DNA from: Escherichia virus ECH1
Reading direction: 5' to 3' (one strand)
Sequence record: MN164484.2
DNA: 46,054 nt
Both the position numbers and the translations under genes were made by a program. Shown here one piece after another: positions 1 through 46,054 of this stretch (positions are counted from its first letter, which is position 1; each line of letters begins with the position of its first letter). A model generated the notes under the pieces. The model searched no databases and was not told the DNA's origin. It worked only from the letters and a program-made list of their open reading frames with translations.

Positions 1-248
1 TGAACTCTTTCTTTATATGCAAACTTGAAACAGGCGATTCTCATATGTGTGTGATGCATTCGATTGAATAAGTCAATAGGTCAGAGAAAGAAAACGGGCA
101 ATTTACGCAACTTTTTGCAAATTCATCCTCGTCACAAGGTTACTAATTACTTTACTTATCGCGTGTAGATAATCTGCAATACTTACGCATATATCGCCAA
201 ATCACGCGCTGGTTACAAATAAATCCCTTATATATAAACAACTTAGAT

Positions 249-288
249 TTATTATTATTATTATTATATATATGTAACTATTGTAACC
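249..288. repeat. AT-rich block (TTA)n-TATATATAT followed by GTAAC-N5-GTAAC; second copy at 25878-25920
   Basis: Direct reading; about 80 percent identical to the block at 25878-25920; sits in the non-coding region upstream of the first plus-strand genes. Confidence 0.6.
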
Positions 289-527
289 ATGTCATCGGGC
301 ACGTTGATTCAAAATCCTATATTGCGCGCGACTTTTATTTATATATTAGCGGAAGGTATAGCACCACATTTAGGTCGGTTACAGCTGTCTACTCGGTTAC
401 ACCCGCAGGCATACAGGTGTCAGCAAAATATTTTGTGTACATTTTGAGTATACCGCTTGTCTACGCGTACTTGAGGTACTATAGTTATCTCACACCAAAG
501 AGAGGTGTCATTAAAAGGGTTATTTAA

Positions 528-1025
528 ATGCAAAAAGTTAGTTTGGGTGAAGTTGTACGTTACATGGTCAAGAAAGCTATCAATTCTGAGAGTGGTGAGT
601 TTGTGATTCCGGTAAGCTATATAGCCGCTCAGGTTTATGGTGCTGACCCAATCGTCATTAGCAAGGAAGACATGGAAAAAGGTGGCGTGTATGACATGAC
701 AAAATTAAAGTCTTCATACGTAGCGAACACATCCAGCAGAATGCCTGAGGTCATTGAGCGAGATTTTAGAGCTAAGATATCTTTTGTTGAAGAGCTTTAT
801 GATGATTCCTATCAGGATTGCGCCAAAATCACAATGGTTAAGGGTGCGGTAAGAAAAGGTTCACGCAAGGCATCCGACCGAATGAAAGAACAAAAGATTA
901 TTGAAGGATTCAGGGAGAAATTACTATCAGTGATGCCTGACCTAAGCCACCTGGAAGGTAATGACATAATCATAGCAGTTAACGCAATCAAGGCAATGAA
1001 AGAAATTATTAAGGAGATTAAATAA
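528..1025 (+). CDS. hypothetical early protein (165 aa)
   Basis: ORF with ATG start; preceded by a TATAGTTA -10-like element at 481-488; no recognisable motif. Confidence 0.5.
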   Translation: MQKVSLGEVVRYMVKKAINSESGEFVIPVSYIAAQVYGADPIVISKEDMEKGGVYDMTKLKSSYVANTSSRMPEVIERDFRAKISFVEELYDDSYQDCAKITMVKGAVRKGSRKASDRMKEQKIIEGFREKLLSVMPDLSHLEGNDIIIAVNAIKAMKEIIKEIK

Positions 1026-1309
1026 TGATCGACTTCAACTTTGAAGTAACAAATCTGAGCCACGAAGAGATTGCTGAAATCGCAGAGAAGAATGGCAAGC
1101 CAGTTGAGTTAATCGCCGCGAATTATAACGGAATGCGCTGGGCTTTTGAGAATGGATACGATAATGACAAGCTAGCTGAAATCGCCAAGGAAAAGATTGC
1201 TAGCAAGAAGAAGATCAAGCCGTGGTACGAGAAGCACACTCGCACTGAATGGGAGGAAGCTATGGAGTTGTGGCAGTTAATGAAGAAGCTAAACAAATTG
1301 GTAAAATAG
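1025..1309 (+). CDS. hypothetical protein (94 aa)
   Basis: ORF start overlaps the upstream stop (ATGA-type coupling); stop TAG lies inside the conserved motif at 1305. Confidence 0.5.
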   Translation: MIDFNFEVTNLSHEEIAEIAEKNGKPVELIAANYNGMRWAFENGYDNDKLAEIAKEKIASKKKIKPWYEKHTRTEWEEAMELWQLMKKLNKLVK

Positions 1310-1349
1310 CACTTTTTGTTAAAACTCCATGGAGGGAGTTTGGCATAAT
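1305..1349 (+). promoter_or_regulatory. conserved promoter-like cassette (variant AATAGCACTTTTTGTTAAA plus -10-like CATAAT)
   Basis: Member of the repeated motif family; followed by RBS GAGAGGG and a small ORF at 1380. Confidence 0.45.
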
Positions 1350-1379
1350 AGCTTCATTGAAATGAGAGAGGGATTCAAA

Positions 1380-1460
1380 ATGTACTACGACGTTATCGCT
1401 GTTTGCCTGGTTGCCATTGTTGCTATTGTTGCAATTGTTAAGATTACGGAGAAGAAGTAA
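1380..1460 (+). CDS. small hydrophobic peptide (26 aa, MYYDVIAVCLVAIVAIVAIVKITEKK)
   Basis: ATG with RBS GAGAGGG upstream; predicted single TM helix; too short for confident calling. Confidence 0.3.
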   Translation: MYYDVIAVCLVAIVAIVAIVKITEKK

Positions 1461-1588
1461 TGCATACCATACAGATTAACGATTTAATTAGCGATGCCTT
1501 ACCATGGATAATCTGGTCCCTGGGATTTATGATTGTGTATATGATTGCATCCTTCGCGGATGATGCTAAAGAGGAAATTAAAGAATGA
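1460..1588 (+). CDS. small membrane protein (42 aa)
   Basis: ATG overlaps the upstream stop (TAATG); hydrophobic core WIIWSLGFMIVYMIA; stop overlaps the next start. Confidence 0.3.
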   Translation: MHTIQINDLISDALPWIIWSLGFMIVYMIASFADDAKEEIKE

Positions 1589-1815
1589 TTACTATCAACC
1601 TTTCAGATAAACAAGCTGCCGAGCTTAAAGAGGCGATGTCTATAAAGAAAATTCGATACGGTCAGTTTGAACGGGCAGGAGTTATGAGGGAGGTGATTAA
1701 ACAGATCAACAACCAGCAGTTCGACGTAATTGACTTCGAGAGCTCTCGACAATACGAGGCGCTAAGCGTTAATGCTGCGTACCTGAATAGCTGGGATAAG
1801 GCGACTAAGAAATGA
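1585..1815 (+). CDS. hypothetical protein (76 aa)
   Basis: ORF with ATG, translationally coupled to neighbours. Confidence 0.45.
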   Translation: MITINLSDKQAAELKEAMSIKKIRYGQFERAGVMREVIKQINNQQFDVIDFESSRQYEALSVNAAYLNSWDKATKK

Positions 1816-1985
1816 ATCTTGACAAAGAGGTATTAAGAGATAATTTCATAGCTCACGGAATTGATGATGAAGATTTCCTAAATTGGTTCCTTGATAAAAA
1901 AGCCGATGAGCTTGGTTTGTACTGGTTCTCAACTGGTGCGACAATGTACGAGGCATGGGTGGCAGCAATGGAGACTAATAAATGA
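1812..1985 (+). CDS. hypothetical protein (57 aa)
   Basis: ATG overlaps the upstream stop; acidic protein. Confidence 0.35.
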   Translation: MNLDKEVLRDNFIAHGIDDEDFLNWFLDKKADELGLYWFSTGATMYEAWVAAMETNK

Positions 1986-2119
1986 TTTACATCCATACGT
2001 ACTATACAGGCAAGTTTAATAGCGTTAAGCATGTTCGCGTGCACGATAGCTACGATAGCGCAAAGGAGCAATGGCTAGTTCTAGGTGGTGACATTAATTC
2101 ATATAGAATCGCTGAATAG
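1982..2119 (+). CDS. hypothetical protein (45 aa)
   Basis: ATGA overlap with the upstream ORF; stop TAG embedded in the motif at 2115. Confidence 0.3.
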   Translation: MIYIHTYYTGKFNSVKHVRVHDSYDSAKEQWLVLGGDINSYRIAE

Positions 2120-2159
2120 CACGAATTGCTAAAACTGTATTGTGGTAATTTGATATAGT
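2115..2159 (+). promoter_or_regulatory. conserved promoter-like cassette (AATAGCACGAATTGCTAAA, 20 nt, TATAGT)
   Basis: Motif 2115-2133, -10-like TATAGT 2154-2159, leader CCATCAACAACGAGATGGAG, ATG at 2191. Confidence 0.55.
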
Positions 2160-2190
2160 TACCCCATCAACAACGAGATGGAGTATAGAG

Positions 2191-2400
2191 ATGAAAGTAA
2201 AAATTATTGATGATGATTGCACTGGATTACAGGAGTTAACGCTTACAGAATGCGGCTTTCAGATTGGTGACGTGGTAGAAGTTTCCGGCAAGTACAAAGA
2301 CGGAGGCCTGTCAGTTAAGGTTATTCGTAATACTGAGTTTGTTTCAGTCGGAAATGAGATTAGCTTACAGGAAGGCGAATACGAGGTGATTGAAGAATGA
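2191..2400 (+). CDS. hypothetical protein (69 aa)
   Basis: ORF downstream of the motif promoter with RBS GGAG. Confidence 0.5.
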   Translation: MKVKIIDDDCTGLQELTLTECGFQIGDVVEVSGKYKDGGLSVKVIRNTEFVSVGNEISLQEGEYEVIEE

Positions 2401-2576
2401 AATTTCATCAGAGCAACCCAAAGCTACAGGCCAACCACCTCGACGGATATGTGACATTTATCATTGCTCAGGCTTGCGGAATGCGTGAAGACCCACAAGT
2501 TCACACCATCCACATGACTGAAGAGCAAGCTCGAGAATTGGCTTACGAAATTCTTGAGCAATTGAATCGAATTTAA
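2397..2576 (+). CDS. hypothetical protein (59 aa)
   Basis: ATGA overlap with the upstream ORF. Confidence 0.35.
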   Translation: MKFHQSNPKLQANHLDGYVTFIIAQACGMREDPQVHTIHMTEEQARELAYEILEQLNRI

Positions 2577-2625
2577 CGCGCATAGGGCGCATTTTAACGG
2601 ACTATAATTTAAGGAATGCGATTAG

Positions 2626-2763
2626 ATGGACAACTACGAATTACCAAGCCAGTGGGCCAAAAGGATGATGTATGAAGCTAAGGACGGCAACGAGTCTACG
2701 GCATACTTTGAGCTTATGAACCTATGGAAAGAGCGAGAAGATAAAAATAGCACGAATAGCTAA
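2626..2763 (+). CDS. hypothetical protein (45 aa) with C-terminus NSTNS encoded by the motif
   Basis: ATG at 2626; last five codons and stop are the motif AATAGCACGAATAGCTAA. Confidence 0.35.
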   Translation: MDNYELPSQWAKRMMYEAKDGNESTAYFELMNLWKEREDKNSTNS

Positions 2764-2790
2764 ACGCAGTCGCCACGGCTGGCATATAAT
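2746..2790 (+). promoter_or_regulatory. conserved promoter-like cassette (AATAGCACGAATAGCTAAA, 20 nt, TATAAT)
   Basis: Motif 2746-2764; canonical TATAAT at 2785-2790; ATG at 2824. Confidence 0.5.
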
Positions 2791-2823
2791 TACTTTATCA
2801 ACACAACGAAGAGAGATATAAGA

Positions 2824-2970
2824 ATGAAAAATGTATTTGGCATCAGCTATGAAGAAGAGTTTGTTGATTGTCTCATTTACCTGAATGAGATCTACGGAGA
2901 TGAGTTTGAATGTGATGGTGATTCACTTCATGCAAAAATAGAACTTGAAACATTTGGGGAGGTTGTTTAA
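2824..2970 (+). CDS. hypothetical protein (48 aa)
   Basis: ORF after the motif promoter; stop overlaps the next ATG. Confidence 0.35.
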   Translation: MKNVFGISYEEEFVDCLIYLNEIYGDEFECDGDSLHAKIELETFGEVV

Positions 2971-3212
2971 TGATGTTTGGATTATCAGAAGCACACTTCA
3001 ACGCAGTTAAACGCCAGGCAGCAAAGTTGAACGAAGAGTACAGCAAGTTATCGCCAAAACAGCGCAAGGACGATAAGCAGGTTGCGGAATTGATTTCTAA
3101 GATGTGGGAACCAGTGTTCACAATCATTAGTCGAGATAGATTTGTCTGGACTAGTGGATATCTTAAGGGTCGCGTTGGTCATGACGAGAATGGTCAATCG
3201 TTGTACGAATAG
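2970..3212 (+). CDS. hypothetical protein (80 aa)
   Basis: ORF with ATG. Confidence 0.45.
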   Translation: MMFGLSEAHFNAVKRQAAKLNEEYSKLSPKQRKDDKQVAELISKMWEPVFTIISRDRFVWTSGYLKGRVGHDENGQSLYE

Positions 3213-3233
3213 ATTGGATTGTTAAAAAAGAGT

Positions 3234-3260
3234 TTGCATCACTGAGTGGAAGTATATAAT
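3234..3260 (+). promoter_or_regulatory. candidate sigma70-type promoter (TTGCAT, 15 nt, TATAAT) upstream of the tRNA
   Basis: Hexamers read directly; the short 15-nt spacer lowers confidence. Confidence 0.3.
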
Positions 3261-3486
3261 ATTAATCACGTAGACAGACGAGGCCACTAAGTGGCAACGG
3301 CGCACGGAGCGCAACTACTAAGTCCGTTGCTCATTAAGTAGCGTATGCGGCACACTTCCCAGTATGGGCTTTATCCCATTAGGGACTTGTAAGACCTAGA
3401 GCAAATAGGCAATCAAATCGGTCGTAACAGGCGACGCTGGAGCCGTAACTAGCAATCTTCATCTAGCAAGTCTAGCTAAAGATTAT

Positions 3487-3561
3487 GCTCTGTTAGCTTA
3501 ATGGAAAAAGCCGCAGCCTTCTAAGCTGTTGATGGTGGTTCGACTCCACCACGGAGCGCCA
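3487..3561 (+). tRNA. tRNA-Arg (anticodon TCT), CCA encoded
   Basis: Manual cloverleaf: acceptor GCTCTGT/ACGGAGC (one G-U), D-stem GCTT/AAGC, anticodon stem GCAGC/GCTGT, loop CTTCTAA with U33 and A37, T-arm GGTGG-TTCGACT-CCACC, discriminator G then CCA. Confidence 0.8.
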
Positions 3562-3580
3562 AATTCAAGGAGTCCTATCA

Positions 3581-3763
3581 ATGTGGGATGTTAAGTTATC
3601 TATCAGATTAATGGGTCGCAGTTGCAAGAATTGCACTCAAGAGTACATCGCGTCAGTTGCCGCAATCAGCGCTGAGGATGCGGTAGCGAAAGTAAAGGAT
3701 ATGTCGGGCGCTGACCCTGACATCCATAAATTCCTAGTAGCTTACGTTCGTGAGCGAAAGTAA
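3581..3763 (+). CDS. hypothetical protein (60 aa)
   Basis: ORF with RBS AAGGAG upstream. Confidence 0.4.
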   Translation: MWDVKLSIRLMGRSCKNCTQEYIASVAAISAEDAVAKVKDMSGADPDIHKFLVAYVRERK

Positions 3764-3810
3764 AAAGTGTTATACCCTCGTTTAATTTTCATCTCTCTCT
3801 CGTTGTTTTA

Positions 3811-3833
3811 GCCCTCGCTTGAGGGCTTTTTTT
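3811..3833 (+). terminator. rho-independent terminator (GCCCTC-GCTT-GAGGGC plus T7)
   Basis: GC hairpin followed by a T-run. Confidence 0.7.
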
Positions 3834-3844
3834 CGTCTGTAATA

Positions 3845-3853
3845 TGCTATAAT
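3845..3853 (+). promoter_or_regulatory. candidate extended -10 promoter (TGcTATAAT) for the structural operon
   Basis: TGNTATAAT read directly, 24 nt upstream of the terminase small subunit ATG with RBS AAGGAGG. Confidence 0.4.
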
Positions 3854-3876
3854 CTAGCCTCAACAAAGGAGGATTT

Positions 3877-4383
3877 ATGAGTAAAGCAGCATTAAAGCTA
3901 GGAGGAGGAAACTTTAAGACCCTATACAACAAGAAGTACGGCGACATTGCCATGGTGGCAGTTAACCGAAAGTACACGCCGGAAGAGGTGTTTGATTTCG
4001 CAGTGAGATACTTCACTTGGGCTGAATGTGAGGCAATAAAAGCAATTGAAACCGCAGCATTCCAGGGCGTTGTTAGTGAAAACCTTATCCATAAACCGAG
4101 AGTCTTCACCTTAACTGGTCTAGCTTTGTTTATGGGCGTTAAGATCGGTAGCTTTGCTCGCTGGCGTTCAGAGCCTGGTTACTCTGATGTTATGGAGTTT
4201 ATCGATAACGTAATATATGAGCAGAAATATCAGCTTGGCGTTGTGGGCATTATCAACTCTACCATCGTTGGGAAAGAGCTGGGCATTGACAAGCCGCAGG
4301 AGATTAAGATTAGCAACAACTCCACAGCTAACGACGTTGATAGTATGAAGGAAGCGCTGGAATCCGTGATTAGTAAGCTATAA
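3877..4383 (+). CDS. terminase small subunit (putative)
   Basis: 168-aa ORF immediately upstream of the large terminase; position and size typical; not motif-verified. Confidence 0.55.
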   Translation: MSKAALKLGGGNFKTLYNKKYGDIAMVAVNRKYTPEEVFDFAVRYFTWAECEAIKAIETAAFQGVVSENLIHKPRVFTLTGLALFMGVKIGSFARWRSEPGYSDVMEFIDNVIYEQKYQLGVVGIINSTIVGKELGIDKPQEIKISNNSTANDVDSMKEALESVISKL

Positions 4384-4400
4384 CAATACGAGGGTATAAC

Positions 4401-5969
4401 ATGTCTTTAGTGTGGGAAGAAATGACCATTCAGGAAAAGATGGCCGTCAAGGCGATATCAGAGCATAGTTTTGAGGGCTTTTTAAGGTGTTGGTTTTCAA
4501 TAACACAAGGCGAGCGATACATCCCTAACTGGCATCACAAGTATCTTTGCCGAATTATCGACGAGATTATTGCCGGGGAGCGCAAGGACACTATCATCAA
4601 CATAGCGCCCGGTAGCGGTAAGACAGAGATCGCTTCAATCCATTTCCCAGCCTACTCAATGGTTAAGCTGAAGAAGGTGCGAAACCTCAATATATCTTTT
4701 GCCGACTCACTGGTAAAGCGCAACTCCAAGCGCGTGCGTGACCTTATCAAGTCACCAGAATTTCAGTCGCTTTGGCCTTGCAAGTTTGGCACGTGCAAGG
4801 ACGATGAGCTTCAGGTTCTTGATGAGAGCGGGAAGGTTAGGTTTGAGTCAATATCAAAGGCGGCGGGAGGTCAGATTACTGGCGCTCGTGGTGGCTATAT
4901 AACCGAAACATATAGCGGGGCCGTCTTATTAGATGATTTTGACAAGCCCGCAGATATGCTATCAGCAGTCTACCGAGCAAATAACCATGTAATGCTAAAA
5001 AACACAATTCGCTCCCGTCGTGCGAGTTCTGTAAAGGGAAAGGCAACGCCAATCATTTCGATACAGCAGCGATTGCACGTTAATGACTCAACCTGGTTCA
5101 TGATGGAAGGTGGGATGGGTATCGAATTCGATTTGATTAAGATACCAGCGTTGGTAACTGAGGATTACCTAGACACACTACCTGAATGGATTAAAGAACA
5201 GTTTGAAGAGGATGTCCTTAGTAGTGAATACATAGAGCGCGATGGAGTAAGGTATTACAGCTACTTCCCTAAAAAGGAGTCAGTCAATGACTTGGTTGCG
5301 ATGTGGGATAGTGACCCTTACACCTTCCTTAGTCAGTATCAACAAGAACCAGTAGCTCTAGGTGGCAACCTTATTAACGTAGATTGGTTCCAGCGCCTTA
5401 GCGACACGTTCAGACCTCCCGCTAAGTACGATTATAGATTTATAACTTGCGATACAGCTATGACTACAAAAAGTTATAGTGACTTCTCTGTCCTTCAATT
5501 GTGGGGTTATAAAGATGCTAAGATTTACCTTATTGACCAGCGCAGGGGGAAATGGGAAGCGCCCGAGTTAGAGGCAGAGTTAATCGATTTCGAGAAGAAA
5601 TCAAGGGCAACCAGTCAATCGGATGGTATCCTCCGAAAGATTATCATCGAGAAGAAAGCATCTGGAATCGGACTCATTCAATCAGCAAGTCGAGTCATGA
5701 GAACGCCAGTGGAACCTTATGTTCCTGATAATGACAAGTTAACAAGGGTGATGAGTGCGCTGCCACAGATTAAGGCTGGTAACGTAGTTCTTCCTGAGTC
5801 TGCGCCGTGGTTAAGCGGATTGCTTACTGAGATTGCGGCATTTACCGCTGACGACAGCCACAATCACGACGACCAAATTGATACCATGACAATGGCTATC
5901 AACCTGGTTCTGAACATTGCGGATGATCCTAAGGCGAGACTGATGCGCATAGCGGGAAAAATGAAATAG
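4401..5969 (+). CDS. terminase large subunit
   Basis: 522 aa; P-loop-like GSGKT near the N-terminus; C-terminal acidic nuclease-like motifs (DDFD, HNHDDQIDT); position before portal. Confidence 0.85.
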   Translation: MSLVWEEMTIQEKMAVKAISEHSFEGFLRCWFSITQGERYIPNWHHKYLCRIIDEIIAGERKDTIINIAPGSGKTEIASIHFPAYSMVKLKKVRNLNISFADSLVKRNSKRVRDLIKSPEFQSLWPCKFGTCKDDELQVLDESGKVRFESISKAAGGQITGARGGYITETYSGAVLLDDFDKPADMLSAVYRANNHVMLKNTIRSRRASSVKGKATPIISIQQRLHVNDSTWFMMEGGMGIEFDLIKIPALVTEDYLDTLPEWIKEQFEEDVLSSEYIERDGVRYYSYFPKKESVNDLVAMWDSDPYTFLSQYQQEPVALGGNLINVDWFQRLSDTFRPPAKYDYRFITCDTAMTTKSYSDFSVLQLWGYKDAKIYLIDQRRGKWEAPELEAELIDFEKKSRATSQSDGILRKIIIEKKASGIGLIQSASRVMRTPVEPYVPDNDKLTRVMSALPQIKAGNVVLPESAPWLSGLLTEIAAFTADDSHNHDDQIDTMTMAINLVLNIADDPKARLMRIAGKMK

Positions 5970-6009
5970 CACAAATTGCTAAACACTAAAGACACGGATG
6001 GCGTATAGT
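5965..6009 (+). promoter_or_regulatory. conserved promoter-like cassette (AATAGCACAAATTGCTAAA, 20 nt, TATAGT)
   Basis: Motif begins inside the terminase stop codon; TATAGT 6004-6009; leader CACACAAACGAGAGGAG; ATG at 6039. Confidence 0.55.
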
Positions 6010-6038
6010 TACTTCACACAAACGAGAGGAGAAAAAAG

Positions 6039-6370
6039 ATGAAGGCAGTATTTAAAGGTTATAAAAAAGCTGGTTGTTTGGAATTTACTATTGGTAAGAT
6101 TTATGAGCTATCAACGGCAACTGAGGCTTTCGGATTCTTAAAAGTGACTGATGACGATGGATTTAATGGAGTAATTATCCCAGGTGACACCTATGATTTC
6201 GAGGTGCTGATTCCAGATGAATTTATCAATAAAAAAAGCAATTTAAATATTACATTAATGGCGAAGTGGTTACTAAGACAAAGTTCGACGATACGCTATT
6301 GTGTGTTAAGGACTTTGAAAGAGATGGCATTGATACATCATCAATAAAGTTCGAGGTAAAATTCGAGTAA
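6039..6370 (+). CDS. moron, paralog of the 18912-19274 ORF; needs a -1 frame change at A7 run 6231-6237
   Basis: Frame 0 (6039-6347) gives the N-terminal part; the -1 frame from 6233 encodes KYYINGEVVTKTKFDDTLL...IKFEVKFE, matching the C-terminus of the 18912 ORF. Confidence 0.5.
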
Positions 6371-6391
6371 CCACAAAAGCTATGATAAACT

Positions 6392-6415
6392 AGCCCCTAC
6401 CTGGGGCTTTTTTAT
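6392..6415 (+). terminator. rho-independent terminator (AGCCCC-TACCT-GGGGCT plus T6) then ATTGGAGA RBS
   Basis: Hairpin plus T-run immediately upstream of the portal gene. Confidence 0.65.
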
Positions 6416-6427
6416 TGGAGAAATGCA

Positions 6428-7684
6428 ATGGTAAAAACAGACAGCTACGCCAACATCTTTCTTGGCGGCAGTGACGGTAGTGAGATTTACGGAAGTTTAC
6501 AGAATCAGGCGCCTACAATTCTGGCTTCGCTTTATGTGGATAATGCACTTGTGCGTCGAATTATTGACACAATCCCAGAAACAGCATTGGCGGCAGGGTT
6601 CCATATTGATGGTATTGATGACGAACCTGCGTTCTGGTCGCGCTGGGATGATCTTGAGATGACGCAGAATATCAACGATGCCTGGTCATGGGCTCGGTTG
6701 TTCGGTGGTGCGGCAATTGTCGCTATCGTTAAGGACAATAGAGCGCTAACAAGTCCAGTCAGAGAGGGTGCTGAACTTGAAACGGTTCGTGTTTACGACC
6801 GCACGCAAGTGAAAGTGCAAAATCGCGAAGAGAATCCACGTAACGCACGCTTTGGTAAGCCTCTGACGTATCGCATCACCACTAACGAAAGCGATATGTT
6901 CTACGACGTGCACTACAGTCGCATTCACATTATCGATGGCGAGCGTGTACCTAACGCAATGCGTCGGCAAAATGATGGCTGGGGCCGTAGCGTTCTATCC
7001 AGTGACATTCTTGACTCAATTAAGGATTACACAAACTGCGAGCGACTCGCCACGCAATTACTTAGACGTAAACAGCAGGCGGTATGGAAGGCGAAAGGTC
7101 TGGCTGAGTTATGTGATGATAGCGAAGGGTTTGGCGCTGCAAGATTACGACTTGCGCAGGTTGACAACAATAGCGGCGTAGGTCAGGCGATTGGTATTGA
7201 TGCCGAATCTGAAGAGTATAGCGTTCTAAACTCTGACATTGGTGGGATTGATGCGTTCCTGGACAAGAAGTTTGACAGAATCGTAGCACTGAGCGGTATC
7301 CATGAAATCATCCTCAAGAACAAGAACGTTGGTGGCTTATCATCCAGTCAGAATACGGCGCTTGAGACATTCCACAAGCTGATTGACCGTAAGCGCAACG
7401 CTGAACTACTGCCCATTCTTGAGTTCTTAATACCGTTCATCGTAAACGCAGAAGAATGGTCAGTTGAGTTTAGCCCTCTAGCCCATGAGTCAAGCAAGGA
7501 TAAAGCGGAGGTTCTGGAGAAGAGCGTAAACAGCATCGCAGCACTAATTGCAGCCGGAGCTATGGATATCAACGAGGCACGTGATACACTACGCACTATC
7601 GCACCAGAGATTAAGATTGGTGATAATGATATTCAGACCGAGTACTCGGAGTTAATTACAGAGACGGAGGTTGTAATTGCGTAA
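6428..7684 (+). CDS. portal protein (putative)
   Basis: 418 aa, immediately downstream of the terminase large subunit; size and position. Confidence 0.75.
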   Translation: MVKTDSYANIFLGGSDGSEIYGSLQNQAPTILASLYVDNALVRRIIDTIPETALAAGFHIDGIDDEPAFWSRWDDLEMTQNINDAWSWARLFGGAAIVAIVKDNRALTSPVREGAELETVRVYDRTQVKVQNREENPRNARFGKPLTYRITTNESDMFYDVHYSRIHIIDGERVPNAMRRQNDGWGRSVLSSDILDSIKDYTNCERLATQLLRRKQQAVWKAKGLAELCDDSEGFGAARLRLAQVDNNSGVGQAIGIDAESEEYSVLNSDIGGIDAFLDKKFDRIVALSGIHEIILKNKNVGGLSSSQNTALETFHKLIDRKRNAELLPILEFLIPFIVNAEEWSVEFSPLAHESSKDKAEVLEKSVNSIAALIAAGAMDINEARDTLRTIAPEIKIGDNDIQTEYSELITETEVVIA

Positions 7685-7749
7685 ATTAACTGGTTTCGGT
7701 GAGGGGTAATGAAAAATGAATTTGATGGCTTTTAGTGAGGAGAATTGTG

Positions 7750-8859
7750 ATGTGTAAGATCCGCTATGACAGTGCAAAGGTAAAGGCCAGATTTGATGAA
7801 AACGGATTCCTGGTTGATACCCCGATTGTTGCGCGCGTCGGGGTGCAAACCTACCACCTTCCAGACGGTACAGAACGCAGAGAATTTAGACCAGCCTCAG
7901 AGGTCTTTAAGCCTGATTCTCTTGCCAGTTATCAGGGTAAGCCAATTACCTTAGGTCATGTGTTTGTTAACTCAGAGAATGCCAAAGAGGTCGTTGTAGG
8001 CGCGGTATCTGGGTCAGCTATGCGTGAGGACTCTAATGTTATTGTTCCTCTAACCGTTTACGACAAGGAATCCATCGAGAAGGCAAAGTCCGGCATTGCT
8101 GGTGAGTTATCAGTAGGTTACTCCACTGTTGATATTGATTCGAAAGGTTGGGGTAGCAATGAAACTGGTGAGTATAAGCTGGACGGAGAATACCATTCAC
8201 AAGATGAAATCCCTTCTGATTGGGTCAGATTCGATGCCCTGCAAACTGAAATCAAAGTAAATCACGTAGCTCTTGTCTATCAGGGCCGCGCTGGAGTAGC
8301 CAAACTTAATTTTGACGCTCAGCAGGAAAACCCGTATACTGGCAGCGTTGATTCTATTAAAGAGGACGTAAAAGAAATGGTTAAGATTAAACTCGACGGT
8401 GCTCAGGAGTTTGAAATTGCTCCCGAAGTCGCCGCACACATTGAAGCAGTTAAGGCCGACTCAGCAAAAGAGAAAGCAAAAGCTGACGCTCTTGAAGCTG
8501 AGCGTGATGCGCTTAAGGCTAAAGTTGATGCAATGCCAGCAGAAATCGAGAAAGCAGTTGCTAAAGCGAAAGCAGACGCAGACGCGCTCGCAGCTTTGGT
8601 TGCTGTTGCTGCTGATGCTGGTGTTAAAGCTGATGGTCTGGATGCTAAAGGCATTAAAGTTGCCTACGTTAAAGAAGTCTCAGGCCTTGATGTTTCGGAT
8701 AAGTCTGACGCGTACATCGACGCAGCGTTCGACATTGCCAAAGAATCTGATAAAATGGCTGAAGTGCGTAAAGCGACTACCGCTTCCGACAAATCTGACA
8801 GCGCCGATGAGCCTAAGAAATTAGACCCGCGTGCTCGTTTAGCTAAAATTAAGAAATAA
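7750..8859 (+). CDS. head maturation protease/scaffold-like protein
   Basis: ATG 7750 with RBS GAGGAG; globular N-terminal half plus Ala/Lys/Glu-rich coiled-coil C-terminal half; lambda C/Nu3-like position. Confidence 0.45.
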   Translation: MCKIRYDSAKVKARFDENGFLVDTPIVARVGVQTYHLPDGTERREFRPASEVFKPDSLASYQGKPITLGHVFVNSENAKEVVVGAVSGSAMREDSNVIVPLTVYDKESIEKAKSGIAGELSVGYSTVDIDSKGWGSNETGEYKLDGEYHSQDEIPSDWVRFDALQTEIKVNHVALVYQGRAGVAKLNFDAQQENPYTGSVDSIKEDVKEMVKIKLDGAQEFEIAPEVAAHIEAVKADSAKEKAKADALEAERDALKAKVDAMPAEIEKAVAKAKADADALAALVAVAADAGVKADGLDAKGIKVAYVKEVSGLDVSDKSDAYIDAAFDIAKESDKMAEVRKATTASDKSDSADEPKKLDPRARLAKIKK

Positions 8860-8871
8860 GGAGTTATAAAC

Positions 8872-9381
8872 ATGGCAATTCGTTCCGTAGCACTGGCTGG
8901 TATGGTTTCTGATACTTCTCTGTATAACATCGACGGCGCTTGTGTAGTTGGTGGCAGCAAAGCAATTCCGGCTGGCACTGTTGTTGGTGTAACGGCTGCT
9001 CAGCCTGTAGATGGACACAAAGTTGTTGGCCTTCCCGCCGTAACTGGCACGGCAGTTAAACCTTATGGTGTTGTTGTTAAATCTCATTACGAGACTCCAG
9101 ATGGCACAGCTCGCGTAAATGAAGCAGTTAACGTAATGACTCATGGTCGCATCTGGGTACGCACCACTCTAGCAGCTGCGCCAGTTTTTGGTAGCAAGGT
9201 TTTCGTAAACGCAAGTGGCGTCGTTGTTGCTGAGGCGGCTACTACTACTTGGGAAACTGGTTTTACATTTGCTGGCGGTTACATCGCAAACACTGGCGCA
9301 GACCCACAAAACCCGAGCGTTGATGGTGCCCTAGTTGAGGTTCAGCTTATCCAATCCGCGGACTCAACCGTTGCAGCATAA
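8872..9381 (+). CDS. putative head decoration/structural protein
   Basis: 169 aa, Gly/Val/Ala-rich beta-type composition; strong RBS AAGGAG; sits between scaffold and major capsid. Confidence 0.4.
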   Translation: MAIRSVALAGMVSDTSLYNIDGACVVGGSKAIPAGTVVGVTAAQPVDGHKVVGLPAVTGTAVKPYGVVVKSHYETPDGTARVNEAVNVMTHGRIWVRTTLAAAPVFGSKVFVNASGVVVAEAATTTWETGFTFAGGYIANTGADPQNPSVDGALVEVQLIQSADSTVAA

Positions 9382-9398
9382 TAGTTAAGACTAAACTA

Positions 9399-9420
9399 AC
9401 CCGCTTCGGCGGGTTTTTTA
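9399..9420 (+). terminator. rho-independent terminator (ACCCGC-TTCG-GCGGGT plus T-run)
   Basis: Same hairpin sequence recurs at 14138-14157. Confidence 0.65.
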
Positions 9421-9504
9421 TTGCCTATCATCTCATCATTGCGTGGTCTAAAAACTCGTGTATAATGAACCCGTAGACACCTAACTGAAAAGGAACAATA
9501 AAGA

Positions 9505-10449
9505 ATGGCCATTAAATTTGATGCAGAACAAGCAAAAATCACCGCTCACCTCGAGCAAATGGGCGTAGAGAAAGCTGATGCCGCTGGTATCTGGACCGTT
9601 AAGCAGCTTACGGCTACTCTGAATCGCGCTTACGAAAAAGAATATGCGGACAACTCCGTTGTTAATATCTTCCCTGTAACCAATGAAATTCCTGGTCACG
9701 CGAAGTATTTCGAATATCCAGAATTTGATGGCGTTGGTATTGCTCAGATTATCGCTGATTACTCTGACGACCTGCCGCTGGTTGATGCTTTCATGACCGA
9801 GAAACAAGGCAAAGTTTTCCGTTTCGGTAACGCATTCCTGATTTCTACCGATGAAATTAAAGCTGGCGCTGCAACTGGTCAGTCTCTATCAACTCGCAAG
9901 CAAGCACTGGCTTTCGAAGCGCACGACAACCTGTTGGATAAACTGGTTTGGTCTGGTTCCACTCCTCACGGTATCGTAAGCGTATTCGATCAGCCTAACA
10001 TCAACAACGTTGTTGCAACGCCAAACTGGAGCGAGCCGCTTAACGCAATCAATGACGTAACCGCGATGATTGATGCAGTTGAGACTTCAACTCATGGTAT
10101 CCATCATGTGACTGATATTCTGCTTCCGGCATCCGCTCGTCGAGTAATGCAGCGCCTGGTTCCGAACACAACCCTGAGCTATGGTGAGTTGTTCACTCGT
10201 AACAACCCTGGCCTGACTATTCGTTTCCTGCAGTTCCTGGATAACTACGATGGCGCAGGTGGTAAAGCCGCTCTGGCGTTTGAGAAAAACCCGCTGAACA
10301 TGTCTATCGAGATTCCAGAAGCTACAAATGTACTTCCTGGTCAACCGAAAGATTTGCACTTTAAGTACCCGGTAACTTCTAAAGCGACAGGTTTGATTGT
10401 TTATCGTCCTCTTACGATGGCTGTAATCAAAGGAATCACCTTCGTGTAA
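9505..10449 (+). CDS. major capsid protein (putative)
   Basis: 314 aa in the expected head-module position, followed by a strong terminator; family not motif-verified. Confidence 0.7.
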   Translation: MAIKFDAEQAKITAHLEQMGVEKADAAGIWTVKQLTATLNRAYEKEYADNSVVNIFPVTNEIPGHAKYFEYPEFDGVGIAQIIADYSDDLPLVDAFMTEKQGKVFRFGNAFLISTDEIKAGAATGQSLSTRKQALAFEAHDNLLDKLVWSGSTPHGIVSVFDQPNINNVVATPNWSEPLNAINDVTAMIDAVETSTHGIHHVTDILLPASARRVMQRLVPNTTLSYGELFTRNNPGLTIRFLQFLDNYDGAGGKAALAFEKNPLNMSIEIPEATNVLPGQPKDLHFKYPVTSKATGLIVYRPLTMAVIKGITFV

Positions 10450-10454
10450 TAAAT

Positions 10455-10477
10455 CGCCCTCCTCGGAGGGCTTTTTT
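10455..10477 (+). terminator. rho-independent terminator (GCCCTCC-TC-GGAGGGC plus T6)
   Basis: Hairpin plus T-run after the capsid gene. Confidence 0.7.
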
Positions 10478-10541
10478 ACGTCTGTACCAAATGGATTTGT
10501 TCGGTTATAATCACTCAATCAGATAAACAAAGGAGAAAAAA

Positions 10542-10787
10542 ATGATTCGTTTAGAACATACAGGCGCTTGCCTTATCGTTTACAAAGGTGAGAAATATTT
10601 ACCTGGCGACGCTTTCGAGGTTGATGTAATTTGTGACGGTCTTAAGCGCTTAATCGCAGAGGGTAAACTCACCATTGAAGGTGATGCTAAAGCAACAAAA
10701 CAGATCGCGCAAGAAGTTGTTAGCAAGAAAAAGCGCAAAGAACCGAAAACCATCTCCGAAGCTGAGACTGGTAACGAGTACAAATAA
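10542..10787 (+). CDS. hypothetical structural protein (81 aa)
   Basis: RBS AAAGGAG; Lys-rich C-terminus. Confidence 0.4.
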   Translation: MIRLEHTGACLIVYKGEKYLPGDAFEVDVICDGLKRLIAEGKLTIEGDAKATKQIAQEVVSKKKRKEPKTISEAETGNEYK

Positions 10788-10828
10788 TAAACAGGGCGCT
10801 TCGGCGTCCTTTATTGTATGGAGCTAAT

Positions 10829-11230
10829 ATGAATGATGCAATTTTGGCGCTTATGCGCTCGCTTGTTCCTGCGCTCAAGGCAGTGGATGACGAATCAATT
10901 AATGTATGGATTGATCTGGCACGTCTATATGTATGCGAAAGCAAGTTTGGAGCAGACAAAGACAAGGCTATCGCGCTTTATGCACTGCACCTGATGCTTT
11001 CTGATGGTGCATTCAAGGGTGAGAGTGAAGGCTTGGAAACATACAGTCGTAGAATGGCAAGCTATGCGCTGAGCGGTGAATTCTCCATCACCTATGATAA
11101 CCAATCAGCAATCCAGGGTGATTTATCATCCTCCTCCTGGGGCCGTATGTACAAAGCACTGCTCCGCAAGAAAGGTGGCGGCTTTGGATTGATTACTTCC
11201 GCTGGTGTCGGTGGGTGCGGTTGCCGATGA
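10829..11230 (+). CDS. head-tail connector/adaptor protein (putative)
   Basis: ATG 10829 preferred over the upstream TTG; position between capsid and tail genes. Confidence 0.4.
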   Translation: MNDAILALMRSLVPALKAVDDESINVWIDLARLYVCESKFGADKDKAIALYALHLMLSDGAFKGESEGLETYSRRMASYALSGEFSITYDNQSAIQGDLSSSSWGRMYKALLRKKGGGFGLITSAGVGGCGCR

Positions 11231-11598
11231 ACTACAACGAAATCGAATCAATTACTCGCGCTGGCATTAACTTCTTTAGTGATGCCAATGGCGTTTACGA
11301 GATGAGCACTGGTGCTGGATATGTTGAAATCGTTAATGGCATTGAAGTAGACGTTCCAGCGCAAACATTACAACTAAAAGGCTTAGTGCGAGAAATAAAG
11401 ACGCGCGATATCGATGGTGAGTTTATCCAGTTTGGCGATAAGCGCGGAATCTTCACGTCCCAGGTTGAAATTAAGCAGGGTTATCAGATTAAAGTCGATG
11501 GCGAGACTTTTGTTGTTGTTGACCCGCGCCCAGTTAAACCAACCGGCACAGTCGTTGGTTATAGGCCGATTCTTCGTAGGGTGGCTACTTATGGCTAG
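11215..11598 (+). CDS. head-tail joining protein (putative)
   Basis: 127 aa, overlapping start/stop with neighbours. Confidence 0.4.
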   Translation: MRLPMNYNEIESITRAGINFFSDANGVYEMSTGAGYVEIVNGIEVDVPAQTLQLKGLVREIKTRDIDGEFIQFGDKRGIFTSQVEIKQGYQIKVDGETFVVVDPRPVKPTGTVVGYRPILRRVATYG

Positions 11599-12028
11599 AA
11601 ATATTGGAAGCGTGGCTACTTTTGAGAAATCTATTGCTGACTGGATTAACAGAGCAGATAAGGGATTTGAAATTGTAGTCGCCAACACGGTTACCAAGAC
11701 AGCCAACGCAATTGTGGACTTATCCCCGGTCGATACTGGTAGGTTCAAGGCTAACTGGCAAATCACCGCAAACTCACCAGCTCAGCAATCACTGAATGAG
11801 TACGATCAGACTGGTGGGCAGACAAAAACATATCTCGCCAGACAGGCTAGAGCGGTCGCTAACTCAAAAGCTACGAGTGTTATTTATATAACCAACCGAC
11901 TTGATTACGCAGCAGATCTTGAGTACGGAGCTTCAAATCAGGCTCCAGCTGGCGTTTTGGGAGTGGTGCAAGCAAGGTTGGGCAGGTATTTCCAGGAAGC
12001 GGTAGAGGAGGCTCGTCATGCAATATGA
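11591..12028 (+). CDS. tail completion/neck protein (putative)
   Basis: ATG at 11591 overlaps the upstream stop; the longer 11414 start is rejected. Confidence 0.4.
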   Translation: MARNIGSVATFEKSIADWINRADKGFEIVVANTVTKTANAIVDLSPVDTGRFKANWQITANSPAQQSLNEYDQTGGQTKTYLARQARAVANSKATSVIYITNRLDYAADLEYGASNQAPAGVLGVVQARLGRYFQEAVEEARHAI

Positions 12029-12419
12029 ATTATCATTAGCAGCAAGGAAATTCGTCGACGATTTGTTGGTAAATGAATTTCCGGTCAGGTATCCAGTTGC
12101 GTGGGAGAATTGTGAGTTTAAACCCCCTGCCGATGGCTCAATCTGGCTTAAGTACGACTACACGGAAGTTGACACCGTAACTTACGGATTAAGCAGGAAG
12201 TGCAAATACTATGTAGGCATGGTGCAGGTTTCTGTTTTCTTCAGTCCTGGAACTGGAATTGACAGGCCGAGACGGATTGCTAATCAATTGGCAGAATCTA
12301 TCGTTGATGGTACAATGCTTGATAGCGGGACCATTTATGAGTCTGGAGTTGTTAACCCGGTTATCAAATCCAAGTCTGGGTGGTTTATCCCGGTTCGTTT
12401 TTATGTTCGTCTAGACTAA
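12018..12419 (+). CDS. tail terminator-like protein (putative)
   Basis: 133 aa immediately upstream of the major tail gene. Confidence 0.4.
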   Translation: MQYELSLAARKFVDDLLVNEFPVRYPVAWENCEFKPPADGSIWLKYDYTEVDTVTYGLSRKCKYYVGMVQVSVFFSPGTGIDRPRRIANQLAESIVDGTMLDSGTIYESGVVNPVIKSKSGWFIPVRFYVRLD

Positions 12420-12434
12420 CAAAAGGAAAAATAT

Positions 12435-13091
12435 ATGGCCCATCTTAGTAATGGAACTCAAGTGTTCGTTGAAGGTTCTCGTGGCGACGCTGTTGCAGTT
12501 ACAGCAATCTCTAACGCAGCAAGCCCTGTTCTAACTGTAGATGACGCATCTGGTATCGCGGCTGGTGATTACCTGCTGTTTACCGCGTCTGCTTCCACCC
12601 TTCTTGCTGACAAGCAGGTTCGAGTTACCTCAGTTACTGGCACGTCAATCACTGTAGAAGGTATCGATACTTCTAATACCACTAAATTCCCGGCTGGTTT
12701 GACTGGTGAAGTGGTTAAGATTCTTTCATGGTTCGAAGTTCCGTGCGTTCAGGACGTATCTACTGACGGCGGCGAGCAGCAGTTCGTTAACTTCCAGTGT
12801 CTTTCTGATGACCGTGAACAGCAGATTCCGACTTATAAATCTGCCGTAACAAACACCTTTACCTTTGCTCACGAGTACACCAACCCGGTTTATCCGGTTC
12901 TGCGTAACTACGATGAGTCTGGCCAGGTTGTTGCGATTCGCCTGTTCGTACCTCGCGCTCAGGAAATGCGCTTGCAGTCCGGCACTATCGCTTTCAACGA
13001 CACGCCAACAATTGGTGTTAACGAAATCGAAACGGTATCTATCGCTGTATCCATTCGTGGTCGCTTGTCCTCCGTGGCAGCTGAAGTTTAA
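12435..13091 (+). CDS. major tail (tube) protein (putative)
   Basis: 218 aa, Thr/Ser/Val-rich; position before the chaperone pair; terminator follows. Confidence 0.6.
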   Translation: MAHLSNGTQVFVEGSRGDAVAVTAISNAASPVLTVDDASGIAAGDYLLFTASASTLLADKQVRVTSVTGTSITVEGIDTSNTTKFPAGLTGEVVKILSWFEVPCVQDVSTDGGEQQFVNFQCLSDDREQQIPTYKSAVTNTFTFAHEYTNPVYPVLRNYDESGQVVAIRLFVPRAQEMRLQSGTIAFNDTPTIGVNEIETVSIAVSIRGRLSSVAAEV

Positions 13092-13099
13092 AACACAAA

Positions 13100-13124
13100 C
13101 CCTCTTCGGAGGGAATTTTTTATT
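13100..13124 (+). terminator. rho-independent terminator (CCCTC-TTCG-GAGGG plus AATTTTTTATT)
   Basis: Hairpin plus T-rich run. Confidence 0.55.
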
Positions 13125-13169
13125 GATAGCACTTTTTGTTAAAGACTAAAAATCAAAATGCTGTATAGT
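13125..13169 (+). promoter_or_regulatory. conserved promoter-like cassette (GATAGCACTTTTTGTTAAA, 20 nt, TATAGT)
   Basis: Motif 13125-13143; TATAGT 13164-13169; leader ATCATCGAAACGAAATGAG; ATG 13202. Confidence 0.5.
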
Positions 13170-13201
13170 TAAATCATCGAAACGAAATGAGAAATTAAGA
13201 A

Positions 13202-13468
13202 ATGAATAGTAAGTTAGAAGTATTATCCGCACTTCGCGGCCCTATTTGTGTAGCTGCGCTGGTTGCCTTTTATGCAGCAGTTCAGATTATCAACCCAACA
13301 AGAGCGGAAACAGCAAACTCTGACGCGGCAAAATACAATTCGGTTTTCTCTGAGCACAAGGCAATCTGCGAGAAGGCTTCTGGTAGCAAGATTGAGCAGG
13401 TTCTGAAGTATGGCAAGGAAATCTGCGTAGATATCGCGCACGACATTGCAAAAGAAAGCACTAAGTAA
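13202..13468 (+). CDS. moron: small secreted/membrane protein (88 aa, four Cys)
   Basis: N-terminal hydrophobic segment ICVAALVAFYAAVQII; own promoter-like cassette; sits between tail tube and chaperone genes. Confidence 0.45.
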   Translation: MNSKLEVLSALRGPICVAALVAFYAAVQIINPTRAETANSDAAKYNSVFSEHKAICEKASGSKIEQVLKYGKEICVDIAHDIAKESTK

Positions 13469-13504
13469 TACAATAATCAAACACTAAAAAAGAGGATTAA
13501 CGAG

Positions 13505-13819
13505 ATGGCAAAGTTCAAACTTTCACTAGCGGCACTACCTGACTTTAAACTGCCTGTAAAATTCAAGCTAGCTAACGACCAGGATGTAGAGGTTATGTTC
13601 ACAGTTAAGCACAAGAAAACTTCTGAACTGCAGGAGTTGCTTAACAAGGAAAACCTGAGCACTAAAGAGCTTATTATGGCAATTGCCTCTGATTGGGATT
13701 TAGAGGAAGAGTACAATGAGGAAAACGTTAATGAGTTCTCCGATCTGTTCCCGACTTCAACCGTTGCTTTGACTACTGCTTACATGCAGGCACTGGCGGG
13801 TCAGCGAGTAAAAAACTAA
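13505..13819 (+). CDS. tail assembly chaperone (gpG-like)
   Basis: 104 aa acidic protein just upstream of the tape measure; ends in slippery heptamer A AAA AAC. Confidence 0.65.
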   Translation: MAKFKLSLAALPDFKLPVKFKLANDQDVEVMFTVKHKKTSELQELLNKENLSTKELIMAIASDWDLEEEYNEENVNEFSDLFPTSTVALTTAYMQALAGQRVKN

Positions 13820-14139
13820 AGAGGGCGATGTATCTACAGTACCAGTCAGAGCCAACTGATGCCGAGCTGGAAGCTATTGGGATGCGCCGCTCTGATTACG
13901 AAGATGAAGAGCCCGAGGTTTTACACTTCGACGAGAACATGATGAAGGCTTGGGACATTTATTGTTCAATGGCTACACAATGGAGAGTCGGAGCTAACGG
14001 AGCTACAGGGCTAGATTACAACGTGCTAAATTTCCTCTTTAGAGTGTATAATGTTTCTGAAGAAGAATTGGTGCTCAGCGATTTACGCATCCTTGAAGCT
14101 AAGGCTCTTGAGATGATGGATAACCTGAGAAAAAAATAA
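13505..14139 (+). CDS. tail assembly chaperone G-T fusion via programmed -1 frameshift at 13810-13816
   Basis: Canonical X XXY YYZ heptamer A AAA AAC in the zero frame; the -1 frame is open and in phase with ORF 13828-14139. Confidence 0.6.
13828..14139 (+). CDS. gpT-like chaperone extension ORF (103 aa; may also be translated from its own ATG)
   Basis: ATG with RBS GAGGG; in phase with the -1 frame of the upstream chaperone. Confidence 0.5.
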   Translation: MYLQYQSEPTDAELEAIGMRRSDYEDEEPEVLHFDENMMKAWDIYCSMATQWRVGANGATGLDYNVLNFLFRVYNVSEEELVLSDLRILEAKALEMMDNLRKK

Positions 14140-14160
14140 CCCGCTTCGGCGGGTTTTCTA
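14138..14160 (+). terminator. rho-independent terminator (AACCCGC-TTCG-GCGGGTT plus T-run)
   Basis: Hairpin identical to the one at 9399-9420. Confidence 0.6.
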
Positions 14161-14174
14161 TTATGGAGGCTTAG

Positions 14175-17162
14175 ATGGCAACAAATGAATTAGCCGGAAT
14201 CACACTAGCCGTAGATGTCTCGCAAGTAGACAGGGGCACGCAATCCCTGCAAAAGTTCAGGCAGGCAAACCAGCAAGCCGCTTCCGGAATTAGTGAATTC
14301 GTCAATGCTGAGCAGGTCGCAAAAGACCAAGCCAGAGACACGGCTCGCGCACTGGCTGAACAGCAAGCATCTTTAGCTAAATTGCAAACAGCTATTGACC
14401 CAACTGCGGCAAAGTTCCGTAAGCTGCAAGAGGCTGCTGTAGGTCTGGATAAGGCTTTCGCGGCTGGCGTAGTTCCTGATGAGGAGTTTTTCCGGTTAGG
14501 TGAGGCACTTGAAACTCAGAACGCAAAACTTGCTCGTTCACGTGCTGCGCTAACTGAAGAGGGAAGGGCTGCGGCGCAGGCTGCAAAGGATAAGGCAAAA
14601 GCAAAGGCTGAAGCTGACAGGTTCATTGCATCACTTGAGCGACAGGCTCAAGCGGCAACATTGACGCGTGAGGAGTACTTGAAGTTACAGGCTGCTCAGC
14701 TTGGCGTAAGCTCTCAGGCTGCACCCATCATTGACAGAATCGCCGACGCATCACAGAAGGCAAGCACCCAGTTAATCGCTCAGAGCAAGGCTTTTCAGCG
14801 CTCTGGCTTAAGCGCAGGTCAATACAAGAATGCCATATCTCAACTACCAGCGCAGATTACTGATATTGGCACGTCGCTTGCTGGAGGCATTCCGATTTGG
14901 CTTATTGCAATTCAGCAGGGTGGGCAGATCAAGGATGCATTTGGCGGTATTGGTAACACCTTTAGATTCGCGCTTGCAGCCTTAAACCCATTTAATGTAG
15001 CTGTTGGTGTTTTGGGTGGCGCACTTATTGCTCTTGGTGTTGGTGCAGCTCAGGCTGAAAGTGAATTCAGAGCATTAAACTCCGCAATTGCTTTCTCCAA
15101 CAACTCTACAATCGCATCAATCTCGCAGGTTAGAGAGTTGGTTAGCTCTGTTTCTGATGCAACAGGTGCTACCAGAGGACTTGTGACTAGCATCGCAACA
15201 AGCCTTATTGAGCAAGGGAACCTTACGCTGACGCAGATTGACAAGATTACTAAATCGACCGCAAGATGGGCGCAGTTGACAGGTAAGGATGCGAAGGAGA
15301 TTACTGGTTACTATAACCAGATTGCAAGCGACCCAATCCAGGGTTTAGTTGATTTGGATAAGCGCTTTAACTTCCTCACACAGGGGCAGTTGACGACAAT
15401 CGAAAACCTGAGAAAGACAAAGGGAGAAGTTGAGGCCGTTACTGCTGCGATTGATATTTTCAGCAAGTCTCAGGAAGCCAACCTTAACGACATAGCTGCG
15501 CAGTTAACTCCGCTTGAGCTAGCCTGGAATGATTTCAGAAAGTACATCTCTGATATCTGGGATGCAATTAGTCGTAGAACGGTCGGGGCGCTGAACCTAT
15601 TTGTTGACGTAATCGCCGGAACGATTGAACAGATCAGGGTATTCATTAACCAGGGTGATGTTCTGATTGGTGAATTCGTAATTAGCGCAACTCAGGCATT
15701 GCAGAACATTCCTGGTCTTGATGGCGTTGGTGATGATGTTATCAAGGGGCAGCAGAAGATTATCGATGCCGCCAAGAAGCAAAACCTTGAGCTAGAGAAG
15801 TCTATCAAGGAGCGAGATGCCAGAATCAGAGAGGGAGAGCTTGGTTACGTTACTCGCAGAGAAAATCAGAATACCAATGAGCAGTCAGGTACTGATGAGG
15901 AATTTGCAAAAAGGAAGAAGGCGCTTCAGGATGAGCTTGATGCGATCAAGAAGAACAGGAAAGAAGAAAATAGTAGGGTTAAGGAGCAAAGAGATTTAAC
16001 AATTGGTTATGAATCTGGCGTTCTGGCGCTTCAGGCTCAACTCAAGGTGCTTCAGGAAAACAGGGATATTGGCGCAGTAATAAGCAATGAGCGCAAACAG
16101 TATCTTCAGGAGGAGGCCAAATTCAGGATTCTTGAGCAGAGACAACTTGATGGCTCAATTACCAAAGAGCAAGCAAGACTTCTCATTGAAAAGGATAAAG
16201 TTCTTGAGTTAGCCAGACAGAAGGCTGAGCTAGGTGATCAGATTGTTTTGCAGGAGCGAGCTAATAAGTTAGCTGAAGATAACCGCAAGAAGATTCTTCA
16301 GATTAACAATGAGGCAAGTAACATTGATTTGGGTGCTGGTTTATCATCTCGCGAGCAGCAGAGAGCAAAAGAGATTCAGGCTCTTCAATCCAATCAGGTT
16401 AATGCTGGTGGTTCTGTTGATGATGTTGATTTTCAGCAACTTCTCGAAGCAAGAAAGAAATGCTATGCTCAGGAGGATGCGCATACGTGCAACTGGCTCG
16501 CTGGCGTAACAACAAATCTTGCTACCTGGGCTCAGAGCGCGACGGAATGCACTCAAATTGCTGGAAGTTTCACCACGACAGTCTTTGAAGGTATTACAGA
16601 CCAGATTACAAACCTTGTATCCACTGGTGAGACGAACTTCAGGGATTTTACTGTTAGCATCCTTAAGCAGATTGCTAAGATTGCAACCCAGCTTCTTTTT
16701 GTTAAGGCTATTGAGTCTAGCTTATGTAGCTTCGGTGGTGGTGGCGCTAATGCATTTGGTTCGATTGCATCTGGTTTTGGGTTCGCTACCGGCGGTTACA
16801 CTGGGGATGGTGGGAAGTATCAGCCAGCCGGTACGCTGCATCGTGGAGAGTTTGTATTCACAAAAGAAGCGACAAGCCGAATTGGTGTTAAGAACCTTTA
16901 CGCACTGATGAAAGGTTACGCAAACGGCGGAGCGGTTGGTGGTCCATCTGGTTATTCTGGTGGTGGTTTGGTTTCTGGAGGATCAGATGTTAATGTTAGC
17001 GGTATCACTGTTAACGTTAATGGTGGCGTTGGTAGCGACCCAGAGCAAGCAAAGGCGTTGCAAAACGGCGTTAAGGCCATCGTAGCGGAAGAGATTGCGC
17101 AGTCTTTCCAGCAGGGTGGGCGTGCTTATGCTTACCTTCGCGGATTCAACTACTACCACTAA
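14175..17162 (+). CDS. tail tape measure protein
   Basis: 995 aa, coiled-coil Ala/Gln/Lys-rich, hydrophobic central segments, Gly-rich C-terminus; position after chaperones. Confidence 0.9.
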   Translation: MATNELAGITLAVDVSQVDRGTQSLQKFRQANQQAASGISEFVNAEQVAKDQARDTARALAEQQASLAKLQTAIDPTAAKFRKLQEAAVGLDKAFAAGVVPDEEFFRLGEALETQNAKLARSRAALTEEGRAAAQAAKDKAKAKAEADRFIASLERQAQAATLTREEYLKLQAAQLGVSSQAAPIIDRIADASQKASTQLIAQSKAFQRSGLSAGQYKNAISQLPAQITDIGTSLAGGIPIWLIAIQQGGQIKDAFGGIGNTFRFALAALNPFNVAVGVLGGALIALGVGAAQAESEFRALNSAIAFSNNSTIASISQVRELVSSVSDATGATRGLVTSIATSLIEQGNLTLTQIDKITKSTARWAQLTGKDAKEITGYYNQIASDPIQGLVDLDKRFNFLTQGQLTTIENLRKTKGEVEAVTAAIDIFSKSQEANLNDIAAQLTPLELAWNDFRKYISDIWDAISRRTVGALNLFVDVIAGTIEQIRVFINQGDVLIGEFVISATQALQNIPGLDGVGDDVIKGQQKIIDAAKKQNLELEKSIKERDARIREGELGYVTRRENQNTNEQSGTDEEFAKRKKALQDELDAIKKNRKEENSRVKEQRDLTIGYESGVLALQAQLKVLQENRDIGAVISNERKQYLQEEAKFRILEQRQLDGSITKEQARLLIEKDKVLELARQKAELGDQIVLQERANKLAEDNRKKILQINNEASNIDLGAGLSSREQQRAKEIQALQSNQVNAGGSVDDVDFQQLLEARKKCYAQEDAHTCNWLAGVTTNLATWAQSATECTQIAGSFTTTVFEGITDQITNLVSTGETNFRDFTVSILKQIAKIATQLLFVKAIESSLCSFGGGGANAFGSIASGFGFATGGYTGDGGKYQPAGTLHRGEFVFTKEATSRIGVKNLYALMKGYANGGAVGGPSGYSGGGLVSGGSDVNVSGITVNVNGGVGSDPEQAKALQNGVKAIVAEEIAQSFQQGGRAYAYLRGFNYYH

Positions 17163-17200
17163 ATGGTAAAGCCAAAAGGATTTGGCTTGCTATCATCAAC

Positions 17201-17703
17201 ATGTTAAAAGCATCAGGTGATAAACTGAAGTGGAATGATATCCCTGAGTATAGAGATTTTGTCCTTTATTGGAAGATTTCAACAAGCAACATATCAAGAA
17301 AAAAGATTGGTGATGTTGCGGGTAATCAAATGAATGATGGATACATAATGGTTCAGGCATTAAACAAAAGAATGCTTGCTCATAGGGTTGTTTGGGAAAT
17401 GCATAATGGCAGTATAACTAATGGCATGCATATAGACCATTTAAACCACATAAGGAATGACAACAGGATAGAAAACCTAAGACTGGTGTCAAGAACAGAA
17501 AACAACAGGAATAAATCAGTCAAAAGTAAACAAAACAGGTGTTTCAGGAGTTACATTAAAAGATGGGCTATTTCAGGTTTCGATAGGTGGAGAAAAAAAC
17601 AAGACTTACATAGGAAGGTTCTACACACTGGATCAGGCTACAGCAGCAAGGAAATCCGCAGAATTTCAACTATGTTACCACAATTATCATGGGGGATTTA
17701 ACT
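17201..17703 (+). CDS. HNH-AP2 homing endonuclease, frame-disrupted (HNH in one frame, AP2 domain in the +1 frame from about 17530)
   Basis: HNH motif HRVVWEMHNG...IDHLNH...NRIENLRLVSRTENN; alternate-frame AP2-like NKTGVSGVTLKDGLFQVSIGGEKNKTYIGRFYTLDQATAARKSAE; paralog of 39194-39688. Confidence 0.6.
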
Positions 17704-17704
17704 G

Positions 17705-18052
17705 ATGGCTATTGATACTTTTAACTCGTGCACGCAAATACAGGGTGGATCCAGCTCATTCAGCAACACGAACAACCTGCGACTTGTTAGCTTCGGAAAT
17801 GGTTTTGAGCAAAGAGGAACTGGTGGTTATCGCACCACCCTGAGCGCATACTCACTGACATACACCAACAAGGATTGGAGAGATGTTGACTTTTGTTTAA
17901 ACCACATCATTACCCCGTTCTTCTGGACTACGCCGCAGGGTGACACATCCATGTTCGTAATTCAGCAGGATAGCATTAGCGTTACACCACTCAGCGAGGA
18001 AGTTCAGACTGTAAACATGCAATTCGTGGAAGTCTTTAGCTCAATGCGTTAA
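17705..18052 (+). CDS. minor tail protein (lambda gpM-like)
   Basis: 115 aa, in the M position before the L, K, I, J series. Confidence 0.65.
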   Translation: MAIDTFNSCTQIQGGSSSFSNTNNLRLVSFGNGFEQRGTGGYRTTLSAYSLTYTNKDWRDVDFCLNHIITPFFWTTPQGDTSMFVIQQDSISVTPLSEEVQTVNMQFVEVFSSMR

Positions 18053-18056
18053 ACTA

Positions 18057-18077
18057 AGCCCCTTAGGGGCTTTTTTA
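18057..18077 (+). terminator. rho-independent terminator (AGCCCC-TTA-GGGGCT plus T6) then ATTGGAGA RBS
   Basis: Hairpin plus T-run between M and L. Confidence 0.65.
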
Positions 18078-18089
18078 TTGGAGAATAAT

Positions 18090-18845
18090 ATGCTGAGTCC
18101 TAAGTTTCAGAATCAGTTGCATAGCCTTTTCCCAGGCGAGATTGTGACACTAATTCAGGTTCACGGGACCTCATTCGGAAGTCTCGTTTACAACTTCCAT
18201 AATGAGAACATATCTTACACACCTGAAGAAATCCTGCTGGCCCAACTGAATGGCGATCCACTACCAGAGAAAACCATCACCTTCCGCGGCGAAGAGTATG
18301 GCCCAAGACCATTTGGTATCTCTGGTATCAATATGACTTCTGACGGCAAGGCTAACAAGGTCACGTTAACGGTATCAAACGTGGACCAGCGCATTAGCGC
18401 ATTGATTCGCACATATAACGGACTTGTTAAGGCAAAGGTTACTATCTGGATCACCACGCGCGATAACATCAATGAAGACGGAAGCATTGCTGACGGGGAC
18501 TATCGCAGATTTGTTTACTTCATTGAGCGACCAAAGCAAGTTGATTACAAAACCGCATCATTTGAGCTAAGCAGCCCGATGGATATGGACGGAATTTATA
18601 TTCCTGCACGTCTTGTTCAGTCCGTTTGCTATTGGTCGTCAAGGGGGTGGTATCGTAGCGGTAATGGTTGCGACTATGCTGGCAATCGTTATTTTGACAA
18701 GGATGACAATCCAGTGTCAGACCCTTCACTTGACTTCTGCGCCGGAACGGTAAATAGCTGTAAGATTAGGTTTGGTGAGAATAATCAGATTTCATTTGGT
18801 GGGTGCGCAGCAGCGAGCCTTCAAGCTAAAGCTAATCAGAGTTAA
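18090..18845 (+). CDS. minor tail protein (lambda gpL-like)
   Basis: ATG 18090 with RBS GGAG; Cys-rich C-terminus (CYWSS...CDYAG...C...C) typical of gpL. Confidence 0.7.
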   Translation: MLSPKFQNQLHSLFPGEIVTLIQVHGTSFGSLVYNFHNENISYTPEEILLAQLNGDPLPEKTITFRGEEYGPRPFGISGINMTSDGKANKVTLTVSNVDQRISALIRTYNGLVKAKVTIWITTRDNINEDGSIADGDYRRFVYFIERPKQVDYKTASFELSSPMDMDGIYIPARLVQSVCYWSSRGWYRSGNGCDYAGNRYFDKDDNPVSDPSLDFCAGTVNSCKIRFGENNQISFGGCAAASLQAKANQS

Positions 18846-18889
18846 ATAGCACGAATTGCTAAAGACGATTTAAAAAGATGGGGTATAGT
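18845..18889 (+). promoter_or_regulatory. conserved promoter-like cassette (AATAGCACGAATTGCTAAA, 20 nt, TATAGT)
   Basis: Motif 18845-18863; TATAGT 18884-18889; leader CCCAATCGAAACGAGAGGAG; ATG 18912. Confidence 0.55.
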
Positions 18890-18911
18890 TACCCAATCGA
18901 AACGAGAGGAG

Positions 18912-19274
18912 ATGAAAAAAATGTTCCAAATTAAATTTAACGGATACAAAAAAGACAAAGAAGAGTGCGCTGGTTTGTTTTTCATTGGCCACAATTACCC
19001 CTGCAGTGTTGTTGACTCAAACAGACACTATCAGACGCAGGATGAGAATGGCAATATTGTAAAGTTTAAAAGTATTTTCCGTGATGCTTGTTACGACTTT
19101 TCAAGAATTGATACTCAGAGCAAGGTATTAGACGAGCATGATAACAAGATGAAATATCGAATGAATGGTGTTGATGTCACTAAGTCATTCTTTGATGATA
19201 AGCTACTGGAAGTTGAGATGCTTAAATCAATAGATGTTTCAGTATTTATAGATTTTGAGGTTTATTTTGAATAA
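18912..19274 (+). CDS. moron, paralog of 6039-6370 (120 aa)
   Basis: Own promoter-like cassette and terminator; N-terminus FNGYKK and C-terminus IDFEVYFE match the 6039 gene. Confidence 0.5.
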   Translation: MKKMFQIKFNGYKKDKEECAGLFFIGHNYPCSVVDSNRHYQTQDENGNIVKFKSIFRDACYDFSRIDTQSKVLDEHDNKMKYRMNGVDVTKSFFDDKLLEVEMLKSIDVSVFIDFEVYFE

Positions 19275-19292
19275 ACAAAATTAGTGTTAAAC

Positions 19293-19320
19293 TAGGTCAA
19301 TCGAAAGGTTGGCCTTTTTT
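19293..19320 (+). terminator. terminator-like hairpin plus T6 followed by ATTGGAGA RBS
   Basis: AGGTCAA...TTGGCCT stem with T-run. Confidence 0.5.
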
Positions 19321-19332
19321 ATTGGAGATAAA

Positions 19333-20091
19333 ATGTTAACACCAAAGGTTAAGCTGGAAATCTTCCAGCACGCAAAAGAAATTTACCCGCATGAGTGCTG
19401 CGGAGTTGTAACGCAGAAGGGTCGGGCGCAGAAATATCACAGAATCACTAACGCCAGCAAAGACCCCGAGAACGAGTTCATTCTTGATTCAAACGAGTAT
19501 GCAGATGTTCTCTTTGAATTGGCTCACAATGAATCTATTGTTTACGTAGTTCACTCTCACACAGGCGACGGAGCAACAACAAGGCCAAGTCCTGCGGATA
19601 TTTGTAGCTGCAATGAGTGCGAGATTCCGTATGTTATCGTAAGTATCCCAGAGGGAGATATGCGGATTCTTGAGCCGTCAACCATGCCTCTGATTGGTCG
19701 CCCGTGGGGGCTTGGTAGCTTTGATTGCTGGGAGATGGTTATGTCGTTTCACAAGAAATACGGAGTAAAACTGAATGACTACCGCGTTAATTACCCGTGG
19801 TGGGAGAAGCGGTACAATGAAAATATCTATGACGACAACTGGGTTGAGGAAGGATTTGAGCTGGTGAAAACTTCAGATATTCCCATTGGCTCAATGATTA
19901 TGATGCAAGTGCAAAGCGAGGTGACAAACCACGCTGGAATCTATATTGGCAATAACAGATTCATCCACCATCTATATGGTAAAATGAGTTCAGTAGATAT
20001 CTATTCCGATTACTGGCGCGAGCGCACGGTGCGAATTGTTCGCCATAAGGATTTACCAGAGGATGTAATTTATGACCCAGAAACTGATTGA
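19333..20091 (+). CDS. tail assembly protein (lambda gpK-like, JAB/MPN plus NlpC/P60 features)
   Basis: HECCG and HSHTGDG (JAMM-like) motifs; C-terminal Cys/His segment FDCWEM...HAGIY...FIHH. Confidence 0.75.
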   Translation: MLTPKVKLEIFQHAKEIYPHECCGVVTQKGRAQKYHRITNASKDPENEFILDSNEYADVLFELAHNESIVYVVHSHTGDGATTRPSPADICSCNECEIPYVIVSIPEGDMRILEPSTMPLIGRPWGLGSFDCWEMVMSFHKKYGVKLNDYRVNYPWWEKRYNENIYDDNWVEEGFELVKTSDIPIGSMIMMQVQSEVTNHAGIYIGNNRFIHHLYGKMSSVDIYSDYWRERTVRIVRHKDLPEDVIYDPETD

Positions 20092-20644
20092 TATTAAGTT
20101 AGGCCTGTCACTAGGTCGTAAGTTTGGAAAGATTCACCAGATGGCAGTGAATAGCGTGCCTGAAGCAATGCGAGCGCTTTGCTCTCAGATCCCTGCTTTC
20201 AAAGAGTTCATGAATAGCCATATAGGGCAAAACGCAAGGTACGCAGTATTTGTAGATGGTAAAAATGTGAACGAGCATCGAATCTCTGATTTTAGTGCCG
20301 TTCAGGAGATACGCATCTTGCCAATCCCGCAAGGCCGAAAGTCAGGCGGTTTGTTTCAAACAATTTTGGGTGCCGCGCTTATCACGGTAGGTATCTTCAC
20401 TGGTCAGATTTATCTTGTCGGCGCTGGCGTTTCCCTAGCTGCGGGTGGTATTGCTCAGCTGTTATCACCGCAAGCAACTGGATTGAAGACTCAGAACAAC
20501 CAAACAAGCAACCGTGCATCATACGCATTCGGATCCGCTGTAAACACAGTGGCCGCTGGATATCCAGTTTGCCTACCATATGGCTATCGAACGGTTGGCG
20601 GCTCGGTGTTTAGTGCTGGCAGCTACGCCGAAGACAATGCTTAA
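20072..20644 (+). CDS. tail assembly protein (lambda gpI-like)
   Basis: 190 aa with hydrophobic C-terminal half, overlapping the K gene stop; position before J. Confidence 0.65.
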   Translation: MTQKLIDIKLGLSLGRKFGKIHQMAVNSVPEAMRALCSQIPAFKEFMNSHIGQNARYAVFVDGKNVNEHRISDFSAVQEIRILPIPQGRKSGGLFQTILGAALITVGIFTGQIYLVGAGVSLAAGGIAQLLSPQATGLKTQNNQTSNRASYAFGSAVNTVAAGYPVCLPYGYRTVGGSVFSAGSYAEDNA

Positions 20645-20651
20645 ATATCAT

Positions 20652-20674
20652 ACCCGCCTAGTGCGGGTTTTTTA
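20652..20674 (+). terminator. rho-independent terminator (ACCCGC-CTAGT-GCGGGT plus T6)
   Basis: Hairpin plus T-run. Confidence 0.65.
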
Positions 20675-20694
20675 TTTAGTGTAGACTGGCACAA

Positions 20695-23600
20695 ATGATC
20701 AAAACAAACATGAGGCTTTGTGATCTGGCTGAAGAGATTAAGATTTATGGTGCTAAGGGTGGTAGCCAGAAGCAGCACCAACCAGTGGAACAAGAAGACA
20801 ACCTGATTTCATTAAACAAGGTTAAGGTATTACTTGCGGTTGCTGACGGCGAGGTGGATCCAAACTTCTCAATGAAGGATTTATACCTTGCTGACGTTCC
20901 GGTGCAAAACCAGGATGGCAGCTACAACTACGAGGGTGTTCGCGCTGAGTTCCGTGCTGGTACGCAGTATCAGGACTATATCGCTGGCCTTGATGGTGCT
21001 AACTCAGAGATTCAGGCTTCCAGGGAAATCACAAACGACACCCCGTACATCATTGCGGTTAACAATAACCAGCTATCGGCAATTAGAGTCAAACTTTTTC
21101 GGCCTCGGTTGGTTAAGCAAGAAAGTAACGGCGACCTTGTCGGAACTACGTGCGAGTATGCGATTGACCTTTCCGTTAATGGTGGTGCTTACCAGGAATA
21201 CACTCGCGGAGTTGCTAACGGGAAGACCACTACAGGTTACGACCGCAGCATTCGCGTGAACCTTCCTGCAGAGTTTGATAGCGCATTGGTTCGCATCCGT
21301 AAGATTACAGCAGATTCAACAAGTAGCACGCTGGTTAACGGAATGCAGATTACAACCTATCAGGAAGTAATCGACGCTAAATTCCGCTATCCGCTTACGG
21401 CACTTGTTTATGTTGAGTTCGGCTCTGACTTGTTCCCTAACGGCATCCCGACAATCTCAATCAAGAAGCGATGGAAGTTAATTCAGGTCCCAACGAACTA
21501 TGATCCTGAGACTAGAACCTACAGCGGCACGTGGAATGGCCTGTTCAAAATGGCGTGGTCAAACAACCCTTCCTGGGTTCTTTATGACTTAGTGACAAAC
21601 CGCCGATATGGTCTTGATCAGCGAGAGCTTGGTGTAGAGATTGATAAATGGGGACTGTATGAAGCTGCGCAATTCTGCGACCAGATGGTGCCGGATGGTA
21701 AGGGTGGAATGGAACCGCGATATCTATGCGACATGGTTGTACAGAACAAGGTTGAGGCCTACACACTAATTCGTGACATTTGCTCAATCTTTCGTGGACT
21801 GACTTTCTATGATGGAGAAAAGATTGGTATCGTGGTTGATAAACCTCGCAATCCATCTTACATCTTCACTAATGATAACGTTGTAAACGGATTATTCAGC
21901 CGCACTTTTGCCAGCGATAAAAGCCTTTACACTACGGCAAACGTTCAGTTTGATGATGTGGAGAACAACTATCAGCAGGATGTTGAGCCAGTATTTGAGC
22001 TCGAGGCTACTCGCCGATTTGGTTTTAACCCGGTCGACCTAACGGCAATTGGATGTACGCGAAGAAGTGAAGCAAACAGACGCGGAAGATGGCTACTGAA
22101 AACCAACCTGAGAAGCGAAACTATCAGCTTCACTACCGGGTTGGAAGGCATGATTCCGATGATTGGTGAGGTTATTGCGGTTAATGACGCTGCATGGTCG
22201 AGCAACTACCAGTTAAACCTTTCCGGTCGTATTGAATCAGTTCAGGGATTGCAGGTTTTCACCCCGTTCAAAGTTGACGCGGCACCGGGTGACAGAATTC
22301 TTCTGAACAAGCCTGACGGAAGCCCGGAAGCAAGAACTATCGCCAGCGTTTCGGAAGATGGTAGAACTATCAACCTGAATACTGCTTTTAGTTTTGTAGC
22401 TCAGCCTGACACTGTATTCGCAATCGATAAGGATAATCTGGCGCTTCAGCAGTATGTTGTGACCGGGATTCAAAAAGCAGATTCTGATGGTTCGGATTCA
22501 TTCCAGTATACGATTACCGCGGTGGAGTATGACCCGAACAAGTATGACGAGATTGACTACGGCGTTAACATTGTTGACCGTCCAACTTCAATTGTGGAAC
22601 CTGACAGATTATCGCCACCAGAAAACCTGACCGTGTCAAGTTATAGTAAGGTTGTTCAGGGCTTGTCGGTTGAGACGATGGTTATCGGATGGGATAAGGC
22701 TCCATACGCTAAAACCTACAATGTTCAATGGAGGAAAGAAAATGGTAACTGGATTAACGTACCCAGAACAGCAAGTACAGAGGTTGATATCGAAGGTATT
22801 TACGCAGGAATCTATGACGTTAGGGTTCGCAGCGTATCAGATACTGAAAACGTGTCTGCCTGGTCTGACATTGTAACTGTATCACTAACTGGCAAGATTG
22901 GACGTCCTTCGGCACCTACTGTTATCACGGCGTCAACTGATGAGGTATTTGGCATCCGTGTTAAATGGGGATTCCCTGATAGCTCTGGTGATACTGCTTA
23001 CACTGAGCTTCAGCAGGTTCCTGATAATGGCGATGGTACTTACAATCCTGATAACGCAAGCTTGCTGACGTTGCTGCCTTATCCAGCCTATGAATACTGG
23101 CATACGCCTATTCAGCCAGGTAAGGTTATCTGGTATCGCGCAAGATTGATTGACAGAATCGGCAACACCTCTGATTGGTCTGATTTCGCTAGAGGCATGA
23201 GTACTGACGACGCCAACATTATCAATGATTACATCAAGGTTGATATAGAGGGTTCGGAAGGATTCAAATACCTCGAGCAGAATGCGATTCAAAAGAATCA
23301 GGACATTCAGAATCAGGCAGAGTCAATTCTTGAGAATGCATTAGCTAATGATGCCGATGTTCGCCGGATGACCAAGGAGAACGGCAAACGTAAGGCTGAA
23401 TATGTTCAGACGGTGAATCTAATAGCCGATGAAACTCAGGCACGCGTAGAGGCTCTCACCGCACTTAAAGCGCAGATAGATGATGAAGTTGTAGCATCGA
23501 TTACGGAAGTTCAGACAGCGCTAGCTACCGAGACAGAAGCAAGGACCACCGCAGACACGGCTCTATCAGCAAGACTCGGTGATAACGAGTCGGCGATAAA

Positions 23601-24111
23601 CCAGAAATTAGACGCATTTTCCAATGCCACCTCAACTGGCGTGCAGTACGGAATTAGTCTTGGCCTGAAATACAATGGTCAGACTTATTCATCCGGCATG
23701 AGCATGGAGCTCGTTGGCACTGGTGATAACGTTCGTAGTCAATTCATTTTTGACGCAAACAGGTTTGCGATCAGTAACGGCATCGGTTCTGGCTCCGGTC
23801 AGTGGCAATTACCATTCGTTGTCGAGAACGGAAACGTAATCATCCAGAGCGCAGTTATCGGTGATGGTTCAATCAGCAACGCGAAGATTGGTAATTTTAT
23901 TCAGTCGAATAACTATGTGGCAGGAACTACGGGTTGGAGGATTGATAAATCAGGAAGTGCAGAGTTAAGCAACGCCACTGTAAGAGGTAATCTTTACGCT
24001 AACAATGGCAACTTCGCATTTAACGGAACCAATAACACGGTTCAGATTAACAATAACGGAATCACTGTAAACTTACCGAACGGAGGAAGAGTGGTAGTTG
24101 GAGTGTGGTAA
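20695..24111 (+). CDS. tail tip host-specificity protein (lambda gpJ-like central fibre)
   Basis: 1138 aa; last gene of the M, L, K, I, J series; repetitive beta-rich C-terminal region. Confidence 0.8.
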   Translation: MIKTNMRLCDLAEEIKIYGAKGGSQKQHQPVEQEDNLISLNKVKVLLAVADGEVDPNFSMKDLYLADVPVQNQDGSYNYEGVRAEFRAGTQYQDYIAGLDGANSEIQASREITNDTPYIIAVNNNQLSAIRVKLFRPRLVKQESNGDLVGTTCEYAIDLSVNGGAYQEYTRGVANGKTTTGYDRSIRVNLPAEFDSALVRIRKITADSTSSTLVNGMQITTYQEVIDAKFRYPLTALVYVEFGSDLFPNGIPTISIKKRWKLIQVPTNYDPETRTYSGTWNGLFKMAWSNNPSWVLYDLVTNRRYGLDQRELGVEIDKWGLYEAAQFCDQMVPDGKGGMEPRYLCDMVVQNKVEAYTLIRDICSIFRGLTFYDGEKIGIVVDKPRNPSYIFTNDNVVNGLFSRTFASDKSLYTTANVQFDDVENNYQQDVEPVFELEATRRFGFNPVDLTAIGCTRRSEANRRGRWLLKTNLRSETISFTTGLEGMIPMIGEVIAVNDAAWSSNYQLNLSGRIESVQGLQVFTPFKVDAAPGDRILLNKPDGSPEARTIASVSEDGRTINLNTAFSFVAQPDTVFAIDKDNLALQQYVVTGIQKADSDGSDSFQYTITAVEYDPNKYDEIDYGVNIVDRPTSIVEPDRLSPPENLTVSSYSKVVQGLSVETMVIGWDKAPYAKTYNVQWRKENGNWINVPRTASTEVDIEGIYAGIYDVRVRSVSDTENVSAWSDIVTVSLTGKIGRPSAPTVITASTDEVFGIRVKWGFPDSSGDTAYTELQQVPDNGDGTYNPDNASLLTLLPYPAYEYWHTPIQPGKVIWYRARLIDRIGNTSDWSDFARGMSTDDANIINDYIKVDIEGSEGFKYLEQNAIQKNQDIQNQAESILENALANDADVRRMTKENGKRKAEYVQTVNLIADETQARVEALTALKAQIDDEVVASITEVQTALATETEARTTADTALSARLGDNESAINQKLDAFSNATSTGVQYGISLGLKYNGQTYSSGMSMELVGTGDNVRSQFIFDANRFAISNGIGSGSGQWQLPFVVENGNVIIQSAVIGDGSISNAKIGNFIQSNNYVAGTTGWRIDKSGSAELSNATVRGNLYANNGNFAFNGTNNTVQINNNGITVNLPNGGRVVVGVW

Positions 24112-24117
24112 TAAATA

Positions 24118-24140
24118 AAGCCCCTTAATTGGGGCTTTTC
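24118..24140. terminator. bidirectional terminator (AAGCCCC-TTAATT-GGGGCTT) between convergent genes
   Basis: Hairpin with T-rich runs on both strands. Confidence 0.6.
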
Positions 24141-24142
24141 TT

Positions 24143-25114
24143 TTAGTAGAAGCTTGGAATAAATGGAAGTGCCATTGATATATTTGTGTCGAAAGGGAAC
24201 TGAGCGCCAGTCTGAGTTGAATAGTTACCTATTACAGAGCCAGGAACAGCCCTAACAGAGCCTCCAGACATGCAAACGCCCTTGTATCGCAAGTTGTTAT
24301 ATCCTCCAGTAACTCTAGTCGTAGCGCCACATCTAAGAATAGGGAAGAATCCACCATTTATTGACTGATATCCATTGCTTATTTGTATAAATCCACTAAG
24401 TACGAATGGTCGCCTAACGCTTGAAAAAACAATCTGACCAGAGCTATTTGACATTGTTAGTCCTGGTCCGGCTGGTGGTGGTTCATTTCTGAATATCACC
24501 AGCTGAACATAAGTACTTGCCGAAACATCATCTGTACCTCCGTAGGTTATATCCCTGCACCATATTGTTGATCCATCTGATTCAAGTGATACGTTTGGAT
24601 TATCCCACTTGCCGAATGGTATGCCGCTAACTGGTAGCGATGCCGCCCCGTTAACCTGTATGCCTCCAACCCATGCTGCTGACATTAGTCTCGAGTTGCT
24701 TGATATAGCAAGGAAATCAGTTGAGTTCTCAACGAGTATCCCTGGGCTTGATGAAGATGATGCTGGTAGAATTTCAAAACAATTACCCGCAAAGTCAATT
24801 ATTCGACCATTGGCACCATTGAAGTTACTAAGTGTTATCCTGCCAACTCCGTCATTAACCTTTTGGAATCCGTTCATGTAATAAACTTCAGGTATAACAT
24901 CGTAAGCATCAACGTGGACTGCCTTCGTTGGTAGGCAGAAAGCCGTAGAGCCAGGAGACATTGTCAATCCAAAATCCCACGAACTTGCTGGGGTTGAAAG
25001 TCCATTGGTATTTATTGATCCAGTCACAGCAGGTGCCCTTAATCCTGCCGTTATTTCCATCGCTGGTCTTCCGTCATTGAGGTCAATCAATATACCCTGC
25101 GGCATTATTTCCAC
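24143..25114 (-). CDS. putative receptor-binding/distal tail protein (323 aa)
   Basis: Gly/Ser/Asn-rich beta-type composition; co-transcribed with the lipoprotein gene; convergent with J. Confidence 0.35.
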
Positions 25115-25356
25115 TCCTTGCTGCCATGATCTGCAATAGAGCCACCGTAACCGCCGCCAGCCTTGCTTTCAATTCCGGCGTAGCGAACATCAACCTCACC
25201 AGCCGGAACAACTACGCCACCTTTCCATTTAGCTACGCACACACCATTTGCTTGTGTTGCACACCAACCATCCGGGCGAGGACCAGATGAGCAACCTACC
25301 ATCATGATTGCTGCTGCGGCGATGATTGAAAGTTTGATTAATTTAGTCATTTTCAT
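25105..25356 (-). CDS. lipoprotein, candidate superinfection-exclusion protein (Llp/Cor-like)
   Basis: Lipoprotein signal ending in MVGC; mature part about 61 aa with two further Cys; 10-nt overlap with the downstream gene. Confidence 0.6.
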
Positions 25357-25392
25357 GTTCCTTAGAATGTGTGTTTCGTTTTGATGGAGTAA

Positions 25393-25436
25393 TCATATCT
25401 TAACTGTTAGGTTTGTCTTTAGCTATTCGTGCTATT
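25393..25436 (-). promoter_or_regulatory. conserved promoter-like cassette on the minus strand (AATAGCACGAATAGCTAAA, TATGAT)
   Basis: Reverse complement of 25418-25436; leader CCATCAAAACGAAACAC; drives the lipoprotein operon. Confidence 0.5.
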
Positions 25437-25724
25437 CAACCATCTGTTATATTTATCCCTCTCCTTGATTGCCTTTTCAAGTGACTTGAATCTTAAAAGT
25501 AGCGGCATACAGTCAACACCCATAATTAAGGATTCGTCGCAGCTATTTGCGCCAGTCAGCCAAAGAGAGAAGTATTGTTGGTCGAGGCCGTAGTTCCTGT
25601 CTTTATTGACCCTAACGCTAACAACTTTAAATTTTAAACCAGCCAACTTAACCTTATCTATAAATTCTGACTTTTTCAGCTTGTTGCTCCTTTTTAGTTT
25701 ACCTGGAAATGGTACATCACCCAT
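25419..25724 (-). CDS. hypothetical protein (about 100 aa) ending in NSTNS encoded by the motif
   Basis: ATG at 25724 lies 10 nt after the minus-strand motif at 25735-25753; last codons are the next motif copy. Confidence 0.3.
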   Translation of the reverse strand: MGDVPFPGKLKRSNKLKKSEFIDKVKLAGLKFKVVSVRVNKDRNYGLDQQYFSLWLTGANSCDESLIMGVDCMPLLLRFKSLEKAIKERDKYNRWLNSTNS

Positions 25725-25734
25725 GAGATTTGTC

Positions 25735-25753
25735 TTCAGCAATTAGTGCTATT
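25735..25753 (-). promoter_or_regulatory. motif copy on the minus strand (AATAGCACTAATTGCTGAA)
   Basis: Read as reverse complement; too close to the ATG to be a standard promoter. Confidence 0.35.
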
Positions 25754-25807
25754 GGTTACGCGTAACCGATGTAACTCGATGTATACCATATCCATCCGCG
25801 GGAAATC

Positions 25808-25848
25808 CGTTACGCCATATTACGCCCAGTTACGCTTTAGTTACACTA
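25808..25848. repeat. four direct repeats of TTACRC (iteron-like)
   Basis: CGTTACGCC, ATTACGCC, AGTTACGCT, AGTTACACT read directly. Confidence 0.5.
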
Positions 25849-25877
25849 AAATATCTATATATATAAAGGGTTTAGAT

Positions 25878-25920
25878 AATTATTATTATTATCTATATAT
25901 ATAGTGTAACTGCTGTAACT
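25878..25920. repeat. AT-rich block (TTA)n-TATATATAT plus GTAAC-N4-GTAAC; copy of 249-288
   Basis: About 80 percent identical to the block at 249-288. Confidence 0.6.
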
Positions 25921-26032
25921 CATAATATTGGTATGTTGCGTTTGTTTTTCTATATGATGATTATCTTTGTTATCTGGCGTGGCTAAATGGATGTAGGGTG
26001 TGGTGCACCACATAAAAGATACCGTTACATTG

Positions 26033-26060
26033 GTTACATGTGAGTTACATTGAGGATTTA
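26033..26060. repeat. three direct repeats of GTTACAT
   Basis: CCGTTACATTGGTTACATGTGAGTTACA read directly. Confidence 0.5.
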
Positions 26061-26225
26061 TGCGGTCTGCGGTGGCTAAAAACGTAACAAAGGAGAGCCT
26101 ATACATGAAATTACGTCATTTGACGCGTAATCATAATTTATTAATCGGTGATATCTATTGGACTGCGCTGCCACCCTCTCATATGATCAACCCATCGAAA
26201 GCAAACAACCATAGAGAGACGCAAA

Positions 26226-26420
26226 ATGGCTTACTTCATCATTAAAGAGAAAAAAAACGCACTATTCGGCGACTGCTACTTCGGAGGTGAGGCAGGTTAC
26301 ACTACAGATAAGAATGAGGCAGACCGATTTGAAACGAAGGAAGATGCCAAATCTGTCCTGACCGGATACTTCACAGAAGAAGATTTTAAATTGGTTAAGA
26401 TTGTTAAGGTTAAGGAGTGA
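26226..26420 (+). CDS. hypothetical protein (64 aa)
   Basis: First plus-strand ORF after the control region; leader contains CCCATCGAAAGCAAAC. Confidence 0.4.
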   Translation: MAYFIIKEKKNALFGDCYFGGEAGYTTDKNEADRFETKEDAKSVLTGYFTEEDFKLVKIVKVKE

Positions 26421-26423
26421 ATC

Positions 26424-26621
26424 ATGAAGGCTTTTATAGACATAAATAAGTCACCATACAACGACGAATCGGATCCTGAGGTAAGAATAAGGATAAAATT
26501 TAAAACTGGAAGAGAGATAAACATAACAACAACATGCTCTGGTATATCAAAAGCGATAATGGGATGCAGTGAAATCCCTGTAGATGTATCACTTAGAAAT
26601 GTAGAGGTTAAAATAAAATGA
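26424..26621 (+). CDS. hypothetical protein (65 aa)
   Basis: ORF with coupled start/stop. Confidence 0.4.
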   Translation: MKAFIDINKSPYNDESDPEVRIRIKFKTGREINITTTCSGISKAIMGCSEIPVDVSLRNVEVKIK

Positions 26622-27583
26622 CATTCAAAGTCTACACGCGAGAAGAGTTAAGCAACGAAGAGTACCACTCTGAAACTGATCACATCTCTGGCAGTTCACT
26701 AGTTGAGATTATCCAGGGTTCACCAGCAAAGTGGAAGTTCAAGCAGCTCAACAGTTGTAGCAAGGCTCTTAAGTTTGGCACATTAAGCCACTGCATGATT
26801 CTAGAACAAGATGTGTTCGATAAAGAATACCTTCGAGCAACAGACCTTGAAGCTATTGAGGGGTTAATTACAAGTCAGACCGCATTATCGGCAGCACTGA
26901 AAAAAGTTGGTGTAGCTGGCACGTCAGGGAAGGGCTATAGCGAGCTTGTAGAGATGATGTATCGCTCTGGTGAGGATTGGCCTATTAAATGGTTAATTGA
27001 GCAGCAGGAGAGCGCTCAGGCTCTTGTAGAGGGTAAGGAACTGGTAAGCGCAGCGGACTACGATAAAGTGGTGGCGATGCGTGAGGTTCTTTGCAACATT
27101 CCGGCTTATGATTCAATCGTTAACAGCGAGACAGCGCAGAAAGAGCTATCAATCTTCGGTGAGATTCTAGGTGTTGGGGTTAAGATCCGAATAGACCATG
27201 TTGATGTTGTTGATGGCGTAGTTCGGATCACAGATTATAAAACGACAGCAGACGCAAGCCCCGAAGGATTCGGTAAGTCTGCATTCTCTCACGGATACCT
27301 TGCAAAAATGGCTCTTCAGCGCGATCTGTTTGTGAAGGCATTCAACGAGAAGCGAAAGGTTGTTGTGGGTTTGCTGGCGCAGGAGAAGTTGGAGCCATAC
27401 CTTCCTATGAGGTACATATTGACTGACGAGCAACTTCGCATTGGAAGGCTACAGTATATTGAAGCGCTAGCTACTTACAAGAAGTGCAAAGAGCTTGATA
27501 TTTGGCCTGGTTATTCAAATGGAATTACAGAGCAAGAACTGATGATTCCTGATTGGGCAATTAAGCAGTATAAAGAGATCTAA
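26618..27583 (+). CDS. PD-(D/E)XK family exonuclease (RecE/lambda-Exo-like recombination exonuclease)
   Basis: IRIDHVDVVDGVVRITDYKT resembles a D-x(n)-D/E-x-K nuclease motif; sits beside the Erf-like and SSB genes. Confidence 0.55.
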   Translation: MTFKVYTREELSNEEYHSETDHISGSSLVEIIQGSPAKWKFKQLNSCSKALKFGTLSHCMILEQDVFDKEYLRATDLEAIEGLITSQTALSAALKKVGVAGTSGKGYSELVEMMYRSGEDWPIKWLIEQQESAQALVEGKELVSAADYDKVVAMREVLCNIPAYDSIVNSETAQKELSIFGEILGVGVKIRIDHVDVVDGVVRITDYKTTADASPEGFGKSAFSHGYLAKMALQRDLFVKAFNEKRKVVVGLLAQEKLEPYLPMRYILTDEQLRIGRLQYIEALATYKKCKELDIWPGYSNGITEQELMIPDWAIKQYKEI

Positions 27584-27626
27584 ATAGCACGAATTGCTAA
27601 AAAAAATGGGATATCTGAGGTATAGT
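27583..27626 (+). promoter_or_regulatory. conserved promoter-like cassette (AATAGCACGAATTGCTAAA, 19 nt, TATAGT)
   Basis: Motif begins in the exonuclease stop codon; TATAGT 27621-27626; leader CCCATCAACAGCAAACGAGG. Confidence 0.55.
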
Positions 27627-27655
27627 TATCCCATCAACAGCAAACGAGGTTAAAG

Positions 27656-28306
27656 ATGCAAATTTCAGAATCATGCAAGTCAATTTTAAACGCTCTACAC
27701 ACTGCAAAAGCAATGTTTGCAAAGGCTGAGCGCTCTAAGCAGAACTCGCACCTTAAAAACAAGTACGCAACATTAGATGATGTTTTAGCAGCCGTGGAGC
27801 CTGGTTTAGATGAGTGTGGGCTTGTAATGTTTCAGAGCGTAATTGATAGTGAAGCAACTGGGCTGCTAAAGGTAGAGACAAAGCTATTCCACGCAGAGTC
27901 AGGGGAGTGGGTTAGCTTCTTAATGATTGTTCCAATCAGCAAGAATGATGCTCAAGGTTACGGTTCTGCGCTTACATATGCTCGACGCTACGGCATTACA
28001 GCAGCTTTAGGTCTTAGTCAGGCAGATGACGATGGTAATCTAGCAGCGAAAGGTGTTAAAGACTTTAAGCGTGAGCTTGAAAAGTGCAACACTCTTGATG
28101 AGCTTCGTAACGTCTGGAAAGAAGCCAAGCAATCACTAGATGCTGCTGGATGGAAGGTTTTCGAACCTCACATTATCGAGCGAAAGGCAGAGATTGAGGC
28201 TAACGCGGCAACTGGCTTCAACCCAGCTACGCCAAAGAAAGTTGCAGAAAAAAGTAGTACTCAAGAAAAAGTTGAAGTAGAATCTCAACAAATCGACACA
28301 TTCTAA
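27656..28306 (+). CDS. single-strand annealing protein (ERF family)
   Basis: N-terminal KNKYATLDDVL and GSALTYARRYGI are reminiscent of ERF-family signatures. Confidence 0.65.
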   Translation: MQISESCKSILNALHTAKAMFAKAERSKQNSHLKNKYATLDDVLAAVEPGLDECGLVMFQSVIDSEATGLLKVETKLFHAESGEWVSFLMIVPISKNDAQGYGSALTYARRYGITAALGLSQADDDGNLAAKGVKDFKRELEKCNTLDELRNVWKEAKQSLDAAGWKVFEPHIIERKAEIEANAATGFNPATPKKVAEKSSTQEKVEVESQQIDTF

Positions 28307-28353
28307 ATTAAACGGGGCTTCGGCCCCAAAATCAAACGAGAAGAGAGAATAAC

Positions 28354-28815
28354 ATGCACGTAATTACAGGTCAGATTCGCAAAGCTCCTTACACTAAAGA
28401 TGGTCAGAATGCAAAAGGTAACTGGAAAATGTACGCCATCGAGATGAGCGAATCATACAAGACTAAAGATGGCGAGCGTAAGTACAGTAATTACCGGATT
28501 ACGATGTTTGCCAGTGAGGCGCAGATTAGTTGGTATGATGAAGCATTTCAGGAAGGAAAAGTTATTTCTGTTAGTGGTGATTCATTGGCGGTTAATGAGC
28601 GTGAGCATAATGGAAAGGTTTATATTACGCTTGAGTTGCAGAATCCTCGATTGATGTTTAGCCAGCGCGGCAGTGAATTAGCTCCACAGCAACAGCGCCA
28701 GCAGCATCAGCAACAGCAGCGGCAGCAACCACAGCATCAAAGCCAGTTTGAAGACGATATTCCGTTTGCTCCTATTGGTCTTCAGTACGGTATGTCAAAT
28801 ATTTATGTACTATAA
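28354..28815 (+). CDS. single-stranded DNA-binding protein (SSB)
   Basis: OB-fold-like N-terminus, Gln-rich linker, acidic tip motif FEDDIPF; the motif is followed by 15 extra residues. Confidence 0.8.
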   Translation: MHVITGQIRKAPYTKDGQNAKGNWKMYAIEMSESYKTKDGERKYSNYRITMFASEAQISWYDEAFQEGKVISVSGDSLAVNEREHNGKVYITLELQNPRLMFSQRGSELAPQQQRQQHQQQQRQQPQHQSQFEDDIPFAPIGLQYGMSNIYVL

Positions 28816-29215
28816 AGTCTGTTTCAAATGTGGTGGGCTTAAGCCCATCACGGAGTTCTATAAACATAAAGCCATGGCTGACGTACGTGTAAATAAGTGT
28901 AAGGAATGCAATAAGGTTGATGTTAAATCAAATAGAAAATCAAAAATAGAATATTACAGAGAGTACGATAGAGAAAGTGGCAATAGACAGAAGGACGGTT
29001 ACGTTAAGGAGTATAGATCAAGAAACCCCATAAAATATAATTGCCACACGATTTTAAATAACGCTATAAGGGATGGTAAGATCAATAAAAAACCTTGCGA
29101 GGTTTGCGGGAATGATAAGGCGGTAGCTAATCATGATGATTACTCAAAACCAATGGATGTAAGATGGCTATGCCAAGCTCACCATATGCAATGGCACGCA
29201 GAAAACGGAGAATGA
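28805..29215 (+). CDS. HNH endonuclease-like zinc-finger protein
   Basis: CxxC pairs and C-terminal CEVCG...HDDYSKP...CQAHHMQWH motif; start overlaps the SSB 3-prime end. Confidence 0.55.
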   Translation: MYYKVCFKCGGLKPITEFYKHKAMADVRVNKCKECNKVDVKSNRKSKIEYYREYDRESGNRQKDGYVKEYRSRNPIKYNCHTILNNAIRDGKINKKPCEVCGNDKAVANHDDYSKPMDVRWLCQAHHMQWHAENGE

Positions 29216-29232
29216 TTAAACGGATAAAAGAA

Positions 29233-29252
29233 AAGGCCCCTTTCGGGGCCTT
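29233..29252. terminator. bidirectional terminator (AAGGCCCC-TTTC-GGGGCCTT)
   Basis: Hairpin with T-runs on both strands between convergent genes. Confidence 0.65.
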
Positions 29253-29254
29253 TT

Positions 29255-32074
29255 TTATGAAGCTGTATTTACCTGAAGATATGCACCATTAGTTGCACCA
29301 AACCATGCGTAAGCAGATCCGTAAGTTGTTGGGTTATCATTTAAGATGAAGTCACCCGCTCTAATTACGCACTTTTCTCCATATTTATCAGTTGGCCTTG
29401 CACTAAAACCATAATCAACATATCTAAAACCAACCTTCGTTACGTTATCGTTAAGAGGAAAAATCCGAAAGAAGCTAGAAGCCCTAAAGTCATTGTTCCT
29501 GAAAACGCCTCCAGTAAAGTTATCCATGTCAAACATAGTTGTTAAGCTTGCACCAACAGTATTCCTGAACTTGTTACCTTCGTATGTTGGAGAGATTACT
29601 TCATAGTCAACCCTCAACTGAATAAATCCCCCATCAATAATATTGTCCTTGACTATTGGATATTGCCCGCCGATTGCTAAGCCACCAAACCCAGGTGTAA
29701 ATTTGCAACTATTATTACTAAATATAGTGCCAACCCACGCCTGATTTGTAAGGTATGGTGCCTTAGTATCTGTCATGGTGTTCCCGGTGATAATCAATCC
29801 ATTCTTGGCCTGGATTCCCTCCTGGTAGCCCTGAATCGCTACGCCGCCACCAATCATAATGTTGCTGGATATAATAATGTTGCTCAACCCCTCATTAACA
29901 CCCCAATCACTTTCTGCATCATTTGTTATCAGTAAGTAGTGAGAAGAAGCCCTGCCAGTAGCGTCCGTAGTTATAATGCTTGTATTGCCTTTGCATATAA
30001 CATTGTTTGCCGCAAAAACCTCAACAAATATACCAGCACCTTCGTAGTAGTTATCCGTAACCGTTACGTTATTGCCAGCCGGGGTTATCCTTGACTGGAT
30101 AGATATTGGATAATAGAACTTGTTGGCGTGAGCGTAAGACATTCGGCTTCTCTCGGATATTGCATAATCCTCCGCGAAAGTATGCCATGCCCTTCCTGAC
30201 TGTTTTGTTGTGTTTCCTATAAACTCTGAGTAGTCACAGTTTCTTGTGATTAAGCAGTAGTTAGCGTTGTATCTGAAGCTTGAATTTCTAAGAGATACGA
30301 ATGCATTAGGTAAGCCATTAAGAGCATCGGCATTAACAAAGGCCCTCGAGGCATTAACCTCCATACCCTCGATCACAACTGATGCGCATCCTTCAACCAT
30401 AAAACCAAACCAGTCTTCTCTTGGTTTATGCTCTGTATCCGTTGGTTGGATTGAGTAATCTGAAAAGTCAGTATTCCAGTTGAGTCCGCTAGCTTTAAAT
30501 GTGCAATCTTTAAGCCCGAAAACAACCCTCTCGGGTGATGTGCTTCCAGAGATATCAATATCAACATCATTATTGGCAAAAATGTCAACAGTAAGTCCAT
30601 TGAGGAAGAATGCCGTTTGCCTTAACACTCTGTACTTATCATTGTACTGAACACCATCGGAGAATGAGACTTTCAGTCTTCCAGCGCTAAGTCTTACCTT
30701 CCTGTTTGTATTGTGACCAAGGTTTATACATGCCATAACCGAGGCGTTTGATTCATTAACTCCAGACACATCATGACCAGCCCATTCGGTATGGATATCA
30801 TCAACACCTCCCGTAAACCTAACCCAGCAACCATTTTCACCTGGTGATGTCTCACCCGCTCCGCTAAGGAAGCCTGGTAGCGTGGAATATGTACCATCAA
30901 ATGGAACTGTTGGGCTAAAGATGGTAACCCCATTGTGACTACTCTTGCTTACTGATGGATCCCAGTAAAACAAACCACCTCCAGAGTTTGCTCCAGAAAT
31001 ATAAGACCTGACATTTGCCAAGTTTCCATTCGTAGTTGGTTGCCGGATTAGTTCATAAATTGAATTAACTGAAGATAGCCCTAAATTACTCCTGGCAAGG
31101 CTTTTATCTTTAATATCAGAGAAATTCAATGATTTGTTGAAAGTCTCAGATTTTGAATAAACATCAAGTAAGCCCCTTACTCGCTGGGCGCTAGCGCCGC
31201 CAACCCGACTTCCTGATGCGACATAAAGCGCCTCTCTTGAATAGTAAGTTTTGCTTGGTGCCGTGCCAGTCTGAGTTAAATCAATCACCCTGTACGCATC
31301 ATCTGAGCCGGTAGATGCTGAAACTTGTATGTTCTTAACACCAGTAAGCCCCCTTGCTGACTTAACCTCAATCGCACAAAGTGCGCTATCGGAGTAGGTT
31401 GTATTTATCACCTCTGGAGCGTTGATCATTGCTGACTTTTGGCATAGGTATCTAGCCCCGGACTTGAAATCAAACGTATTCCAGTCAAGTTCTGTCAACT
31501 GAGGTGTATTCGAGCCACCAATACCAATATTGGCAAGAGTTACCAAAGTACCAGCGTCACCAGCATTATTAATTGCTTCAATTGTAGCGTCACGGGCAGC
31601 TGTTGTTGTGTTTCTTGCACTAACAGCAGTAGCAGCGCTATCTGCGGCGGCAATCTGGCTAGCTAAAGCATCCGCTGCTCCTTGCACTGACTGGCTTGCC
31701 AATTGCTCAAAGCGAGGCCAATCAAAAGAATCCTGACCAATGAAATCAATCAGGCTCTGAATGCTAGTTTCCCTACTCTGATAATAACGAAGTGTCTCCG
31801 CTACATTTTGAGCCAAACCCTGAACGCTAATCCCATCATGAGCAAGAATGGCATATCCAGTACCAGCAGGAACAGTTTCGCCATTTGGGTTATATACAGA
31901 CAATGAAGTGTCGCTGGTGATTTCAGAGATGGTGTAAATCTGCACAGGCTCTGTTTTGAATACAATTGTAGCACCAACACGGATTAGCGTTAGTGGCATG
32001 GTCCATTGAGTGCCAACACCAGTAACTTGACCGTTAGCTGCTAAACTGGCAGTTCCAGTATCATAAATTGCCAT
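29255..32074 (-). CDS. tail fibre/tailspike protein, possibly with a beta-helical depolymerase-like central domain
   Basis: 939 aa from ATG 32074; N-terminal fibre-anchor-like domain; long Asn/Gly/Ser/Thr-rich repetitive region. Confidence 0.55.
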   Translation of the reverse strand: MAIYDTGTASLAANGQVTGVGTQWTMPLTLIRVGATIVFKTEPVQIYTISEITSDTSLSVYNPNGETVPAGTGYAILAHDGISVQGLAQNVAETLRYYQSRETSIQSLIDFIGQDSFDWPRFEQLASQSVQGAADALASQIAAADSAATAVSARNTTTAARDATIEAINNAGDAGTLVTLANIGIGGSNTPQLTELDWNTFDFKSGARYLCQKSAMINAPEVINTTYSDSALCAIEVKSARGLTGVKNIQVSASTGSDDAYRVIDLTQTGTAPSKTYYSREALYVASGSRVGGASAQRVRGLLDVYSKSETFNKSLNFSDIKDKSLARSNLGLSSVNSIYELIRQPTTNGNLANVRSYISGANSGGGLFYWDPSVSKSSHNGVTIFSPTVPFDGTYSTLPGFLSGAGETSPGENGCWVRFTGGVDDIHTEWAGHDVSGVNESNASVMACINLGHNTNRKVRLSAGRLKVSFSDGVQYNDKYRVLRQTAFFLNGLTVDIFANNDVDIDISGSTSPERVVFGLKDCTFKASGLNWNTDFSDYSIQPTDTEHKPREDWFGFMVEGCASVVIEGMEVNASRAFVNADALNGLPNAFVSLRNSSFRYNANYCLITRNCDYSEFIGNTTKQSGRAWHTFAEDYAISERSRMSYAHANKFYYPISIQSRITPAGNNVTVTDNYYEGAGIFVEVFAANNVICKGNTSIITTDATGRASSHYLLITNDAESDWGVNEGLSNIIISSNIMIGGGVAIQGYQEGIQAKNGLIITGNTMTDTKAPYLTNQAWVGTIFSNNSCKFTPGFGGLAIGGQYPIVKDNIIDGGFIQLRVDYEVISPTYEGNKFRNTVGASLTTMFDMDNFTGGVFRNNDFRASSFFRIFPLNDNVTKVGFRYVDYGFSARPTDKYGEKCVIRAGDFILNDNPTTYGSAYAWFGATNGAYLQVNTAS

Positions 32075-32096
32075 TATGTAAAGTCTCCATTTGTAA

Positions 32097-32115
32097 AATA
32101 GCACGAATTGCTAAA
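32097..32115 (+). promoter_or_regulatory. motif copy between primase and tail fibre genes (operator-like)
   Basis: Palindrome centre only about 32 nt from the tail-fibre ATG, which is incompatible with the usual motif-to-start geometry. Confidence 0.35.
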
Positions 32116-32134
32116 GTGGATTGTAGCATCTTTA

Positions 32135-32161
32135 GGGCATAAAAAAACCTCCCGAAGGAGG
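32135..32161 (-). terminator. rho-independent terminator after primase (CCTCC-TTCG-GGAGG plus T7)
   Basis: Hairpin plus T-run read on the minus strand. Confidence 0.6.
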
Positions 32162-33088
32162 TTAGTTATTCAATAAATCACTTGCCTTATATATCTTCTT
32201 CCTTATTCCGCTCTTGAATGAGTTTTCATCATTTGGTATTACCACATCAAGATTGCGATCATCAGCAACGGCGAGTAAATCAAAATCATGACGAGTACAA
32301 GCGACGCGTAACTTGTAGTCTCTAAGCGCATAAGCAACCATTTCCATGTTGTAACTGGAGTAGCAAACAAGCACACACCGGTTGCCAGTAGCAAGATGAA
32401 CGCGAACACCATCAATCCAATTATCGACCAGATAAGAGTACTCATCATCCTTAAGGGAACCAATAACAGAAACAGATTGGCGAGAATAATCTTTTGCAGC
32501 ATAACTAACATCTCCTTCCTCATTGATAAACATTACATTGCACATTTCTTCTGATATACCGTCACTATAAGCCATGAAGCACGGTATTGCGTGTATTAAT
32601 TCACCGGATTTTGTCCTACCAACATCAAATCCAAACTCGCTATAAATACCCTCGTATGTACTGAGCGGGGTTGATTCTACTCTTTCCGTCCTTTCCAGTA
32701 TCTCTAAGCATCTTTCGTGGTCAATCTGCGCGCCCATCTTGTATGGTGATGTCCGCGATGCTCTTTTGTTTGCTTTAGCTACTATCTCAACTGGAACCAG
32801 ATTTAACCAGTCACCTAATACATTTATACACTCACTAAAAGACTCTCCTCTTAGTTTCTGCACCCACAAAATTCCATCGCCTGACCCACACTGGTTGCAA
32901 ATGATTCCACCATCCCCAGGTTCACTAACTTTATCAGTCCACCTGCTACGGTCATTACCGCCACAATACAAGCATGGTTGATGCTTCTTAGTTTTAAAGA
33001 AGTTTGGGTCTGCCCCGCAAATCTGAACCATTGCGTCAGCCCATAAACCTTTCATCTTTTGTAGTACTTCTTTCTTATCGTGATTCAT
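32162..33088 (-). CDS. DNA primase (zinc-ribbon plus TOPRIM-like)
   Basis: CLYCGG...CNQCG zinc-binding motif; acidic C-terminal region; ATG 33088 with RBS GGAGGTG. Confidence 0.6.
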   Translation of the reverse strand: MNHDKKEVLQKMKGLWADAMVQICGADPNFFKTKKHQPCLYCGGNDRSRWTDKVSEPGDGGIICNQCGSGDGILWVQKLRGESFSECINVLGDWLNLVPVEIVAKANKRASRTSPYKMGAQIDHERCLEILERTERVESTPLSTYEGIYSEFGFDVGRTKSGELIHAIPCFMAYSDGISEEMCNVMFINEEGDVSYAAKDYSRQSVSVIGSLKDDEYSYLVDNWIDGVRVHLATGNRCVLVCYSSYNMEMVAYALRDYKLRVACTRHDFDLLAVADDRNLDVVIPNDENSFKSGIRKKIYKASDLLNN

Positions 33089-33158
33089 ATGCACCTCCAT
33101 AAACAATAAAGGCACTATACATAATGTAGAGTGCCAATGTTTATCAAATCGTGCTTTT

Positions 33159-33650
33159 TTACTCTGCTTCTCTCTTTTTCTTATTCTCTTCTTTAATCTT
33201 ACGCCATGATCTGGCAGGCGGCTTTGTTGCTAACTCCTCTTTCTTAACAACTCTAAGCATTTCTCGACGGTCACAACGCAATGTTAAAGGCTTACCATTA
33301 CTATCAAATCGAAGGTCTGGACGAATGAAGCTAGCTCGATAACCCTCGCCTGTACGCTTGTACTTACCGTGTAATTTCTGCGCACCTTTAGCTGAAATCA
33401 TTCCGCGTTTACACCATTCAGAAACTACTGCATGTGTCACATTAGCGGCTTTTGCTAGCTTCGATTTACCACCATAAAAATCAAGTACAATCTCAAGTCT
33501 GGCGCGTAAACTAGCTCTCACCTCATCCTTCAAAGTGTAGTAGCCATAAGGTCGACTACGTTCTTTCTTGTCTTCACCGCGCTGAGTTCCGTTATTACCA
33601 TTTAATGTGCGCTTGTCTACTTCACCAGTTGATGCCGCAATTCTCGTCAT
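33159..33650 (-). CDS. helix-turn-helix DNA-binding protein
   Basis: HTH-like segment SKLAKAANVTHAVVSEWCKRGMIS; basic Lys/Arg-rich C-terminus; divergent from the helicase. Confidence 0.5.
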   Translation of the reverse strand: MTRIAASTGEVDKRTLNGNNGTQRGEDKKERSRPYGYYTLKDEVRASLRARLEIVLDFYGGKSKLAKAANVTHAVVSEWCKRGMISAKGAQKLHGKYKRTGEGYRASFIRPDLRFDSNGKPLTLRCDRREMLRVVKKEELATKPPARSWRKIKEENKKKREAE

Positions 33651-33661
33651 TATCAATCTCC

Positions 33662-33705
33662 AATAGCACTTTTTGTTAAAAGTCGTTTTGATTTAGTGTT
33701 AGTAT
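33662..33705 (+). promoter_or_regulatory. conserved promoter-like cassette (AATAGCACTTTTTGTTAAA) upstream of the helicase
   Basis: Motif 33662-33680; the -10 is less clear (TAGTAT-like). Confidence 0.4.
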
Positions 33706-33750
33706 TGTACTCAACAAAACGCCACAACACAAATTAATAGGGCTTAACAA

Positions 33751-35745
33751 ATGCTTCCCGTAGAAAAACTCGTTGCTAACTTTGATAAGAGTCGCCTTGC
33801 AGAGATTAAGCGTGATTACTCATTTGGTGAGATAACTCCTTACGACTTTCAATGCGTGACATTTGATGCAATTGGTAAAGCAATTGGCAAGTACGAAGCT
33901 CCATTTATCGCAGACCTTTCTGTATCTGCAGGTAAGACGATCATTTTGGCGATGATTGGTAAGAGAATGGAGCAACTCGGCCTTCCTTATATGGTTCTTT
34001 CTCGCCAGTCAGAGATAGTTAGCCAGGATAGCGAGGAGCTTCGTAACTTCGGTATCCGTAATAGCGTATATTGCGCTGGCCTTAACGTTAAATCAGTTTA
34101 CTACCCAACCATAGTGGCAAGCGAAGGAACGGCAGCTAATGGGTTGTTTAAGGGACTTGGTGACTATGTTCCGGCAGTTATCGCTATAGACGAGTGCCAT
34201 ATGGTGGATCACATGGATATAGTCGAAGCAGAAGAGAACGAAGAAACGTTTGAGCAAATGAGCACCGCAAAAGGTGAGATGGTTTTCAAGGATGGTGAGT
34301 ATACTGGCTTAACTGGTACAGGTCGTTCGCAATACACTTTAATCATTACAGAGATGAAACGGCGTTGCCGTGAGAAATACAAGCGCGAACTACGCATCTT
34401 CGGTCTTACTGGTAGCCCGTATCGCGATAACAATCATATCGTGGTAAGAAACCAAAATATTCGAGGATTTTGGCGTAAGACGGTTATGCAGGTTCCAACT
34501 AATTACCTGGTGGATTTAGGGTTTGTTGTCCCAACCGTTTACGGTGAGGTTGGTGATTTGGGTTATGACCTTGCTGAGTTTACGCCAGATGGTTCTGATG
34601 GGGTTAAAGACTTCACGAAGAAAGACCTGAATGCAATGGAGGAGAAGATTCACCAAAGCCAATCTATGACACAAAAGATTATGCAGTTCGCAGCTAAGTT
34701 TATGGAGACGAGGAACGCAGCACTTGTTACCTGTTCCGGTAAGCGTCATTGCGAAGAAGCAGCCGCCGCTCTTCCTGAAGGTGTAACATGGGCTATAGTA
34801 ACCGACTCAACAGGCGAGAAGAAACGCCGTGAGATTCTAGCTGACGCATCTGAGGGTAAGTATAAATTCATCTTTCAGATTGGTTGCTTAACGACCGGTG
34901 TCAATGTCCCACCGTGGGACACATCAATAATTCTCCGTAAGGTTGGCAGCATTACATTGCTTATTCAGCTTTTGGGTCGTGGCATGCGCATCCTGAAGAG
35001 GAAACATAAAGAGATGGGAATGGTTAAAGATGACCATGTGGTATTGGACTTCGCAGGCACGCTTGATGATATGGCTGAGTTGTACTTTGACCCAATCATA
35101 GAGGAGGTTCAAGACCAGAAATTCAAGTCTTCTCGTAAAGGTGGTGATGATCCAAGAGTGTGCCCAGCATGTAGCTATGAGAACTCGCCATTTTCTCGTC
35201 GTTGTAATAATTTTATCGACGGTAAAAGGTGTGAGCACTTCTTTCAGTTTCGTACTTGTGATGACATTGAAGACCCACAGACAAAGGTTATATTAAAGAA
35301 GGGGTGTGGCGAGAAGAACGACATTGCTGCCAAAAACTGTAGATGTTGTGGTGAGATGTTAATTGACCCTAATGCAAAACTTTCCGGCAAGATGTACCGT
35401 CAGTGGGATTGGTTGCGAGTTTACGGATTTGGCATTGGTTTAACAAAGAATCAAACTGGCATAGTTGCCCGTTACGAAATCATGGCGCATAGTGGTCAGA
35501 AGTTCATTGCATATGAAACATTCTTTCCAGAAAGTGACCATCGAGTTTGCTCTGTTAAGTGGAAAGCATTTTGCCAGACTCACATACAGAACAAAACAGA
35601 GGCTTTTAGGATTGGTCGCTTGCGTAATGCAAAAATGATAATGACAAATGCCAGCCAGTTCCGTGAGCCAATGCGAGTGACTCATAGAAGAAATCAGAAA
35701 GGCCAGGATATTATAGCTAATAAATCTTTTACTATGGAGGATTGA
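33751..35745 (+). CDS. SF2 DEAD/DEAH-box-type helicase with C-terminal zinc-finger region
   Basis: Walker A SAGKT, motif II DECH, several CxxC pairs near the C-terminus. Confidence 0.8.
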   Translation: MLPVEKLVANFDKSRLAEIKRDYSFGEITPYDFQCVTFDAIGKAIGKYEAPFIADLSVSAGKTIILAMIGKRMEQLGLPYMVLSRQSEIVSQDSEELRNFGIRNSVYCAGLNVKSVYYPTIVASEGTAANGLFKGLGDYVPAVIAIDECHMVDHMDIVEAEENEETFEQMSTAKGEMVFKDGEYTGLTGTGRSQYTLIITEMKRRCREKYKRELRIFGLTGSPYRDNNHIVVRNQNIRGFWRKTVMQVPTNYLVDLGFVVPTVYGEVGDLGYDLAEFTPDGSDGVKDFTKKDLNAMEEKIHQSQSMTQKIMQFAAKFMETRNAALVTCSGKRHCEEAAAALPEGVTWAIVTDSTGEKKRREILADASEGKYKFIFQIGCLTTGVNVPPWDTSIILRKVGSITLLIQLLGRGMRILKRKHKEMGMVKDDHVVLDFAGTLDDMAELYFDPIIEEVQDQKFKSSRKGGDDPRVCPACSYENSPFSRRCNNFIDGKRCEHFFQFRTCDDIEDPQTKVILKKGCGEKNDIAAKNCRCCGEMLIDPNAKLSGKMYRQWDWLRVYGFGIGLTKNQTGIVARYEIMAHSGQKFIAYETFFPESDHRVCSVKWKAFCQTHIQNKTEAFRIGRLRNAKMIMTNASQFREPMRVTHRRNQKGQDIIANKSFTMED

Positions 35746-35746
35746 A

Positions 35747-36166
35747 ATGAAGATTACAGATAAAGAAGATTACATTGAGTTTTACCCGGGTGCTGTAAAA
35801 TCATGTCCAAAGGAGGATGACGAACAAATCTTTTGCTCTGATTGGGTTAAGTACCATTATCCGCAGATTGTTTACTGGCACACGATTAATGAAAATAAGA
35901 AGACCATAGGGCAAGCAAGAAAAGACCAGGCGAAAGGACTCCTTAAGGGCGTATCAGACTGCTTATTCCTGATACCTGAATCAATGCGAGGCAAATACCC
36001 TTTTGGAGCCATAGAGCTAAAGAGGGCAGGAAAAACTCAAGCAAGCCCTGTTAGCGATGAACAAAAGGTTTTCTTAAAAAGCGTAAGGGAATCAGGCGGT
36101 TTCTCTGCTGTAGCCTACGGTCGCGAAGGTTTTCTTGCAGCATTCAAAGAAATGATTTCAAAATAG
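35747..36166 (+). CDS. VRR-NUC domain nuclease
   Basis: GVSDCLFLIPE...AIELKRAG resembles the D-x(n)-E-x-K VRR-NUC signature. Confidence 0.55.
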   Translation: MKITDKEDYIEFYPGAVKSCPKEDDEQIFCSDWVKYHYPQIVYWHTINENKKTIGQARKDQAKGLLKGVSDCLFLIPESMRGKYPFGAIELKRAGKTQASPVSDEQKVFLKSVRESGGFSAVAYGREGFLAAFKEMISK

Positions 36167-36206
36167 CACGAATTGCTAAAGAAGATTTTAAAAGATGGGG
36201 TATAGT
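36162..36206 (+). promoter_or_regulatory. conserved promoter-like cassette (AATAGCACGAATTGCTAAA, 20 nt, TATAGT)
   Basis: Motif begins in the VRR-NUC stop; TATAGT 36201-36206; leader CTCCATCGAAACGAAACG. Confidence 0.55.
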
Positions 36207-36242
36207 TACTCCATCGAAACGAAACGCAGAGAGAGAAACAAA

Positions 36243-36440
36243 ATGGCTACTATCTATACCGGAATCAACTACGAGTCACGCAAAACTGGTTACATCTACG
36301 AGCTAGTAGTTACTGAAGATGGTTACATTCTCGAGGATATCGACGACTCAAATTACGCATTCGAAGTTACCCCAACATACAAAGATGATTTAGAAACTGT
36401 TAAAAACGCATTTGGCGAAAAATTTGATGAGGTATCATAA
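36243..36440 (+). CDS. hypothetical protein (65 aa)
   Basis: ATG at 36243; the upstream part of the tracked ORF is promoter sequence. Confidence 0.4.
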   Translation: MATIYTGINYESRKTGYIYELVVTEDGYILEDIDDSNYAFEVTPTYKDDLETVKNAFGEKFDEVS

Positions 36441-36598
36441 TGAGAGAGGCAATCGTAAACTGGAAAACCGGAGAAGATTCAAAGTTCTTCTTCAATACAT
36501 TCTCACAATATATTGACAAGTTTGTTTTCGTGATTGATGGTGGATGTGAGGTTGTTGTTCCAATTAATCTGGTTGATGGATTGGAGGTATCAGAATAA
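36440..36598 (+). CDS. hypothetical protein (52 aa)
   Basis: Coupled start/stop codons. Confidence 0.3.
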   Translation: MREAIVNWKTGEDSKFFFNTFSQYIDKFVFVIDGGCEVVVPINLVDGLEVSE

Positions 36599-36819
36599 TG
36601 GCAATTTTTACATTTGAGAATCAATGGGAAGTATTTAAATTAATGGCAGTTCAGGAGTTAAAGAAATCTGGGTATAACAAAAACCCATGGGATTTAGCAT
36701 TCTGCCTTGATATGAGCTTTGAAGAAGATTACCTGAACACAGATGTAGAAACATGGCGTTACCGTATGGTCGCAGACATCGAAGAAATGAAAAAAGATTG
36801 CCCAGAGGATTTCTTATGA
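36598..36819 (+). CDS. hypothetical protein (73 aa)
   Basis: ORF with ATG overlapping the upstream stop. Confidence 0.4.
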   Translation: MAIFTFENQWEVFKLMAVQELKKSGYNKNPWDLAFCLDMSFEEDYLNTDVETWRYRMVADIEEMKKDCPEDFL

Positions 36820-37016
36820 TTAATAATAGACCGTTCGTTGTTACGTTTAAGCCAAGAAACAACACCCCACGGATGGATGTTGATGAGTACCTTCTGAAAC
36901 GAGGAAATAGCTATTTTGTTCTTGAAATTTCCGCAGACTCAGATAGGTATATAGTAAAAAACGATGCTGGTATTGTTGTTAGTGTTTCAAAATTGGATGT
37001 GGAGATTGTGAGATAA
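36816..37016 (+). CDS. hypothetical protein (66 aa)
   Basis: ATG 36816 overlapping the upstream stop. Confidence 0.35.
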   Translation: MINNRPFVVTFKPRNNTPRMDVDEYLLKRGNSYFVLEISADSDRYIVKNDAGIVVSVSKLDVEIVR

Positions 37017-37202
37017 TTAATGCAACTTGTGTAAAAGCAAATGGTTCATTTACTCTACTTGAAGATTACGAAATTATCTTTAATTCAGATGGTGCAATAA
37101 CAGTATTAAGCGATGATGGATGCTATTGGTTCGTTAGTTATCAAGGTGATGGGTATTACGGGTGTAGAGATTCTAATGGAAAAGAAGTTAGCTTCTTAGT
37201 AG

Positions 37203-37247
37203 AATAGCATTTTTTGTTAAAACTAAAATCCACGGATGGATTATATT
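37203..37247 (+). promoter_or_regulatory. conserved promoter-like cassette (AATAGCATTTTTTGTTAAA, TATATT)
   Basis: Motif family member; ATG at 37278 follows. Confidence 0.4.
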
Positions 37248-37277
37248 AAACACACCAACAGCGCAGAGGATTGAGAT

Positions 37278-37403
37278 ATGAAAATTGTAGACAAAGAGAT
37301 GTTCGAAATTGCACAGACCTATGCAAGTGACGCAGTTAAAACCGGCTCAGAATATTGCTGGATGTGTGCTAAAGAATACCTGAAAATGGCTTACGGATTA
37401 TGA
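37278..37403 (+). CDS. hypothetical protein (41 aa)
   Basis: ORF after the motif; stop overlaps the next ATG. Confidence 0.3.
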   Translation: MKIVDKEMFEIAQTYASDAVKTGSEYCWMCAKEYLKMAYGL

Positions 37404-37648
37404 TCGTTGAAACCGGACGCGCCGCAGTGTGGGCTCATTGTGGAGAGGCTGGATTGCAAGATGACATTAAGCAGATATCTAGATTCTTTGATATAAAAGA
37501 TATCAGCGTCGTGTTCAATGGCAAATTCTCTTACATGGATGAGCGCCCAAGAAAATACGTAAGAGTTAAGCCAGGCGTCAGGATTGATGTTAACGAGTTC
37601 CTTAAATCTGAGGGATTCAAGTTTAAGATAACGAAGCCTAAGGATTGA
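37400..37648 (+). CDS. hypothetical protein (82 aa)
   Basis: ORF with ATG. Confidence 0.4.
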   Translation: MIVETGRAAVWAHCGEAGLQDDIKQISRFFDIKDISVVFNGKFSYMDERPRKYVRVKPGVRIDVNEFLKSEGFKFKITKPKD

Positions 37649-37902
37649 GTATGTTGGGTTTAGATTTTCAGCCAGAGCATTACGATTTAGTATATGGTCA
37701 AAGTGGTGCAAAGTTTAGAGCGATACCTATTGCTGATTGGTTCCCTACTGATTATGTGGATGTGAACGCAAAAACTAAAGACGGGAAGTGGGTTCAGATT
37801 TATTACTCACCAGCATGCGGAAACCTTTGTATGACTGACATTGATCAGAAATTAGCAATTAGTGCGGAAGTTATAGACTACTGGTTGAAAGAAGTTGAAT
37901 GA
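37645..37902 (+). CDS. hypothetical protein (85 aa)
   Basis: ORF with ATG. Confidence 0.4.
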   Translation: MSMLGLDFQPEHYDLVYGQSGAKFRAIPIADWFPTDYVDVNAKTKDGKWVQIYYSPACGNLCMTDIDQKLAISAEVIDYWLKEVE

Positions 37903-37985
37903 AGAGCCTGATACTAGTAGCATTAGTCCAACTATTTAGCTTTACTATCTTATATTTTATCGTAATGAATTAAGGAACTTATATA

Positions 37986-39122
37986 ATGGCAACTGCAAAA
38001 ATTACCAACGAACAGCTTCTTGAAGAGCTGATTAACGGCATGACCAACAAGGCCATTGCAGAGAAGTACGGAATGAACATTCGCAATGTTGAGTTGCGTC
38101 GCAGTAAATTGGCGAAGCAGGGTGAAGGGCATGGAAACCCAGGCATCAAGAAGCTAGTTCCTGACGGTTATTTGGTCAAAGGCACATCAACGATGATTGA
38201 TGCCGAAGGTAACGAAAAGCTGCGCTGGGTTAAAACATCCGTAGATAATGAGCGCCTTGAGGTTTTAATGGAGCAAGCTCGAGAAGCATTCTGCTCTGAT
38301 TTGCCAAAGGCTATTCCATCTGAATCACCGAATGTTAACTTTGATGACAACACGCTTGCGATGTATCCAGTCTTTGACTTGCACATTGGAGCAATGGCTC
38401 ACAAACATGAGTGTGGCGAAAACTACGACACAGCAACAGCAGAGAAGGTTATGAATGGTTTCTTTGACTACGCTGTAGATAAGGCTCCGAACTCAAAGAA
38501 TGCCGTGCTTGTTCTTGGTGGTGATTTCTTGCATTACGATTCATTAGAGGCAAAAACACCAGCGTCAGGCCATATCTTAGATTCTGACAGCCGTTACGCA
38601 AAGATTGTTTATGTCGCAATCCGTTCAGTGCGACGTGCAATTTCTAGAATGATGGAAAAGCATCAAGTTATTGATATTAAAGTAATAAGTGGAAACCACG
38701 ACGAGGCAGGGATGGTTTGGCTGCGCGCTGCGCTTGCTGCGTTTTATGAAGATGAACCGCGCGTAAATGTTGATGTTAGCCCAGCCGCAATGATGATGAC
38801 CAGCTTTGGAACTACGCTTATTGGATACACCCACGGGCATCAAATGCGAAAAGCAGATACGCGACTAACTGTTATGGCAACCGATTTTCGTAAGTTATTT
38901 GGTCAAAGTGAGTATGTTTACACACATAGTGGTCACTGGCATTCGCAGAAGATTACAGAAACAAACTTGGGTATTGATGAGGTTCATGGGCAGCTTGGAA
39001 GCCCTGACGCGTACTCAGCAAATGGCGGATGGCGCTCTCAACGTCAAGCGGCGGTTATTGTCTACCATAAAGAATTCGGTGAAGTTGGCCGCTTCATTTG
39101 TCGCCCTAAAATGTTTGGATAA
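37986..39122 (+). CDS. metallophosphoesterase (calcineurin-like) with N-terminal HTH-like segment
   Basis: Motifs LVLGGDFLHYD, GNHDE, HGHQ, HSGHWH. Confidence 0.6.
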   Translation: MATAKITNEQLLEELINGMTNKAIAEKYGMNIRNVELRRSKLAKQGEGHGNPGIKKLVPDGYLVKGTSTMIDAEGNEKLRWVKTSVDNERLEVLMEQAREAFCSDLPKAIPSESPNVNFDDNTLAMYPVFDLHIGAMAHKHECGENYDTATAEKVMNGFFDYAVDKAPNSKNAVLVLGGDFLHYDSLEAKTPASGHILDSDSRYAKIVYVAIRSVRRAISRMMEKHQVIDIKVISGNHDEAGMVWLRAALAAFYEDEPRVNVDVSPAAMMMTSFGTTLIGYTHGHQMRKADTRLTVMATDFRKLFGQSEYVYTHSGHWHSQKITETNLGIDEVHGQLGSPDAYSANGGWRSQRQAAVIVYHKEFGEVGRFICRPKMFG

Positions 39123-39139
39123 TAGCACATTTTGTTAAA
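39121..39139 (+). promoter_or_regulatory. motif copy (AATAGCACATTTTGTTAAA) followed by hairpin GCCGCGAAAGCGGC
   Basis: Motif overlaps the phosphoesterase stop; precedes the HNH-AP2 gene. Confidence 0.4.
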
Positions 39140-39193
39140 ACAGTAGCCGCGAAAGCGGCTATTATTGTTTTATACAAACGGGAGGGGATTTAA

Positions 39194-39688
39194 ATGGATT
39201 GGAATGATTTTCTTGAGTATAGAGATGGCAGGCTTTACTGGACTGGCCCGCATTCAACAAAACTCAAGCCAGGTGATGAGGCTGGCAGCAGTCACCATAG
39301 GTGTTATTGGTACATTCGCAGATATGACAAAACAATGTCAAGGCACAGAATCGTATGGGAGATGCACAACGGACCAATACCAGAAGGCATGGAGATAGAT
39401 CATATAAATCACGCCCCTGTTGATGACAGGATTGAAAACCTAAGAATGGTCACAAGAAGGCAAAACAATCAAAACAAGAAATTAGATGGAAGAAATACAA
39501 GCGGACACGTCGGGGTCAGCTGGAACAAGAAGACAAACAAATGGAGAGCAATGATAGGCATAAAGGGAGAGGACGGAAAGAGGAAAACTCTATACGTTTA
39601 CTATGGTGATTCTTTCGATGACGCAGTGTCAGCAAGAAAGAGAGCTGAGGTTGAGTACTCATTTCACGAAAATCACGGAAGAAGCTAG
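39194..39688 (+). CDS. HNH-AP2 homing endonuclease (intact)
   Basis: HNH motif HRIVWEMHNG...IDHINH...NRIENLRMV followed by AP2-like SGHVGVSWNKKTNKWRAMIG...YYGDSFDDAVSARKRAE. Confidence 0.75.
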   Translation: MDWNDFLEYRDGRLYWTGPHSTKLKPGDEAGSSHHRCYWYIRRYDKTMSRHRIVWEMHNGPIPEGMEIDHINHAPVDDRIENLRMVTRRQNNQNKKLDGRNTSGHVGVSWNKKTNKWRAMIGIKGEDGKRKTLYVYYGDSFDDAVSARKRAEVEYSFHENHGRS

Positions 39689-39735
39689 AAATAGCACTTT
39701 TTGCCTAAAGCATGCCGTATAAATGCGGCATAATT
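39689..39735 (+). promoter_or_regulatory. conserved promoter-like cassette (AATAGCACTTTTTGCCTAAA, CATAAT)
   Basis: Leader CCACATCGAAACGAGATGAGG; ATG 39765. Confidence 0.5.
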
Positions 39736-39764
39736 ACCACATCGAAACGAGATGAGGAATTGTA

Positions 39765-40238
39765 ATGATTTACGTATTTGATATCGATGGAACTATAGCT
39801 AATAATGAACATAGAAGTCACCTCTTGCCATGCAGTGACCTTCACTTGACTTCAAGTTGGAAGGATTACAATAAAGCCTGTTCTGGAGACTTACCAATAA
39901 TCCCAATGATAAACATGATGAACAAACTTGCGGAATTATGTCAGGTTTACATTATGACCTCCAGAAGTGATGAAGTTGAATGGAGAACACTTGAGTGGCT
40001 TCAGGATAATGAGGTTGAGTATGATTCGATATACATGAGAAGTCGACATGACAACCGAAAAGATTACAAAATAAAAGAGGAATGGCTTAATGAAATCAGT
40101 GGTGGCGATAAAAGCAATGTGGTTATTTTTGAAGATAACCCACAAGTAATTAAGCACCTAAGGAGTTGCGGATACACCGTTATGGCTGTATGTGAATATG
40201 AAGAACTACCTAAAGATTGCGAATCTCACGGAGACTGA
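39765..40238 (+). CDS. HAD-superfamily phosphatase (nucleotidase / polynucleotide 3-prime-phosphatase-like)
   Basis: HAD motif I FDIDGT, motif II IMTSR, Lys-containing and FEDN motifs. Confidence 0.55.
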   Translation: MIYVFDIDGTIANNEHRSHLLPCSDLHLTSSWKDYNKACSGDLPIIPMINMMNKLAELCQVYIMTSRSDEVEWRTLEWLQDNEVEYDSIYMRSRHDNRKDYKIKEEWLNEISGGDKSNVVIFEDNPQVIKHLRSCGYTVMAVCEYEELPKDCESHGD

Positions 40239-40240
40239 AA

Positions 40241-40795
40241 ATGACTAAATTATTTATCCTTAATGGCCCCGCTGGAGTTGGTAAGGATACTATAGCGGAT
40301 ATCATGGTTGAGACTGGTGTCGCCAAAGAAAAGGTATCATTCAAGTCACCAATGTTTAACGTTGCTAGAGGCATTCTTTCAATAGATGAATTCGATTGGT
40401 TTATTGAAAACTACAACAATCGCGACGAGAAGGAGAAACATCAGAAAATTCTAGGTGGAAAAAGCATTCGAGAGTTCATGATCTGGATTAGCGAGTCTGT
40501 AATGAAGCCAGTCTTTGGTGATGATGTTTTTGGTAAAAGGCTCGCCCAATCACTTAGTGATGGTTGCTACATTTGCGCTGACGGTGGATTTGCTAGCGAG
40601 ATTAAGCCACTGATCGACGCTGGTGTTGAGGTCACGTTAATCAGATTGCATAGGGCTGGGCACACATTTGATGGAGATAGTCGCTCATACATTCACGGGG
40701 TGTGCGCAAGAGAAATTGATGTTCGTGTTGTTGGTGGTGATATTGATGGAACATCAGCATTGGTAAGGCACGTAATAAATAGCACTAACTGCTAA
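40241..40795 (+). CDS. P-loop nucleotide kinase (dNMP kinase / polynucleotide kinase-like)
   Basis: Walker A GPAGVGKDT near the N-terminus; ATG 40241 with RBS GGAG; C-terminus NSTNC encoded by the motif. Confidence 0.55.
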   Translation: MTKLFILNGPAGVGKDTIADIMVETGVAKEKVSFKSPMFNVARGILSIDEFDWFIENYNNRDEKEKHQKILGGKSIREFMIWISESVMKPVFGDDVFGKRLAQSLSDGCYICADGGFASEIKPLIDAGVEVTLIRLHRAGHTFDGDSRSYIHGVCAREIDVRVVGGDIDGTSALVRHVINSTNC

Positions 40796-40821
40796 AGATA
40801 ATAATAAAAACTGAGTTATCA
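40778..40821 (+). promoter_or_regulatory. conserved promoter-like cassette (AATAGCACTAACTGCTAAA, TATCAT)
   Basis: Leader CACATCGAAACGAGCTGAAAC; ATG 40864. Confidence 0.5.
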
Positions 40822-40863
40822 TTAACACATCGAAACGAGCTGAAACAAACGAGGAAACACAAG

Positions 40864-41040
40864 ATGACTAAAATGATTTATTGCACCAAGAACAACTCAA
40901 AGACGCTTCCATTTACAGTTAACCGGCCGTACAATGCAGAGTATCAGGGTGACGGATATTACAAGATTTACGGAGACGATATGACGTGGATTTTAGCACC
41001 GATTGATGGTTCGCTTGTTGAATTTATTATCGCAGAATAG
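40864..41040 (+). CDS. hypothetical protein (58 aa)
   Basis: ORF after the motif promoter. Confidence 0.35.
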   Translation: MTKMIYCTKNNSKTLPFTVNRPYNAEYQGDGYYKIYGDDMTWILAPIDGSLVEFIIAE

Positions 41041-41058
41041 CGCATCTAAAACATAGCT

Positions 41059-41090
41059 TTACAAGTGGGGGCCTTTTGGCTCCCAATTTT
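41059..41090 (+). terminator. terminator-like hairpin (GGGGGCC-TTTT-GGCTCCC) plus AATTTTTT
   Basis: Hairpin with one G-U pair, T-run follows. Confidence 0.45.
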
Positions 41091-41169
41091 TTGCTTCTTT
41101 TCCGAACAGGGCTACTGTATCATGTTTACACTAACTTAAACATTGACAAATAGACAAATTGAGGATCAC

Positions 41170-41385
41170 ATGAGGGAAGTAATCAACGCCGCTACGGCGT
41201 CAACTGGAGGGGCGGCGGTAACTGGAGCGGCAACTGGTCAGATGACTATAGCAATAATCAGCCTTATCGCTTTAATCATTTTTGGTGTGTGGGGTGCTTA
41301 CTGGAAGTTTAAGGATAGCCAGGCGATTCGGCGCGCTCTTGAATCAGGAGACTTAAAAACAGCAATCAAGATAAGGAGTAAGTAA
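41170..41385 (+). CDS. holin (putative pinholin partner of the SAR endolysin)
   Basis: 71 aa with one strongly hydrophobic TM segment IAIISLIALIIFGVWGAYW; immediately upstream of the endolysin. Confidence 0.6.
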   Translation: MREVINAATASTGGAAVTGAATGQMTIAIISLIALIIFGVWGAYWKFKDSQAIRRALESGDLKTAIKIRSK

Positions 41386-41871
41386 ATGAAGCAGAAACTG
41401 CTAATTAGCGCGGCTACGGCTACGGCAATATACATCGCAGCACCGCTTATTGAGCTCGTAGAGGGTGTGGAAAACAAGCCTTACATGGACATTGCTGGAA
41501 TCCCTACTGTTTGCTCTGGCGTTACTGGCCCTGACGTTGTTTGGGGTAAGACCTACAGCAACAGGGAATGCCGGAACTTACTGGAGAAGCACATTCAGAT
41601 TCATGCCAGGCATGTTCAGAATGCAGTTACCTACCCAATCGCACCTCAGACAAGAGCGGCTTTAATCAGCTTTAGCTACAACGTTGGTGGAAATGCGATG
41701 AGGAATTCAACGGCAGTTCGACTTATTAATCAGGGTAAAGTTGAGCAGGGTTGCAATGCTCTCGGGATGTGGAATAAGGCTCGGGTTAACGGAAAGCTAA
41801 AGGTAGTTAAAGGCCTGGTTAACAGGAGAAACGAGGAGATTAAGTTATGCTTAAGTGGATTGCAGCATTAG
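41386..41871 (+). CDS. SAR endolysin (lysozyme-like glycoside hydrolase with N-terminal signal-anchor-release domain)
   Basis: Weakly hydrophobic N-terminal LLISAATATAIYIAAPLI followed by E-x8-D-x5-T catalytic-type spacing (ELVEGVENKPYMDIAGIPT). Confidence 0.75.
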   Translation: MKQKLLISAATATAIYIAAPLIELVEGVENKPYMDIAGIPTVCSGVTGPDVVWGKTYSNRECRNLLEKHIQIHARHVQNAVTYPIAPQTRAALISFSYNVGGNAMRNSTAVRLINQGKVEQGCNALGMWNKARVNGKLKVVKGLVNRRNEEIKLCLSGLQH

Positions 41872-42236
41872 TAATGTGCATGGCTTTATCTGGATGCTCA
41901 GCAACTGAAGTCCTGACCGGATTGATTGGAAGTAAACCAGATGTCACTGCGCAGGTTGGAGCGGCTAACAATAAAGTCGGCGTTGGTGCTTCCGTTAGTA
42001 GCGACTCCAGCAATTCCAGTGAAGCCACTGTAAGGGATTCTAAGGTTGGGAGCCTGGATAGCTCAAGCGGAAAAAAGACCTCCGACAATTCGATTAAGGC
42101 ATCAACAATCACTGCCGAAAAGATTGAGATTACAAACAATGAATCATCATCACTACCGTGGATTGGTACTGGCGTTATGTTCTGCCTGGTTCTTATTCTT
42201 CTGGCAATTATCTTAAGACGTAAAAAAGCCCCTTAA
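41847..42236 (+). CDS. unimolecular spanin (lipoprotein with C-terminal TM)
   Basis: Lipobox LSGC at the N-terminus, Ser-rich periplasmic region, C-terminal TM helix then RRKKAP. Confidence 0.7.
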   Translation: MLKWIAALVMCMALSGCSATEVLTGLIGSKPDVTAQVGAANNKVGVGASVSSDSSNSSEATVRDSKVGSLDSSSGKKTSDNSIKASTITAEKIEITNNESSSLPWIGTGVMFCLVLILLAIILRRKKAP

Positions 42237-42250
42237 TAGGGGCTATATTT
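42228..42250. terminator. bidirectional terminator (AGCCCC-TTAATA-GGGGCT)
   Basis: Hairpin with T-rich runs on both strands. Confidence 0.55.
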
Positions 42251-42586
42251 TTAGCTAAATAACTCGTCGTCAGTCATGTTTCCTATGTTCATCATTTCCT
42301 TTATGTACTTACTATCATAACCGTTCAGTGCTTCGAAGTTAAACTCAAAAGGCCTCTTCAAACTCCCTCTACTAACAAACTCACCACACTTACCATCAAT
42401 ATATCCTGAGCTTAACATCTTTGCGCAGAACTCCTTTGAAGCTGCACTGCAAAACTCCCGATGTGGCAAACCTGCCGCCTTGCTAAACCTCTCTGAATCT
42501 TTGTGCTTGTATATGAATCGCGCCAAATGCTGGCGCGTAAAATAACTGTAGGACTCGCAAAATCTGTATAAATCAAGAAGAAACAT
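42251..42586 (-). CDS. hypothetical protein (111 aa)
   Basis: ORF with ATG; Cys/Phe-rich. Confidence 0.4.
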   Translation of the reverse strand: MFLLDLYRFCESYSYFTRQHLARFIYKHKDSERFSKAAGLPHREFCSAASKEFCAKMLSSGYIDGKCGEFVSRGSLKRPFEFNFEALNGYDSKYIKEMMNIGNMTDDELFS

Positions 42587-42589
42587 AAA

Positions 42590-44173
42590 TCACCCTATTA
42601 CACGTGGATTAACATAAACACGGTCATCAATCATGCAAACGTAGTTACGTTCTTCAAGCATTGGGATTAAGTGGTCCTTAATCTTCGTCATTACGCCAGC
42701 TTGAGCCTCGAATGGTTTAACCTTTCTAGCAGCCTCATACAATGCACGAAGGCTAACAAAACCTTTACCAGCTTTACCCATTTTTAAAGCCAGGTCGATA
42801 AGTTTGTTCATCTCAGCATTATCCCCAGCATGACCAGCGGCATTAGCAGAAGATAAATATGTTTTGCTTAACTCGTTAAACATTAATACCGCCTCCTGCA
42901 TGGTTTCTAATTCAATCTCACGAGACTTTTTAGGATTGCCACCTTCTTCAGATACCCAATTGCGAACAGTATGAATAACCGAAGCTATACGGATTGCCTG
43001 CTTGTCAAATTTACCAAGTGCGCCTCGTAACATAGTGTGACTGTATTTACCTCCATCACGTAAGTGCGGTTCCATATCCTGGCGAGCACGGTTTAGATAA
43101 CGCATGGCTGAATCACTAATAGTTAGCTTAACATCCACCTCACTCATGATGTTGTGAATAAGTTTAAAGTAAGTCGCCTTAAGCGCTCCATCAATAGGTT
43201 CATAAGTTGAGCGACCTTCATCATCAACAAAAACACGCTCACCTAAGAATGATTTCTCACGAACAAGCAAAAAACGCTCCGATACACCGATACCGCGAGC
43301 ACCAGCATTCATGATTGCGTTGATTGTCTCATCTTGTGCAATTACAGAGATGCAACCCAGCGCAGTAAAAGACATGTTGTTTTCAGCGTTAGCACGAGCA
43401 ATAGAAACATCGCCAGAGTCCCATGCCTTAAGAACCAATTCACTGTTTGTCTTTTTGCTCCCGTCTCCATAAGTCATGCCTAATAATGAGTTTACAGAAG
43501 TTGCTTCATCAGATATTACAGCAAAGTTACCTTGACGGAAGTTAATTCGCGCAAGACCTTCTGGAGTTGTATCAGATACTGGAAAAACAACATCGCATAA
43601 CTTCTCTAACTTCTCCTCAAGATTCTCTTTATCCTCAAATAATCTCGCCATTTCAGAAGGTGATTGCTCCTGCTTCATTTCTTTAGCGAGAGAAGATAGT
43701 TTTGCCATAATCTTTTTTCGTTCACGCTTACGTTCCTCGTTGATTCTGTCTCGTTCAGCAATCATTGGCGCAGTTGCCAGGCTGTTAATTGCTGATTTAC
43801 CAGTTGAAGGAGGTTGGCTTGTAACAACATAAAGCGCGGTTGGCTGAGTTGTTCCGTGATACTCAACGGTAAAACGACCCAGCATTGCAGAAGATACGCA
43901 GCCTAAAAAGTGCATATAGGCAGAAGATGATGGGAACTGTACTGATCGGGCGATGTTGGCTGACAGCTTGCCTACCACATCAAAATCATTCCCGAGGCTT
44001 ATTACAGGATATTTATCATTGCAATTCTCAACCTCTACTGGGTCCTTCCAGAATGACTGAGCATATCGCATACCGTTCGCTTTAATTGCCACACGAAGCG
44101 GGGAGATGCCTTGCTGCTGCGCAATAGTCATAACCTGGTCAACACTCAACTTACTGGATTCGAACTCAAACAT
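42590..44173 (-). CDS. large P-loop NTPase of unknown function (candidate replication-associated ATPase)
   Basis: 527 aa; Walker A-like QPPSTGKS; RBS GGAG; no further recognisable motifs. Confidence 0.4.
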   Translation of the reverse strand: MFEFESSKLSVDQVMTIAQQQGISPLRVAIKANGMRYAQSFWKDPVEVENCNDKYPVISLGNDFDVVGKLSANIARSVQFPSSSAYMHFLGCVSSAMLGRFTVEYHGTTQPTALYVVTSQPPSTGKSAINSLATAPMIAERDRINEERKRERKKIMAKLSSLAKEMKQEQSPSEMARLFEDKENLEEKLEKLCDVVFPVSDTTPEGLARINFRQGNFAVISDEATSVNSLLGMTYGDGSKKTNSELVLKAWDSGDVSIARANAENNMSFTALGCISVIAQDETINAIMNAGARGIGVSERFLLVREKSFLGERVFVDDEGRSTYEPIDGALKATYFKLIHNIMSEVDVKLTISDSAMRYLNRARQDMEPHLRDGGKYSHTMLRGALGKFDKQAIRIASVIHTVRNWVSEEGGNPKKSREIELETMQEAVLMFNELSKTYLSSANAAGHAGDNAEMNKLIDLALKMGKAGKGFVSLRALYEAARKVKPFEAQAGVMTKIKDHLIPMLEERNYVCMIDDRVYVNPRVIG

Positions 44174-44244
44174 CTTAATTCTCCATCTCGTTAATGTGCG
44201 GGTGTTATATAATACCCGCTCAGTATGTCTTTATCTTTTAGTGC

Positions 44245-44598
44245 TTATTTGTATTGCGACTCGAATTTGTAAGTCTCGCAGAGCGTCTTGAAGCCAACTT
44301 CCTCATCTCGGTAAAGCTGCCAGGCATTGCCTTCTTTGTCATAGATGTAACCAGCATTTTGGCCCAGGCCAGCGTGCATGTTTACCTGATATCTCTTTCC
44401 TTCCGCGAACACTTTAGAGACGCCACTCTTATGGTTAACCTTTGTGCAATACAGAGTCTTGGTCTTGATGTATTTGCCGCGCTCTGTAAGGTTCTTCCAT
44501 TTTCCATTAACCTTGATTTGCTCTACACCATCTTTAACGCGAGCCTTGAATAAATCGTTATCGCTTGAAACCCAGTGTTTTGTAATCGTAGTAGTCAT
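44245..44598 (-). CDS. hypothetical protein (117 aa)
   Basis: ATG 44598 preferred over the longer upstream start. Confidence 0.4.
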   Translation of the reverse strand: MTTTITKHWVSSDNDLFKARVKDGVEQIKVNGKWKNLTERGKYIKTKTLYCTKVNHKSGVSKVFAEGKRYQVNMHAGLGQNAGYIYDKEGNAWQLYRDEEVGFKTLCETYKFESQYK

Positions 44599-44599
44599 T

Positions 44600-44761
44600 T
44601 TAAGCCATCTCTTTCGTTTTCCACATAAATTTGTTTGGTACTGATTTGCGAACGATTCGCACAACAATCTTATCTGTCTTTTGCACTAAGCTGTAAATCT
44701 TGCCGTCAAGTGATGAGCGGTATACTGCCTCTTCCATCGCGTCGTAAAAGTTGTCGAACAT
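44600..44761 (-). CDS. hypothetical protein (53 aa)
   Basis: First ORF after the minus-strand motif promoter at 44788-44832. Confidence 0.3.
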   Translation of the reverse strand: MFDNFYDAMEEAVYRSSLDGKIYSLVQKTDKIVVRIVRKSVPNKFMWKTKEMA

Positions 44762-44787
44762 TTCTCATCTCCCGTCTCGATGGAAAG

Positions 44788-44832
44788 ATAATACCGTATC
44801 TCACATAAATGCTTTTAGCAATTCGTGCTATT
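44788..44832 (-). promoter_or_regulatory. conserved promoter-like cassette on the minus strand (AATAGCACGAATTGCTAAA, TATTAT)
   Basis: Leader TCCATCGAGACGGGAGATGAG; ATG at 44761. Confidence 0.5.
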
Positions 44833-44976
44833 GCGCGCCTTTTCTATCGCCTTAAGCATAATCTCATGACTTTCTAGCAAGTCCTCGCGGAACCAGTCGC
44901 CGCAGGGCCAGCCTTTTCCGCTGTATGCGCTAATGACCTCAAGGTCGAAATAATTTATCTCAGATGGTAATAGCAT
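44815..44976 (-). CDS. hypothetical protein (53 aa) ending in NSTNC encoded by the motif
   Basis: Manual translation of the minus strand; the stop codon lies inside the motif. Confidence 0.3.
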   Translation of the reverse strand: MLLPSEINYFDLEVISAYSGKGWPCGDWFREDLLESHEIMLKAIEKARNSTNC

Positions 44977-45218
44977 CACTTCACCTCATCAAAAGTTGCA
45001 ATTCCAGGAATGAACATACCAACCTTCCAGCCAGCAATAGCAATCCAACCAGAATCGTGCTTGTGCGGTCGCTCGGCGCCTTTAATTAACCACTCGTTCG
45101 GGATTGTCTTGCCGTTAATGATTAGAGGCTCAGCGTCGTATACAGAGCCCTTTACGAATGGTGTTAAGGCTTTCTTGTCAGTGCTATTGATAACGTTAGT
45201 GCAGATTACTTTAGTCAT
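44976..45218 (-). CDS. hypothetical protein (80 aa)
   Basis: ORF with ATG, coupled to neighbours. Confidence 0.4.
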   Translation of the reverse strand: MTKVICTNVINSTDKKALTPFVKGSVYDAEPLIINGKTIPNEWLIKGAERPHKHDSGWIAIAGWKVGMFIPGIATFDEVK

Positions 45219-45402
45219 TTACAACCTCGTACTCACCTTTATAAACAGCGACCTCTTCATTCACATTGTTGACAATCACTGCTAAACAAAGAGCACCCAA
45301 ATATTTTACCACTTCGTACTCGCAGCCAAGCGTCAGACCATAGTCCTCACATGAACGTCCACTGCAATCTAAATCTTCGAATTTAACTAACTTAATTTTC
45401 AT
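45211..45402 (-). CDS. hypothetical protein (63 aa)
   Basis: ORF with ATG. Confidence 0.4.
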   Translation of the reverse strand: MKIKLVKFEDLDCSGRSCEDYGLTLGCEYEVVKYLGALCLAVIVNNVNEEVAVYKGEYEVVND

Positions 45403-45412
45403 ATATCAATCC

Positions 45413-45592
45413 TCAAATAAATGGTAGGCATTCGACGCAGCCAAGTCCATCGCAGCACATGAATTCATCTTCTGACTGGAATTGCTTTGCTAAATCAATG
45501 TCTAGCCTTCCGCGCACCACAAGGTCGGTGTAATCTTCATTAAGCCCAATCAGTGCGCACTCGTTACGTAGCTCATCTTTATTCTTTTTCAT
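45413..45592 (-). CDS. hypothetical Cys-rich protein (59 aa)
   Basis: Manual translation; contains CCDGLGCVEC. Confidence 0.3.
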   Translation of the reverse strand: MKKNKDELRNECALIGLNEDYTDLVVRGRLDIDLAKQFQSEDEFMCCDGLGCVECLPFI

Positions 45593-45756
45593 TTATCCTG
45601 GCCTTTTAAATTATGACGCTCTCTCAGAACTTCAACCCATTCTTGCGCGTCATTCTCTCTCATGAAGAAACTTAACTTTGGGTACTTGTGAAACCCTTTA
45701 AGTTCAACTATCCAATGGCCACCTTCGTAACTATAACTAACTTTCTTCTCTGTCAT
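45589..45756 (-). CDS. hypothetical protein (55 aa)
   Basis: First ORF after the long leader from the minus-strand motif promoter at 45969-46014. Confidence 0.3.
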   Translation of the reverse strand: MTEKKVSYSYEGGHWIVELKGFHKYPKLSFFMRENDAQEWVEVLRERHNLKGQDK

Positions 45757-45968
45757 TTTGTTACCTTTTAAGTTTTTCTTGTTATCGACATCTCTTCAAC
45801 GTACTCGCTACAACTCGGGGTTTTACTCCCGGCCCGGCATCCTAACAAAAGGACCCGCTCGGCGCTTTGGTGGGTGAGGTAACGCTTCCTCACATTGCGC
45901 GGTATCATTTACCCTTTTTAGTCCCTTTCGGGAGTGACTCAGAGTCTGCTACCGTGTCGATGAAATGA

Positions 45969-46014
45969 AGTATACGCACATCGATTCAATATGTCTTTAG
46001 CCAAAAGTGCTATT
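45969..46014 (-). promoter_or_regulatory. conserved promoter-like cassette on the minus strand (AATAGCACTTTTGGCTAAA, 21 nt, TATACT)
   Basis: Read as reverse complement; followed by an untranslated leader of about 210 nt. Confidence 0.45.
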
Positions 46015-46054
46015 TATCAGATTACCCAGAACCACTGGTATCATAAAGGCATTA

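Follow-up and report, generated by a model that had tools for sequence, protein, structure and literature searches.

Morons of lambdoid phages, in the concept of Juhala and Hendrix, are promoter-gene-terminator units lying between genes of the late operon. Among the small proteins of the Drexlerviridae, Gp54 of phage Bas11 (PDB 9AXB) is a stand-alone SH3-like protein that is sensed by CapRel(SJ46), and that is non-essential and lost under CapRel(SJ46) pressure (PMC11578894). As regards homopolymeric runs, neither slippage nor rescue is detected with E. coli RNA polymerase on fewer than eight A (PMC6260861), and selection against slippage in bacteria typically starts at nine (PMC1088944). Escherichia virus ECH1, a T1-like coliphage of the genus Guelphvirus, carries in its structural operon two cassettes of the moron type whose ORFs encode members of one protein family, and in the copy between the large terminase (TerL) and portal genes the coding frame changes by -1 at a run of seven A that encodes the linker between two predicted domains. 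Our preferred reading, which we hold at a probability of roughly 0.6, is that this run arose by a genuine, non-programmed contraction from A8 to A7 which leaves the copy with an N-domain-only product.

The window, by which we mean the whole stretch of 46,054 nucleotides of ECH1 DNA that was analysed, is colinear with Escherichia phage vB_EcoS_ACG-M12 (JN986845; Drexlerviridae, Braunvirinae, Guelphvirus), from which ECH1 is 2.3% diverged. The motif TAGCACNAATTGCTAAA stands upstream of both ORFs as exact copies (5967-5983 and 18847-18863) and occurs 19 times in the window against an expectation of 0.69, a count reached by none of 100 shuffles. Its sites lie on both strands, upstream of early, replication and structural-region genes, and when aligned have in common a downstream -10-like hexamer and a leader; a literature search on the motif sequence found nothing relevant. 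In both cassettes (Table 1) TATAGT is followed by this conserved leader and then by a strong Shine-Dalgarno (SD) sequence, with a spacing of TAAACA-18-TATAGT in the TerL/portal cassette, where the first three bases of the motif are also the stop codon of TerL. A predicted intrinsic terminator, consisting of a hairpin and a T-run, lies 3' of each ORF, and the annotation of the relative EC3a has a terminator at the position matching 6392-6414. Beyond this first hairpin and T-run TTATTGGAGA supplies the SD of the portal gene, and the same TTATTGGAGA stands between the 19294-19321 terminator and the gpK start at 19333. Pfam identifies the flanks of the first cassette as large terminase (4401-5969) and portal (6428-7684), and assigns those of the second to a gpM-like protein (17705-18052), gpL (18090-18845) and gpK (19333-20091; JAB and NlpC/P60). 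The GC content of the cassettes is 36.0% and 33.9% respectively, compared with 44.9-47.9% in the flanking genes (45-46% for L and K) and 43.6% in the genome.

Only the second cassette can be seen to interrupt neighbours that adjoin in a relative: EC3a has 10 bp between the gpL stop and the gpK start, precisely where the window has 487 bp. At the TerL/portal junction no empty site was found, all relatives examined having a gene there. Because both units are low-GC promoter-ORF-terminator cassettes, the promoters being predicted ones, and because the L/K junction of EC3a is empty, moron is at the level of sequence a fair label for both. The earlier note had placed ORFs at 6039 and 18912, each with its own motif promoter and terminator, at the terminase/portal and L/K junctions of the late operon, and this description stands apart from the second start: GAGGAG (18906-18911) touches the ATG at 18912 but is properly spaced, by 9 nt, from the in-frame ATG at 18921, so that the latter is most likely the start, and it is also where the GenBank annotation begins the gene. 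An ORF at 13202 was considered as a third paralog and rejected since, despite having the same promoter and leader, it encodes an unrelated protein of 88 aa.

Table 1. Elements of the two cassettes, with their positions in the window, and split alleles of the family found elsewhere.
Element	Positions	Strand	Remarks
TerL/portal: 17-nt promoter-associated motif TAGCACAAATTGCTAAA	5967..5983	+	exact match to the phage-wide motif
TerL/portal: -10-like hexamer TATAGT	6004..6009	+	20 nt 3' of the 17-nt motif; consensus match only
TerL/portal: Shine-Dalgarno GAGGAG	6026..6031	+	7 nt upstream of ATG 6039
TerL/portal: frame-0 ORF, 102 aa	6039..6347	+	N-domain, linker and 36-aa out-of-frame tail beyond residue 66
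TerL/portal: predicted N-domain, SH3-like five-stranded beta-barrel, residues 1-57	6039..6209	+	
TerL/portal: A7 run, frame-change site in interdomain linker (N-K-K-K)	6231..6237	+	in-phase codons AAA AAA A/GC
TerL/portal: -1 frame continuation, linker end and predicted C-domain (beta-beta-alpha-beta)	6236..6370	+	44 codons and stop
TerL/portal: intrinsic-terminator-like hairpin AGCCCCTACCTGGGGCT and T-run	6392..6414	+	hairpin itself 6392-6408
gpL/gpK: second cassette, 487 bp	18846..19332	+	stands in place of the 10-bp L/K spacer of EC3a
gpL/gpK: promoter-associated motif TAGCACGAATTGCTAAA	18847..18863	+	exact match
gpL/gpK: -10-like TATAGT	18884..18889	+	20 nt beyond the 17-nt motif
gpL/gpK: intact paralog, 117 aa	18921..19274	+	likely start ATG 18921; ATG 18912 in frame
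gpL/gpK: terminator-like hairpin and T-run	19294..19321	+	hairpin itself 19294-19315
Split allele GAT-A7-CC			for an implied A6; C-domain in +1 frame; two ENA samples
Split allele GAT-A5-CC			for A6; -1 frame; three contigs, including one ENA SPAdes and one Logan assembly
Split allele GT-A5-TCC			for A6; -1 frame; three Logan contigs
Split allele AATAATTAAAACC			T/A-run change; stop and -1 frame; two ENA samples

From 6236 the -1 frame of the TerL/portal copy reads KQFKYYINGEVVTKTKFDDTLLCVKDFERDGIDTSSIKFEVKFE and then a stop codon ending at 6370, and the +1 frame beyond the A7 run is full of stops. In tblastn searches EC3a gp18 aligns in two parts, residues 1-69 with frame 1 (6039-6245) and residues 66-110 with the shifted frame (6233-6367), which confines the switch of frame to 6233-6245; residues 76-117 of the L/K paralog also align in the shifted frame, with 6239-6367 (E 1e-5, 50% identity). 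One A added to the 6039 ORF gives a protein of 110 aa that is 98% identical to EC3a gp18, itself a single uninterrupted ORF with A8 at the position of the run. Compared with the 117-aa product of 18921-19274, the reconstituted 110-aa protein is 38% identical from end to end (E 2e-7), and both match the phrog_14592 profile over their full lengths (E 1.8e-39 for residues 1-110 and 1.3e-39 for residues 1-117). The two ORFs are true paralogs. The earlier note had proposed this paralogy, with pairwise alignment of the products as the check and a missing alignment as the outcome against it, and the alignment obtained is significant; the note was also right to put the C-terminal homology of the 6039 copy in the -1 frame, although the continuation begins inside the run, at 6236, and not after it.

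The codons of the C-part differ between the window and EC3a at 11 places, nine of them synonymous and two non-synonymous in the -1 frame; read in frame 0, the same 11 differences are one synonymous and ten non-synonymous. The -1 frame is therefore the historically selected coding frame. The frame-0 tail is unconserved, since in phage phiEB49 a T-to-A change stops it after two residues to give a product of 68 aa, and no convincing start was found for the C-part of the 6039 copy on its own. WEL95454.1 (Escherichia virus ECH1) has exactly the sequence encoded by 6039-6347 in frame 0. There is almost no divergence 3' of the run, too little to gauge decay of the C-part.

AlphaFold models of the two proteins (pLDDT 88 and 81) present the same order of secondary structure: an N-terminal barrel of five strands, a linker modelled at low confidence and, at the C-terminus, a beta-beta-alpha-beta unit. 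In the 6039 protein the pLDDT falls below 50 at residues 61-64, in the Lys-rich and presumably flexible linker that the A-run encodes, while the linker of the paralog, predicted to be disordered at residues 67-75, is encoded without a long A-run. The modelled N-domain is an SH3-like five-stranded small barrel, to which the predicted structure of the 68-aa product of phiEB49 corresponds with a TM-score of 0.88. Neither protein is matched by a Pfam, NCBIfam or PADLOC family; Foldseek against the PDB gave no match below E 0.2, a profile search of PDB sequences gave spurious matches only (the best being VPS26 at E 0.02), and a fold search of BFVD returned family members and generic small barrels only. 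The family is small, with 43 profile matches in 1.84 billion representative proteins, and in deposited phage genomes it occurs mainly in the Drexlerviridae and in a few Vequintavirinae, where the homolog is an intact gene adjoining DNA ligase. An 'x2' annotation in the Vequintavirinae might suggest a split gene there; this was ruled out, since the two genes there overlap by 4 nt and the homolog is uninterrupted.

The name 'virion structural protein' attached to the family originates from PHROGs and RefSeq, and no experimental support for it was found. PHROG 14592, which both ECH1 proteins match from end to end, differs in this label from the evidence: the virion proteomic studies of T1-like phages consulted here list no member-like protein (PMC4070988, PMC3496638), no solved structure is significantly matched, and the neighbourhood of the Vequintavirinae homologs is one of DNA metabolism. 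The family proteins are probably soluble, cytoplasmic, non-structural accessory proteins, given their early-type promoter, variable presence, non-structural context elsewhere, acidic pI (4.9-5.2) and negative hydropathy (GRAVY -0.2 to -0.5). Superinfection exclusion or anti-defence, which the earlier note named as common among such accessory genes, would be candidate roles.

The linker is intact in most of the family, about 29 of the 43 profile matches being full-length single ORFs, as are the homologs of 2725-N35 and Rtp. In SU57, G8 and PCEc3 the run is interrupted, reading AAAGAAA(A/G)G, and further homologs have other sequences at this place. The A7 allele is present in four GenBank genomes (ECH1, ACG-M12, SCS31 and phiEB49) and was found nowhere else in IMG/VR, in a scan of JGI metagenomes or in a collection of 15 billion proteins. 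Searched for further A7 or A8 copies, IMG/VR gave those of phiEB49 and EC3a only, a peptide scan of IMG/VR gave five loci, and the single match in the JGI metagenomes was an unrelated chance match. A C-part of the ACG-M12 type joined to A8 was never seen.

The profile search also returned five N-domain-only ORFs besides that of the window type, and for four of these the contigs, all from Illumina metagenome assemblies, show a TerL-gene-portal locus in which the gene is split in the linker by a net change of one nucleotide (Table 1). For three of the four the change falls within an A-run. Each allele is represented by two or three contigs, with two distinct samples documented for three of them, and in all four the C-domain can be read without interruption as far as the native stop, which closely precedes the conserved terminator. 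The split alleles come from the metagenomes ERZ28620828, ERZ27280701, ERZ14232175, SRR9113725, ERZ27260050, ERZ27260047 and SRR27750993. With the window included, this makes five linker frameshift alleles among about 34 family clusters, four of them net -1 and one +1, differing in run length (A4-A7), in position and in direction. On the evidence of these assemblies, single-base linker frameshifts are a real and recurrent polymorphism of the family. No frameshift was seen among the family alleles at the A6 run of codons 8-10 (6063-6068), where a shift would abolish the N-domain. This absence hints, with counts that are small and dependent on ORF calling, that the N-domain is the constantly selected part; mutational bias alone could yield a pattern of frameshifts restricted to the linker. 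The C-parts of two split alleles differ by 14 non-synonymous and one synonymous changes in a hand count, with no sign of purifying selection.

Since four alleles from outside the window, assembled from Illumina reads, are likewise split by net one-nucleotide indels in the linker, a genuine contraction is favoured, and it is a better reading of the ECH1 locus than a homopolymer error. Replication slippage would have deleted one A in the poly-A tract of the 6039 copy, and the A7 allele would then have been inherited by descent in a recombining tract of about 700 bp common to ECH1, ACG-M12 and the distantly related phiEB49. This last phage, which belongs to a different subfamily and comes from a different laboratory, shares 95-100% identity with the window over 6100-6800 and only 58-82% in TerL, a disparity implying that the A7 allele is one lineage moved by recombination. 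Translation from ATG 6039 would be expected to yield the N-domain followed by a meaningless tail (11.6 kDa in all), with the full-length protein of 12.6 kDa made at most in traces by spontaneous slippage, and the L/K paralog, intact in ECH1, ACG-M12 and SCS31, would supply the two-domain protein. We infer, rather than observe, that A7 is real in this stock, that expression follows this pattern and that the role is an accessory one outside the virion.

The best surviving alternative, although an unlikely one, is that the run is truly A8 and the 110-aa gene intact, with an under-call in the 454 data of ACG-M12, and perhaps of phiEB49, carried into later records. ACG-M12 was sequenced by 454 pyrosequencing, which is prone to miscalls in long homopolymers (PMC3347319), and the lesion is exactly one base in a would-be 8-mer with a perfectly intact frame downstream. 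EC3a, the sole de novo genome with a near-identical gene, has A8, and another database contig at the locus carries obvious frameshifts of the error type, one of them in TerL. The records of ECH1, ACG-M12 and SCS31 moreover have the same length of 46,054 bp, which is odd. SCS31 was sequenced on Illumina, and its use as confirmation of A7 was ruled out: it differs from ACG-M12 by 3058 substitutions, mostly at third positions, and by no indels, and contains multi-kb stretches with no difference at all, where ACG-M12 and EC3a are separated by 171 indel events. The SCS31 record thus looks reference-scaffolded to ACG-M12 and is not independent evidence. The same cannot readily be said of ECH1, which is separated from ACG-M12 by four small indels, one of them of 1 nt beside a T-run, and by 1060 substitutions that cover most of its length. 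This difference near a T-run indicates that indels were called in the ECH1 record, which looks like an independent sequence and no copy of the reference; a literature search found no description of its sequencing. Other 8-mers in ACG-M12 were called as 8, the same A7 was obtained for phiEB49 by a different laboratory, and the comparable linker frameshifts in Illumina assemblies of several samples are real ones. The earlier note had listed transcriptional slippage, ribosomal frameshifting, sequencing error and an inactivating mutation side by side; the recurrence in the four Illumina-assembled alleles favours the last of these, and the two programmed mechanisms lack support for the reasons given below.

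A further proposal, which we consider improbable, is a reversible contingency switch, in which a hypermutable A-tract of Lys codons toggles between a two-domain and an N-domain-only product and host factors, for instance a defence system sensing one of the forms, select the state. It would account for five independent linker frameshift alleles in both directions among the 34 or so clusters, for their each being a single lesion with the C-domain still open, and for the lack of any counterpart at the A6 run of codons 8-10, taken as equally long. The N-domain-only products, moreover, match stand-alone SH3-like proteins of the Drexlerviridae in size, and Gp54 of Bas11, dispensable and lost under CapRel(SJ46) pressure, is one such protein. 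However, nothing points to reversion or to mixed run lengths within a population, the counts carry the limits noted above, and an A-run is expected from ordinary use of AAA for Lys, with many intact alleles having an interrupted one. The two split C-parts compared above give no sign of purifying selection, and a mutation-selection balance at a hotspot fits the data equally well. We accordingly give little credence to the idea that the linker A-tract reversibly spreads the risk of a phage population over two kinds of host, those where the full-length protein is useful, for instance in countering one defence system, and those where it is detected or does damage. Should the recurrence of linker frameshifts that spare the N-domain nevertheless reflect selection and not biased mutation, a small accessory protein would seem to bring costs and benefits that depend on conditions, much as do phage proteins able to counter bacterial defences and also to trigger them.

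The sequence around the run offers little to a recoding mechanism. The zero frame is AAU AAA AAA AGC and has no slippery heptamer of the form X XXY YYZ in phase: of the two heptamers on offer, U AAA AAA gives a mismatch in the P site and A AAA AGC one in the A site. Immediately 3' of the run 19 nt are predicted to be unpaired and the nearest hairpin is weak (-8.9 kcal/mol, z -1.0); RNA folding 5' and 3' of the run gave no significant structure, and an Rfam search over 5900-6500 found nothing; the nearest SD-like sequence, GAGGUG, lies about 22 nt 5' of the run and is not suitably placed. For slippage during transcription the run of A7 is shorter than the at least eight A needed by the host polymerase, and the annotation of ACG-M12 contains no RNA polymerase of the phage. 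A programmed mechanism that sets the ratio of N-domain-only to full-length product as in dnaX or G/GT, be it -1 ribosomal frameshifting or an A added by RNA polymerase at A7, is thus very improbable. In its favour, an A-run allows tRNA-Lys to pair anew after a -1 step, the frame beyond the run is open as far as the native stop, and split arrangements recur in the family; against it, homologs are mostly uninterrupted, and the split alleles, varying in site, length and direction, have no common signal.

For annotation, ACG-M12_0016, its ECH1 and SCS31 counterparts and gp57 of phiEB49 are shortened versions of a two-domain protein of 110 aa and should be flagged as frameshifted, not listed as separate proteins; the label 'virion structural protein' is unsupported, and the second ORF probably starts at 18921. 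The frameshift in itself is ordinary, and its recurrence across the family is the mildly interesting part.

Set beside known systems, the 6039 copy resembles programmed -1 frameshifting, as at A AAA AAG of dnaX and in the tail chaperone G/GT, in its A-rich site, its -1 change and the N-terminally coincident short and long products that this would give; unlike in dnaX and G/GT, the shift in ECH1 is unconserved, lacks an in-phase heptamer and a stimulator, and varies in direction among alleles. It also resembles the homopolymer contingency loci and the 'saviour' slippage at poly-A frameshift mutations described for bacteria and endosymbionts (PMC1088944, PMC5009743), in that a variable repeat lies within the ORF: a coding poly-A tract differs by one base between near-identical genes (A7 and A8), both lengths being natural, and four further alleles vary in the same linker. 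Unlike in those loci, the tracts of this family are short (A4-A8), and reversibility and rescue are here hypothetical; a literature search on homopolymer phase variation in phages found nothing directly comparable. The cassettes themselves are like the morons of lambdoid phages, each carrying a promoter-like element and an intrinsic terminator of its own, each sitting exactly between two conserved structural genes at about 10 GC points below its neighbours, and the L/K copy being missing from the close relative EC3a. They differ in that the phage is virulent and T1-like rather than temperate, that the promoter motif belongs to the phage itself and recurs across its genome, also before early and replication genes, that one operon holds two paralogous copies, and that the TerL/portal copy is absent from no relative examined. 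The family presents a clean case of mobile low-GC cassettes within the structural operon of a virulent phage.

The 17-nt motif TAGCACNAATTGCTAAA, which contains the inverted repeat TAGCA-N5-TGCTA, occurs at 19 sites on the two strands of the window against 0.69 expected. At most sites a TATAGT/TATAAT-like hexamer lies ~20 nt after the motif, and most also present the conserved leader ATCGAAACGAG followed by a Shine-Dalgarno sequence. The motif looks like a general promoter or operator module of the phage; a literature search with its sequence returned no match. The same motif and leader as in the two moron cassettes are also found in a third promoter-ORF cassette (13127-13468; 38% GC), which has the major tail gene on one side and the tail chaperone genes on the other. 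Its ORF was considered as a further relative of the moron paralogs and rejected, the product being an unrelated protein with no match in Pfam or PADLOC. A second recurrent element, TTATTGGAGA, is identical after three terminator T-runs, where it provides the Shine-Dalgarno sequence for portal, gpL and gpK respectively, and this junction is a predicted reusable terminator/RBS module.

Coordinates of features in the window and in related records
Feature	Record	Position	Size	Remarks
17-nt motif, example sites	window	2117-2133, 5967-5983, 18847-18863, 27585-27601, 36164-36180; 44814-44830(-)		
Terminator T-run to TTATTGGAGA junctions	window	6409-6422, 18073-18082, 19316-19329		
Third-cassette ORF	window	13202-13468	88 aa	hydrophobic stretch at N-terminus
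HNH endonuclease ORF	window	17201-17701		between tape-measure and gpM genes
Terminase gene and moron homolog	L017 (GCA_002832705.1, MAUZ01000002.1)	1-1722		
Intact moron-family homologs	L013/L014 (Vequintavirinae phages A7_1, UPEC06)	601-939	about 112 aa	

At the start of the L/K paralog, ATGAAAAAAATG (18912-18923) holds a second A7 run flanked by two in-frame ATGs, and a length change in this run would shift which ATG stays in frame. In the split allele L029 the stop codon of the shifted N-terminal ORF overlaps an ATG of the C-terminal part (ATGA, 1003-1006), giving a 35-aa ORF of the same fragment type as P0059; this stop/start overlap is probably a coincidence.

ECH1 (the window), ACG-M12 and SCS31 each measure exactly 46,054 bp. 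ECH1 differs from ACG-M12 by four indels (+1, -2, +4 and -3) that sum to zero, three of them grouped in or near the HNH endonuclease ORF; the relative EC3a has no gene at the corresponding position. Across the whole record, SCS31 (GenBank ON081052) shows 3058 substitutions and 0 indels relative to ACG-M12, with identical length and annotation coordinates and several multi-kb stretches of zero difference; the record is apparently a consensus scaffolded on a reference and filled in from it. The L017 record, where the terminase is broken up over two ORFs and a C-run in the N-domain of the moron homolog has one extra C, is probably an error-prone assembly.

Intact homologs also occur in A7_1 and UPEC06, which are myoviruses of roughly 140 kb. 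There the gene lies directly upstream of DNA ligase, amid small early-type genes, a context very unlike the structural operon that houses the family in Drexlerviridae.

Follow-up and report, generated by a model that had tools for sequence, protein, structure and literature searches.

A rapidly diverging inserted gene for a probably exported protein in the tail operon of the T1-like phage Escherichia virus ECH1

Introduction

What is a small accessory gene doing in the middle of the tail operon of a lytic T1-like phage, and how is it expressed there? The question is raised by an open reading frame (ORF) of 88 aa at positions 13202-13468 (plus strand) of Escherichia virus ECH1 (MN164484.2), whose 46,054 nucleotides were analysed as one stretch and are referred to below as the window. 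The window is closely akin to the genome of Escherichia phage ACG-M12 (Drexlerviridae, Braunvirinae; T1-like), in which the counterpart of the gene is gp52; the ORF had been annotated before as hypothetical, and the gene itself is not newly found. A preliminary description of the sequence had read the locus as a self-contained unit with a terminator and a promoter that interrupts the tail operon and encodes a small secreted or membrane protein with four cysteines. ACG-M12 is reported to be non-temperate and the Drexlerviridae are lytic, so that the phage, being strictly lytic, is unlike the classical hosts of morons; the moron trait of being expressed by a repressed prophage for the good of its host does not apply to it as such.

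An inserted gene between tail tube and tail chaperone

The left neighbour of the ORF is the gene for the major tail (tube) protein (12435..13091, plus strand; PF08813, E = 1e-68) and the right neighbour a tail assembly chaperone gene (13505..13819, plus strand; PF08748, E = 5.9e-33), and 413 nt separate the two. In Rogue1, TLS, FritzSarasin, KLPN1 and six IMG/VR contigs these genes are adjacent, with a gap of 72-100 nt. Within IMG/VR, where the scan returned mostly the same isolates and little added diversity, the gap measures 72-74 nt in contigs without the repeat element described below, against 397-515 nt in those with repeat and cassette (Braunvirinae). Since tail-tube and chaperone genes are neighbours in other subfamilies of the Drexlerviridae, the ORF unit is regarded as inserted and moron-like; extra DNA between genes that are adjacent in relatives, a criterion for morons (PMC3594210), is what the locus displays, and the contiguous tail gene order of other Drexlerviridae bears out the earlier claim that the unit interrupts the operon. 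The boundaries of the insertion were judged by eye, global alignment with the short intergenic regions of Rogue1, TLS, FritzSarasin and KLPN1 being too noisy.

The unit is less self-contained than had been proposed. A terminator scan places an intrinsic terminator at 13100..13121 (plus strand), with the hairpin CCCTC-TTCG-GAGGG (13100-13113, UUCG loop) followed by AA and a T-run. The hairpin is invariant in eight phages; the terminator is rated at -8.5 kcal/mol here, where the AA displaces the T-run, versus -11.5 kcal/mol in ACG-M12 and EC3a. Equivalent hairpins are found in the insert-free phages Rogue1, TLS, KLPN1 and FritzSarasin, and the terminator must therefore be assigned to the tail-tube gene, as an ancestral element outside the insert: the preliminary description had recognised a genuine hairpin and T-run but counted them to the wrong unit. 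At the other end no terminator was detected between 13468 and 13505, the next site lying at 14138, and a downstream terminator of its own, which is a moron criterion too (PMC3594210), is thus absent. Nor is a GC content distinct from the neighbours, likewise used to recognise morons, seen for the ORF, with values of 0.42-0.455 across it, 0.415-0.505 in neighbouring genes (200-nt windows) and 0.365-0.39 at the AT-rich junctions. What stands is an inserted gene behind a promoter-like motif.

A second promoter, TTGCAA-N17-TACAAT (13446..13474, plus strand), overlaps the 3' end and stop codon of the ORF and would serve the chaperone genes. It ranks 9th of 92,054 positions by weight matrix, is conserved in 8/8 phages with the ORF, and coincides with a promoter annotated by the authors of the EC3a genome. 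Its -10 element and leader resemble, by eye, the ancestral post-terminator promoter of Rogue1; it is absent before the chaperone gene in Rtp and AugustePiccard, which speaks for the repeat-based promoter described below.

Homologues of the ORF were found in 81 phage records by tblastn and in 47 protein clusters by profile search, as compared with 829 phage records for the chaperone. The profile of the orphan phage protein family phrog_22925 matches residues 17-88 with E = 2.1e-23, and relatives of the ORF match it with 1.8e-55 and 2e-28. At the DNA level, frame, start and stop are kept and indels are multiples of three in 16/16 loci, while dN/dS values of 0.08-0.25 in close pairs indicate purifying selection, all of which upholds the 88-aa reading frame as first called. 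At the same time the protein diverges rapidly: its identity drops to 44-48% where the flanking proteins retain 92-96%, dN is 0.46 versus 0.017-0.066 for the flanks, and protein divergence is 7-27x that of neighbouring tail genes. The ORF evolves fast yet is a real gene, and it is almost certainly a real inserted accessory gene.

A putative promoter built on the ATAGCAC repeat

A systematic 14-mer scan uncovered a recurrent element upstream of the ORF, ATAGCACTTTTTGTTAAA (13126..13143, plus strand), which corresponds to a direct repeat of the Drexlerviridae. Its pattern, ATAGCAC-N4-TG(C/T)TAAA, occurs in 17 copies in the window versus 0.01 expected, and the copy at 13126..13143 contains the near-palindrome TAGCA-N5-TGTTA. 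A 25-mer that included the non-motif flank (TTATTG...) matched the local copy alone, and 10-mer searches gave chance-level results. The repeat is already on record for TLS, T1, Rtp and Rogue1, no function having been assigned to it there, the direct repeat of TLS and T1, aaATAGCACnnnTTGnTAAAA, being the same element, oriented with transcription and located upstream of genes (PMC11447400). In the re-annotation of TLS by the Kropinski group, a stoperator, an enhancer or an UP element were considered as possible roles, and just three sigma-70-like promoters were reported for that phage (PMC11447400).

The -10-like hexamer TATAGT (13164..13169, plus strand) follows the repeat at a distance of 20 nt and would be its functional partner. 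At exactly this offset, -10-like hexamers are found in 13/19 repeat copies in the window (for TAnnnT, binomial P = 2.5e-19) and in 16/20 copies in TLS. The spacer sequence varies among relatives, with repeat, -10 and the 20-nt spacing kept; the hexamer reads TATAGT or TATTAT, with TATATT in Rtp and TATAGT in AugustePiccard. Because the hexamer sits at a fixed distance in most copies in both genomes, it is argued that the repeat constitutes the upstream half of a promoter, and transcription is predicted to start near 13176. A canonical -35 element for the 13164 hexamer was not found (TTGTTA is 22 nt away from it), and scanning with the plain sigma-70 consensus yields no plus-strand promoter at 13125. 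The motif promoter that had been placed there is thus upheld as a recurrent repeat that starts at 13126 and is linked to a -10 but not as a standard sigma-70 promoter. Two other candidates were discarded. TTGATA at 13123 ranks only about 257-369 of 92,054 positions by our own weight matrix; were it a -35, the matching -10 would lie within the spacer, which is not conserved, and phages of the EC3a group have an interrupted hexamer (TTGCAT). The string TTTTATTG after terminators is a T-run followed by a ribosome-binding site.

Between the putative promoter and the start codon lies a conserved leader, TCATCGAAACGAAATGAGAAATTAAGAA (13174..13201, plus strand), which holds a weak Shine-Dalgarno sequence, GAGA (13189-13192, 9 nt upstream of the start), and a mini-ORF of three codons, ATG AGA AAT TAA (13187-13198). 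The sequence CATCGAAACGA recurs behind other repeat copies, at 18895, 36212, 39740 and 40828. Other copies of the repeat-type promoter mostly precede replication, recombination and small non-structural genes, and the expression of the ORF is therefore probably uncoupled from that of the surrounding late tail genes; since repeat-type promoters also occur upstream of two ORFs whose family is labelled 'virion structural protein', an 'early or non-structural regulon' can be no more than a tendency. From the pattern of motifs, we consider it fairly probable that the ORF is served by its own functional promoter.

A predicted exported helical protein

The N-terminus of the product was predicted by manual assessment to be a Sec signal peptide (residues 1-35; 13202..13306, plus strand). 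Its n-region, MNSKLEVLSALRG, carries the positive charges K4 and R12 and is followed by PICVAALVAFYAAVQII as h-region and NPTRA as c-region, in agreement with what characterises substrates of Sec and signal peptidase I (a positively charged n-region, a hydrophobic h-region of 7-17 residues and a polar c-region that has small residues at -3 and -1). The three regions are conserved, as are NPT and the small-x-A motif, and a cleavable Sec signal fits. The probable signal peptidase I site, judged by sequence, is TRA↓E, with ETA↓N after A38 as the alternative; in relatives the context is G-E-A↓D, A-x-A↓N or G-G-A↓T, where ECH1 has NPT-R-A↓E. A lipobox, L-(A/S)-(G/A)-C, is not present at the end of the signal peptide.

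The hydrophobic segment that had been noticed in the preliminary description is confirmed as residues 14-30, and it invites the reading that the segment stays uncleaved as an inner-membrane anchor (N-in, C-out) which, as HK97 gp15 or T4 Imm, would for instance block the channel for the incoming tape measure. HK97 gp15, whose gene occupies a comparable genomic position, resides in the inner membrane, and the MSK homologue, MSK_000011, which is located between MSK_000010 (tail tube) and MSK_000014 (tape measure), was assigned a membrane helix by TMHMM according to the authors of the MSK genome. The same authors report a positive SignalP 4.1 result for MSK_000011, however, and the conserved proline at -5/-6 together with the small-x-A motif fits a signal peptidase I site. 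The hydrophobic core moreover spans only 15-17 residues, and with +3.5 to +4.4 for the best 19-mer on an approximate Hessa insertion scale it falls short of a stable membrane helix. An anchor is thus unlikely, and export of the product, predicted from its sequence, appears distinctly probable; of the 'secreted or membrane' protein originally envisaged it is the secreted half that gains support.

The mature domain would comprise about 50-53 aa (13307..13468 including the stop codon, plus strand). It is predicted to be helical and carries C56 and C75, which are the only invariant cysteines of the family, alongside 17 other invariant columns. With C16, which occurs in the context G-P-I-C and is missing from the 82-aa alleles, the product has three cysteines, not the four initially counted, and two of them are conserved. 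AlphaFold2 renders the mature domain as a two-helix hairpin (mean pLDDT 78.8 for the best model, 58-73 for the others) and the full-length product poorly (pLDDT 53). As reckoned from the helix boundaries of this shallow and variable model, C56 and C75 are about 11 residues out of register, so that it lends no support to a disulfide within the molecule.

The protein resembles nothing beyond its own family in the collections searched. Pfam gave 0 matches at E <= 1, PHROGs matched through the orphan family phrog_22925 alone, NCBIfam and PADLOC returned nothing significant, and no match was obtained among PDB sequences. A word-index search found no remote homologue, and an exhaustive profile search detected none outside the family, its one extra match being a spurious one to a low-complexity repeat protein. 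Foldseek, run with the mature-domain model against PDB and BFVD, retrieved nothing, and no likeness in sequence or fold was seen to known superinfection-exclusion and defence families (T4 Imm/Sp, HK97 gp15, Sie, the PADLOC set). The homology and structure searches by which a function was to be checked have thus come back empty outside the family.

An exchangeable slot for envelope proteins

The same position between tube and chaperone genes is filled differently in other Braunvirinae. In Rtp, a lipoprotein of 128 aa, Rtp34 (lipobox LLAGC↓NS), is encoded in the slot; it is unrelated to the ORF product and takes the place of the ORF as well as of the second promoter. Members of its family are found in Rtp, AugustePiccard, MM01 and RobRod40, and they share with the ORF the preceding terminator, repeat, -10, leader and start context. 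Rtp34 lacks Asp at +2 and is therefore probably sorted to the outer membrane. Against PHROGs it gave a chance-level match to the Cor family, and none such was obtained for the ORF. CY1 and TR2 contain an additional ORF of 46 aa in the slot, with two hydrophobic stretches discernible by eye. Given the lipoprotein of Rtp and the hydrophobic ORF of CY1 and TR2, the site can be viewed as an exchangeable slot for envelope proteins.

Proposed function and alternative explanations

The ORF is regarded as a moron-like cassette gene specific to the Braunvirinae branch of T1-like phages, inserted between the tail-tube terminator and the ancestral promoter of the chaperone genes. Host RNA polymerase would initiate near 13176 from ATAGCAC-N4-TGYTAAA, 20 nt and TATAGT, and the 88-aa precursor would be exported by Sec and cleaved by signal peptidase I at about residues 35-38, as suggested by motif conservation and by the published SignalP result for the homologue. 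The mature product would be helical, reside in the periplasm and measure about 50 aa, with C56 and C75 likely to be oxidised there. Our best guess is that it protects the infected cell or its progeny at the level of the envelope, most probably by hindering superinfecting related phages after adsorption, during passage of tail tip or tape measure or during DNA entry. As a whole, the picture of an inserted, separately promoted, exported protein that protects at the envelope is the best explanation available, and we regard it as evenly poised between right and wrong; exclusion at a post-adsorption step, which is argued by analogy, is a tentative proposal that we hold somewhat more apt to fail than to stand.

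Among the closest analogues is HK97 gp15, a small protein of the inner membrane that prevents injection of the genome and leaves the receptor untouched. HK97 gene 15 is a moron and, like the ORF, an extra gene in a siphovirus tail operon by the chaperone genes; it encodes a small envelope-targeted protein, as is predicted for the ORF, and gp15 acts after adsorption in a manner dependent on the tail of the incoming phage. The differences are considerable, however. The two proteins share no sequence similarity (no Pfam or PHROG match); gp15 is an integral inner-membrane protein whereas the ORF product looks cleaved and soluble in the periplasm (predicted); and gp15 is expressed from the prophage of a temperate phage whereas the phage carrying the ORF is strictly lytic. 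Furthermore, gene 15 lies between chaperone and tape-measure genes, the ORF between tube and chaperone genes, and the ORF unit, unlike the HK97 moron, has no terminator of its own. A second precedent is provided by T4, whose Spackle protein (Sp) is exported by Sec to the periplasm, has a helical fold with a disulfide, and acts against superinfecting phages once they have adsorbed. Spackle and Imm are, like the ORF product, small proteins of a lytic phage, but no match to them was found in sequence or fold, and the target of Sp is the gp5 tail lysozyme, a type of lysozyme not identified among the ECH1 tail genes.

Receptor masking or protection of progeny, in which the product would bind, from within the periplasm, the terminal receptor in the outer membrane, has its models in the lipoproteins Cor, Llp and Rtp45 of T1-, T5- and Rtp-type phages (the statements on Rtp45 follow the summary in the MSK paper), which are, as the ORF product probably is, envelope-targeted accessory proteins from the same phage group. 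The predicted envelope targeting of the protein would suit this role, as would the probable outer-membrane location of the slot occupant in Rtp and a rate of evolution fitting a host- or phage-interaction surface. In contrast to these lipoproteins, the ORF product lacks a lipobox, its gene is unlinked to the receptor-binding gene, and its allele does not track receptor specificity: the alleles of IME253 (FepA) and OzMSK (LptD) are identical at 81/82 positions, and the cassettes of AugustePiccard and JeanPiccard differ although LptD is the receptor of both phages. ECH1 moreover already encodes a homologue of Rtp45 (25105-25356, minus strand; 80% identity) beside its receptor-binding gene, behind the same repeat-type promoter. 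Because allele and receptor use are not coupled and an Rtp45-like lipoprotein is present, receptor masking is very unlikely, and it is the least likely of the functions suggested in the preliminary description.

An equally doubtful role is that of a modulator of lysis timing or envelope stress, whose periplasmic domain would sense or inhibit a holin or another lysis component, or would inhibit a host periplasmic enzyme. The antiholin RI of T4 combines an N-terminal hydrophobic segment with a helical periplasmic domain, an outline that the predicted ORF product shares, and most of the phage family manages without the gene. The ORF is, however, neither in nor near the lysis cassette, the product has no likeness to lysis families in PHROGs or Pfam, and its hydrophobic segment is not especially rich in Gly and Ser, unlike signal-anchor-release domains.

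A part in tail assembly or in the virion, serving tail features peculiar to the Braunvirinae (the rosette at the tail tip, for example), is highly improbable. The ORF lies among the tail genes in the same orientation, and RNA started at its promoter has to run on through the chaperone and tape-measure genes; but the prototype rosette-tip phage, Rtp, has the unrelated lipoprotein instead, the product bears a predicted export signal, no homologue is among the structural proteins named in the passages of the MSK paper considered here, and neighbouring tail genes diverge far more slowly. That the ORF arose by chance in an enlarged intergenic regulatory region, as its weak ribosome-binding site and orphan family might suggest, is effectively refuted by the purifying selection, the conserved reading frame, the breadth of the family and the invariant columns described above.

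Implications for T1-like phages

The fixed link between repeat and -10 suggests a role for the family-wide ATAGCAC repeat, and a repeat serving as one half of a promoter would explain the scarcity of canonical promoters in T1-like genomes. In a bolder reading, which we judge rather unlikely to hold in all its parts, the tube/chaperone junction of the Braunvirinae would be a dedicated swap slot, equipped with a promoter of the repeat type and a common leader and start context, for envelope-targeted effectors (a secreted helical protein, a lipoprotein or a small membrane protein); phrog_22925 would represent a new class of factors in the periplasm that either stop superinfecting phages once these have adsorbed or shield progeny, and the rapid divergence of its alleles would set the specificity of exclusion among co-circulating T1-like phages. 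With a single slot and a single type of promoter shared by three diverged alleles and by a lipoprotein unrelated to them, the locus offers a compact case in which such ideas can be tested. T1-like phages are notorious for contaminating laboratories and fermenters, and they also figure among the candidates for use in phage therapy; factors of exclusion or protection beyond the receptor-blocking lipoproteins would shape both the combination of phages in cocktails and the competition between them.

Gene order and relatives of the region

The region 12400-14200 shares 94.9% nucleotide identity with Escherichia phage vB_EcoS_ACG-M12 (Drexlerviridae, Braunvirinae, Guelphvirus; genome 46,054 bp), a phage described as non-temperate, and 80-90% with about 85 further Rtp-group phages. 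The tail terminator gene comes first, followed by the gene for the major tail tube protein (12435-13091, PF08813), a hairpin terminator (13100-13113), the small ORF considered here (13202-13468) and the genes for the tail assembly chaperone (13505-13819, PF08748) and for its frameshift partner at 13828-14139 (DUF1799); another terminator, at 14138, precedes the tape-measure gene (14175-17162). The small ORF is gp52 of ACG-M12 with one residue different; databases already list the gene, as a 'hypothetical protein'. The two phages are unevenly diverged here: every 100 nt hold 17-25 mismatches over the first half of the tube gene (12400-12700) and 6-14 (mostly 9-14) at the start of the tape-measure gene (14200-15000), against 0-1 over the ORF and the chaperone gene, a distribution that indicates mosaic recombination among close relatives. 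Two records, named Pseudomonas phage PsgS01F and Campylobacter phage A110b, match this E. coli phage region at 87-89% identity; the hosts in their names are probably wrong assignments or a sign of contaminants. A 166-aa HNH-endonuclease-like ORF (17201-17701, plus strand) separates the tape-measure gene from the tail gene that follows; it resembles ORF 39194-39688 and probably represents the insertion of a homing endonuclease.

A real gene, more divergent than its neighbours

The ORF is a real gene, and the coordinates and 88-aa length that the preliminary description gave it are correct. Frame, start and stop are kept in 16/16 related loci read as DNA, homologues are found in 81 phage records (47 protein clusters), the two length differences among relatives (18 nt and 3 nt) are both in frame, and dN/dS is 0.08-0.25 in closely related pairs (Nei-Gojobori). 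Compared with the group of EC3a, OzMSK and IME253, the product is 44-48% identical, whereas the flanking tube protein and chaperone are 92-93% and 95-96% identical; dN is 0.46 for the ORF versus 0.017-0.066 for the flanks, and its dS, about twice the flank value, is near saturation. Thus the ORF is constrained, yet it is either far faster-evolving than its neighbours or exchanged between lineages, a pattern typical of interaction factors.

An insertion between tube and chaperone genes

The ORF does interrupt the tail operon, as first proposed: it is an insertion, and the tube and chaperone genes are adjacent in related phages. In Rogue1 (Rogunavirinae), TLS and FritzSarasin (both Tempevirinae) and KLPN1 (Webervirus) only a terminator and a -10-like element separate them. 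A chaperone homologue is present in 829 phage records, against the 81 with the ORF, which are all Braunvirinae-type; the tube-chaperone gap measures 72-74 nt in six further IMG/VR contigs that lack both the ORF and the repeat described below, versus 397-515 nt in Braunvirinae IMG/VR contigs. Directly behind the ORF, a TACAAT -10 (13469-13474) and its leader resemble, by eye, the post-terminator promoter and leader of Rogue1, and the last codons of the ORF supply a -35, TTGCAA, that completes a second putative promoter. This promoter ranks 9 across the window, and all phages with the ORF conserve it; the authors of EC3a independently annotated a promoter at the same site. Given the adjacency in relatives and the Rogue1-like promoter, the inserted unit would span about 13122 to 13468 and comprise repeat, -10, leader and ORF.

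The unit had been described as self-contained. It is indeed an insertion with a recurrent putative promoter, but a terminator scan found none that belongs to it, and it does not stand out in GC content. It shows the core feature of a moron as summarised in PMC3594210, though not all the classical ones. The terminator reported at 13100 is correctly placed and belongs to the upstream side. Over 13100-13121 it has AA between stem and T-run, a stem of 5 pairs instead of 8 and a stability of -8.5 kcal/mol, versus -11.5 in ACG-M12 and others; with the stem so shortened, more transcription may run on into the ORF here.

A repeat with a fixed -10 hexamer

A motif promoter had been placed at 13125. A plain plus-strand scan for TTGACA-N16-18-TATAAT finds nothing there, and TTGATA at 13123, combined with a weak -10, comes at about rank 257-369 among 92,054 positions under a simple weight matrix of our own; the recurrent motif itself, however, is real. 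Comparison of 14-mers from the intergenic region with the whole window reveals the 18-mer ATAGCAC-N4-TG(C/T)TAAA (copy at 13126-13143), which occurs 17 times in the window with at most one mismatch, versus 0.01 expected. Together with two looser copies, at 33157 (minus strand) and 39691, 19 were examined: 1306, 2116, 2747, 5966, 13126, 18846, 27584, 32098, 33663, 36163, 37204, 39122, 39691 and 40779 on the plus strand, and 25435, 25752, 33157, 44831 and 46013 on the minus strand. Exactly 20 nt downstream, 13/19 carry a TAnnnT hexamer, most commonly TATAGT (background frequency 0.017, binomial P = 2.5e-19); in three more the distance is 19 or 21 nt, and the last three show CATAAT or CATAAA 20-22 nt away. 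A CATCGAAACGAGAGGAG-like leader and ATG come 38-102 nt after the repeat (48-70 nt in 14/18 copies with a downstream ORF). In relatives, the repeat and -10 ahead of the inserted gene are conserved, and the 20 nt between them vary in sequence and are constant in length.

The re-annotation of TLS (PMC11447400) reported 21 copies of aaATAGCACnnnTTGnTAAAA, oriented with transcription, the presence of the same repeat in T1, Rtp and Rogue1, and only three sigma-70-like promoters; its authors considered a stoperator, an enhancer or an UP element without choosing. Scanning the TLS genome, we find (T/C)AnnnT exactly 20 nt from the repeat in 16/20 copies and at 19 nt in two more. From this fixed spacing in both genomes, the repeat can be read as the upstream half of a family-wide class of putative promoters. 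Its TTGCTA-like hexamer, 22 nt away from the -10, is too distant to be a normal -35. Also contained in the element is the inverted repeat TAGCA-N5-TGCTA, centred near -42, which is where class II activator sites are located; it may occupy such a position, which suggests a promoter class dependent on something bound at about -42 instead of on a normal -35. While the element itself has been published before, its fixed link to a -10 hexamer is new.

In the conserved leader a three-codon mini-ORF (ATG AGA AAT TAA, 13187-13198) stops 3 nt short of the ORF start. Most relatives retain it as ATG AGA GAT TAA, but CY1 and TR2, the carriers of an extra ORF, have lost it; it may have arisen by chance or serve translational coupling. 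FritzSarasin, which has no insert, carries an inverted repeat copy, CCACTTTTAACAAAAAGTGCTAT (about 1270-1292 of the compared stretch), between the post-terminator -10 and the chaperone ribosome-binding site.

Elsewhere in the window the repeat precedes helicase-like, primase-like, homing-endonuclease-like and kinase/phosphatase-like genes, all recognised from their own sequences, the Erf recombinase and an Rtp45-type lipoprotein, both identified by family or pairwise searches, and many small ORFs, three of them assigned by searches and the others from sequence. Searches also place behind it two plus-strand paralogues of phrog_14592 (6039-6347 and 18912-19274), labelled 'virion structural protein', one of which lies inside the tail gene block directly upstream of ORF 19309-20091. 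The structural block of the window has only two copies, at 13126 and 18846, and in TLS all copies with a proper -10 lie outside the structural block of that genome. This distribution suggests, short of proof, that expression of the ORF goes with the non-structural programme and not with the surrounding tail genes.

A predicted exported protein

The N-terminus is hydrophobic as originally noted, but the product has three cysteines (C16, C56 and C75) instead of the four claimed. The family, phrog_22925, comprises three allele groups (the 88-aa type of the window and two 82-aa types), all with a basic N-terminus, a hydrophobic core of 15-17 residues, an invariant N-P, T in nearly every member and then a small-x-Ala site, which reads TRA|E or ETA|N in the window's protein and GEA|D, ADA|N or GGA|T elsewhere in the family. 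On an approximate version of the membrane-insertion scale of Hessa et al., the best 19-residue stretch of the segment scores +3.5 to +4.4, and a cleaved signal peptide would therefore fit better than an anchor. According to the MSK genome paper, SignalP 4.1 was run on all gene products with only two positives, MSK_000011 and the Rtp45-like lipoprotein MSK_000046. As the same paper gives MSK_000010 as the major tail protein and MSK_000014 as a 992-aa tape measure, MSK_000011 is, by these coordinates, the 82-aa homologue. The signal peptide features, this SignalP-positive homologue, the repeat with its -10 and the comparison of the junction in relatives support the original proposal of a promoter-bearing accessory insertion, predicted to be envelope-targeted.

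For the mature part (about 50 residues) AlphaFold2 predicts two long helices (mean pLDDT 78.8 in the best model, 58-73 in the others); the full-length model is poor. C56 and C75 are the only cysteines invariant across the family, while C16 lies inside the hydrophobic segment and is confined to the window's allele. From conservation and location a C56-C75 intramolecular disulfide is plausible, but the model does not support it: reckoned from helix boundaries, the two would not face each other in the hairpin. Exhaustive profile, Pfam, NCBIfam, PADLOC, PDB and Foldseek searches returned no homologue or fold match outside phrog_22925.

Possible functions and the exchangeable slot

The closest precedent by position and logic is gene 15 of HK97, the original moron, which likewise sits in the tail operon beside chaperone genes. 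Its small membrane protein blocks genome injection, leaves the receptor untouched and depends on the tail of the incoming phage. With this precedent, and with structural and receptor-masking roles both unlikely, a post-adsorption block at the envelope or a progeny-protecting role would be the favoured reading, tentatively held and short of probable. A rival version of the envelope-level block has the product membrane-anchored, for which the insertion score is the less favourable; other rivals make it a lysis-timing modulator or a host-envelope effector. The product is unlikely to be structural, given that Rtp, the prototype phage, has an unrelated lipoprotein in its place. Receptor masking, part of the preliminary description, is disfavoured, since alleles do not follow the receptor (IME253, reported to use FepA, and OzMSK, which uses LptD, differ at 1/82 residues, and the LptD users AugustePiccard and JeanPiccard have different cassettes) and an Rtp45 homologue is already present. 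The latter (25105-25356, minus strand) is an 83-aa lipoprotein with an MMVGC lipobox, 80% identical to Rtp45, adjoining the receptor-binding gene (24143-25114, minus strand) behind the repeat-type putative promoter at 25435; Rtp45 is said, in the MSK paper, to prevent adsorption during lysis.

Rtp has the same terminator, repeat, -10 (TATATT), leader and start context (GAAATGAA) at this site, but behind them stands rtp34 (128 aa, 7381-7767 in the compared stretch), a gene unrelated to the ORF, whose product begins MKAIIAIMATLLLAGC|NSD, a textbook lipoprotein signal. This gene is also found in MM01, RobRod40 and AugustePiccard, in the last of which it was confirmed in the same slot (1159-1545 in the compared stretch); Rtp and AugustePiccard lack the second promoter, and their chaperone gene starts at most 18 nt downstream. 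In CY1 and TR2 the interval from the -10 to the small ORF additionally holds a 46-aa ORF (phrog_16572), in which two hydrophobic stretches are visible by eye. Every occupant of the slot is a predicted envelope protein. This cassette polymorphism is new, and the tube-chaperone junction appears to behave as an exchangeable cassette site.

Follow-up and report, generated by a model that had tools for sequence, protein, structure and literature searches.

The genome of Escherichia virus ECH1 (record MN164484.2; the window, that is the whole analysed stretch of 46,054 nucleotides) carries two small tail assembly chaperone ORFs that are most probably expressed as the G and GT proteins of a lambda-type pair. 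A -1 ribosomal frameshift on the slippery heptamer A AAA AAC is predicted to yield, besides the 104-aa G protein, a minor GT fusion of 211 aa, and we give this reading, which rests on sequence comparison, a probability of about 0.87. The feature is already known, since it is annotated in phage OzMSK and described for T1-like phages. The window phage belongs to the Drexlerviridae (T1-like), with Escherichia phage vB_EcoS_ACG-M12 (Braunvirinae, Guelphvirus) as its nearest relative. The two share 94% identity across 2 kb and 97.6% across both ORFs, and a comparison by codon position places the substitutions mostly at third positions. Gene order and protein families both speak for the frameshift reading. 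The tube gene (PF08813) is followed by a small 88-aa ORF, G (PF08748), T (PF08809) and the tape measure gene (PF06791 and PF09718), so that both chaperone ORFs lie between the major tail (tube) and tape measure genes, as in lambda. The features are collected in Table 1.

Table 1. Features of the tail chaperone region, in window coordinates.
Feature	Position	Strand	Support or remark
Tail tube (major tail) protein gene	12435..13091	+	Pfam Phage_tail_3 PF08813, E 1e-68
G-like tail assembly chaperone ORF, zero-frame product, 104 aa, 11.9 kDa	13505..13819	+	Phage_TAC_4 PF08748, E 5.9e-33; phrog_569, phrog_17368
Slippery heptamer A AAA AAC (X XXY YYZ) in G frame	13810..13816	+	Read from sequence
-1 segment to be read after a slip, 107 codons + stop, LKRAMYLQYQ...	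13816..14139	+	DUF1799 PF08809, E 2.6e-16
Four -1 codons CTA AAG AGG GCG (L K R A), slip site to ATG	13816..13827	+	Conserved among 63 junctions
Zero-frame stop TAA, adjoining heptamer; possible 'shifty stop' (inferred)	13817..13819	+	Stop here in 63/63 junctions
SD-like AGAGGG, Lys-Arg codons of fusion frame	13820..13825	+	-6.3 kcal/mol versus anti-SD; 2 nt before ATG 13828
T-like ORF from ATG, 103 aa	13828..14139	+	ATG unique to window phage
Intrinsic-terminator-like hairpin + T run between T and tape measure gene	14138..14155	+	T1 record: terminator at equivalent place
Tape measure protein gene	14175..17162	+	TMP_2 (PF06791), E 3.6e-49; Tape_meas_lam_C (PF09718), E 3.9e-16

The anatomy of the junction is directly visible. 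The zero frame reads CGA GTA AAA AAC TAA at 13805-13819 and the heptamer occupies the last two sense codons of G, exactly as an earlier note on this DNA had described it. That note had also claimed that the -1 frame is open at this point and in phase with the downstream ORF. This is equally correct: the open stretch of the -1 frame runs from 13735 to 14139 and overlaps G by 85 nt, and the downstream ORF, since 13828-13504 = 324 = 3x108, is in the -1 frame with respect to 13505. The family assignments are well above threshold, with 114.2 bits for PF08748 on G (gathering cut-off 21.1) and 60.1 bits for PF08809 on the -1 frame ORF (cut-off 26). From 13735 up to 13828 the -1 frame holds no ATG, GTG, TTG, CTG, ATT or ATA, and the codons for L K R A can therefore be translated by recoding only. 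A -1 slip performed in silico gives a predicted GT fusion of 211 aa and 24.4 kDa with the junction ...AGQRVKN/LKRAMYLQYQ..., in wider context ...ALAGQRVKN/LKRAMYLQYQSEPT..., the slash marking the slip. PHROG 17368 is a 213-position profile of which positions 1-107 match G and positions 113-210 match T. As this profile spans both, a fused protein family is already present in the PHROG library. Searches with the GT fusion gave no match in PDB sequences at E <= 10 and none in a large protein database at E <= 0.001, although relatives are plainly present in GenBank. The latter result may mean that the family is absent from that index or that the query was oddly handled.

Within this one sequence the heptamer is weak evidence (P about 0.1). 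AAAAAAC is not enriched in the window, where it was found 11 times against 15 expected. In-frame X XXY YYZ heptamers number 50 in the 12,774 codons of gene-like ORFs of the window, which corresponds to a chance of about 10% that one falls within the 28-codon overlap. Among these 50 heptamers, the one at the end of G has the longest -1 extension (107 codons; the next has 80). The relatives' conservation of the heptamer, as aligned, far exceeds chance, and it is this comparison that is decisive.

Junctions were taken from 15 annotated phage records, 61 IMG/VR contigs and 6 bacterial or MAG contigs. The IMG/VR and bacterial/MAG sets were found by alignment of the first 89 G residues only, so that their sampling is unbiased by the junction. 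Collection left 63 distinct junction sequences. Such a comparison with related G/T pairs had been proposed in the earlier note as a check, and its outcome is clear: a slippery motif stands at the end of G in 63/63. It directly precedes the stop as N NNA AAC in 56, mostly in the form A AAA AAC TAA (T1, Rtp and TLS-like phages). In the remaining seven it lies one codon before the stop and consists of the tetramer A_AAG only, without a heptamer, these junctions reading A AAG GTC TAA or A AAG CCC TAA. Motif and stop read T TTA AAC TGA in a contig of Pseudomonas luteola and G GGA AAC TGA in a Pseudoxanthomonas MAG, in both of which PF08748 is still found in frame 0 and PF08809 in frame -1. Judging from these sequences, the X base covaries, so that the slippery pattern survives the loss of the homopolymer run. 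Codon -3 (Val or Ala) ends in A in 61 of the 63 junctions, and the two exceptions (T and G) are exactly the T TTA AAC and G GGA AAC junctions. Before an AAC (Asn) codon, Lys is spelled AAA without exception and AAG does not occur; nor is AAT ever used for Asn. At codons -4, -6 and -7 every one of the four bases occurs in third position: Gly -6 appears as GGG (17), GGT (16), GGC (16) or GGA (13), and Arg -4 as CGC, CGA, CGG or CGT.

Past the slip site the conservation is that of a protein. The residues encoded in the -1 frame are L (63/63), K (60/63), R (57/63), A (61/63) and V (60/63), then Y and L, and the codon spelling varies (R is AGG, CGG, CGC or CGA; A uses all four GCN codons). Across the aligned junctions, the L K R A codons are under protein-level selection in the -1 frame, past the stop of G. 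A zero-frame stop ends G in every junction (TAA 58, TGA 5), and it is kept through the -1 Leu codon, which is CTA (58) or CTG (5), never CTT or CTC. Downstream of the motif, every -1 frame stays open for 102-109 codons and codes for a conserved domain that lacks a conserved start; in close relatives the +1 frame closes after 13 codons. The smallest -1 overlap among the relatives is 31 nt, and the shift must therefore fall in the last ten codons of G. Signal and two-frame layout are thus both conserved beyond what the protein sequence demands, as they would be in a lambda-type pair.

These observations also bear on another alternative, namely that G happens to end in Lys-Asn and that the heptamer, a by-product of this ending, plays no part in recoding. 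The chance figures given above for the single sequence would be compatible with it. However, a mere Lys-Asn ending accounts neither for the exclusion of AAG and AAT nor for the preceding codon ending in the matching base, a stop adjoining the heptamer and a long open -1 frame whose conserved domain lacks a conserved start. We regard coincidence as extremely improbable.

Some members of the collection deserve separate mention. The form A AAG GTC TAA, in place of A AAA AAC TAA, is that of Rogunavirinae-type relatives (Rogue1, positions 739-750, and Sf12), and A AAG CCC TAA occurs in one MAG contig. In the Rogunavirinae-type phages the tetramer A_AAG lies one codon earlier, and DUF1799 remains encoded in an open -1 frame. 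To judge from their sequences, the slip in these phages would have to involve a single tRNA, and the product would read K-G-L-K-R and not K-N-L-K-R. Escherichia phage 2725-N35 (MN840485) has only five A in the run at 2895-2905 (GTAAAAACTAA), and its 'tail assembly chaperone' is annotated as a 117-aa protein running into the +1 frame. Either a sequencing error in the homopolymer or a true deletion of 1 nt probably accounts for the five-A run. Three IMG/VR contigs also have disrupted G ORFs. T1-like contigs bearing the module are assigned to Nitratidesulfovibrio liaohensis, a Fibrobacter MAG and a Peptococcaceae MAG, and phages named for Campylobacter and Pseudomonas are near-identical to E. coli Rtp-like phages. 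Such odd host labels likely reflect contamination or mis-binning and not true hosts.

The earlier note had further credited the downstream ORF with its own ATG and RBS. Both elements exist, the ATG at 13828 and AGAGGG before it, but the ATG is unique to the window phage and the SD-like motif is only 2 nt away from it. If they were functional, T could be a separate 103-aa protein only, started at ATG 13828 via AGAGGG or by termination-reinitiation, and the heptamer would have no role. The stop of G lies 8 nt upstream of this ATG, the pairing energy of AGAGGG with the anti-SD is comparable to that of neighbouring genes, and the CPT annotators of OzMSK likewise noted an 'independent RBS'. The relatives, however, make this explanation quite improbable. 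The codon at this position encodes Met in the window phage only; it is GTG in 10 junctions and GTT, GTA or GTC in 50, making Val the residue in 60/63. Expressed as possible starts, ATG or GTG stands there in 11/63 and a non-start codon (GTT, GTA, GTC or GCC) in 52/63. ACG-M12 itself has GTG (Val to Met in the window phage). In other subfamilies the first ATG of the -1 frame comes 18-120 nt downstream, and in T1 it (19309) falls within the DUF1799 match that begins near 19255. A spacing of 2 nt is moreover too short when compared with the 4-14 nt, mostly 4-9, seen in twelve neighbouring genes. The SD-like bases are one synonymous spelling of Lys-Arg (AAG AGG): relatives use AAA CGA or AAA CGC, AGAGGG being replaced by AACGAG or AACGCG, and the Rtp-type phages spell Lys-Arg AAA CGA. 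Finally, the synonymous sites of the heptamer are frozen and the four codons before the ATG are selected as protein in the -1 frame. Across the aligned junctions the ATG route is not conserved, and it cannot account for the selection on these four codons. In the window phage alone, weak initiation or reinitiation may supply some free T as a minor extra, though we find this rather doubtful.

The run of six A at 13810-13815 could also act at the level of transcription. RNA polymerase would stutter on it and add one A, which brings T in frame, and standard translation would then give ...VKKLKRAM.... Efficient slippage by the E. coli enzyme reportedly needs runs of roughly 8-9 or more (Baranov et al. 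2005), however. The distant members with T TTA AAC and G GGA AAC keep X XXY YYZ without a homopolymer, and A AAG GTC of the Rogunavirinae has three A only. These variants exclude transcriptional slippage as the family mechanism, and for the window phage we hold it to be very improbable. The junction peptide would tell the two apart, with ...AGQRVKNLKRAMY (VKNLKR) expected of a ribosomal slip versus ...VKKLKR of a transcriptional one.

Under the favoured reading, a -1 ribosomal frameshift, translation would mostly terminate at the TAA at 13817 and yield the 104-aa G protein. A small minority of ribosomes would slip back one base on A AAA AAC, the tRNA-Lys re-pairing from AAA to AAA and the tRNA-Asn from AAC to the near-cognate AAA, and CUA (Leu) would be read next. 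Slipped ribosomes would continue through CTA AAG AGG GCG ATG... to the stop at 14137-14139, giving GT (...VKN-LKRAMYLQ...). Whether the two tRNAs slip in tandem in the A and P sites or the P-site tRNA slips with the stop waiting in the A site, the product would be the same. On the lambda model, coating of the tape measure protein would fall to G and the G part of GT, and recruitment of the tube protein to the T part (DUF1799); neither G nor GT would be found in virions. That slippage occurs at all is what we infer from the conserved signal and from the selection across the junction, and its low efficiency, its timing and the lambda-like domain roles are inferred likewise. In the literature that could be searched, we found no experiment on, or demonstrated fusion product of, any Drexlerviridae G/GT.

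Several points count against the frameshift reading. The heptamer is absent from 7/63 relatives, and the ATG 8 nt past the stop of G could yield some free T. In addition, the E. coli ribosome tolerates AAC-to-AAA re-pairing poorly (PMC4066793). For this reason A_AAA_AAC is a low-efficiency site in E. coli, far less shift-prone than A_AAA_AAG (PMC5009743, PMC4066793). By analogy with lambda, such a low-efficiency motif fits a low GT:G ratio. The term canonical, which the earlier note had applied to the site, is hence apt for the heptamer pattern but not for its strength or its surroundings: the motif is inefficient and no conserved downstream structure accompanies it in the clade.

Directly after the heptamer no local hairpin was found, as the 64 nt at 13817-13880 fold no better than shuffled sequences (z +0.95). 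Longer folds of 104 and 146 nt in the window reach z -2.0 and -2.5, but their structures are mutually inconsistent and this candidate was rejected. RNAalifold on 12 clade members gave no conserved structure near the slip site. Stimulated -1 frameshift signals combine the heptamer with a 3' hairpin or pseudoknot at a spacing of 5-9 nt; no stable, conserved hairpin of this kind was found in the window clade. T1-type phages (Tunavirinae, Tempevirinae) have an interrupted 12-bp hairpin 6-7 nt past the heptamer, with z from -3.7 to -2.6 (T1 -3.7). In T1 it lies at 19193-19223 (GGCGGUU..UCUG / CAGA AACCGCC) and shares its bases with the codons for RAVYL...KPP. Neither the window clade nor the Rogunavirinae have this hairpin, and it is broken in several lineages. 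Its positions are paired in 81%, with only 2 compensatory cells, and RNAalifold gives no consensus. An upstream stimulator and a second slip site were discarded. An upstream SD stimulator of the dnaX kind would have to be a weak GGCGGG 9 nt upstream, the only one seen by eye, and the third positions of these Ala-Gly codons vary freely. Elsewhere in the 85-nt overlap the only other slip site is the tetramer C_CCG at 13750-13753, where the -1 frame is closed in many relatives.

Besides the slippery motif, the zero-frame stop is the only feature conserved in all 63 junctions. This leads us to a tentative suggestion, which we consider possible but somewhat unlikely, that N NNA AAC with an abutting stop could form a structure-independent 'shifty stop' signal of this chaperone family. 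The non-cognate re-pairing from AAC to AAA would keep the efficiency low and the waiting stop would supply the pause. If true, it would explain the stop at the end of G in 63/63, the use of the rare CTA Leu codon and the lineage-specific occurrence of the hairpin. In the window clade, the abutting stop, rather than RNA structure, may be the sole stimulator.

The surroundings of the pair show some further peculiarities. The records of the window phage, ACG-M12 and SCS31 are all 46,054 bp long, and the divergence of the window from ACG-M12 is uneven. The tube gene differs by 72 substitutions and the compared part of the tape measure gene, its first 1.7 kb, by 97, against only 1 each in G and in the 88-aa ORF; nearly all of these changes are at third positions. 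The idea that the window is an altered copy of ACG-M12 was rejected, as the third-position bias of the differences indicates natural divergence. The uneven distribution suggests, from the sequences compared, mosaic recombination among close relatives. A second terminator-like hairpin with a T run is located at 13100-13121, 3' of the tube gene, the counterpart of the one that follows T (14138-14163 with its T run). The G/T pair is thus flanked on both sides by terminators, and the T1 record annotates terminators at equivalent positions. They may have a role in the stoichiometry of tube, chaperone and tape measure proteins. The 88-aa ORF (13202-13468) between tube and G has no Pfam match, its sole match being phrog_22925 (unknown function). 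It has no counterpart in T1, and its counterparts in Rtp (rtp34) and OzMSK have 129 and 83 aa. To judge from this comparison, its position is that of a variable small insert of the tail module.

Compared with known systems, the closest functional model is lambda. The earlier note's proposal of a lambda G/GT-type chaperone pair is sustained by the gene order, the PF08748/PF08809 families, the conserved in-frame heptamer, the protein conservation across the junction and a joined CDS in OzMSK. As in lambda, two small ORFs stand between the major tail and tape measure genes with the second in the -1 frame, an X XXY YYZ motif lies near the end of the first, and the fusion is predicted to be the minor product. 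In contrast to lambda, where G GGA AAG is followed by five sense codons before the stop of G, the A AAA AAC of the window abuts the stop. The proteins are also smaller, with 104 aa for G and 211 aa for GT versus 140 and 279 aa in lambda. Tail chaperones are highly diverged in sequence. An hhalign comparison of the G-family alignment with lambda gpG detected no sequence homology (probability 0.1%, E 0.63). The G:GT ratio is essential for lambda tail assembly, and the heptamer must therefore be spared from synonymous recoding when such a phage is engineered. The lambda system (Levin et al. 1993; Xu et al. 2004, 2013, 2014) is reviewed in PMC5009743, and its two products are made at about 30:1 (PMC5009743).

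The heptamer itself has parallels in E. coli and elsewhere. The dnaX gene uses -1 tandem slippage on a lysine-rich heptamer, A AAA AAG (PMC5009743). It differs from the window by an efficient AAG A-site codon, where the window has AAC, by an upstream SD-like element and a downstream hairpin, flanking stimulators of which no conserved equivalent was found in the window clade, and by a shift of about 50%. IS1 is nearer in this respect, with the same heptamer, the same host, a low efficiency and an upstream ORF fused to a -1 ORF. The insA-insB' pair is reportedly expressed by a -1 frameshift at A AAA AAC (Sekine and Ohtsubo 1989; Escoubas et al. 1991). The proteins are unrelated, IS1 encoding a transposase and the window phage a chaperone. 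As described in PMC4066793, -1 shifting at the A AAA AAC of IS1 is proven in E. coli, and no stimulator is known for it. The same arrangement of AAAAAAC plus stop appears for gp12/gp13 of Acinetobacter phage Loki (PMC5313236). This phage is of a different lineage and host, and is likened to the window by arrangement, not by protein homology.

The nearest parallels are within the T1-like phages. The OzMSK record (PQ659294) annotates a joined 'tape measure chaperone' CDS at the same feature, and the same frameshift has been described for Stevie (PMC4319613) and U136B (PMC8104045). All three share with the window the protein families, AAAAAAC followed by TAA, and the junction ...QRVKN/LKRAVYLQYQ; they differ in having Val as the fifth codon after the slip, where the window has Met (ATG). 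The record of ACG-M12 has an entry for each of the two ORFs and none for a joined CDS. Its two small proteins would be better described as one chaperone gene from which G (104 aa) and, by a programmed -1 frameshift, GT (211 aa) are made. What the comparison across the family contributes to the knowledge of these systems is modest, namely that AAC is almost always the A-site codon, that a stop always stands at the end of G, that the hairpin is lineage-specific and that the Rogunavirinae have a tetramer, and it leaves the overall G/GT picture unaltered.

Follow-up and report, generated by a model that had tools for sequence, protein, structure and literature searches.

The locus between the tail tape measure gene and the gpM-like minor tail protein gene of Escherichia virus ECH1 (MN164484.2; the window is the whole analysed stretch of 46,054 nt and equals the complete GenBank genome) probably represents a known homing cassette, in which the AP2 domain of an HNH-AP2 endonuclease is cut off by a 2-nt deletion, and this deletion as well as a set of stop codon replacements are probably problems of the sequence record. 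ECH1 is an unclassified Guelphvirus (Braunvirinae, Drexlerviridae), and its nearest genome in the phage collection is that of vB_EcoS_ACG-M12.

The deposited ORF (17201-17701, + strand; 166 aa, identical to WEL95464.1) is annotated as 'HNH endonuclease' and comprises the HNH domain, preceded by eight additional N-terminal codons with a private ATG and followed by an out-of-frame tail of 58 aa. Among about 15 billion proteins, WEL95464.1 forms a singleton cluster. The sole Pfam match on the 166 aa is HNH_3 (PF13392), which covers residues 59-103 in frame 0 with 68.6 bits at a cutoff of 24.8. The corresponding beta-beta-alpha-metal nuclease core is located at 17375-17509 (+), as delimited by Pfam and by comparison of the family profile with I-HmuI (1U3E). 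Its motifs IDH (residues 78-80), IENLR (residues 90-94) and ENNRN (residues 100-104) all lie 5′ of the deletion, and the family-invariant D, H, N, L and R are present in the form of IDH and IENLR. The ORF therefore has what defines the HNH_3 / I-HmuI-type His-Me finger nucleases, namely the beta-beta-alpha-metal core with a conserved D-H and Asn.

From 17481 onward, the +1 frame contains no stop before the TGA at 17703-17705, which overlaps the ATG of the gpM-like gene (TGATG). It encodes an AP2-like domain at 17520-17705 (+; SKVNKTGVSGV...YHNYHGGFN), which was identified from the open frame and from alignments to a paralog and to the family profile. When both frames were aligned to the protein of the paralog at 39194-39688, frame 0 matched its residues 1-100 with 47% identity (E 3e-31) and the +1 peptide its residues 101-162 with 31% identity (E 6e-6). 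Against the C-terminal domain of a family profile built from 51 members, the +1 peptide reached a probability of 98.3% in hhalign (E 1.8e-14), and the out-of-frame tail of the deposited ORF, used as a control, gave no meaningful confidence. Since each frame matches the paralog and the profile and the control tail does not, the two-frame arrangement is real and far beyond chance, just as the first-pass annotation had proposed with an HNH domain in one frame and an AP2-like domain in the +1 frame. The AP2 frame lacks an ATG, GTG or TTG start codon and is therefore no ORF in its own right. Nuclease and AP2 domain in one polypeptide, as found in ACG-M12, in six other alleles, in the paralog and in 67 homologues, are not encoded by the ECH1 gene.

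The second domain had also been called a clear AP2, which holds for profile and fold but not for the Pfam model. With Pfam AP2 (PF00847), neither the +1 peptide nor the intact protein of ACG-M12 gave a match at E ≤ 0.01, and the paralog scored 21.4 bits, which is under the cutoff of 33.3; the +1 peptide does not attain the gathering score of PF00847. Because the Pfam AP2 model is silent on the +1 peptide, profile and fold evidence was used. The conceptually rejoined protein has 67 homologues at about 93% coverage, 12 of which carry both PF00847 and PF13392 in precomputed annotations. While the N-terminal part of the family profile (positions 1-109) matches I-HmuI 1U3E with an E-value of 2.5e-10, positions 88-150 match the AP2 domains of the plant proteins WRI1 (E 4e-7) and TEM1 (E 2e-4). 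An AlphaFold model of an intact natural allele (P0034; pLDDT 91.3) shows a C-terminal domain of three strands (110-113, 116-123 and 126-133) and a helix (136-149), which superposes on AtERF1 (1GCC) with 1.3 A rmsd over 52 columns and a target TM-score of 0.62. Both AP2/ERF homology at the profile level and the fold of a three-stranded sheet with a helix were thus found, and judged by sequence profiles and the structure model the gene is a member of the known HNH-AP2 class.

The paralog itself (39194-39688, +; 164 aa, identical to QFP93020.2) is an intact HNH-AP2 endonuclease gene with both domains in one frame, as had been noted before and could be verified by its ORF and by Pfam. Its protein has the private changes D18G, R33S, G37C and G76V at positions that are nearly invariant in eight other cluster members, and it carries the consensus residues R36 and W110, which are M and L in ACG-M12. 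The paralog copies of ECH1 and ACG-M12 differ at six nucleotides, each time non-synonymously.

The left flank of the cassette is the tail tape measure gene (14175-17162, +; ORF with an exact match to WEL95463.1, 995 aa) and the right flank is the gene of the gpM-like minor tail protein (17705-18052, +; ORF, WEL95465.1). In ECH1, ACG-M12, IME253 and L007, a natural contig, the cassette of about 550 nt starts directly after the tape measure stop and ends at the gpM ATG; its carriers among the phages are ACG-M12, IME253, IME542 and JeanPiccard. In EC3a, which has no cassette, only a 30-nt spacer with a GC hairpin separates the tape measure stop from the gpM ATG. A search with the junction gave 266 matching records, and in only 10 of these did the query coverage reach 80%. 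Most of the related phages (Braunvirinae matches) lack the cassette, and the two flanks are adjacent in many relatives among the matches listed, for example in the 12210I-type isolates (among 43 records with host DSM 12242), OzMSK, FP, MM01, T145P1 and UALMA_PCEc3. This is a presence/absence polymorphism at a fixed site between conserved genes, and since a cassette of this size is missing from most relatives, it is classified as a free-standing HNH-AP2 homing endonuclease gene. The comparison of the junction in related phages, which the first-pass annotation had proposed for defining the insertion, thereby supported its view of a free-standing homing endonuclease inserted between tape measure and gpM. 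By analogy with the family, the intact form of the ECH1 gene would be active in homing.

The cassette begins with a 5′ leader (17163-17200, +), which was delimited by sequence and alignment and may have a regulatory function. It contains a hairpin formed by AAGCCAAA (17169-17176) and TTTGGCTT (17181-17188) and an extended -10-like element at 17188-17196, which reads TGCTATCAT in ECH1 and TGCTATAAT in ACG-M12 and L007, and nearly so in IME253; the -10 hexamer is TATCAT in ECH1 and TATAAT in the intact ACG-M12-type alleles. The leader of about 50 nt (17163-17200; 1452-1500 in L002/IME253) is nearly identical between the ACG-M12-type and the IME253-type cassettes, although the encoded proteins are only about 45% identical. 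In a promoter scan of 17000-18150, no plus-strand match was found upstream of the gene, and the sole plus-strand terminator in the same region lies after gpM. Alignment of the alleles places the native ribosome-binding site AGGTGA at 17215-17220 and the native start at 17225-17227 (together 17215-17227, +), where all intact alleles have ATG and ECH1 has CTG.

At the left boundary, positions 17151-17156 read TAC TAC in ECH1, TAA TAG in ACG-M12, L007 and IME253, and TAA in EC3a, and the ECH1 tape measure protein is extended by three codons (YYH) to the next TAA (17151-17162). ECH1 and L007 both join an EC3a-like tape measure 3′ end to an ACG-M12-type cassette. Nuclease genes tend to sit at recombination boundaries (PMC10448857), and the composition of this junction, as it appears in the alignments, would fit such a placement.

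Further upstream in the tape measure gene, a mosaic segment at 16440-16800 differs by about 30% from ACG-M12 as well as from EC3a and is closest (83-84%) to JulesPiccard, ZL19 and IME253; it brings in three cysteines and opens long stretches in alternative frames (16510-16908 on the + strand and 16344-16721 on the - strand). In the gpM-like gene, a 3-nt deletion at 17885 drops a Met that is kept by all compared homologues (DV-DF instead of DVMDF), and the ECH1 gpM protein is a singleton at 90% clustering.

The cause of the split was located by comparison with intact alleles, whose DNA was taken from ACG-M12 and from the one natural contig L007 (Logan, from a public sequencing run). Between 17518 and 17519 (+), where ECH1 reads TCA directly followed by GTC, ACG-M12 and L007 both read TCA CT GTC. 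The frame therefore changes at a deletion of CT, and the transition is not found in the A-rich stretch around 17528-17539, where it had been placed previously. ACG-M12 gp48 (YP_006987849.1; 17224-17721 in ACG-M12) encodes 165 aa in a single frame, and the same holds for all seven alleles of the 90% cluster (gp48 and six from independent assemblies, represented by 18 contigs), which are 165 aa long and colinear. The remoter alleles at the same site, those of IME253 and JeanPiccard, are likewise single-frame. Compared with ACG-M12, the DNA of the ECH1 gene has 34 substituted positions (17194-17699) and two indels, which are the 2-nt deletion and a 4-nt insertion at 17701-17704, and is otherwise identical; ACG-M12-type alleles run 20 nt into gpM. 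The deletion displaces the linker and the AP2 domain from the frame of the HNH core, which itself is unaffected. A pattern spanning the deletion site, in the form of either allele, gave 0 matches in IMG/VR, the JGI metagenome contigs and the GTDB genomes, so that these collections contributed neither independent DNA of the deleted allele nor the intact allele. Taken together, the allele alignments show that the split is due to an indel relative to the intact alleles.

With a deletion in this place, the HNH frame would be expected to close early. Read in the ECH1 register, the ACG-M12 bases give stops in the HNH frame at 17552, 17573, 17633, 17639, 17666, 17672 and 17684. All seven of these would-be stops (17552-17686, +) are replaced in ECH1, the changes relative to ACG-M12 being TAG>TAC, TGA>TCA, TAA>ATG and TAA>TTA, and it is only because of these stereotyped, ECH1-private substitutions that the HNH frame is open to 17701. 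Nine of the ten substituted positions in 17523-17694 lie inside the seven codons, and with random placement of ten substitutions all seven stops were cleared in 0 of 2,000,000 trials. The third frame retains its four stops. Each of the seven replacements alters the amino acid encoded in the AP2 frame (R>T, E>Q, E>Q, R>T, E>Q, N>C and N>Y), and each departs from a residue that is common to all natural alleles. At the other end of the ORF, an in-frame TGA upstream (17213) reads TCA in ECH1 and a new ATG was created at 17201 (TCA>ATG); the replacement of this TGA and of the two tape measure stops (TAA TAG>TAC TAC) is of the same kind.

The same signature was found in a second region, 60-527 (+, in the frame of the ATG at 528), in which twelve ACG-M12 stops are replaced by private substitutions according to the same rule and a new TAA appears at 525-527, just before the ATG at 528. 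The resulting open stretch of 126 codons (147-527) has no ATG, GTG or TTG before 417, and the region is unannotated in ACG-M12. Over the two affected regions, TGA became TCA in 6/6 cases and TAG became TAC in 5/5 cases, whereas TAA was changed to TAT, TAC, TTA or TCA; stop-like triplets elsewhere in the genome show a broad spectrum of changes. Genome-wide, 258 stops were lost and 230 gained relative to ACG-M12, and because loss and gain are balanced in this way, the stop replacement is local and frame-specific. Two further G>C changes, at 18108 and 18162, were considered and rejected, as they lie outside any opened frame and stops persist in that frame. Other private changes have no obvious rationale as a 'repair', namely the native ATG>CTG and the triplet blocks TTT>CCC, GGG>TTT and TGG>AAA. 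The stop replacements and the loss of the native ATG had been missed in the first-pass annotation, and with them a doubtful record becomes a better reading than simple decay.

The global alignment of ECH1 and ACG-M12 contains 1,060 substitutions as well as 5 inserted and 5 deleted bases. Both genomes are 46,054 nt long, as their indels (+1, -2, +4 and -3) cancel out. SCS31 (ON081052) is also 46,054 nt long, has identical CDS coordinates and is 100% identical to ACG-M12 over long stretches. The equal lengths and coordinates of the three genomes suggest reference-guided assemblies. A revision of the region is evident from the protein version QFP93020.2 and from the later WEL954xx accessions of the tape measure, HNH and gpM proteins. 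Other lesions relative to ACG-M12 are located at 33144-33650 (-), 45753-45908 (-), 37013-37015 and 2114-2116; among them are two genes that are five codons short, one start with ATA for ATG and one stop with GAA for TAA. These further small lesions suggest a raised error rate in ECH1. The idea that the whole window is a synthetic or recoded copy of ACG-M12 was rejected, since its divergent patches match natural phages (the EC3a-like tape measure end and the JulesPiccard/IME253-like tape measure patch) and since stop loss and gain are balanced.

In the first-pass annotation the gene had been described as decaying, frameshift-dependent or affected by an indel error, and these readings can now be weighed. 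A link between HNH and AP2 by a programmed +1 ribosomal frameshift or by transcriptional slippage is hardly credible, and this is the part of the proposal that is lost, while decay and indel error both stay in play. A +1 (or -2) shift would have to occur within 17481-17535 to enter the AP2 frame, for which a tRNA-Lys slip on A AAA G (17522-17526) and pausing on a rare codon, AGG at 17537-17539, are the only candidates. A +1 slip on AAA-A would yield NRNKSVK followed by VNKTGVSGV, one residue less than the intact protein, and the AP2 frame terminates in the TGATG overlap with gpM. The site, however, is exactly that of the 2-nt deletion, which is common to no relative: all seven natural alleles and the remoter alleles at the same site are single-frame, and the ECH1 protein is a singleton, so that nothing of the frameshift is conserved. 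No recognised +1 shift motif and neither a stop nor a stall codon of the 0 frame is present at the site, the A run has only 4 nt (AAA AGT, 17522-17527), and an upstream Shine-Dalgarno-like stimulator is absent. The RNA fold of 17515-17620 is less stable than its shuffles (z = +1.52) and offers no stimulatory structure, a -1 shift would lead into a frame closed by stops at 17512 and 17527, and the 0 frame is kept open, which is needless for a recoding site. An A7 run at 17603-17609 comes too late for a rescue, being already within the AP2 domain. The frame change is thus not supported as a programmed frameshift.

For the remaining readings, the stop replacements carry most of the weight. ECH1 is an independent data set and no copy of ACG-M12, as indicated by its EC3a-like flanks and the consensus residues of its paralog, and the deletion could therefore be real. 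Genuine natural decay, i.e., a real deletion and private changes in a pseudogene drifting after fixation or loss of the target, is accordingly a possible reading, but a rather improbable one. Homing endonuclease genes commonly decay via frameshifts (PMC10448857), the data set is independent, and three independent lesions are seen (the -10 change TATAAT>TATCAT, ATG>CTG and the deletion). Neutral decay, however, cannot clear the stops of one frame by a uniform rule and leave the other frame untouched, as the 2,000,000 trials without success indicate; moreover, the remainder of the gene is identical to ACG-M12 at silent sites, and the replacement signature recurs identically in the unrelated region 60-527. 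It is unlikely that the real ECH1 lacks the cassette, like EC3a, and that the stretch was carried over from the ACG-M12 reference during assembly and then altered. The genome length of exactly 46,054 nt with indels summing to zero would agree with such a carry-over, as would the example of SCS31 with its equal length and CDS coordinates and its ACG-M12-identical stretches, and EC3a-like flanks do enclose on both sides a cassette that is ACG-M12-like apart from the odd private changes. Against this, the natural contig L007 shows that an EC3a-like tape measure end and the cassette are also paired in nature, near identity of mobile cassettes is to be expected in diverged backgrounds, and the differences between ECH1 and ACG-M12 are spread over the genome, unlike those of SCS31. 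Very unlikely, finally, is a history in which the private substitutions are real and selection re-opened the frame and kept the disrupted ORF open, be it for a new basic tail on the HNH core that is overprinted on AP2 or for ribosome run-through and translational coupling to gpM within the tail operon. Such selection would account for stop removals that are highly non-random and frame-specific, for a tail rich in K and R and for an ORF end only 3 nt before the gpM ATG. It would have required seven separate stop-to-sense changes without a stepwise benefit, where a single compensating indel is far easier, and the tail is common to no other sequence among the about 15 billion proteins. The uniform rule (G>C, or A>C/T), the presence of the same signature in the start-less stretch 147-527 and the loss of the native start codon also speak against it.

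According to the preferred explanation, that of a known cassette in a faulty record, a segment of about 550 nt with the leader and an HNH-AP2 gene of the I-HmuI/HNH_3 group takes the place of the 30-nt spacer between the tape measure and gpM-like genes. Judging from the family, the AP2 domain of the intact form would provide sequence-specific binding, the HNH domain would nick or cut a cassette-less relative during co-infection, and recombinational repair would then copy the cassette across. The deletion leaves the HNH core with a 58-aa nonsense tail, and site-specific homing should be lost. The pattern of the replacements points to an assembly or consensus indel error followed by a sequence-level 'repair' of ORFs, or by another process outside biology, as their probable source, which would make them non-biological in origin.

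The kind of element is already known. HNH-AP2 homing endonucleases go back to Magnani et al. (2004), as cited in PMC10448857 and PMC5714182; they form group 2 in the classification of His-Me finger nucleases (PMC5714182) and are represented by the 'IPA-HNH' genes in the phage ICP1 (PMC10448857). In these enzymes, the HNH/His-Me nuclease forms the N-terminal and the AP2 domain the C-terminal part, as in the intact alleles of the ECH1 gene, and their genes are free-standing in phages and variably present beside essential genes, which also applies to the ECH1 cassette. The ICP1 IPA-HNH genes are too divergent for Pfam HNH_3, whereas the ECH1 gene is a plain HNH_3 member that is known by its sequence. 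The closest counterparts are ACG-M12 gp48 and the six further alleles of the 90% cluster, which represent the same gene in the same position between tape measure and gpM; these are intact, with an ATG behind AGGTGA and a TATAAT leader, while ECH1 differs by the deletion, the CTG and the replaced stops. I-HmuI (1U3E) has the same nuclease core, the family profile covering its N-terminal 115 residues and the model superposing over 95 columns, but it is intron-encoded and has a helical C-terminal DNA-binding region where the ECH1 family carries the AP2 domain.

The split also has a precedent. Frameshifts are described as a hallmark of homing endonuclease genes, and in ICP1 an HNH gene followed by an AP2 gene (gp115/gp116) was read as a homing endonuclease inactivated by a frameshift and was analysed by the authors as a fused sequence (PMC10448857). 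This frameshift-split HNH/AP2 pair is the same arrangement as in ECH1, except that the AP2 part is annotated as a gene of its own in ICP1, whereas in ECH1 the AP2 frame has no start and the HNH frame is open across it. In prfB (+1), dnaX (-1) and the phage tail chaperone G/GT (-1), segments lie in two frames, as they do within the tail operon of ECH1; programmed frameshifts of this kind, however, show conservation and rely on stimulators and on defined slippery or stall motifs, and the ECH1 site has none of these.

The biological weight of the finding is small, since there is ample documentation of HNH-AP2 genes beside essential phage genes and of frameshifts that inactivate them. The 166-aa 'HNH endonuclease' is no natural protein architecture, and frame-specific stop replacement occurs in at least two places of the record. 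Because stops are replaced in this rule-like manner, the proteins of ECH1 should be used with caution for family alignments, claims of recoding and training data. The main value of the analysis is thus a warning about a public record, rather than new biology or a recoding signal.

Follow-up and report, generated by a model that had tools for sequence, protein, structure and literature searches.

The locus at position 18845 raises the question of what reads a palindromic element that precedes an accessory gene and recurs on both strands of a virulent phage genome. The window, by which we mean the whole 46,054-nucleotide stretch of DNA analysed here, is a close variant of Escherichia phage ACG-M12 (Drexlerviridae), and a sequence-only reading had described the element as a promoter-upstream site for a dimeric regulator of an early or moron regulon. 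Our analysis supports its placement upstream of promoters and leads us to consider it likely, judging from sequence, that the motif forms the upstream half of the standard phage promoter, a class II marbox read by the host proteins MarA, SoxS or Rob (or RamA).

The motif AATAGCAC-N3-TTGCTAAA occurs in 19 copies in the window against 0.67 expected, and a search with AATAGCACNNNTTGCTAAA at up to 3 mismatches gave 19 matches against 0.67 ± 0.80 in shuffles; the strict palindrome TAGCA-N5-TGCTA is found 8 times, with 0.04 expected. Every position listed by the sequence-only reading was recovered (39689 being corrected to 39690), its estimate of about 19 copies agrees with the 19 found, and a weak copy at 33140(-) is additional to its list. 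Two sequence subtypes stand side by side, a palindromic CGAAT-TGCTA and a non-palindromic CTTTT-TGTTA; eight window copies are perfect 5+5 palindromes. The motif lies on the strand of its flanking genes in 18 of 19 copies, with the -10 on its AAA side. The exception, 32097(+), points against the flanking genes and has CATAAA at 22 nt as its sole -10-like element; it follows directly after TGcTACAAT on the minus strand and Rtp, EC3a and T1 all retain it. Doubts attach to the copy at 25735(-), whose -10 is TACCAT and whose spacer contains the start codon annotated for the following gene. Rather than an early or moron regulon, the copies cover the majority of transcription units, among them those for packaging, head, tail, recombination, replication and the lysis region.

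The same order of modules recurs at each copy: motif, 20 nt, TATAGT-like -10, predicted CA start site, A-rich leader, Shine-Dalgarno sequence (SD) and start codon (Table 1). From the 19-mer to a -10-like hexamer (4-6/6 matches, and 5-6/6 in most window copies) the distance is exactly 20 nt in 16 of the 19 copies, 19 nt in two and 21 nt in one, which bears out the TATAGT-like -10 proposed at 19-21 nt, 32097(+) excepted. Across 84 related phage loci, 338 of 383 unique sites had their best -10 at 19-21 nt past the motif, 252 of them at exactly 20 nt. G occupies -14 in 67% of sites. At the reported site the 19-mer spans 18845-18863, its first A doubling as the final base of the upstream gene's TAA stop, and is followed by 20 nt, TATAGT, tacccAATCGAAACGAG, GAGGAG and ATG, the SD lying at 18905-18911. 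The expected ribosome-binding site and ATG are thus present, but the likelier start codon is 18921 (as in GenBank), not 18912. The gene that follows is absent in EC3a, and Rtp has an HNH endonuclease gene in its place; as an accessory insert in the tail module it fits the moron idea, which does not extend to the controlled set overall.

Table 1. Candidate marbox promoters and associated features in the window
Feature	Span	Strand	Details
Candidate marbox promoter ATAGCACTTTTTGTTAAAAC	1306..1349	+	18 bp, CATAAT
Candidate marbox promoter	2116..2159	+	18 bp, TATAGT
Candidate marbox promoter, TAGCTAAA variant	2747..2790	+	TATAAT
Candidate marbox promoter	5966..6009	+	3' of terminase large subunit gene, 5' of head genes
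Candidate marbox promoter	13126..13169	+	immediately past major tail protein terminator
Reported site: candidate marbox 20-mer ATAGCACGAATTGCTAAAGA	18846..18865	+	RE1 GCAC 18849-18852; RE2 TGCTAAA 18857-18863
Reported site: 18-bp spacer	18866..18883	+	sequence free, length fixed; no recognisable -35 (best 3/6)
Reported site: -10 hexamer TATAGT	18884..18889	+	G at -14 before hexamer
Reported site: predicted start site and A-rich leader AATCGAAACGAGAGGAG	18895..18920	+	predicted start at A 18895/18896, 7 nt past -10
Accessory gene, no Pfam match	18921..19274	+	between two minor tail protein genes
Candidate marbox promoter of lipoprotein/DUF6453 operon	25392..25435	-	TATGAT
Doubtful copy, TGCTGAA	25709..25752	-	-10 TACCAT; annotated start codon in spacer
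Candidate marbox promoter	27584..27626	+	17-bp spacer; 5' of Erf-type recombinase gene
Orphan candidate marbox	32098..32143	+	antisense to flanking primase and tail-fibre genes; CATAAA 20 bp from 20-mer
Weak marbox-like copy AAAGCACGATTTGATAAACA with TATAGT	33114..33157	-	5' of primase gene
gp49, Cro-fold HTH, homologue of Rtp52 and T1 gp23; candidate regulator proposed earlier	33159..33650	-	
Candidate marbox promoter of helicase gene	33663..33705	+	15/15 to core consensus; -10 TAGTAT
Canonical sigma70-type promoter of gp49, TTGTGT-17-TACAAT	33704..33732	-	
Candidate marbox promoter	36163..36206	+	TATAGT
Candidate marbox promoter, GCAT variant	37204..37247	+	TATATT
Candidate marbox promoter of HNH endonuclease gene	39122..39165	+	terminator-like hairpin GCCGCGAAAGCGGC in spacer
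Candidate marbox promoter of polynucleotide kinase gene, TGCCTAA variant	39691..39734	+	CATAAT
Candidate marbox promoter	40779..40822	+	TATCAT
Candidate marbox promoter, leftward small-gene cluster	44788..44831	-	TATTAT
Candidate marbox promoter, head of leftward small-gene cluster	45969..46013	-	19-bp spacer, TATACT

These promoters have no recognisable -35. The best -35 match at window sites is 2-4/6, and TTGCTA, which had already been discounted as a sigma70 -35, lies 22 bp from the -10, too long a gap, and no -10 lies at 17 bp. The window shows no enrichment of canonical sigma70 promoters (39 found, 44 expected), and those scoring at least 10/12 number 6 in the whole window, one of them intergenic. 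Measured from the predicted start, the centre of the site falls at about -40 to -42, so the class II activator geometry that had been suggested is upheld. Other known elements fit less well. Sigma32 was rejected, CCCCAT occurring near the predicted start site without TTGAAA at the right distance. Sigma54 was rejected as well: its -24/-12 element (TGGCAC-N5-TTGC) resembles the motif in its letters (AGCAC...TTGC), but the spacing here is 2 bp short, AG-N8-GC as against GG-N10-GC, and a sigma70 -10 stands at a fixed distance. We also rejected an RNA hairpin, because the folding is too weak (-4.6 and -1.3 kcal/mol; z of -2.3 and -0.1) and the element lies upstream of its own predicted start site; the sole Rfam match in the window is a tRNA.

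The motif does match a known activator site. The E. coli marbox consensus GCAHWWWWTGYYAAA (Kettles 2019, PMC6900184), applied unaltered with at most one mismatch, finds 18 sites in the window against 1.78 ± 1.28 expected, and these coincide with the motif copies, six matching at 15/15 and most others at 14/15; the older 20-mer consensus AYnGCACnnWnnRYYAAAYn finds 15, with 1.08 expected. When sites were selected on the left half only (ATAGCAC with a suitably spaced TAnnnT; n = 179 sites, 84 loci), their right half read n W W T T G Y Y A A A, with C in 58% and T in 36% at position 11, T in 91% and C in 7% at position 12, and A or T only at positions 6-7. Outside the 15-mer search pattern, an A in 92% and a Y in 97% of sites (T 77%, C 20%) correspond to the 'AY' of AYnGCAC. 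Marbox position 19 (Y) is unmatched, the phage having A or G there, and at position 0, where the consensus has n, 91% of sites carry A, a conservation beyond what a marbox explains.

Class II marboxes lie in forward orientation, overlapping the -35 and about 41 bp upstream of the start, in promoters with a canonical -10 and without a recognisable -35 (PMC12052159, PMC10268841, PMC8811837). The 18 bp that separate the 20-mer from the -10 in E. coli micF (ACAGCACTGAATGTCAAAAC, TAGAAT) and sodA (ACGGCATTGATAATCATTTT, TATAAT) recur in 16 of the window's 19 sites and in the great majority of the 383 surveyed. We assign the phage elements, at the strength given above, to the class II marbox promoters because of their forward orientation, their overlap of an absent -35 and this shared spacing. 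They resemble the host's class II mar-sox-rob(-ram) promoters (micF, sodA, lpxC P2, lpxL P1 and rfaY P1, from E. coli, Salmonella and Klebsiella) in their asymmetric marbox with its degenerate positions, their -35 overlap, their 18 bp to a canonical -10 and their centre at about -41. Unlike those promoters, the phage sites stand in a virulent genome at about 19 per 46 kb, lie far nearer the consensus, and drive structural, replication and accessory genes, not stress genes.

A marbox would be bound by a monomer, whereas the sequence-only reading had inferred a dyad for a dimer, with the HTH protein gp49 as its candidate regulator. That proposal has a precedent, for the 2006 Rtp genome paper by Wietzorrek et al. 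reportedly described the repeat as inverted repeats in 10 copies, a dyad operator for Rtp52; these are the same motif at orthologous positions, and Rtp52 is the gp49 homologue. In its fullest form, a gp49 dimer, made from the protein's own sigma70 promoter, would bind TAGCA-N5-TGCTA near -42, activate all the promoters and regulate its own gene through the motif copy in the leader. The protein is a confidently modelled Cro-type HTH (pLDDT 86; best PDB matches Xfaso1, N15 and P22 Cro; weak Pfam matches to Cro/CI/YdaS) of the size of Lrp/AsnC, and its homologues occur in 828 phage records, T1-like without exception. All relatives examined carry the Cro-like protein with its own -35/-10 and the reversed motif between promoter and SD, the classic layout of autoregulation, which an autoregulating phage factor would fit equally well and which would yield a coherent early-to-later cascade; the eight perfect palindromes are likewise what a dimer would favour.

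The conserved positions tell against a dimer, being asymmetric and strictly oriented: 18 of 19 copies face the -10 and the gene in one fixed direction. At core position 4, C stands opposite T (not G) at 8, A at -2 opposite A at 14, and G1 is invariant (100%) while about 40% of sites break the dyad at its partner, position 11, by a change from C to T. In a test of two-fold symmetry the symmetric arm measured just 5 bp, and that in about half of the sites. Asymmetry, orientation and spacing, together with a degeneracy that is the pattern of monomeric MarA/SoxS/Rob, point to a marbox where the Rtp description saw the operator of a phage HTH protein. Moreover, among gp49 homologues of 50-70% identity, the recognition helix varies freely at positions 2, 4, 6 and 7 but is conserved at 1, 3, 5 and 8, as are the basic residues on either side, whereas the motif shows no variation from T1, Rtp and EC3a to the Klebsiella-type relatives; gp49 is therefore probably the weaker candidate. 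An unrelated operator would also have to match about 25 bits of the marbox consensus, with the same 18-bp spacing and orientation, by chance, which is very unlikely. Activation by gp49 thus seems to us possible but unlikely. Lrp was considered too. Its consensus is YAGHAWATTWTDCTR, which fits the arms, but the marbox fits every position better, and gp49 is Cro-like, not AsnC-like.

We also weighed a division of labour, in which a host MarA-family protein would activate from the marbox and gp49 would compete for the palindromic subset (CGAATTGCTA type), modulating or timing expression. The coexistence of palindromic and non-palindromic subtypes would suit this arrangement, as would the overlap of the gp49 and helicase -10 elements on opposite strands with a marbox between them, reversed in the gp49 leader, and the retention of the orphan 32097 copy without a matching -10. 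The subtype is not strictly kept at orthologous positions between T1 and the window, however, and gp49 binding to motif DNA is hypothetical, and we regard such dual use as improbable.

For the class II marbox reading, the predicted binder is not a dimer but one of the host's AraC-family activators, which are monomers with two HTH motifs: MarA, SoxS or Rob, or, in Klebsiella and Salmonella, RamA. The phage itself encodes no MarA homologue: a phmmer search with MarA against all its six-frame ORFs gave a best E-value of 2.3, and Pfam found no AraC domain in ten unknown phage ORFs. A host MarA-family protein would set one helix at GCAC and the other at TGYTAAA and, once bound, would contact sigma70 region 4 and the alpha-CTD, recruiting host RNA polymerase to promoters that offer a -10 alone. 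Transcription would start at the conserved CA about 7 nt past the -10 and yield an unstructured A-rich leader with a strong SD. Binding by MarA, SoxS or Rob, like the start sites and the extent to which the promoters depend on an activator, we infer from the DNA itself. Marbox-binding factors have been reported for many enteric bacteria, and our literature search on marbox and phage found no report linking the two.

The supply of activator bears on this mechanism. MarA and SoxS levels are low in unstressed cells, where Rob is largely held in inactive aggregates, and T1-like phages grow fast in ordinary broth, which counts against dependence on the MarA family. Scant activator may therefore suffice where sites are near-consensus, or infection may activate it, or the good -10 and the G at -14 may give adequate basal activity, or the sites may have another reader. 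Taken furthest, host RNA polymerase would need no help, the near-consensus -10 and the G at -14 being sufficient and the upstream block serving as an UP-like element, a contact for alpha-CTD or sigma region 4, or in some other DNA-level role. The quality of the -10 hexamers, the frequency of that G and the success of these phages in cells with low MarA-family activity would agree with this. The 19-bp block, in contrast, is almost totally conserved across the family in a fixed helical phase to the -10, unlike A/T-rich UP elements; its TTGCTA lies too far from the -10 to act as a -35, and it agrees with a known activator site position by position, which makes unaided transcription quite unlikely in our estimation.

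Other activator-type promoters offer partial parallels to the proposed marbox promoters. T4 middle promoters likewise combine a good -10 and no -35 with an upstream box that replaces -35 recognition, and the TGCT core is superficially similar. The T4 MotA box is centred at -30 and read by phage MotA, AsiA remodelling sigma70, whereas the box here is centred near -41 and we noticed no MotA- or AsiA-like genes in the phage. Lambda PRM with cI at OR2, like the class II promoters of CRP or FNR, shares the -35 overlap and a centre near -42 (-41.5/-42), and promoters of this type were the model behind the sequence-only reading; their sites, however, are true dyads read by dimers, whereas the phage motif is asymmetric and oriented.

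Sought in T1-like genomes, as had been proposed, the module proved common to T1, Rtp and about 80 related Escherichia- and Klebsiella-type phage contigs. In Rtp 20 copies were counted with up to 3 mismatches allowed, at orthologous positions, and in T1 the flipped copies are paired with a -10 of their own on the opposite strand, again at 20 nt. Among the matches listed, the viral contigs with the same module are T1-like only, of 41-53 kb. In the bacterial chromosomes scanned the exact module is missing, apart from chance-level singletons and one contaminating phage contig, and we therefore take it to be an idealised form and not a copied host promoter. T1 is among the original T phages, and to our knowledge no one has yet defined its promoters. 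Those GenBank records and genome papers that were examined contain predictions from generic sigma70 tools or no annotated promoters, and the promoters in the ACG-M12, Rogue1, AHP24, SU57 and vB-EcoS-95 papers come from generic predictors only.

Taken together, these findings raise what we judge an evenly balanced proposal for the family: that the Drexlerviridae, T1 included, may have given nearly all promoter recognition to host MarA/SoxS/Rob/RamA through some 20 idealised class II marboxes per genome, so that their expression would be tuned by host bile, antibiotic and oxidative stress, while hundreds of replicating genomes would act as a sponge that strips activators from defence and efflux promoters. 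If true, this would explain how an unmodified host polymerase transcribes a phage with almost no canonical promoters, and it would tie phage growth to the regulators of multidrug efflux and porins, with relevance to phage-antibiotic combinations and to the gut, where bile activates Rob. Mutants of marA soxS rob (ramA), or conditions that change these activators, would alter susceptibility to the T1-like phages of E. coli, Klebsiella, Salmonella and relatives, of which more than 800 have been sequenced, and the genomes would provide a compact set of near-consensus class II marbox promoters for synthetic biology.

The window is a close variant of Escherichia phage vB_EcoS_ACG-M12 (Drexlerviridae, Braunvirinae, Guelphvirus), with identical gene order and length, 96.9% identity in a megablast of a 6-kb query, and differences concentrated in the 13-18 kb tail region. 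Its 19-mer repeat, AATAGCACNNNTTGCTAAA, occurs in 19 copies at up to three mismatches against 0.67 expected, and the strict palindrome TAGCA-N5-TGCTA in eight against 0.04; the roughly 19 copies listed in the sequence-only reading were thus recovered, save that 39689 becomes 39690 and a weak copy at 33140 (-) joins them. Alignment of all copies yields one common module, in which the 19-mer is followed by free sequence (20 nt in 16 of the 19 copies, 19 nt in two and 21 nt in one), a TATAGT/TATAAT-like hexamer, TAnnnCA, an A-rich leader that reads ATCGAAACGAG in the best copies, and an SD with its start codon. At 22 bp from the -10, TTGCTA cannot be a sigma70 -35, as had been argued before, and no good -35 was found 16-18 bp from the -10 of the window copies (best match 2-4/6). 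Eighteen of the 19 copies share the orientation of their flanking genes. Two depart from this pattern: 32097 (+), between two minus-strand genes, is antisense to them and has only a poor -10 at the wrong distance, and 25735 (-) has a weak -10 and the next gene's annotated start codon inside its spacer.

The palindrome, earlier assigned to a dimeric regulator, is partial and misleading: it is present in the eight strict copies, but the conserved positions are asymmetric and oriented. Across 430 unique sites the conserved block reads A-A-T/c-A-G-C-A-C-n-W-W-T-T-G-C/t-T-A-A-A, where the C of core position 4 (87%) stands opposite T (94%) instead of G, the A at -2 has another A as its counterpart at position 14, and the dyad partner of the invariant G1 is C or T. 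Sites selected by their left half alone carry the right half n-W-W-T-T-G-Y-Y-A-A-A; position 11 is C (58%) or T (36%), and position 12 is T (91%) or C (7%). Judged by these positions, the phage element agrees letter by letter with the E. coli marbox, the site of the host activators MarA, SoxS and Rob. An older 20-mer marbox consensus, AYnGCACnnWnnRYYAAAYn, reportedly given by Martin and colleagues in 1999, has 15 matches in the window against 1.08 expected; at its 'AY' positions, which were left out of site selection, the phage sites carry A in 92% and a pyrimidine in 97%. The ChIP-seq-derived host consensus 5'-GCAHWWWWTGYYAAA-3' (Kettles et al. 2019, PMC6900184) by itself finds 18 matches in the window at up to one mismatch, against 1.78 +/- 1.28 expected, at the same promoters; by subtype, the consensus fit is 15/15 for CTTTTTGTTAAA and 14/15 for CGAATTGCTAAA. 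MarA's two HTH motifs read CAC(G/T) and AAA, seven bases apart (PMC8811837), for which the phage counterpart is CACG-N7-AAA.

Marbox proteins bind as monomers to an oriented, non-palindromic site, and at class II promoters the marbox lies forward, overlaps the -35 and tends to sit some 41 bp upstream of the start, with a normal -10 and no recognisable -35 (PMC12052159; PMC10268841; PMC8811837). The class-II-like geometry proposed in the sequence-only reading is upheld: if transcription starts, as predicted, at the conserved CA that lies 7 nt past the -10, the marbox centre falls at about -40.5, and 18 bp separate the 20-bp marbox from the -10, the same distance as at E. coli K-12 micF and sodA. 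Read directly, the micF sequence comprises ACAGCACTGAATGTCAAAAC, 18 bp and TAGAAT, with the annotated RNA 5' end 8 nt further, and sodA comprises ACGGCATTGATAATCATTTT, a box assigned by consensus match, 18 bp and TATAAT. A G stands at -14 in 67% of the phage sites.

A search of T1-like genomes, which had been called for earlier, found the motif in Rtp (20 copies), EC3a (18), T1 (23, against 0.58 expected) and 80 IMG/VR loci, collected via a homologue of the phage HTH protein gp49, that carry the module at a density of 0.1-0.6 per kb with two mismatches or fewer. Klebsiella-type relatives are among these loci, and their copies read AATAGCACTTTTTGTTAAA, 20 nt, TATTAT and TAccCCATCGAAACGA; the best -10 lies 19-21 nt past the motif at 338 of 383 unique sites, and at orthologous sites the spacer is constant in length and freely variable in sequence, even where it holds a terminator hairpin. 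Among the matches listed from a viral contig scan, only T1-like contigs of 41-53 kb carried the module. A scan of bacterial chromosomes did not find the exact module (marbox, 20 nt, TATNNT); its matches were limited to singletons at chance level in unrelated taxa and a contaminating phage contig of 46.7 kb. That contig, NZ_VSMK01000220.1 (46,669 bp; L225-L228), labelled Nitratidesulfovibrio liaohensis in a sulfate-reducer assembly, holds five phage-type marbox promoters and almost certainly represents contamination by a T1-like coliphage genome. Two structural-region marboxes of T1, at 15069-15087 (-) and 18833-18851 (-), are flipped relative to the genes, and in each case a -10-like hexamer (TATACA, TAAGAT) follows at 20 nt on the antisense strand; antisense promoters are thus predicted before the major head and tail chaperone genes. 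In the window the tail copy has the sense orientation (13125).

The motif is invariant in phages whose hosts are Escherichia, Klebsiella and other enterics, which a conserved host reader would simply explain, and many enteric bacteria are reported to have marbox-binding factors; we therefore consider it fairly probable that the readers are the host activators. A phmmer search with MarA of all six-frame ORFs gave no MarA-like phage protein (best E = 2.3), and ten ORFs of unknown function lack an AraC-type domain. There is no excess of canonical sigma70 promoters, with 39 in 20 kb where 44 are expected; in the whole window only six sites reach a 10/12 match, one of them intergenic, and three promoters with a real -35 were found by eye. 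Against host activators stands the fast growth of T1-like phages in broth, although MarA and SoxS are low in unstressed cells and Rob without inducer is largely sequestered in inactive aggregates; such growth would need near-consensus sites, activation triggered by infection, or basal activity from the strong -10 with its G at -14.

Alternatively, gp49 (33159-33650, -), the earlier candidate regulator, could read the motif, which we judge less likely. This homologue of Rtp52 and T1 gp23 has weak Cro/CI/YdaS HTH matches and an all-alpha Cro fold in its AlphaFold model (pLDDT 86), closest to the Xfaso1, N15 and P22 Cro proteins. In their 2006 paper on the Rtp genome, Wietzorrek and colleagues reportedly noted ten inverted repeats conserved in front of Rtp genes, for which they suggested Rtp52 as the regulator. 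In favour of gp49, it has its own sigma70 promoter in every relative examined, its leader holds a reversed motif copy, and its -10 overlaps, on the opposite strand, that of the marbox-driven helicase promoter, a layout that looks like a mutually exclusive divergent switch. However, the site is asymmetric and oriented, about 40% of copies have a broken dyad, and four positions of the recognition helix differ among homologues with an unchanged motif; a chance match of an unrelated operator to the marbox in degeneracy, orientation and spacing is also very unlikely. Rather than reading the motif, gp49 may modulate the marbox promoters or act elsewhere. The gp49 promoter, with its canonical -35/-10, reaches TTGTCA-16-TATAAT in Klebsiella-type relatives. 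In the model the first 30 residues of gp49 are disordered, yet they are highly conserved; residues 10-50, with the arm DKRTxNGNNGTxRGxDKKxRKRPxGYYVLKDEV, are the most conserved part among homologues although predicted as disordered (pLDDT 53-62), and may form an arm that contacts DNA or polymerase.

The marbox incorporates stop codons of genes upstream (TAG in AATAGCAC, TAA in GCTAAA) or has them immediately in front of the motif, which packs coding and regulatory sequence extremely tightly. Within the 18-bp spacer sit GC-rich hairpins; T runs follow some of them, as in terminators, so that the upstream operon's terminator and the next promoter share the same ~45 bp. In the interval between the primase terminator and the tail-fibre gene there is a conserved orphan marbox in antisense orientation. 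On the minus strand it follows an extended -10-like TGcTACAAT by 4 nt, so that a factor bound to it could stop transcription of the tail-fibre gene; for the plus strand, CATAAA/TATAAA could yield a short antisense RNA. HNH homing-endonuclease genes and other accessory inserts come with their own marbox promoter, which suggests that the module travels with mobile gene cassettes. Downstream of TTTGCA-16-TATAAT, a good promoter of sigma70 type, about 220 nt of 3233-3486 hold no listed ORF of at least 40 aa before tRNA-Arg(TCT) (3487-3561), and Rfam gave no match there besides the tRNA; this region could be the leader of a tRNA precursor or a small RNA that has gone unrecognised. The long, AT-rich and largely non-coding left end (1-480), with tattattattattattatatatat (~250-275), might carry pac or replication signals, and the gene 1 promoter has no marbox.

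Coordinates of promoter elements and associated features (window positions unless a related phage locus, L-number, is named)
Feature	Position	Strand	Sequence or basis
Reported site, marbox	18846-18865	+	sequence
Reported site, spacer	18866-18883	+	sequence
Reported site, -10	18884-18889	+	sequence
Reported site, predicted start	18895/18896	+	predicted
Reported site, SD	18905-18911	+	sequence
Reported site, likely start codon	18921	+	
Gene 1 promoter	457-485		TTGTCT-17-TATAGT, by eye
tRNA-Arg region promoter	3233-3260		TTTGCA-16-TATAAT, by eye
gp49 promoter	33704-33732	-	TTGTGT-17-TACAAT, by eye
gp49/helicase overlapping -10s	33700-33732; loci L007-L084 around 9850-10000		
Stop codons at or in marbox	1307-1309, 2117-2119, 5967-5969, 18843-18845, 36164-36166, 37205-37207, 2761-2763, 40793-40795		
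Spacer hairpins	39142-39163; Rtp (L003) 2377-2394; Klebsiella-type loci, e.g. L037 7459 (-)		
Orphan marbox	32098-32143 (+); Rtp (L003) 33761; EC3a (L002) 32077; T1 (L004) 34901		
Inserts with own marbox promoter	39122-39688; Rtp (L003) 6315 and 21392		

Genome papers on the T1-like phages ACG-M12, Rogue1, AHP24, SU57 and vB-EcoS-95 do not describe the repeat, and a literature search for marbox with phage or bacteriophage found no link between the two. The repeat itself appears to have been seen already in 2006 and then read as a dyad operator, and class II marbox activation is well known as a mechanism. If our reading is true, a virulent phage family that uses class II marbox activation for nearly all of its promoters would be new and surprising.

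Follow-up and report, generated by a model that had tools for sequence, protein, structure and literature searches.

The minus-strand gene pair beside the J-like tail-tip gene of Escherichia virus ECH1 (MN164484.2) is, as judged by homology, very probably an LptDE-targeting terminal-receptor module of a T1-like siphophage, in which a receptor-binding protein would be combined with a superinfection-exclusion lipoprotein. The probability of this reading, including the docking on J, the promoter and the exclusion phenotype, is estimated at about 0.9. An earlier interpretation made from the DNA alone (the sequence-only reading) had already proposed a receptor-binding protein and a cognate exclusion lipoprotein at this site, and this is supported by published work on close homologues and by PDB matches. 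The system and its mechanism are known, having been published between 2021 and 2025 for close relatives. The RefSeq labels 'membrane protein' and 'putative phage lipoprotein' hide the probable terminal-receptor role, and the value of the assignment lies in annotation and prediction: the phage is expected to need LptD, to infect FhuA-deficient 'T1-resistant' laboratory strains and to fail on hosts with the published EL11 deletion in lptD.

Organization of the locus

The stretch of DNA analysed (the window, 46,054 nucleotides) is a whole Drexlerviridae genome, which is 97.7% identical from end to end to that of Escherichia phage vB_EcoS_ACG-M12 (Drexlerviridae, Guelphvirus). The J-like tail-tip (central fibre) protein of 1138 aa is encoded on the plus strand (20695..24111) and was recognized by Pfam (Phage_Tail_Tip, FNIII-A_GpJ and Phage-tail_3) and by PHROG ('central tail fiber J'). 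The receptor-binding protein is presumably carried by J. Downstream of J and convergent with it lies a minus-strand operon of two genes, in which the lipoprotein gene (25105..25350) is followed by the receptor-binding protein gene (24143..25105) with an overlap of 1 nt. J stops at 24111, and the oppositely oriented receptor-binding protein gene at 24143. A convergent minus-strand pair at this site had been described in the sequence-only reading, and every element of that description was found. Receptor-binding loci of this kind have been defined downstream of gpJ (Maffei 2021, PMC8594841), with which the position in the window agrees. The earlier designation 'host-range locus' is appropriate in so far as this is the terminal-receptor locus, but it is not the sole one, as the lateral tail fibre gene (29255..32074, minus strand, 939 aa) is a second determinant.

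Homologues of the 320-aa receptor-binding protein and of the lipoprotein were found in 418 and 384 phage records, respectively. The defence-system and NCBIfam libraries gave no match for either protein or for gp39 (101 aa), which is encoded upstream, and a PDB search with gp39 did not yield a meaningful match. Open reading frames on the opposite strand of the locus (e.g. 24609..24881 on the plus strand, 90 aa with a TTG start) are regarded as chance ORFs.

The predicted receptor-binding protein

The product of the distal gene (RefSeq gp41, 'membrane protein') had been read as a protein of 323 aa, which stems from a GTG codon at 25114. This codon sits within the Shine-Dalgarno sequence, and all nine of the nine aligned siphophage homologues begin with M-x-x-G-I at the ATG. 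The protein is consequently 320 aa long. It is a member of PF20051 (DUF6453): the score is 467.6 bits where 25 are required, and the match (E 2e-140) spans the entire profile of 291 positions. In the PDB it matches chain C of 9RPT, the receptor-binding protein of phage Oekolampad on LptDE, with E 1.9e-65 over residues 2-315, and the Oekolampad protein is itself found in DUF6453 (E 2e-121). Over the full length the identity amounts to 95.9% with OzMSK_038, 42.0% with the protein of Oekolampad (Bas18) and 41% with that of Bas01; with Rtp44 it is 39.6%.

The match to 9RPT_C and the models of the OzMSK protein by Black et al. suggest that the fold consists of two lectin-like beta-sandwiches and that its tip bears loops. 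These loops diverge among the homologues, and those predicted to contact LptD were reported to be the least conserved part of the protein (Black 2025, PMC13035648). Because the identity to the solved protein is about 40% and the contact loops are least conserved, details of the binding mode may deviate from those of the solved complex. Binding to LptD is nevertheless predicted. It has been described that OzMSK fails on two lptD loop-deletion mutants, which is evidence obtained with the whole phage and not with the isolated receptor-binding protein (Black 2025, PMC13035648).

The lipoprotein

The open reading frame of the lipoprotein (25105..25356, minus strand) contains two possible ATG start codons. 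A Shine-Dalgarno sequence AAGGA, read from the sequence at 25359..25363, stands at a distance of 8 nt from the ATG at 25350, whereas only 2 nt separate it from that at 25356. This spacing makes the second ATG, which gives a precursor of 81 aa, the likely start, and the first (83 aa) the less likely one. The starts in RefSeq and of Rtp45 also correspond to the ATG at 25350, and AAGGA or GAGGA is kept across an alignment of seven phages.

The precursor has an N-terminal signal peptide (maximal 15-residue Kyte-Doolittle value of 2.4 at residue 6) and, as noted before, a clear lipobox, M-V-G-C with Cys20, followed by two further cysteines, Cys30 and Cys38. The mature lipoprotein counts 62 aa, where about 61 had been read. 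The segment ...AAAIMMVG-C20-SSG is the same as in Rtp45, with Ser at position +2. In Escherichia coli, lipoproteins with a residue other than Asp at this position are sorted to the outer membrane. The profile of PF24052 (Phage_lipoprotein) is matched over all of its 80 positions (E 1e-38), with a score of 131.6 bits at a cutoff of 27, and chain D of PDB 9RPS, which is Rtp45 on LptDE, was matched with E 9e-38. The identity is 87.7% with the OzMSK lipoprotein, 80% with Rtp45 and 36% with that of Oekolampad. No variation was seen across 10 homologues at G19, C20, C30, C38 and 15 further columns.

The structural roles of Cys30-Cys38, of the strand and of the hairpin were taken from Dunbar 2025 (PMC12685063). 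Residues 30-35, the strand paired with LptD 318-323, read CATQAN here and CATQAS in Rtp45, and in the hairpin segment that follows one residue differs. An in vivo exclusion assay for Rtp45 was not found in the literature consulted, exclusion being argued from the 9RPS structure.

Expression signals

Upstream of the lipoprotein gene, at 25373..25435 on the minus strand, lies one copy of a repeated promoter-like motif of about 60 nt, AATAGCACGAATTGCTAAAG-N~19-TATAGTTACYCCATCGAAACGA. This copy consists of an imperfect inverted repeat TAGCA-N5-AGCTA (25434-25420), a -10-like TATGAT (25397-25392) and a conserved TTACTCCATCAAAACGAAAC leader. The first half of the motif has 11 matches in the window at three mismatches or fewer, where 0 are expected by chance. 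The motif represents a family of 62-nt repeats, of which at least 15 copies, oriented like the gene that follows, precede a start codon by 60-90 nt. It is kept upstream of the lipoprotein gene in seven phages although the upstream neighbour gene varies. A generic sigma-70 scan of 23900-26300 gave six sites where 6.1 were expected, and since this equals the chance level the scan is uninformative on its own and the genome-wide motif analysis was used instead. The evidence for a promoter is thus carried by the repeated motif and not by weak sigma-70 hexamers. Of the motif promoter that had been claimed, the motif copy and its repetition throughout the genome are found as such, and promoter activity at 25373..25435 is suggested by its recurrence.

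The stop codon TAA of the lipoprotein gene (25107-25105) overlaps the ATG of the receptor-binding protein gene (25105-25103) as TAATG, and the Shine-Dalgarno sequence of the latter, AAGGAG (25114..25119, minus strand), is contained in the 3'-terminal part of the lipoprotein gene, with 8 nt between it and the ATG. This arrangement makes the translational coupling that had been proposed plausible. The 1-nt overlap is kept in six related phages (Rtp, OzMSK, SU57, EC3a, ES and Bas01).

Between the stop codons of J and the receptor-binding protein gene, a hairpin at 24117..24138 was called as an intrinsic terminator on both strands (8-bp stem with five GC pairs, T-runs on both sides), common to J and the operon. 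The RNA fold has an energy of -13.8 kcal/mol (z = -3.2), and none of 200 shuffled sequences was as stable. In the records of SU57 and EC3a the corresponding hairpin carries a terminator annotation. In the proposed scheme both genes would be co-transcribed from the phage's own promoter motif, translationally coupled, and ended at the terminator shared with J. It is not obvious that joint transcription of an 'early-useful' exclusion factor and a late structural protein would be optimal.

Exchange of the receptor-binding cassette

In the comparison with phage Rtp, a DNA identity of about 90% gives way to one of about 50% in the stretch from roughly 23940 to 25140. Apart from its last ~80 aa, J has 98% identity to its Rtp counterpart, and the only parts that are swapped are the receptor-binding gene, the tip of J and the tail of the lipoprotein. 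This drop, together with the 98% identity of J, the 40% of the receptor-binding protein and the 80% of the lipoprotein, points to cassette exchange, as expected of a host-recognition module. The locus constitutes a clean natural case of such modular exchange, in which J and the lipoprotein are almost unchanged, and is relevant to host-range engineering.

The last ~55 residues of J (about 23947-24111) covary with the subtype of the receptor-binding protein, which is also tracked by a 5-aa indel and by the final residues of J, VGVW versus VGTF. In the tail of the lipoprotein a Gly-rich insertion of five residues was present in all six examined phages with the receptor-binding subtype of the window and was absent from both of the Rtp type (Rtp and Bas01). 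It may be that more than the receptor-binding gene is exchanged as one unit, which would also take in ~55 codons at the end of J and the tail-coding 3' part of the lipoprotein gene (breakpoints near 23940 and at 25140-25200). If functional, the linkage would mean that the lipoprotein tail is tuned to how its own receptor-binding subtype binds, and consequently that exclusion among LptD-dependent phages is subtype-specific and not generic; the engagement of LptD by this subtype would perhaps be unlike that in the Oekolampad complex. This extension of the model is considered rather unlikely.

Proposed mechanism

The 320-aa protein would be a stand-alone protein that docks non-covalently on the distal end of J via its conserved N-terminal base. 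Its loop-bearing tip would be inserted from the outside into the LptD barrel, touching extracellular loops such as EL4, EL5 and EL11, and this contact would lead to irreversible adsorption and trigger DNA delivery. The lipoprotein precursor would be exported, lipidated at Cys20 and, with its Ser at +2, sorted to the inner leaflet of the outer membrane. There it would bind the periplasmic side of LptDE and send its beta-hairpin up the barrel lumen, by which loop EL4 would be displaced. With EL4 displaced the receptor should no longer accept the receptor-binding protein, so that superinfecting LptD-dependent phages would be excluded and progeny would be spared waste on debris. Cryo-EM structures are available of the Oekolampad receptor-binding protein on LptDE and of Rtp45 on LptDE, and exclusion by Rtp45 has been attributed to steric displacement of EL4 and not to allostery of the FhuA-Llp type (Dunbar 2025, PMC12685063). 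For Oekolampad, both the binding to LptDE and a requirement of infection for the LptD loops EL4, EL5 and EL11 have been shown.

Alternative explanations

The locus could also be a literal T5/T1-type module, consisting of an FhuA-binding pb5-like protein and a lipoprotein of the Llp/Cor family that inactivates FhuA by allostery. The arrangement of a small lipoprotein beside a receptor-binding gene near the tail-tip gene is alike, one related record (H14) names its homologue 'Cor superinfection exclusion protein', and the lipoprotein itself weakly matches the PHROG of this name (phrog_1119, E 0.011). However, a match over the full length of the Cor profile was not obtained, as these 17 bits are confined to residues 8-36 (signal peptide and lipobox) and compare with 123 bits for phrog_4281. 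Neither protein matched pb5 or Llp in Pfam, where the lipoprotein passes only PF24052. A PDB search with the 320-aa protein at E up to 1 gave only 9RPT, though FhuA-pb5 is present in the PDB as 8A8C, and a search with the lipoprotein at E up to 10 gave Rtp45 (9RPS) and noise but not Llp. Moreover, OzMSK, with its 96% identical receptor-binding protein, was isolated on T1-resistant (FhuA-disrupted) strains and is LptD-dependent (PMC13035648), which renders an FhuA module extremely improbable. The parallel with the T5 and T1 systems drawn in the sequence-only reading thus holds for function and gene arrangement and not for sequence: with Pfam, PHROGs and the PDB no similarity was detectable, so that the resemblance to pb5/Llp and Cor is a functional one. 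The predicted receptor is LptD, not FhuA. That this subtype of the 320-aa protein uses another receptor, or needs a second outer-membrane protein in the way that the related Braunvirinae phage Bas01 depends on both NupG and LptD, might be supposed from the divergent tip loops and the identity of only 40-42% to Rtp44 and the Oekolampad protein. Against this stand the LptD dependence of OzMSK and the 80% identity of the cognate lipoprotein to the LptDE-binding Rtp45. The NupG requirement of Bas01 has been ascribed to a distal GpJ domain, and the J protein of Bas01 has a divergent segment with a 32-aa insert that is absent from J of the window, which is Rtp-like at this place; a NupG co-receptor was rejected for that reason. 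A different or additional receptor is accordingly judged very unlikely.

Hardly any weight is given to the view that the database labels are correct, which would make the 320-aa protein not a virion component but a host 'membrane protein' or moron. Its RefSeq product name and phrog_1265 ('membrane protein', category 'moron, auxiliary metabolic gene and host takeover') say so, but these are propagated automatic names, and the protein has neither a signal peptide nor a segment of transmembrane strength (maximal 19-residue Kyte-Doolittle value of 1.08). A serious though less probable possibility is that the lipoprotein serves chiefly to prevent new virions and newly made receptor-binding protein from being caught by LptD on the lysing cell and on its debris, instead of excluding incoming phages, and that it may modulate LPS export. 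A protective role of Rtp45 for progeny against debris was reportedly proposed by Wietzorrek in 2006. Such a role would fit a lipoprotein gene that is co-transcribed and coupled with a late structural gene and is not placed among the early genes, yet the timing of expression cannot be read from the promoter motif because this also precedes non-structural genes. Both roles are listed by Dunbar 2025 (PMC12685063); they are not mutually exclusive, as both would follow from one receptor blockade. The LptDE-targeting receptor and exclusion module hence remains the preferred reading.

Comparison with known systems

The closest counterpart is formed by 038 and 039 of OzMSK/MSK (PMC13035648), which agree with the window in receptor-binding subtype, in their place after J, in overlapping by 1 nt and in the terminator. 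Upstream, OzMSK has a DNA methylase gene where the gene for the 101-aa gp39 stands here, and its lipoprotein bears no annotation beyond 'hypothetical'. With rtp44/rtp45 of phage Rtp (9RPS; PMC12685063) the locus, the two Pfam families, the lipobox, Cys30-Cys38 and the hairpin segment are held in common. The C-terminal tail of the lipoprotein, in contrast, has KGSSG in Rtp at the place where it carries the five-residue insertion here, the tip of J differs by the five-residue indel, and the receptor-binding protein is of a different subtype, given its identity of only 39.6% to Rtp44. In Oekolampad (Bas18, Dhillonvirus) both families (PF24052 with E 2e-21) and the gene order by J are found again in bas18_0025/bas18_0026 (PDB 9RPT/9RPW/9RQI), and its receptor-binding protein was solved bound to an open state of LptDE. 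It belongs to a different genus and has 2 nt between the genes, whereas these overlap in the window.

The resemblance to more distant systems is one of logic. In T5, too, the tail tip carries a stand-alone receptor-binding protein, pb5 (oad), and the neighbouring gene encodes a small lipoprotein of the periplasm with a single disulfide, Llp, which keeps the receptor from binding pb5 (PMC9586334). Its receptor, however, is the TonB-dependent transporter FhuA, and Llp acts by reverse allostery, whereas Rtp45 physically displaces EL4 from inside the barrel. The Cor lipoproteins of T1, phi80 and N15 belong to different protein families and are directed at FhuA and not at LptD, but in the Drexlerviridae they occupy the same slot downstream of gpJ, as alternative alleles of one modular locus (Maffei 2021, PMC8594841).

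Genes of the operon

Two minus-strand genes converging with J had been taken, in a sequence-only reading, to encode a lipoprotein and a larger protein acting as an exclusion protein and a receptor-binding protein. Database searches supported this interpretation through matches to DUF6453/9RPT and to PF24052/9RPS, as did the genetics of phage OzMSK. The J-like tail-tip gene (20695..24111, plus strand) and the operon meet, as described, at a hairpin at 24117-24138 (-13.8 kcal/mol, z = -3.2), which was called as a terminator on each strand.

The small lipoprotein gene is present (ORF 25105..25356, minus strand), and its product begins with a hydrophobic segment and carries the lipobox M-V-G-C plus two more cysteines. 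The spacing from its Shine-Dalgarno sequence AAGGA (25363-25359, minus strand) is 8 nt to the second ATG (25350) but just 2 nt to the first (25356), so that a precursor of 81 aa is most likely; the RefSeq annotation and Rtp45, the homologue from phage Rtp, have the same start. The cysteine that takes the lipid is Cys20, which leaves a mature part of 62 aa, near the earlier estimate of about 61 aa. Over its full length the protein belongs to Pfam family PF24052 (E 1e-38), and it matches chain D of PDB 9RPS (E 9e-38), which is Rtp45 on the periplasmic side of LptDE, the outer-membrane LPS translocon. Pairwise identity is 87.7% with OzMSK, 80.2% with Rtp45 and 35.6% with Oekolampad (Bas18). An alignment of ten homologues, distant ones included, shows no variation in the Cys30-Cys38 pair or in 17 further columns.

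The overlap of the two genes was likewise found: the lipoprotein stop and the downstream start share TAATG (25107-25103, minus strand), and AAGGAG lies 8 nt ahead of the start. Annotations of Rtp, OzMSK, SU57, EC3a, ES and Bas01 show this 1-nt overlap too. The length of 323 aa proposed for the larger protein was not borne out. It would require a start at the GTG at 25114, which sits within the AAGGAG Shine-Dalgarno sequence, and was rejected; since M-x-x-G-I stands at the ATG in 9/9 aligned siphophage homologues, the length is 320 aa (24143..25105). The 320-aa protein matches Pfam DUF6453 over its full length (E 2e-140). One sequence in the PDB was matched, chain C of 9RPT/9RPW/9RQI (residues 2-315, E 1.9e-65), which is the Oekolampad receptor-binding protein on LptDE (Dunbar et al., 2025, PMC12685063), and pairwise identity is 95.9% with OzMSK, 42.0% with Oekolampad and 39.6% with Rtp44. 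Its N-terminal base is nearly invariant across subtypes in the alignment. The label 'membrane protein' is unsupported, since no stretch of the protein is hydrophobic enough for a transmembrane segment.

LptD as the probable receptor

Allelic receptor-binding loci and their cognate exclusion proteins directly after gpJ track the terminal receptor in Drexlerviridae and related genera, and one such allele pairs with LptD (Maffei et al., 2021, PMC8594841). OzMSK, a laboratory contaminant that lysed FhuA-deficient strains, does not infect either of the two Maffei et al. mutants with lptD loop deletions (Black et al., 2025, PMC13035648). Membership of DUF6453 and PF24052 supports LptD as the probable receptor of the phage studied here. 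The genetics of the system were described in 2021 and its structure in 2025, and the present pair is a close relative of those of characterised phages.

By homology, the lipoprotein would, after export and lipidation at Cys20, reach the outer membrane, to which its serine at +2 would direct it under the established sorting rule. It would then bind LptD near strands 5-8, between LptE and LptM, as in the Rtp45 structure, in which the strand of residues 30-35 (CATQAS; CATQAN in the window lipoprotein) pairs with LptD 318-323. In the same structure a hairpin rises in the barrel lumen and displaces extracellular loop (EL) 4 of LptD by up to 20 Å, by which binding of the receptor-binding protein is lost. 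Such a block would account for exclusion, a phenotype that we infer from the structure; an in-vivo exclusion assay for Rtp45 was not found in the literature available. The receptor-binding protein itself would dock on the distal end of J, the central tail tip, through its conserved N-terminal base. Its tip would enter the LptD barrel from outside and contact EL3-5 and EL11, as shown for Oekolampad (PMC12685063); there, binding and infection are lost with the LptD point mutations D352Y and Y671N.

A repeated motif upstream of the operon

A motif promoter had been assigned to the operon. A generic sigma-70 scan of the operon region gave 6 sites against 6.1 expected, which is chance level. The motif itself is real and non-random: it belongs to a family of about 60 nt with the layout AATAGCACGAATTGCTAAAG, about 19 nt, then TATAGTTACYCCATCGAAACGA, and 11 sites in the window match its first half, against an expectation of none. 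The copy 5' of the lipoprotein gene lies at 25435..25373 (minus strand). At least 15 copies stand in matching orientation 60-90 nt upstream of the start codons of structural and non-structural genes, for example at 2116, 2747, 5966, 13126, 18846, 27584, 33663, 36163, 39122, 39689 and 40779 on the plus strand and at 25435, 25752, 44831 and 46013 on the minus strand. At 32098 (plus strand) the first box occurs alone, followed by a hairpin.

Within the first box is an inverted repeat, TAGCA-N5-TGCTA, whose centre lies about 42 nt before the transcription start that the -10-like box implies. Activator-dependent promoters have this geometry. The motif may act as a promoter. A candidate regulator is gp29 (33144..33650, minus strand; phrog_2856), a helix-turn-helix protein whose stop codon in the window comes 5 codons ahead of the RefSeq end. 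The Rtp genome reportedly carries conserved inverted repeats upstream of genes, putative Rtp52 sites.

The motif upstream of the lipoprotein gene is kept in seven related phages, among which the gene farther upstream varies (DNA methylase, anti-repressor, gp39, or none). In the window this slot, between the operon and the divergent early region, holds gp39 (25419..25742, minus strand; 101-107 aa, phrog_4423), which had no matches in Pfam, NCBIfam, PADLOC or PDB. Its stop codon falls within the promoter-like motif of the operon. It has a motif copy of its own (25752..), and the annotated ATG (25724) falls within the spacer of that copy. The annotated start is doubtful, because the PHROG profile sets in at codon 22 when the gene is read as 107 aa, where a CTG follows AAGGAG.

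Mosaic structure of the locus

The window is a complete Drexlerviridae genome of 46,054 bp. The operon region is 99.9% identical to Escherichia phage vB_EcoS_ACG-M12 (NC_019404.1; Braunvirinae, Guelphvirus), with 2 substitutions across both genes, both in the larger one. Over the whole length identity is 97.7% (1042 mismatches, 19 gap openings), so the window is a very close relative of that record and no exact copy. The two have the same length yet are not identical, compensating indels moving the register at about 12.9-17.9 kb; phage SCS31 (ON081052.1) is likewise exactly 46,054 bp.

Against Rtp, the identity of J is about 98% over about 1050 residues and 78% at its end only; that of the receptor-binding protein is 40% and that of the lipoprotein 80%. 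DNA identity drops from about 90% to about 50% between about 23940 and 25140; within the lipoprotein gene, the 5' part is back at 92%. At the eight Drexlerviridae loci examined, differences in two places track the receptor-binding subtype: at the tip of J, a 5-residue indel and VGVW versus VGTF, and in the tail of the lipoprotein, a Gly-rich insertion of 5 residues. Judged from these alignments, the pattern agrees with horizontal exchange of such loci (Maffei et al., 2021, PMC8594841) and with a compatibility between J tip and receptor-binding protein that a 2026 preprint suggests. A less ordinary and rather improbable reading is that the lipoprotein tail co-transfers with the receptor-binding subtype because exclusion is subtype-specific. 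In Klebsiella Drexlerviridae the lipoprotein is 62-64% and the receptor-binding protein 30-31% identical to those of the window; across host genera the periplasm-facing exclusion protein is far slower to evolve than the surface-facing receptor-binding protein.

Bas01, reported to require NupG and LptD, has a 32-residue insert in J, whereas J of the window lacks it and so gives no sign of a second protein receptor. The operon had also been called the host-range locus. It holds as the terminal-receptor locus, not as the sole one for host range: a lateral tail fibre gene (29255..32074, minus strand; 939 aa, phrog_24092), lying between genes for recombination and that for primase, is a second determinant. 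It serves the primary or glycan receptor and does not depend on the locus next to J.

Both families outside Drexlerviridae

Kuravirus/Gordonclarkvirinae podophages encode both families, unlinked and about 45 kb apart. The DUF6453 protein gp19 of SU10 (NC_027395.1, 20058..21089, plus strand; locus L009:3902-4933) has E 2e-23 and 25% identity to the window protein; its gene directly follows the tail-needle gene, and the J-docking N-terminal motif is absent. The PF24052 lipoprotein phi32_106 of phiEco32 (EU330206.1, 66050..66331, plus strand; locus L011:1447-1728; E 2e-36, 38% identity) conserves the Cys pair and an RPDGWC motif. The SU10 cryo-EM paper does not mention 'gp19', and no literature linking Kuravirus podophages to LptD was found. 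By family membership, LptD may be an unrecognised terminal receptor of these podophages, and their unlinked genes are possibly of more interest than the operon itself.

The 'Campylobacter phage' records A127, A120 and A118 contain near-identical or clearly homologous copies of the E. coli-type LptD module. 'Pseudomonas phage PsgS01F' also has a copy; the length of this record, 44,679 bp, and its scores equal those of an E. coli phage record. The host labels of these four records look doubtful.

Comparison with the T5 and T1 systems

The proposed parallel with the receptor-binding protein and Llp/Cor pairs of T5- and T1-like phages stands for function, as drawn by van den Berg et al. (2022), and fails for sequence similarity. 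Neither operon protein gave a Pfam or PDB match to pb5 or Llp, the FhuA-binding pair of T5, and the PHROG of the T1-type exclusion lipoprotein Cor matched the signal peptide alone (E 0.011). The reported mechanisms differ as well: the Rtp45 type works by physical displacement of a loop inside a barrel that is not TonB dependent, whereas Llp acts by reverse allostery in FhuA.
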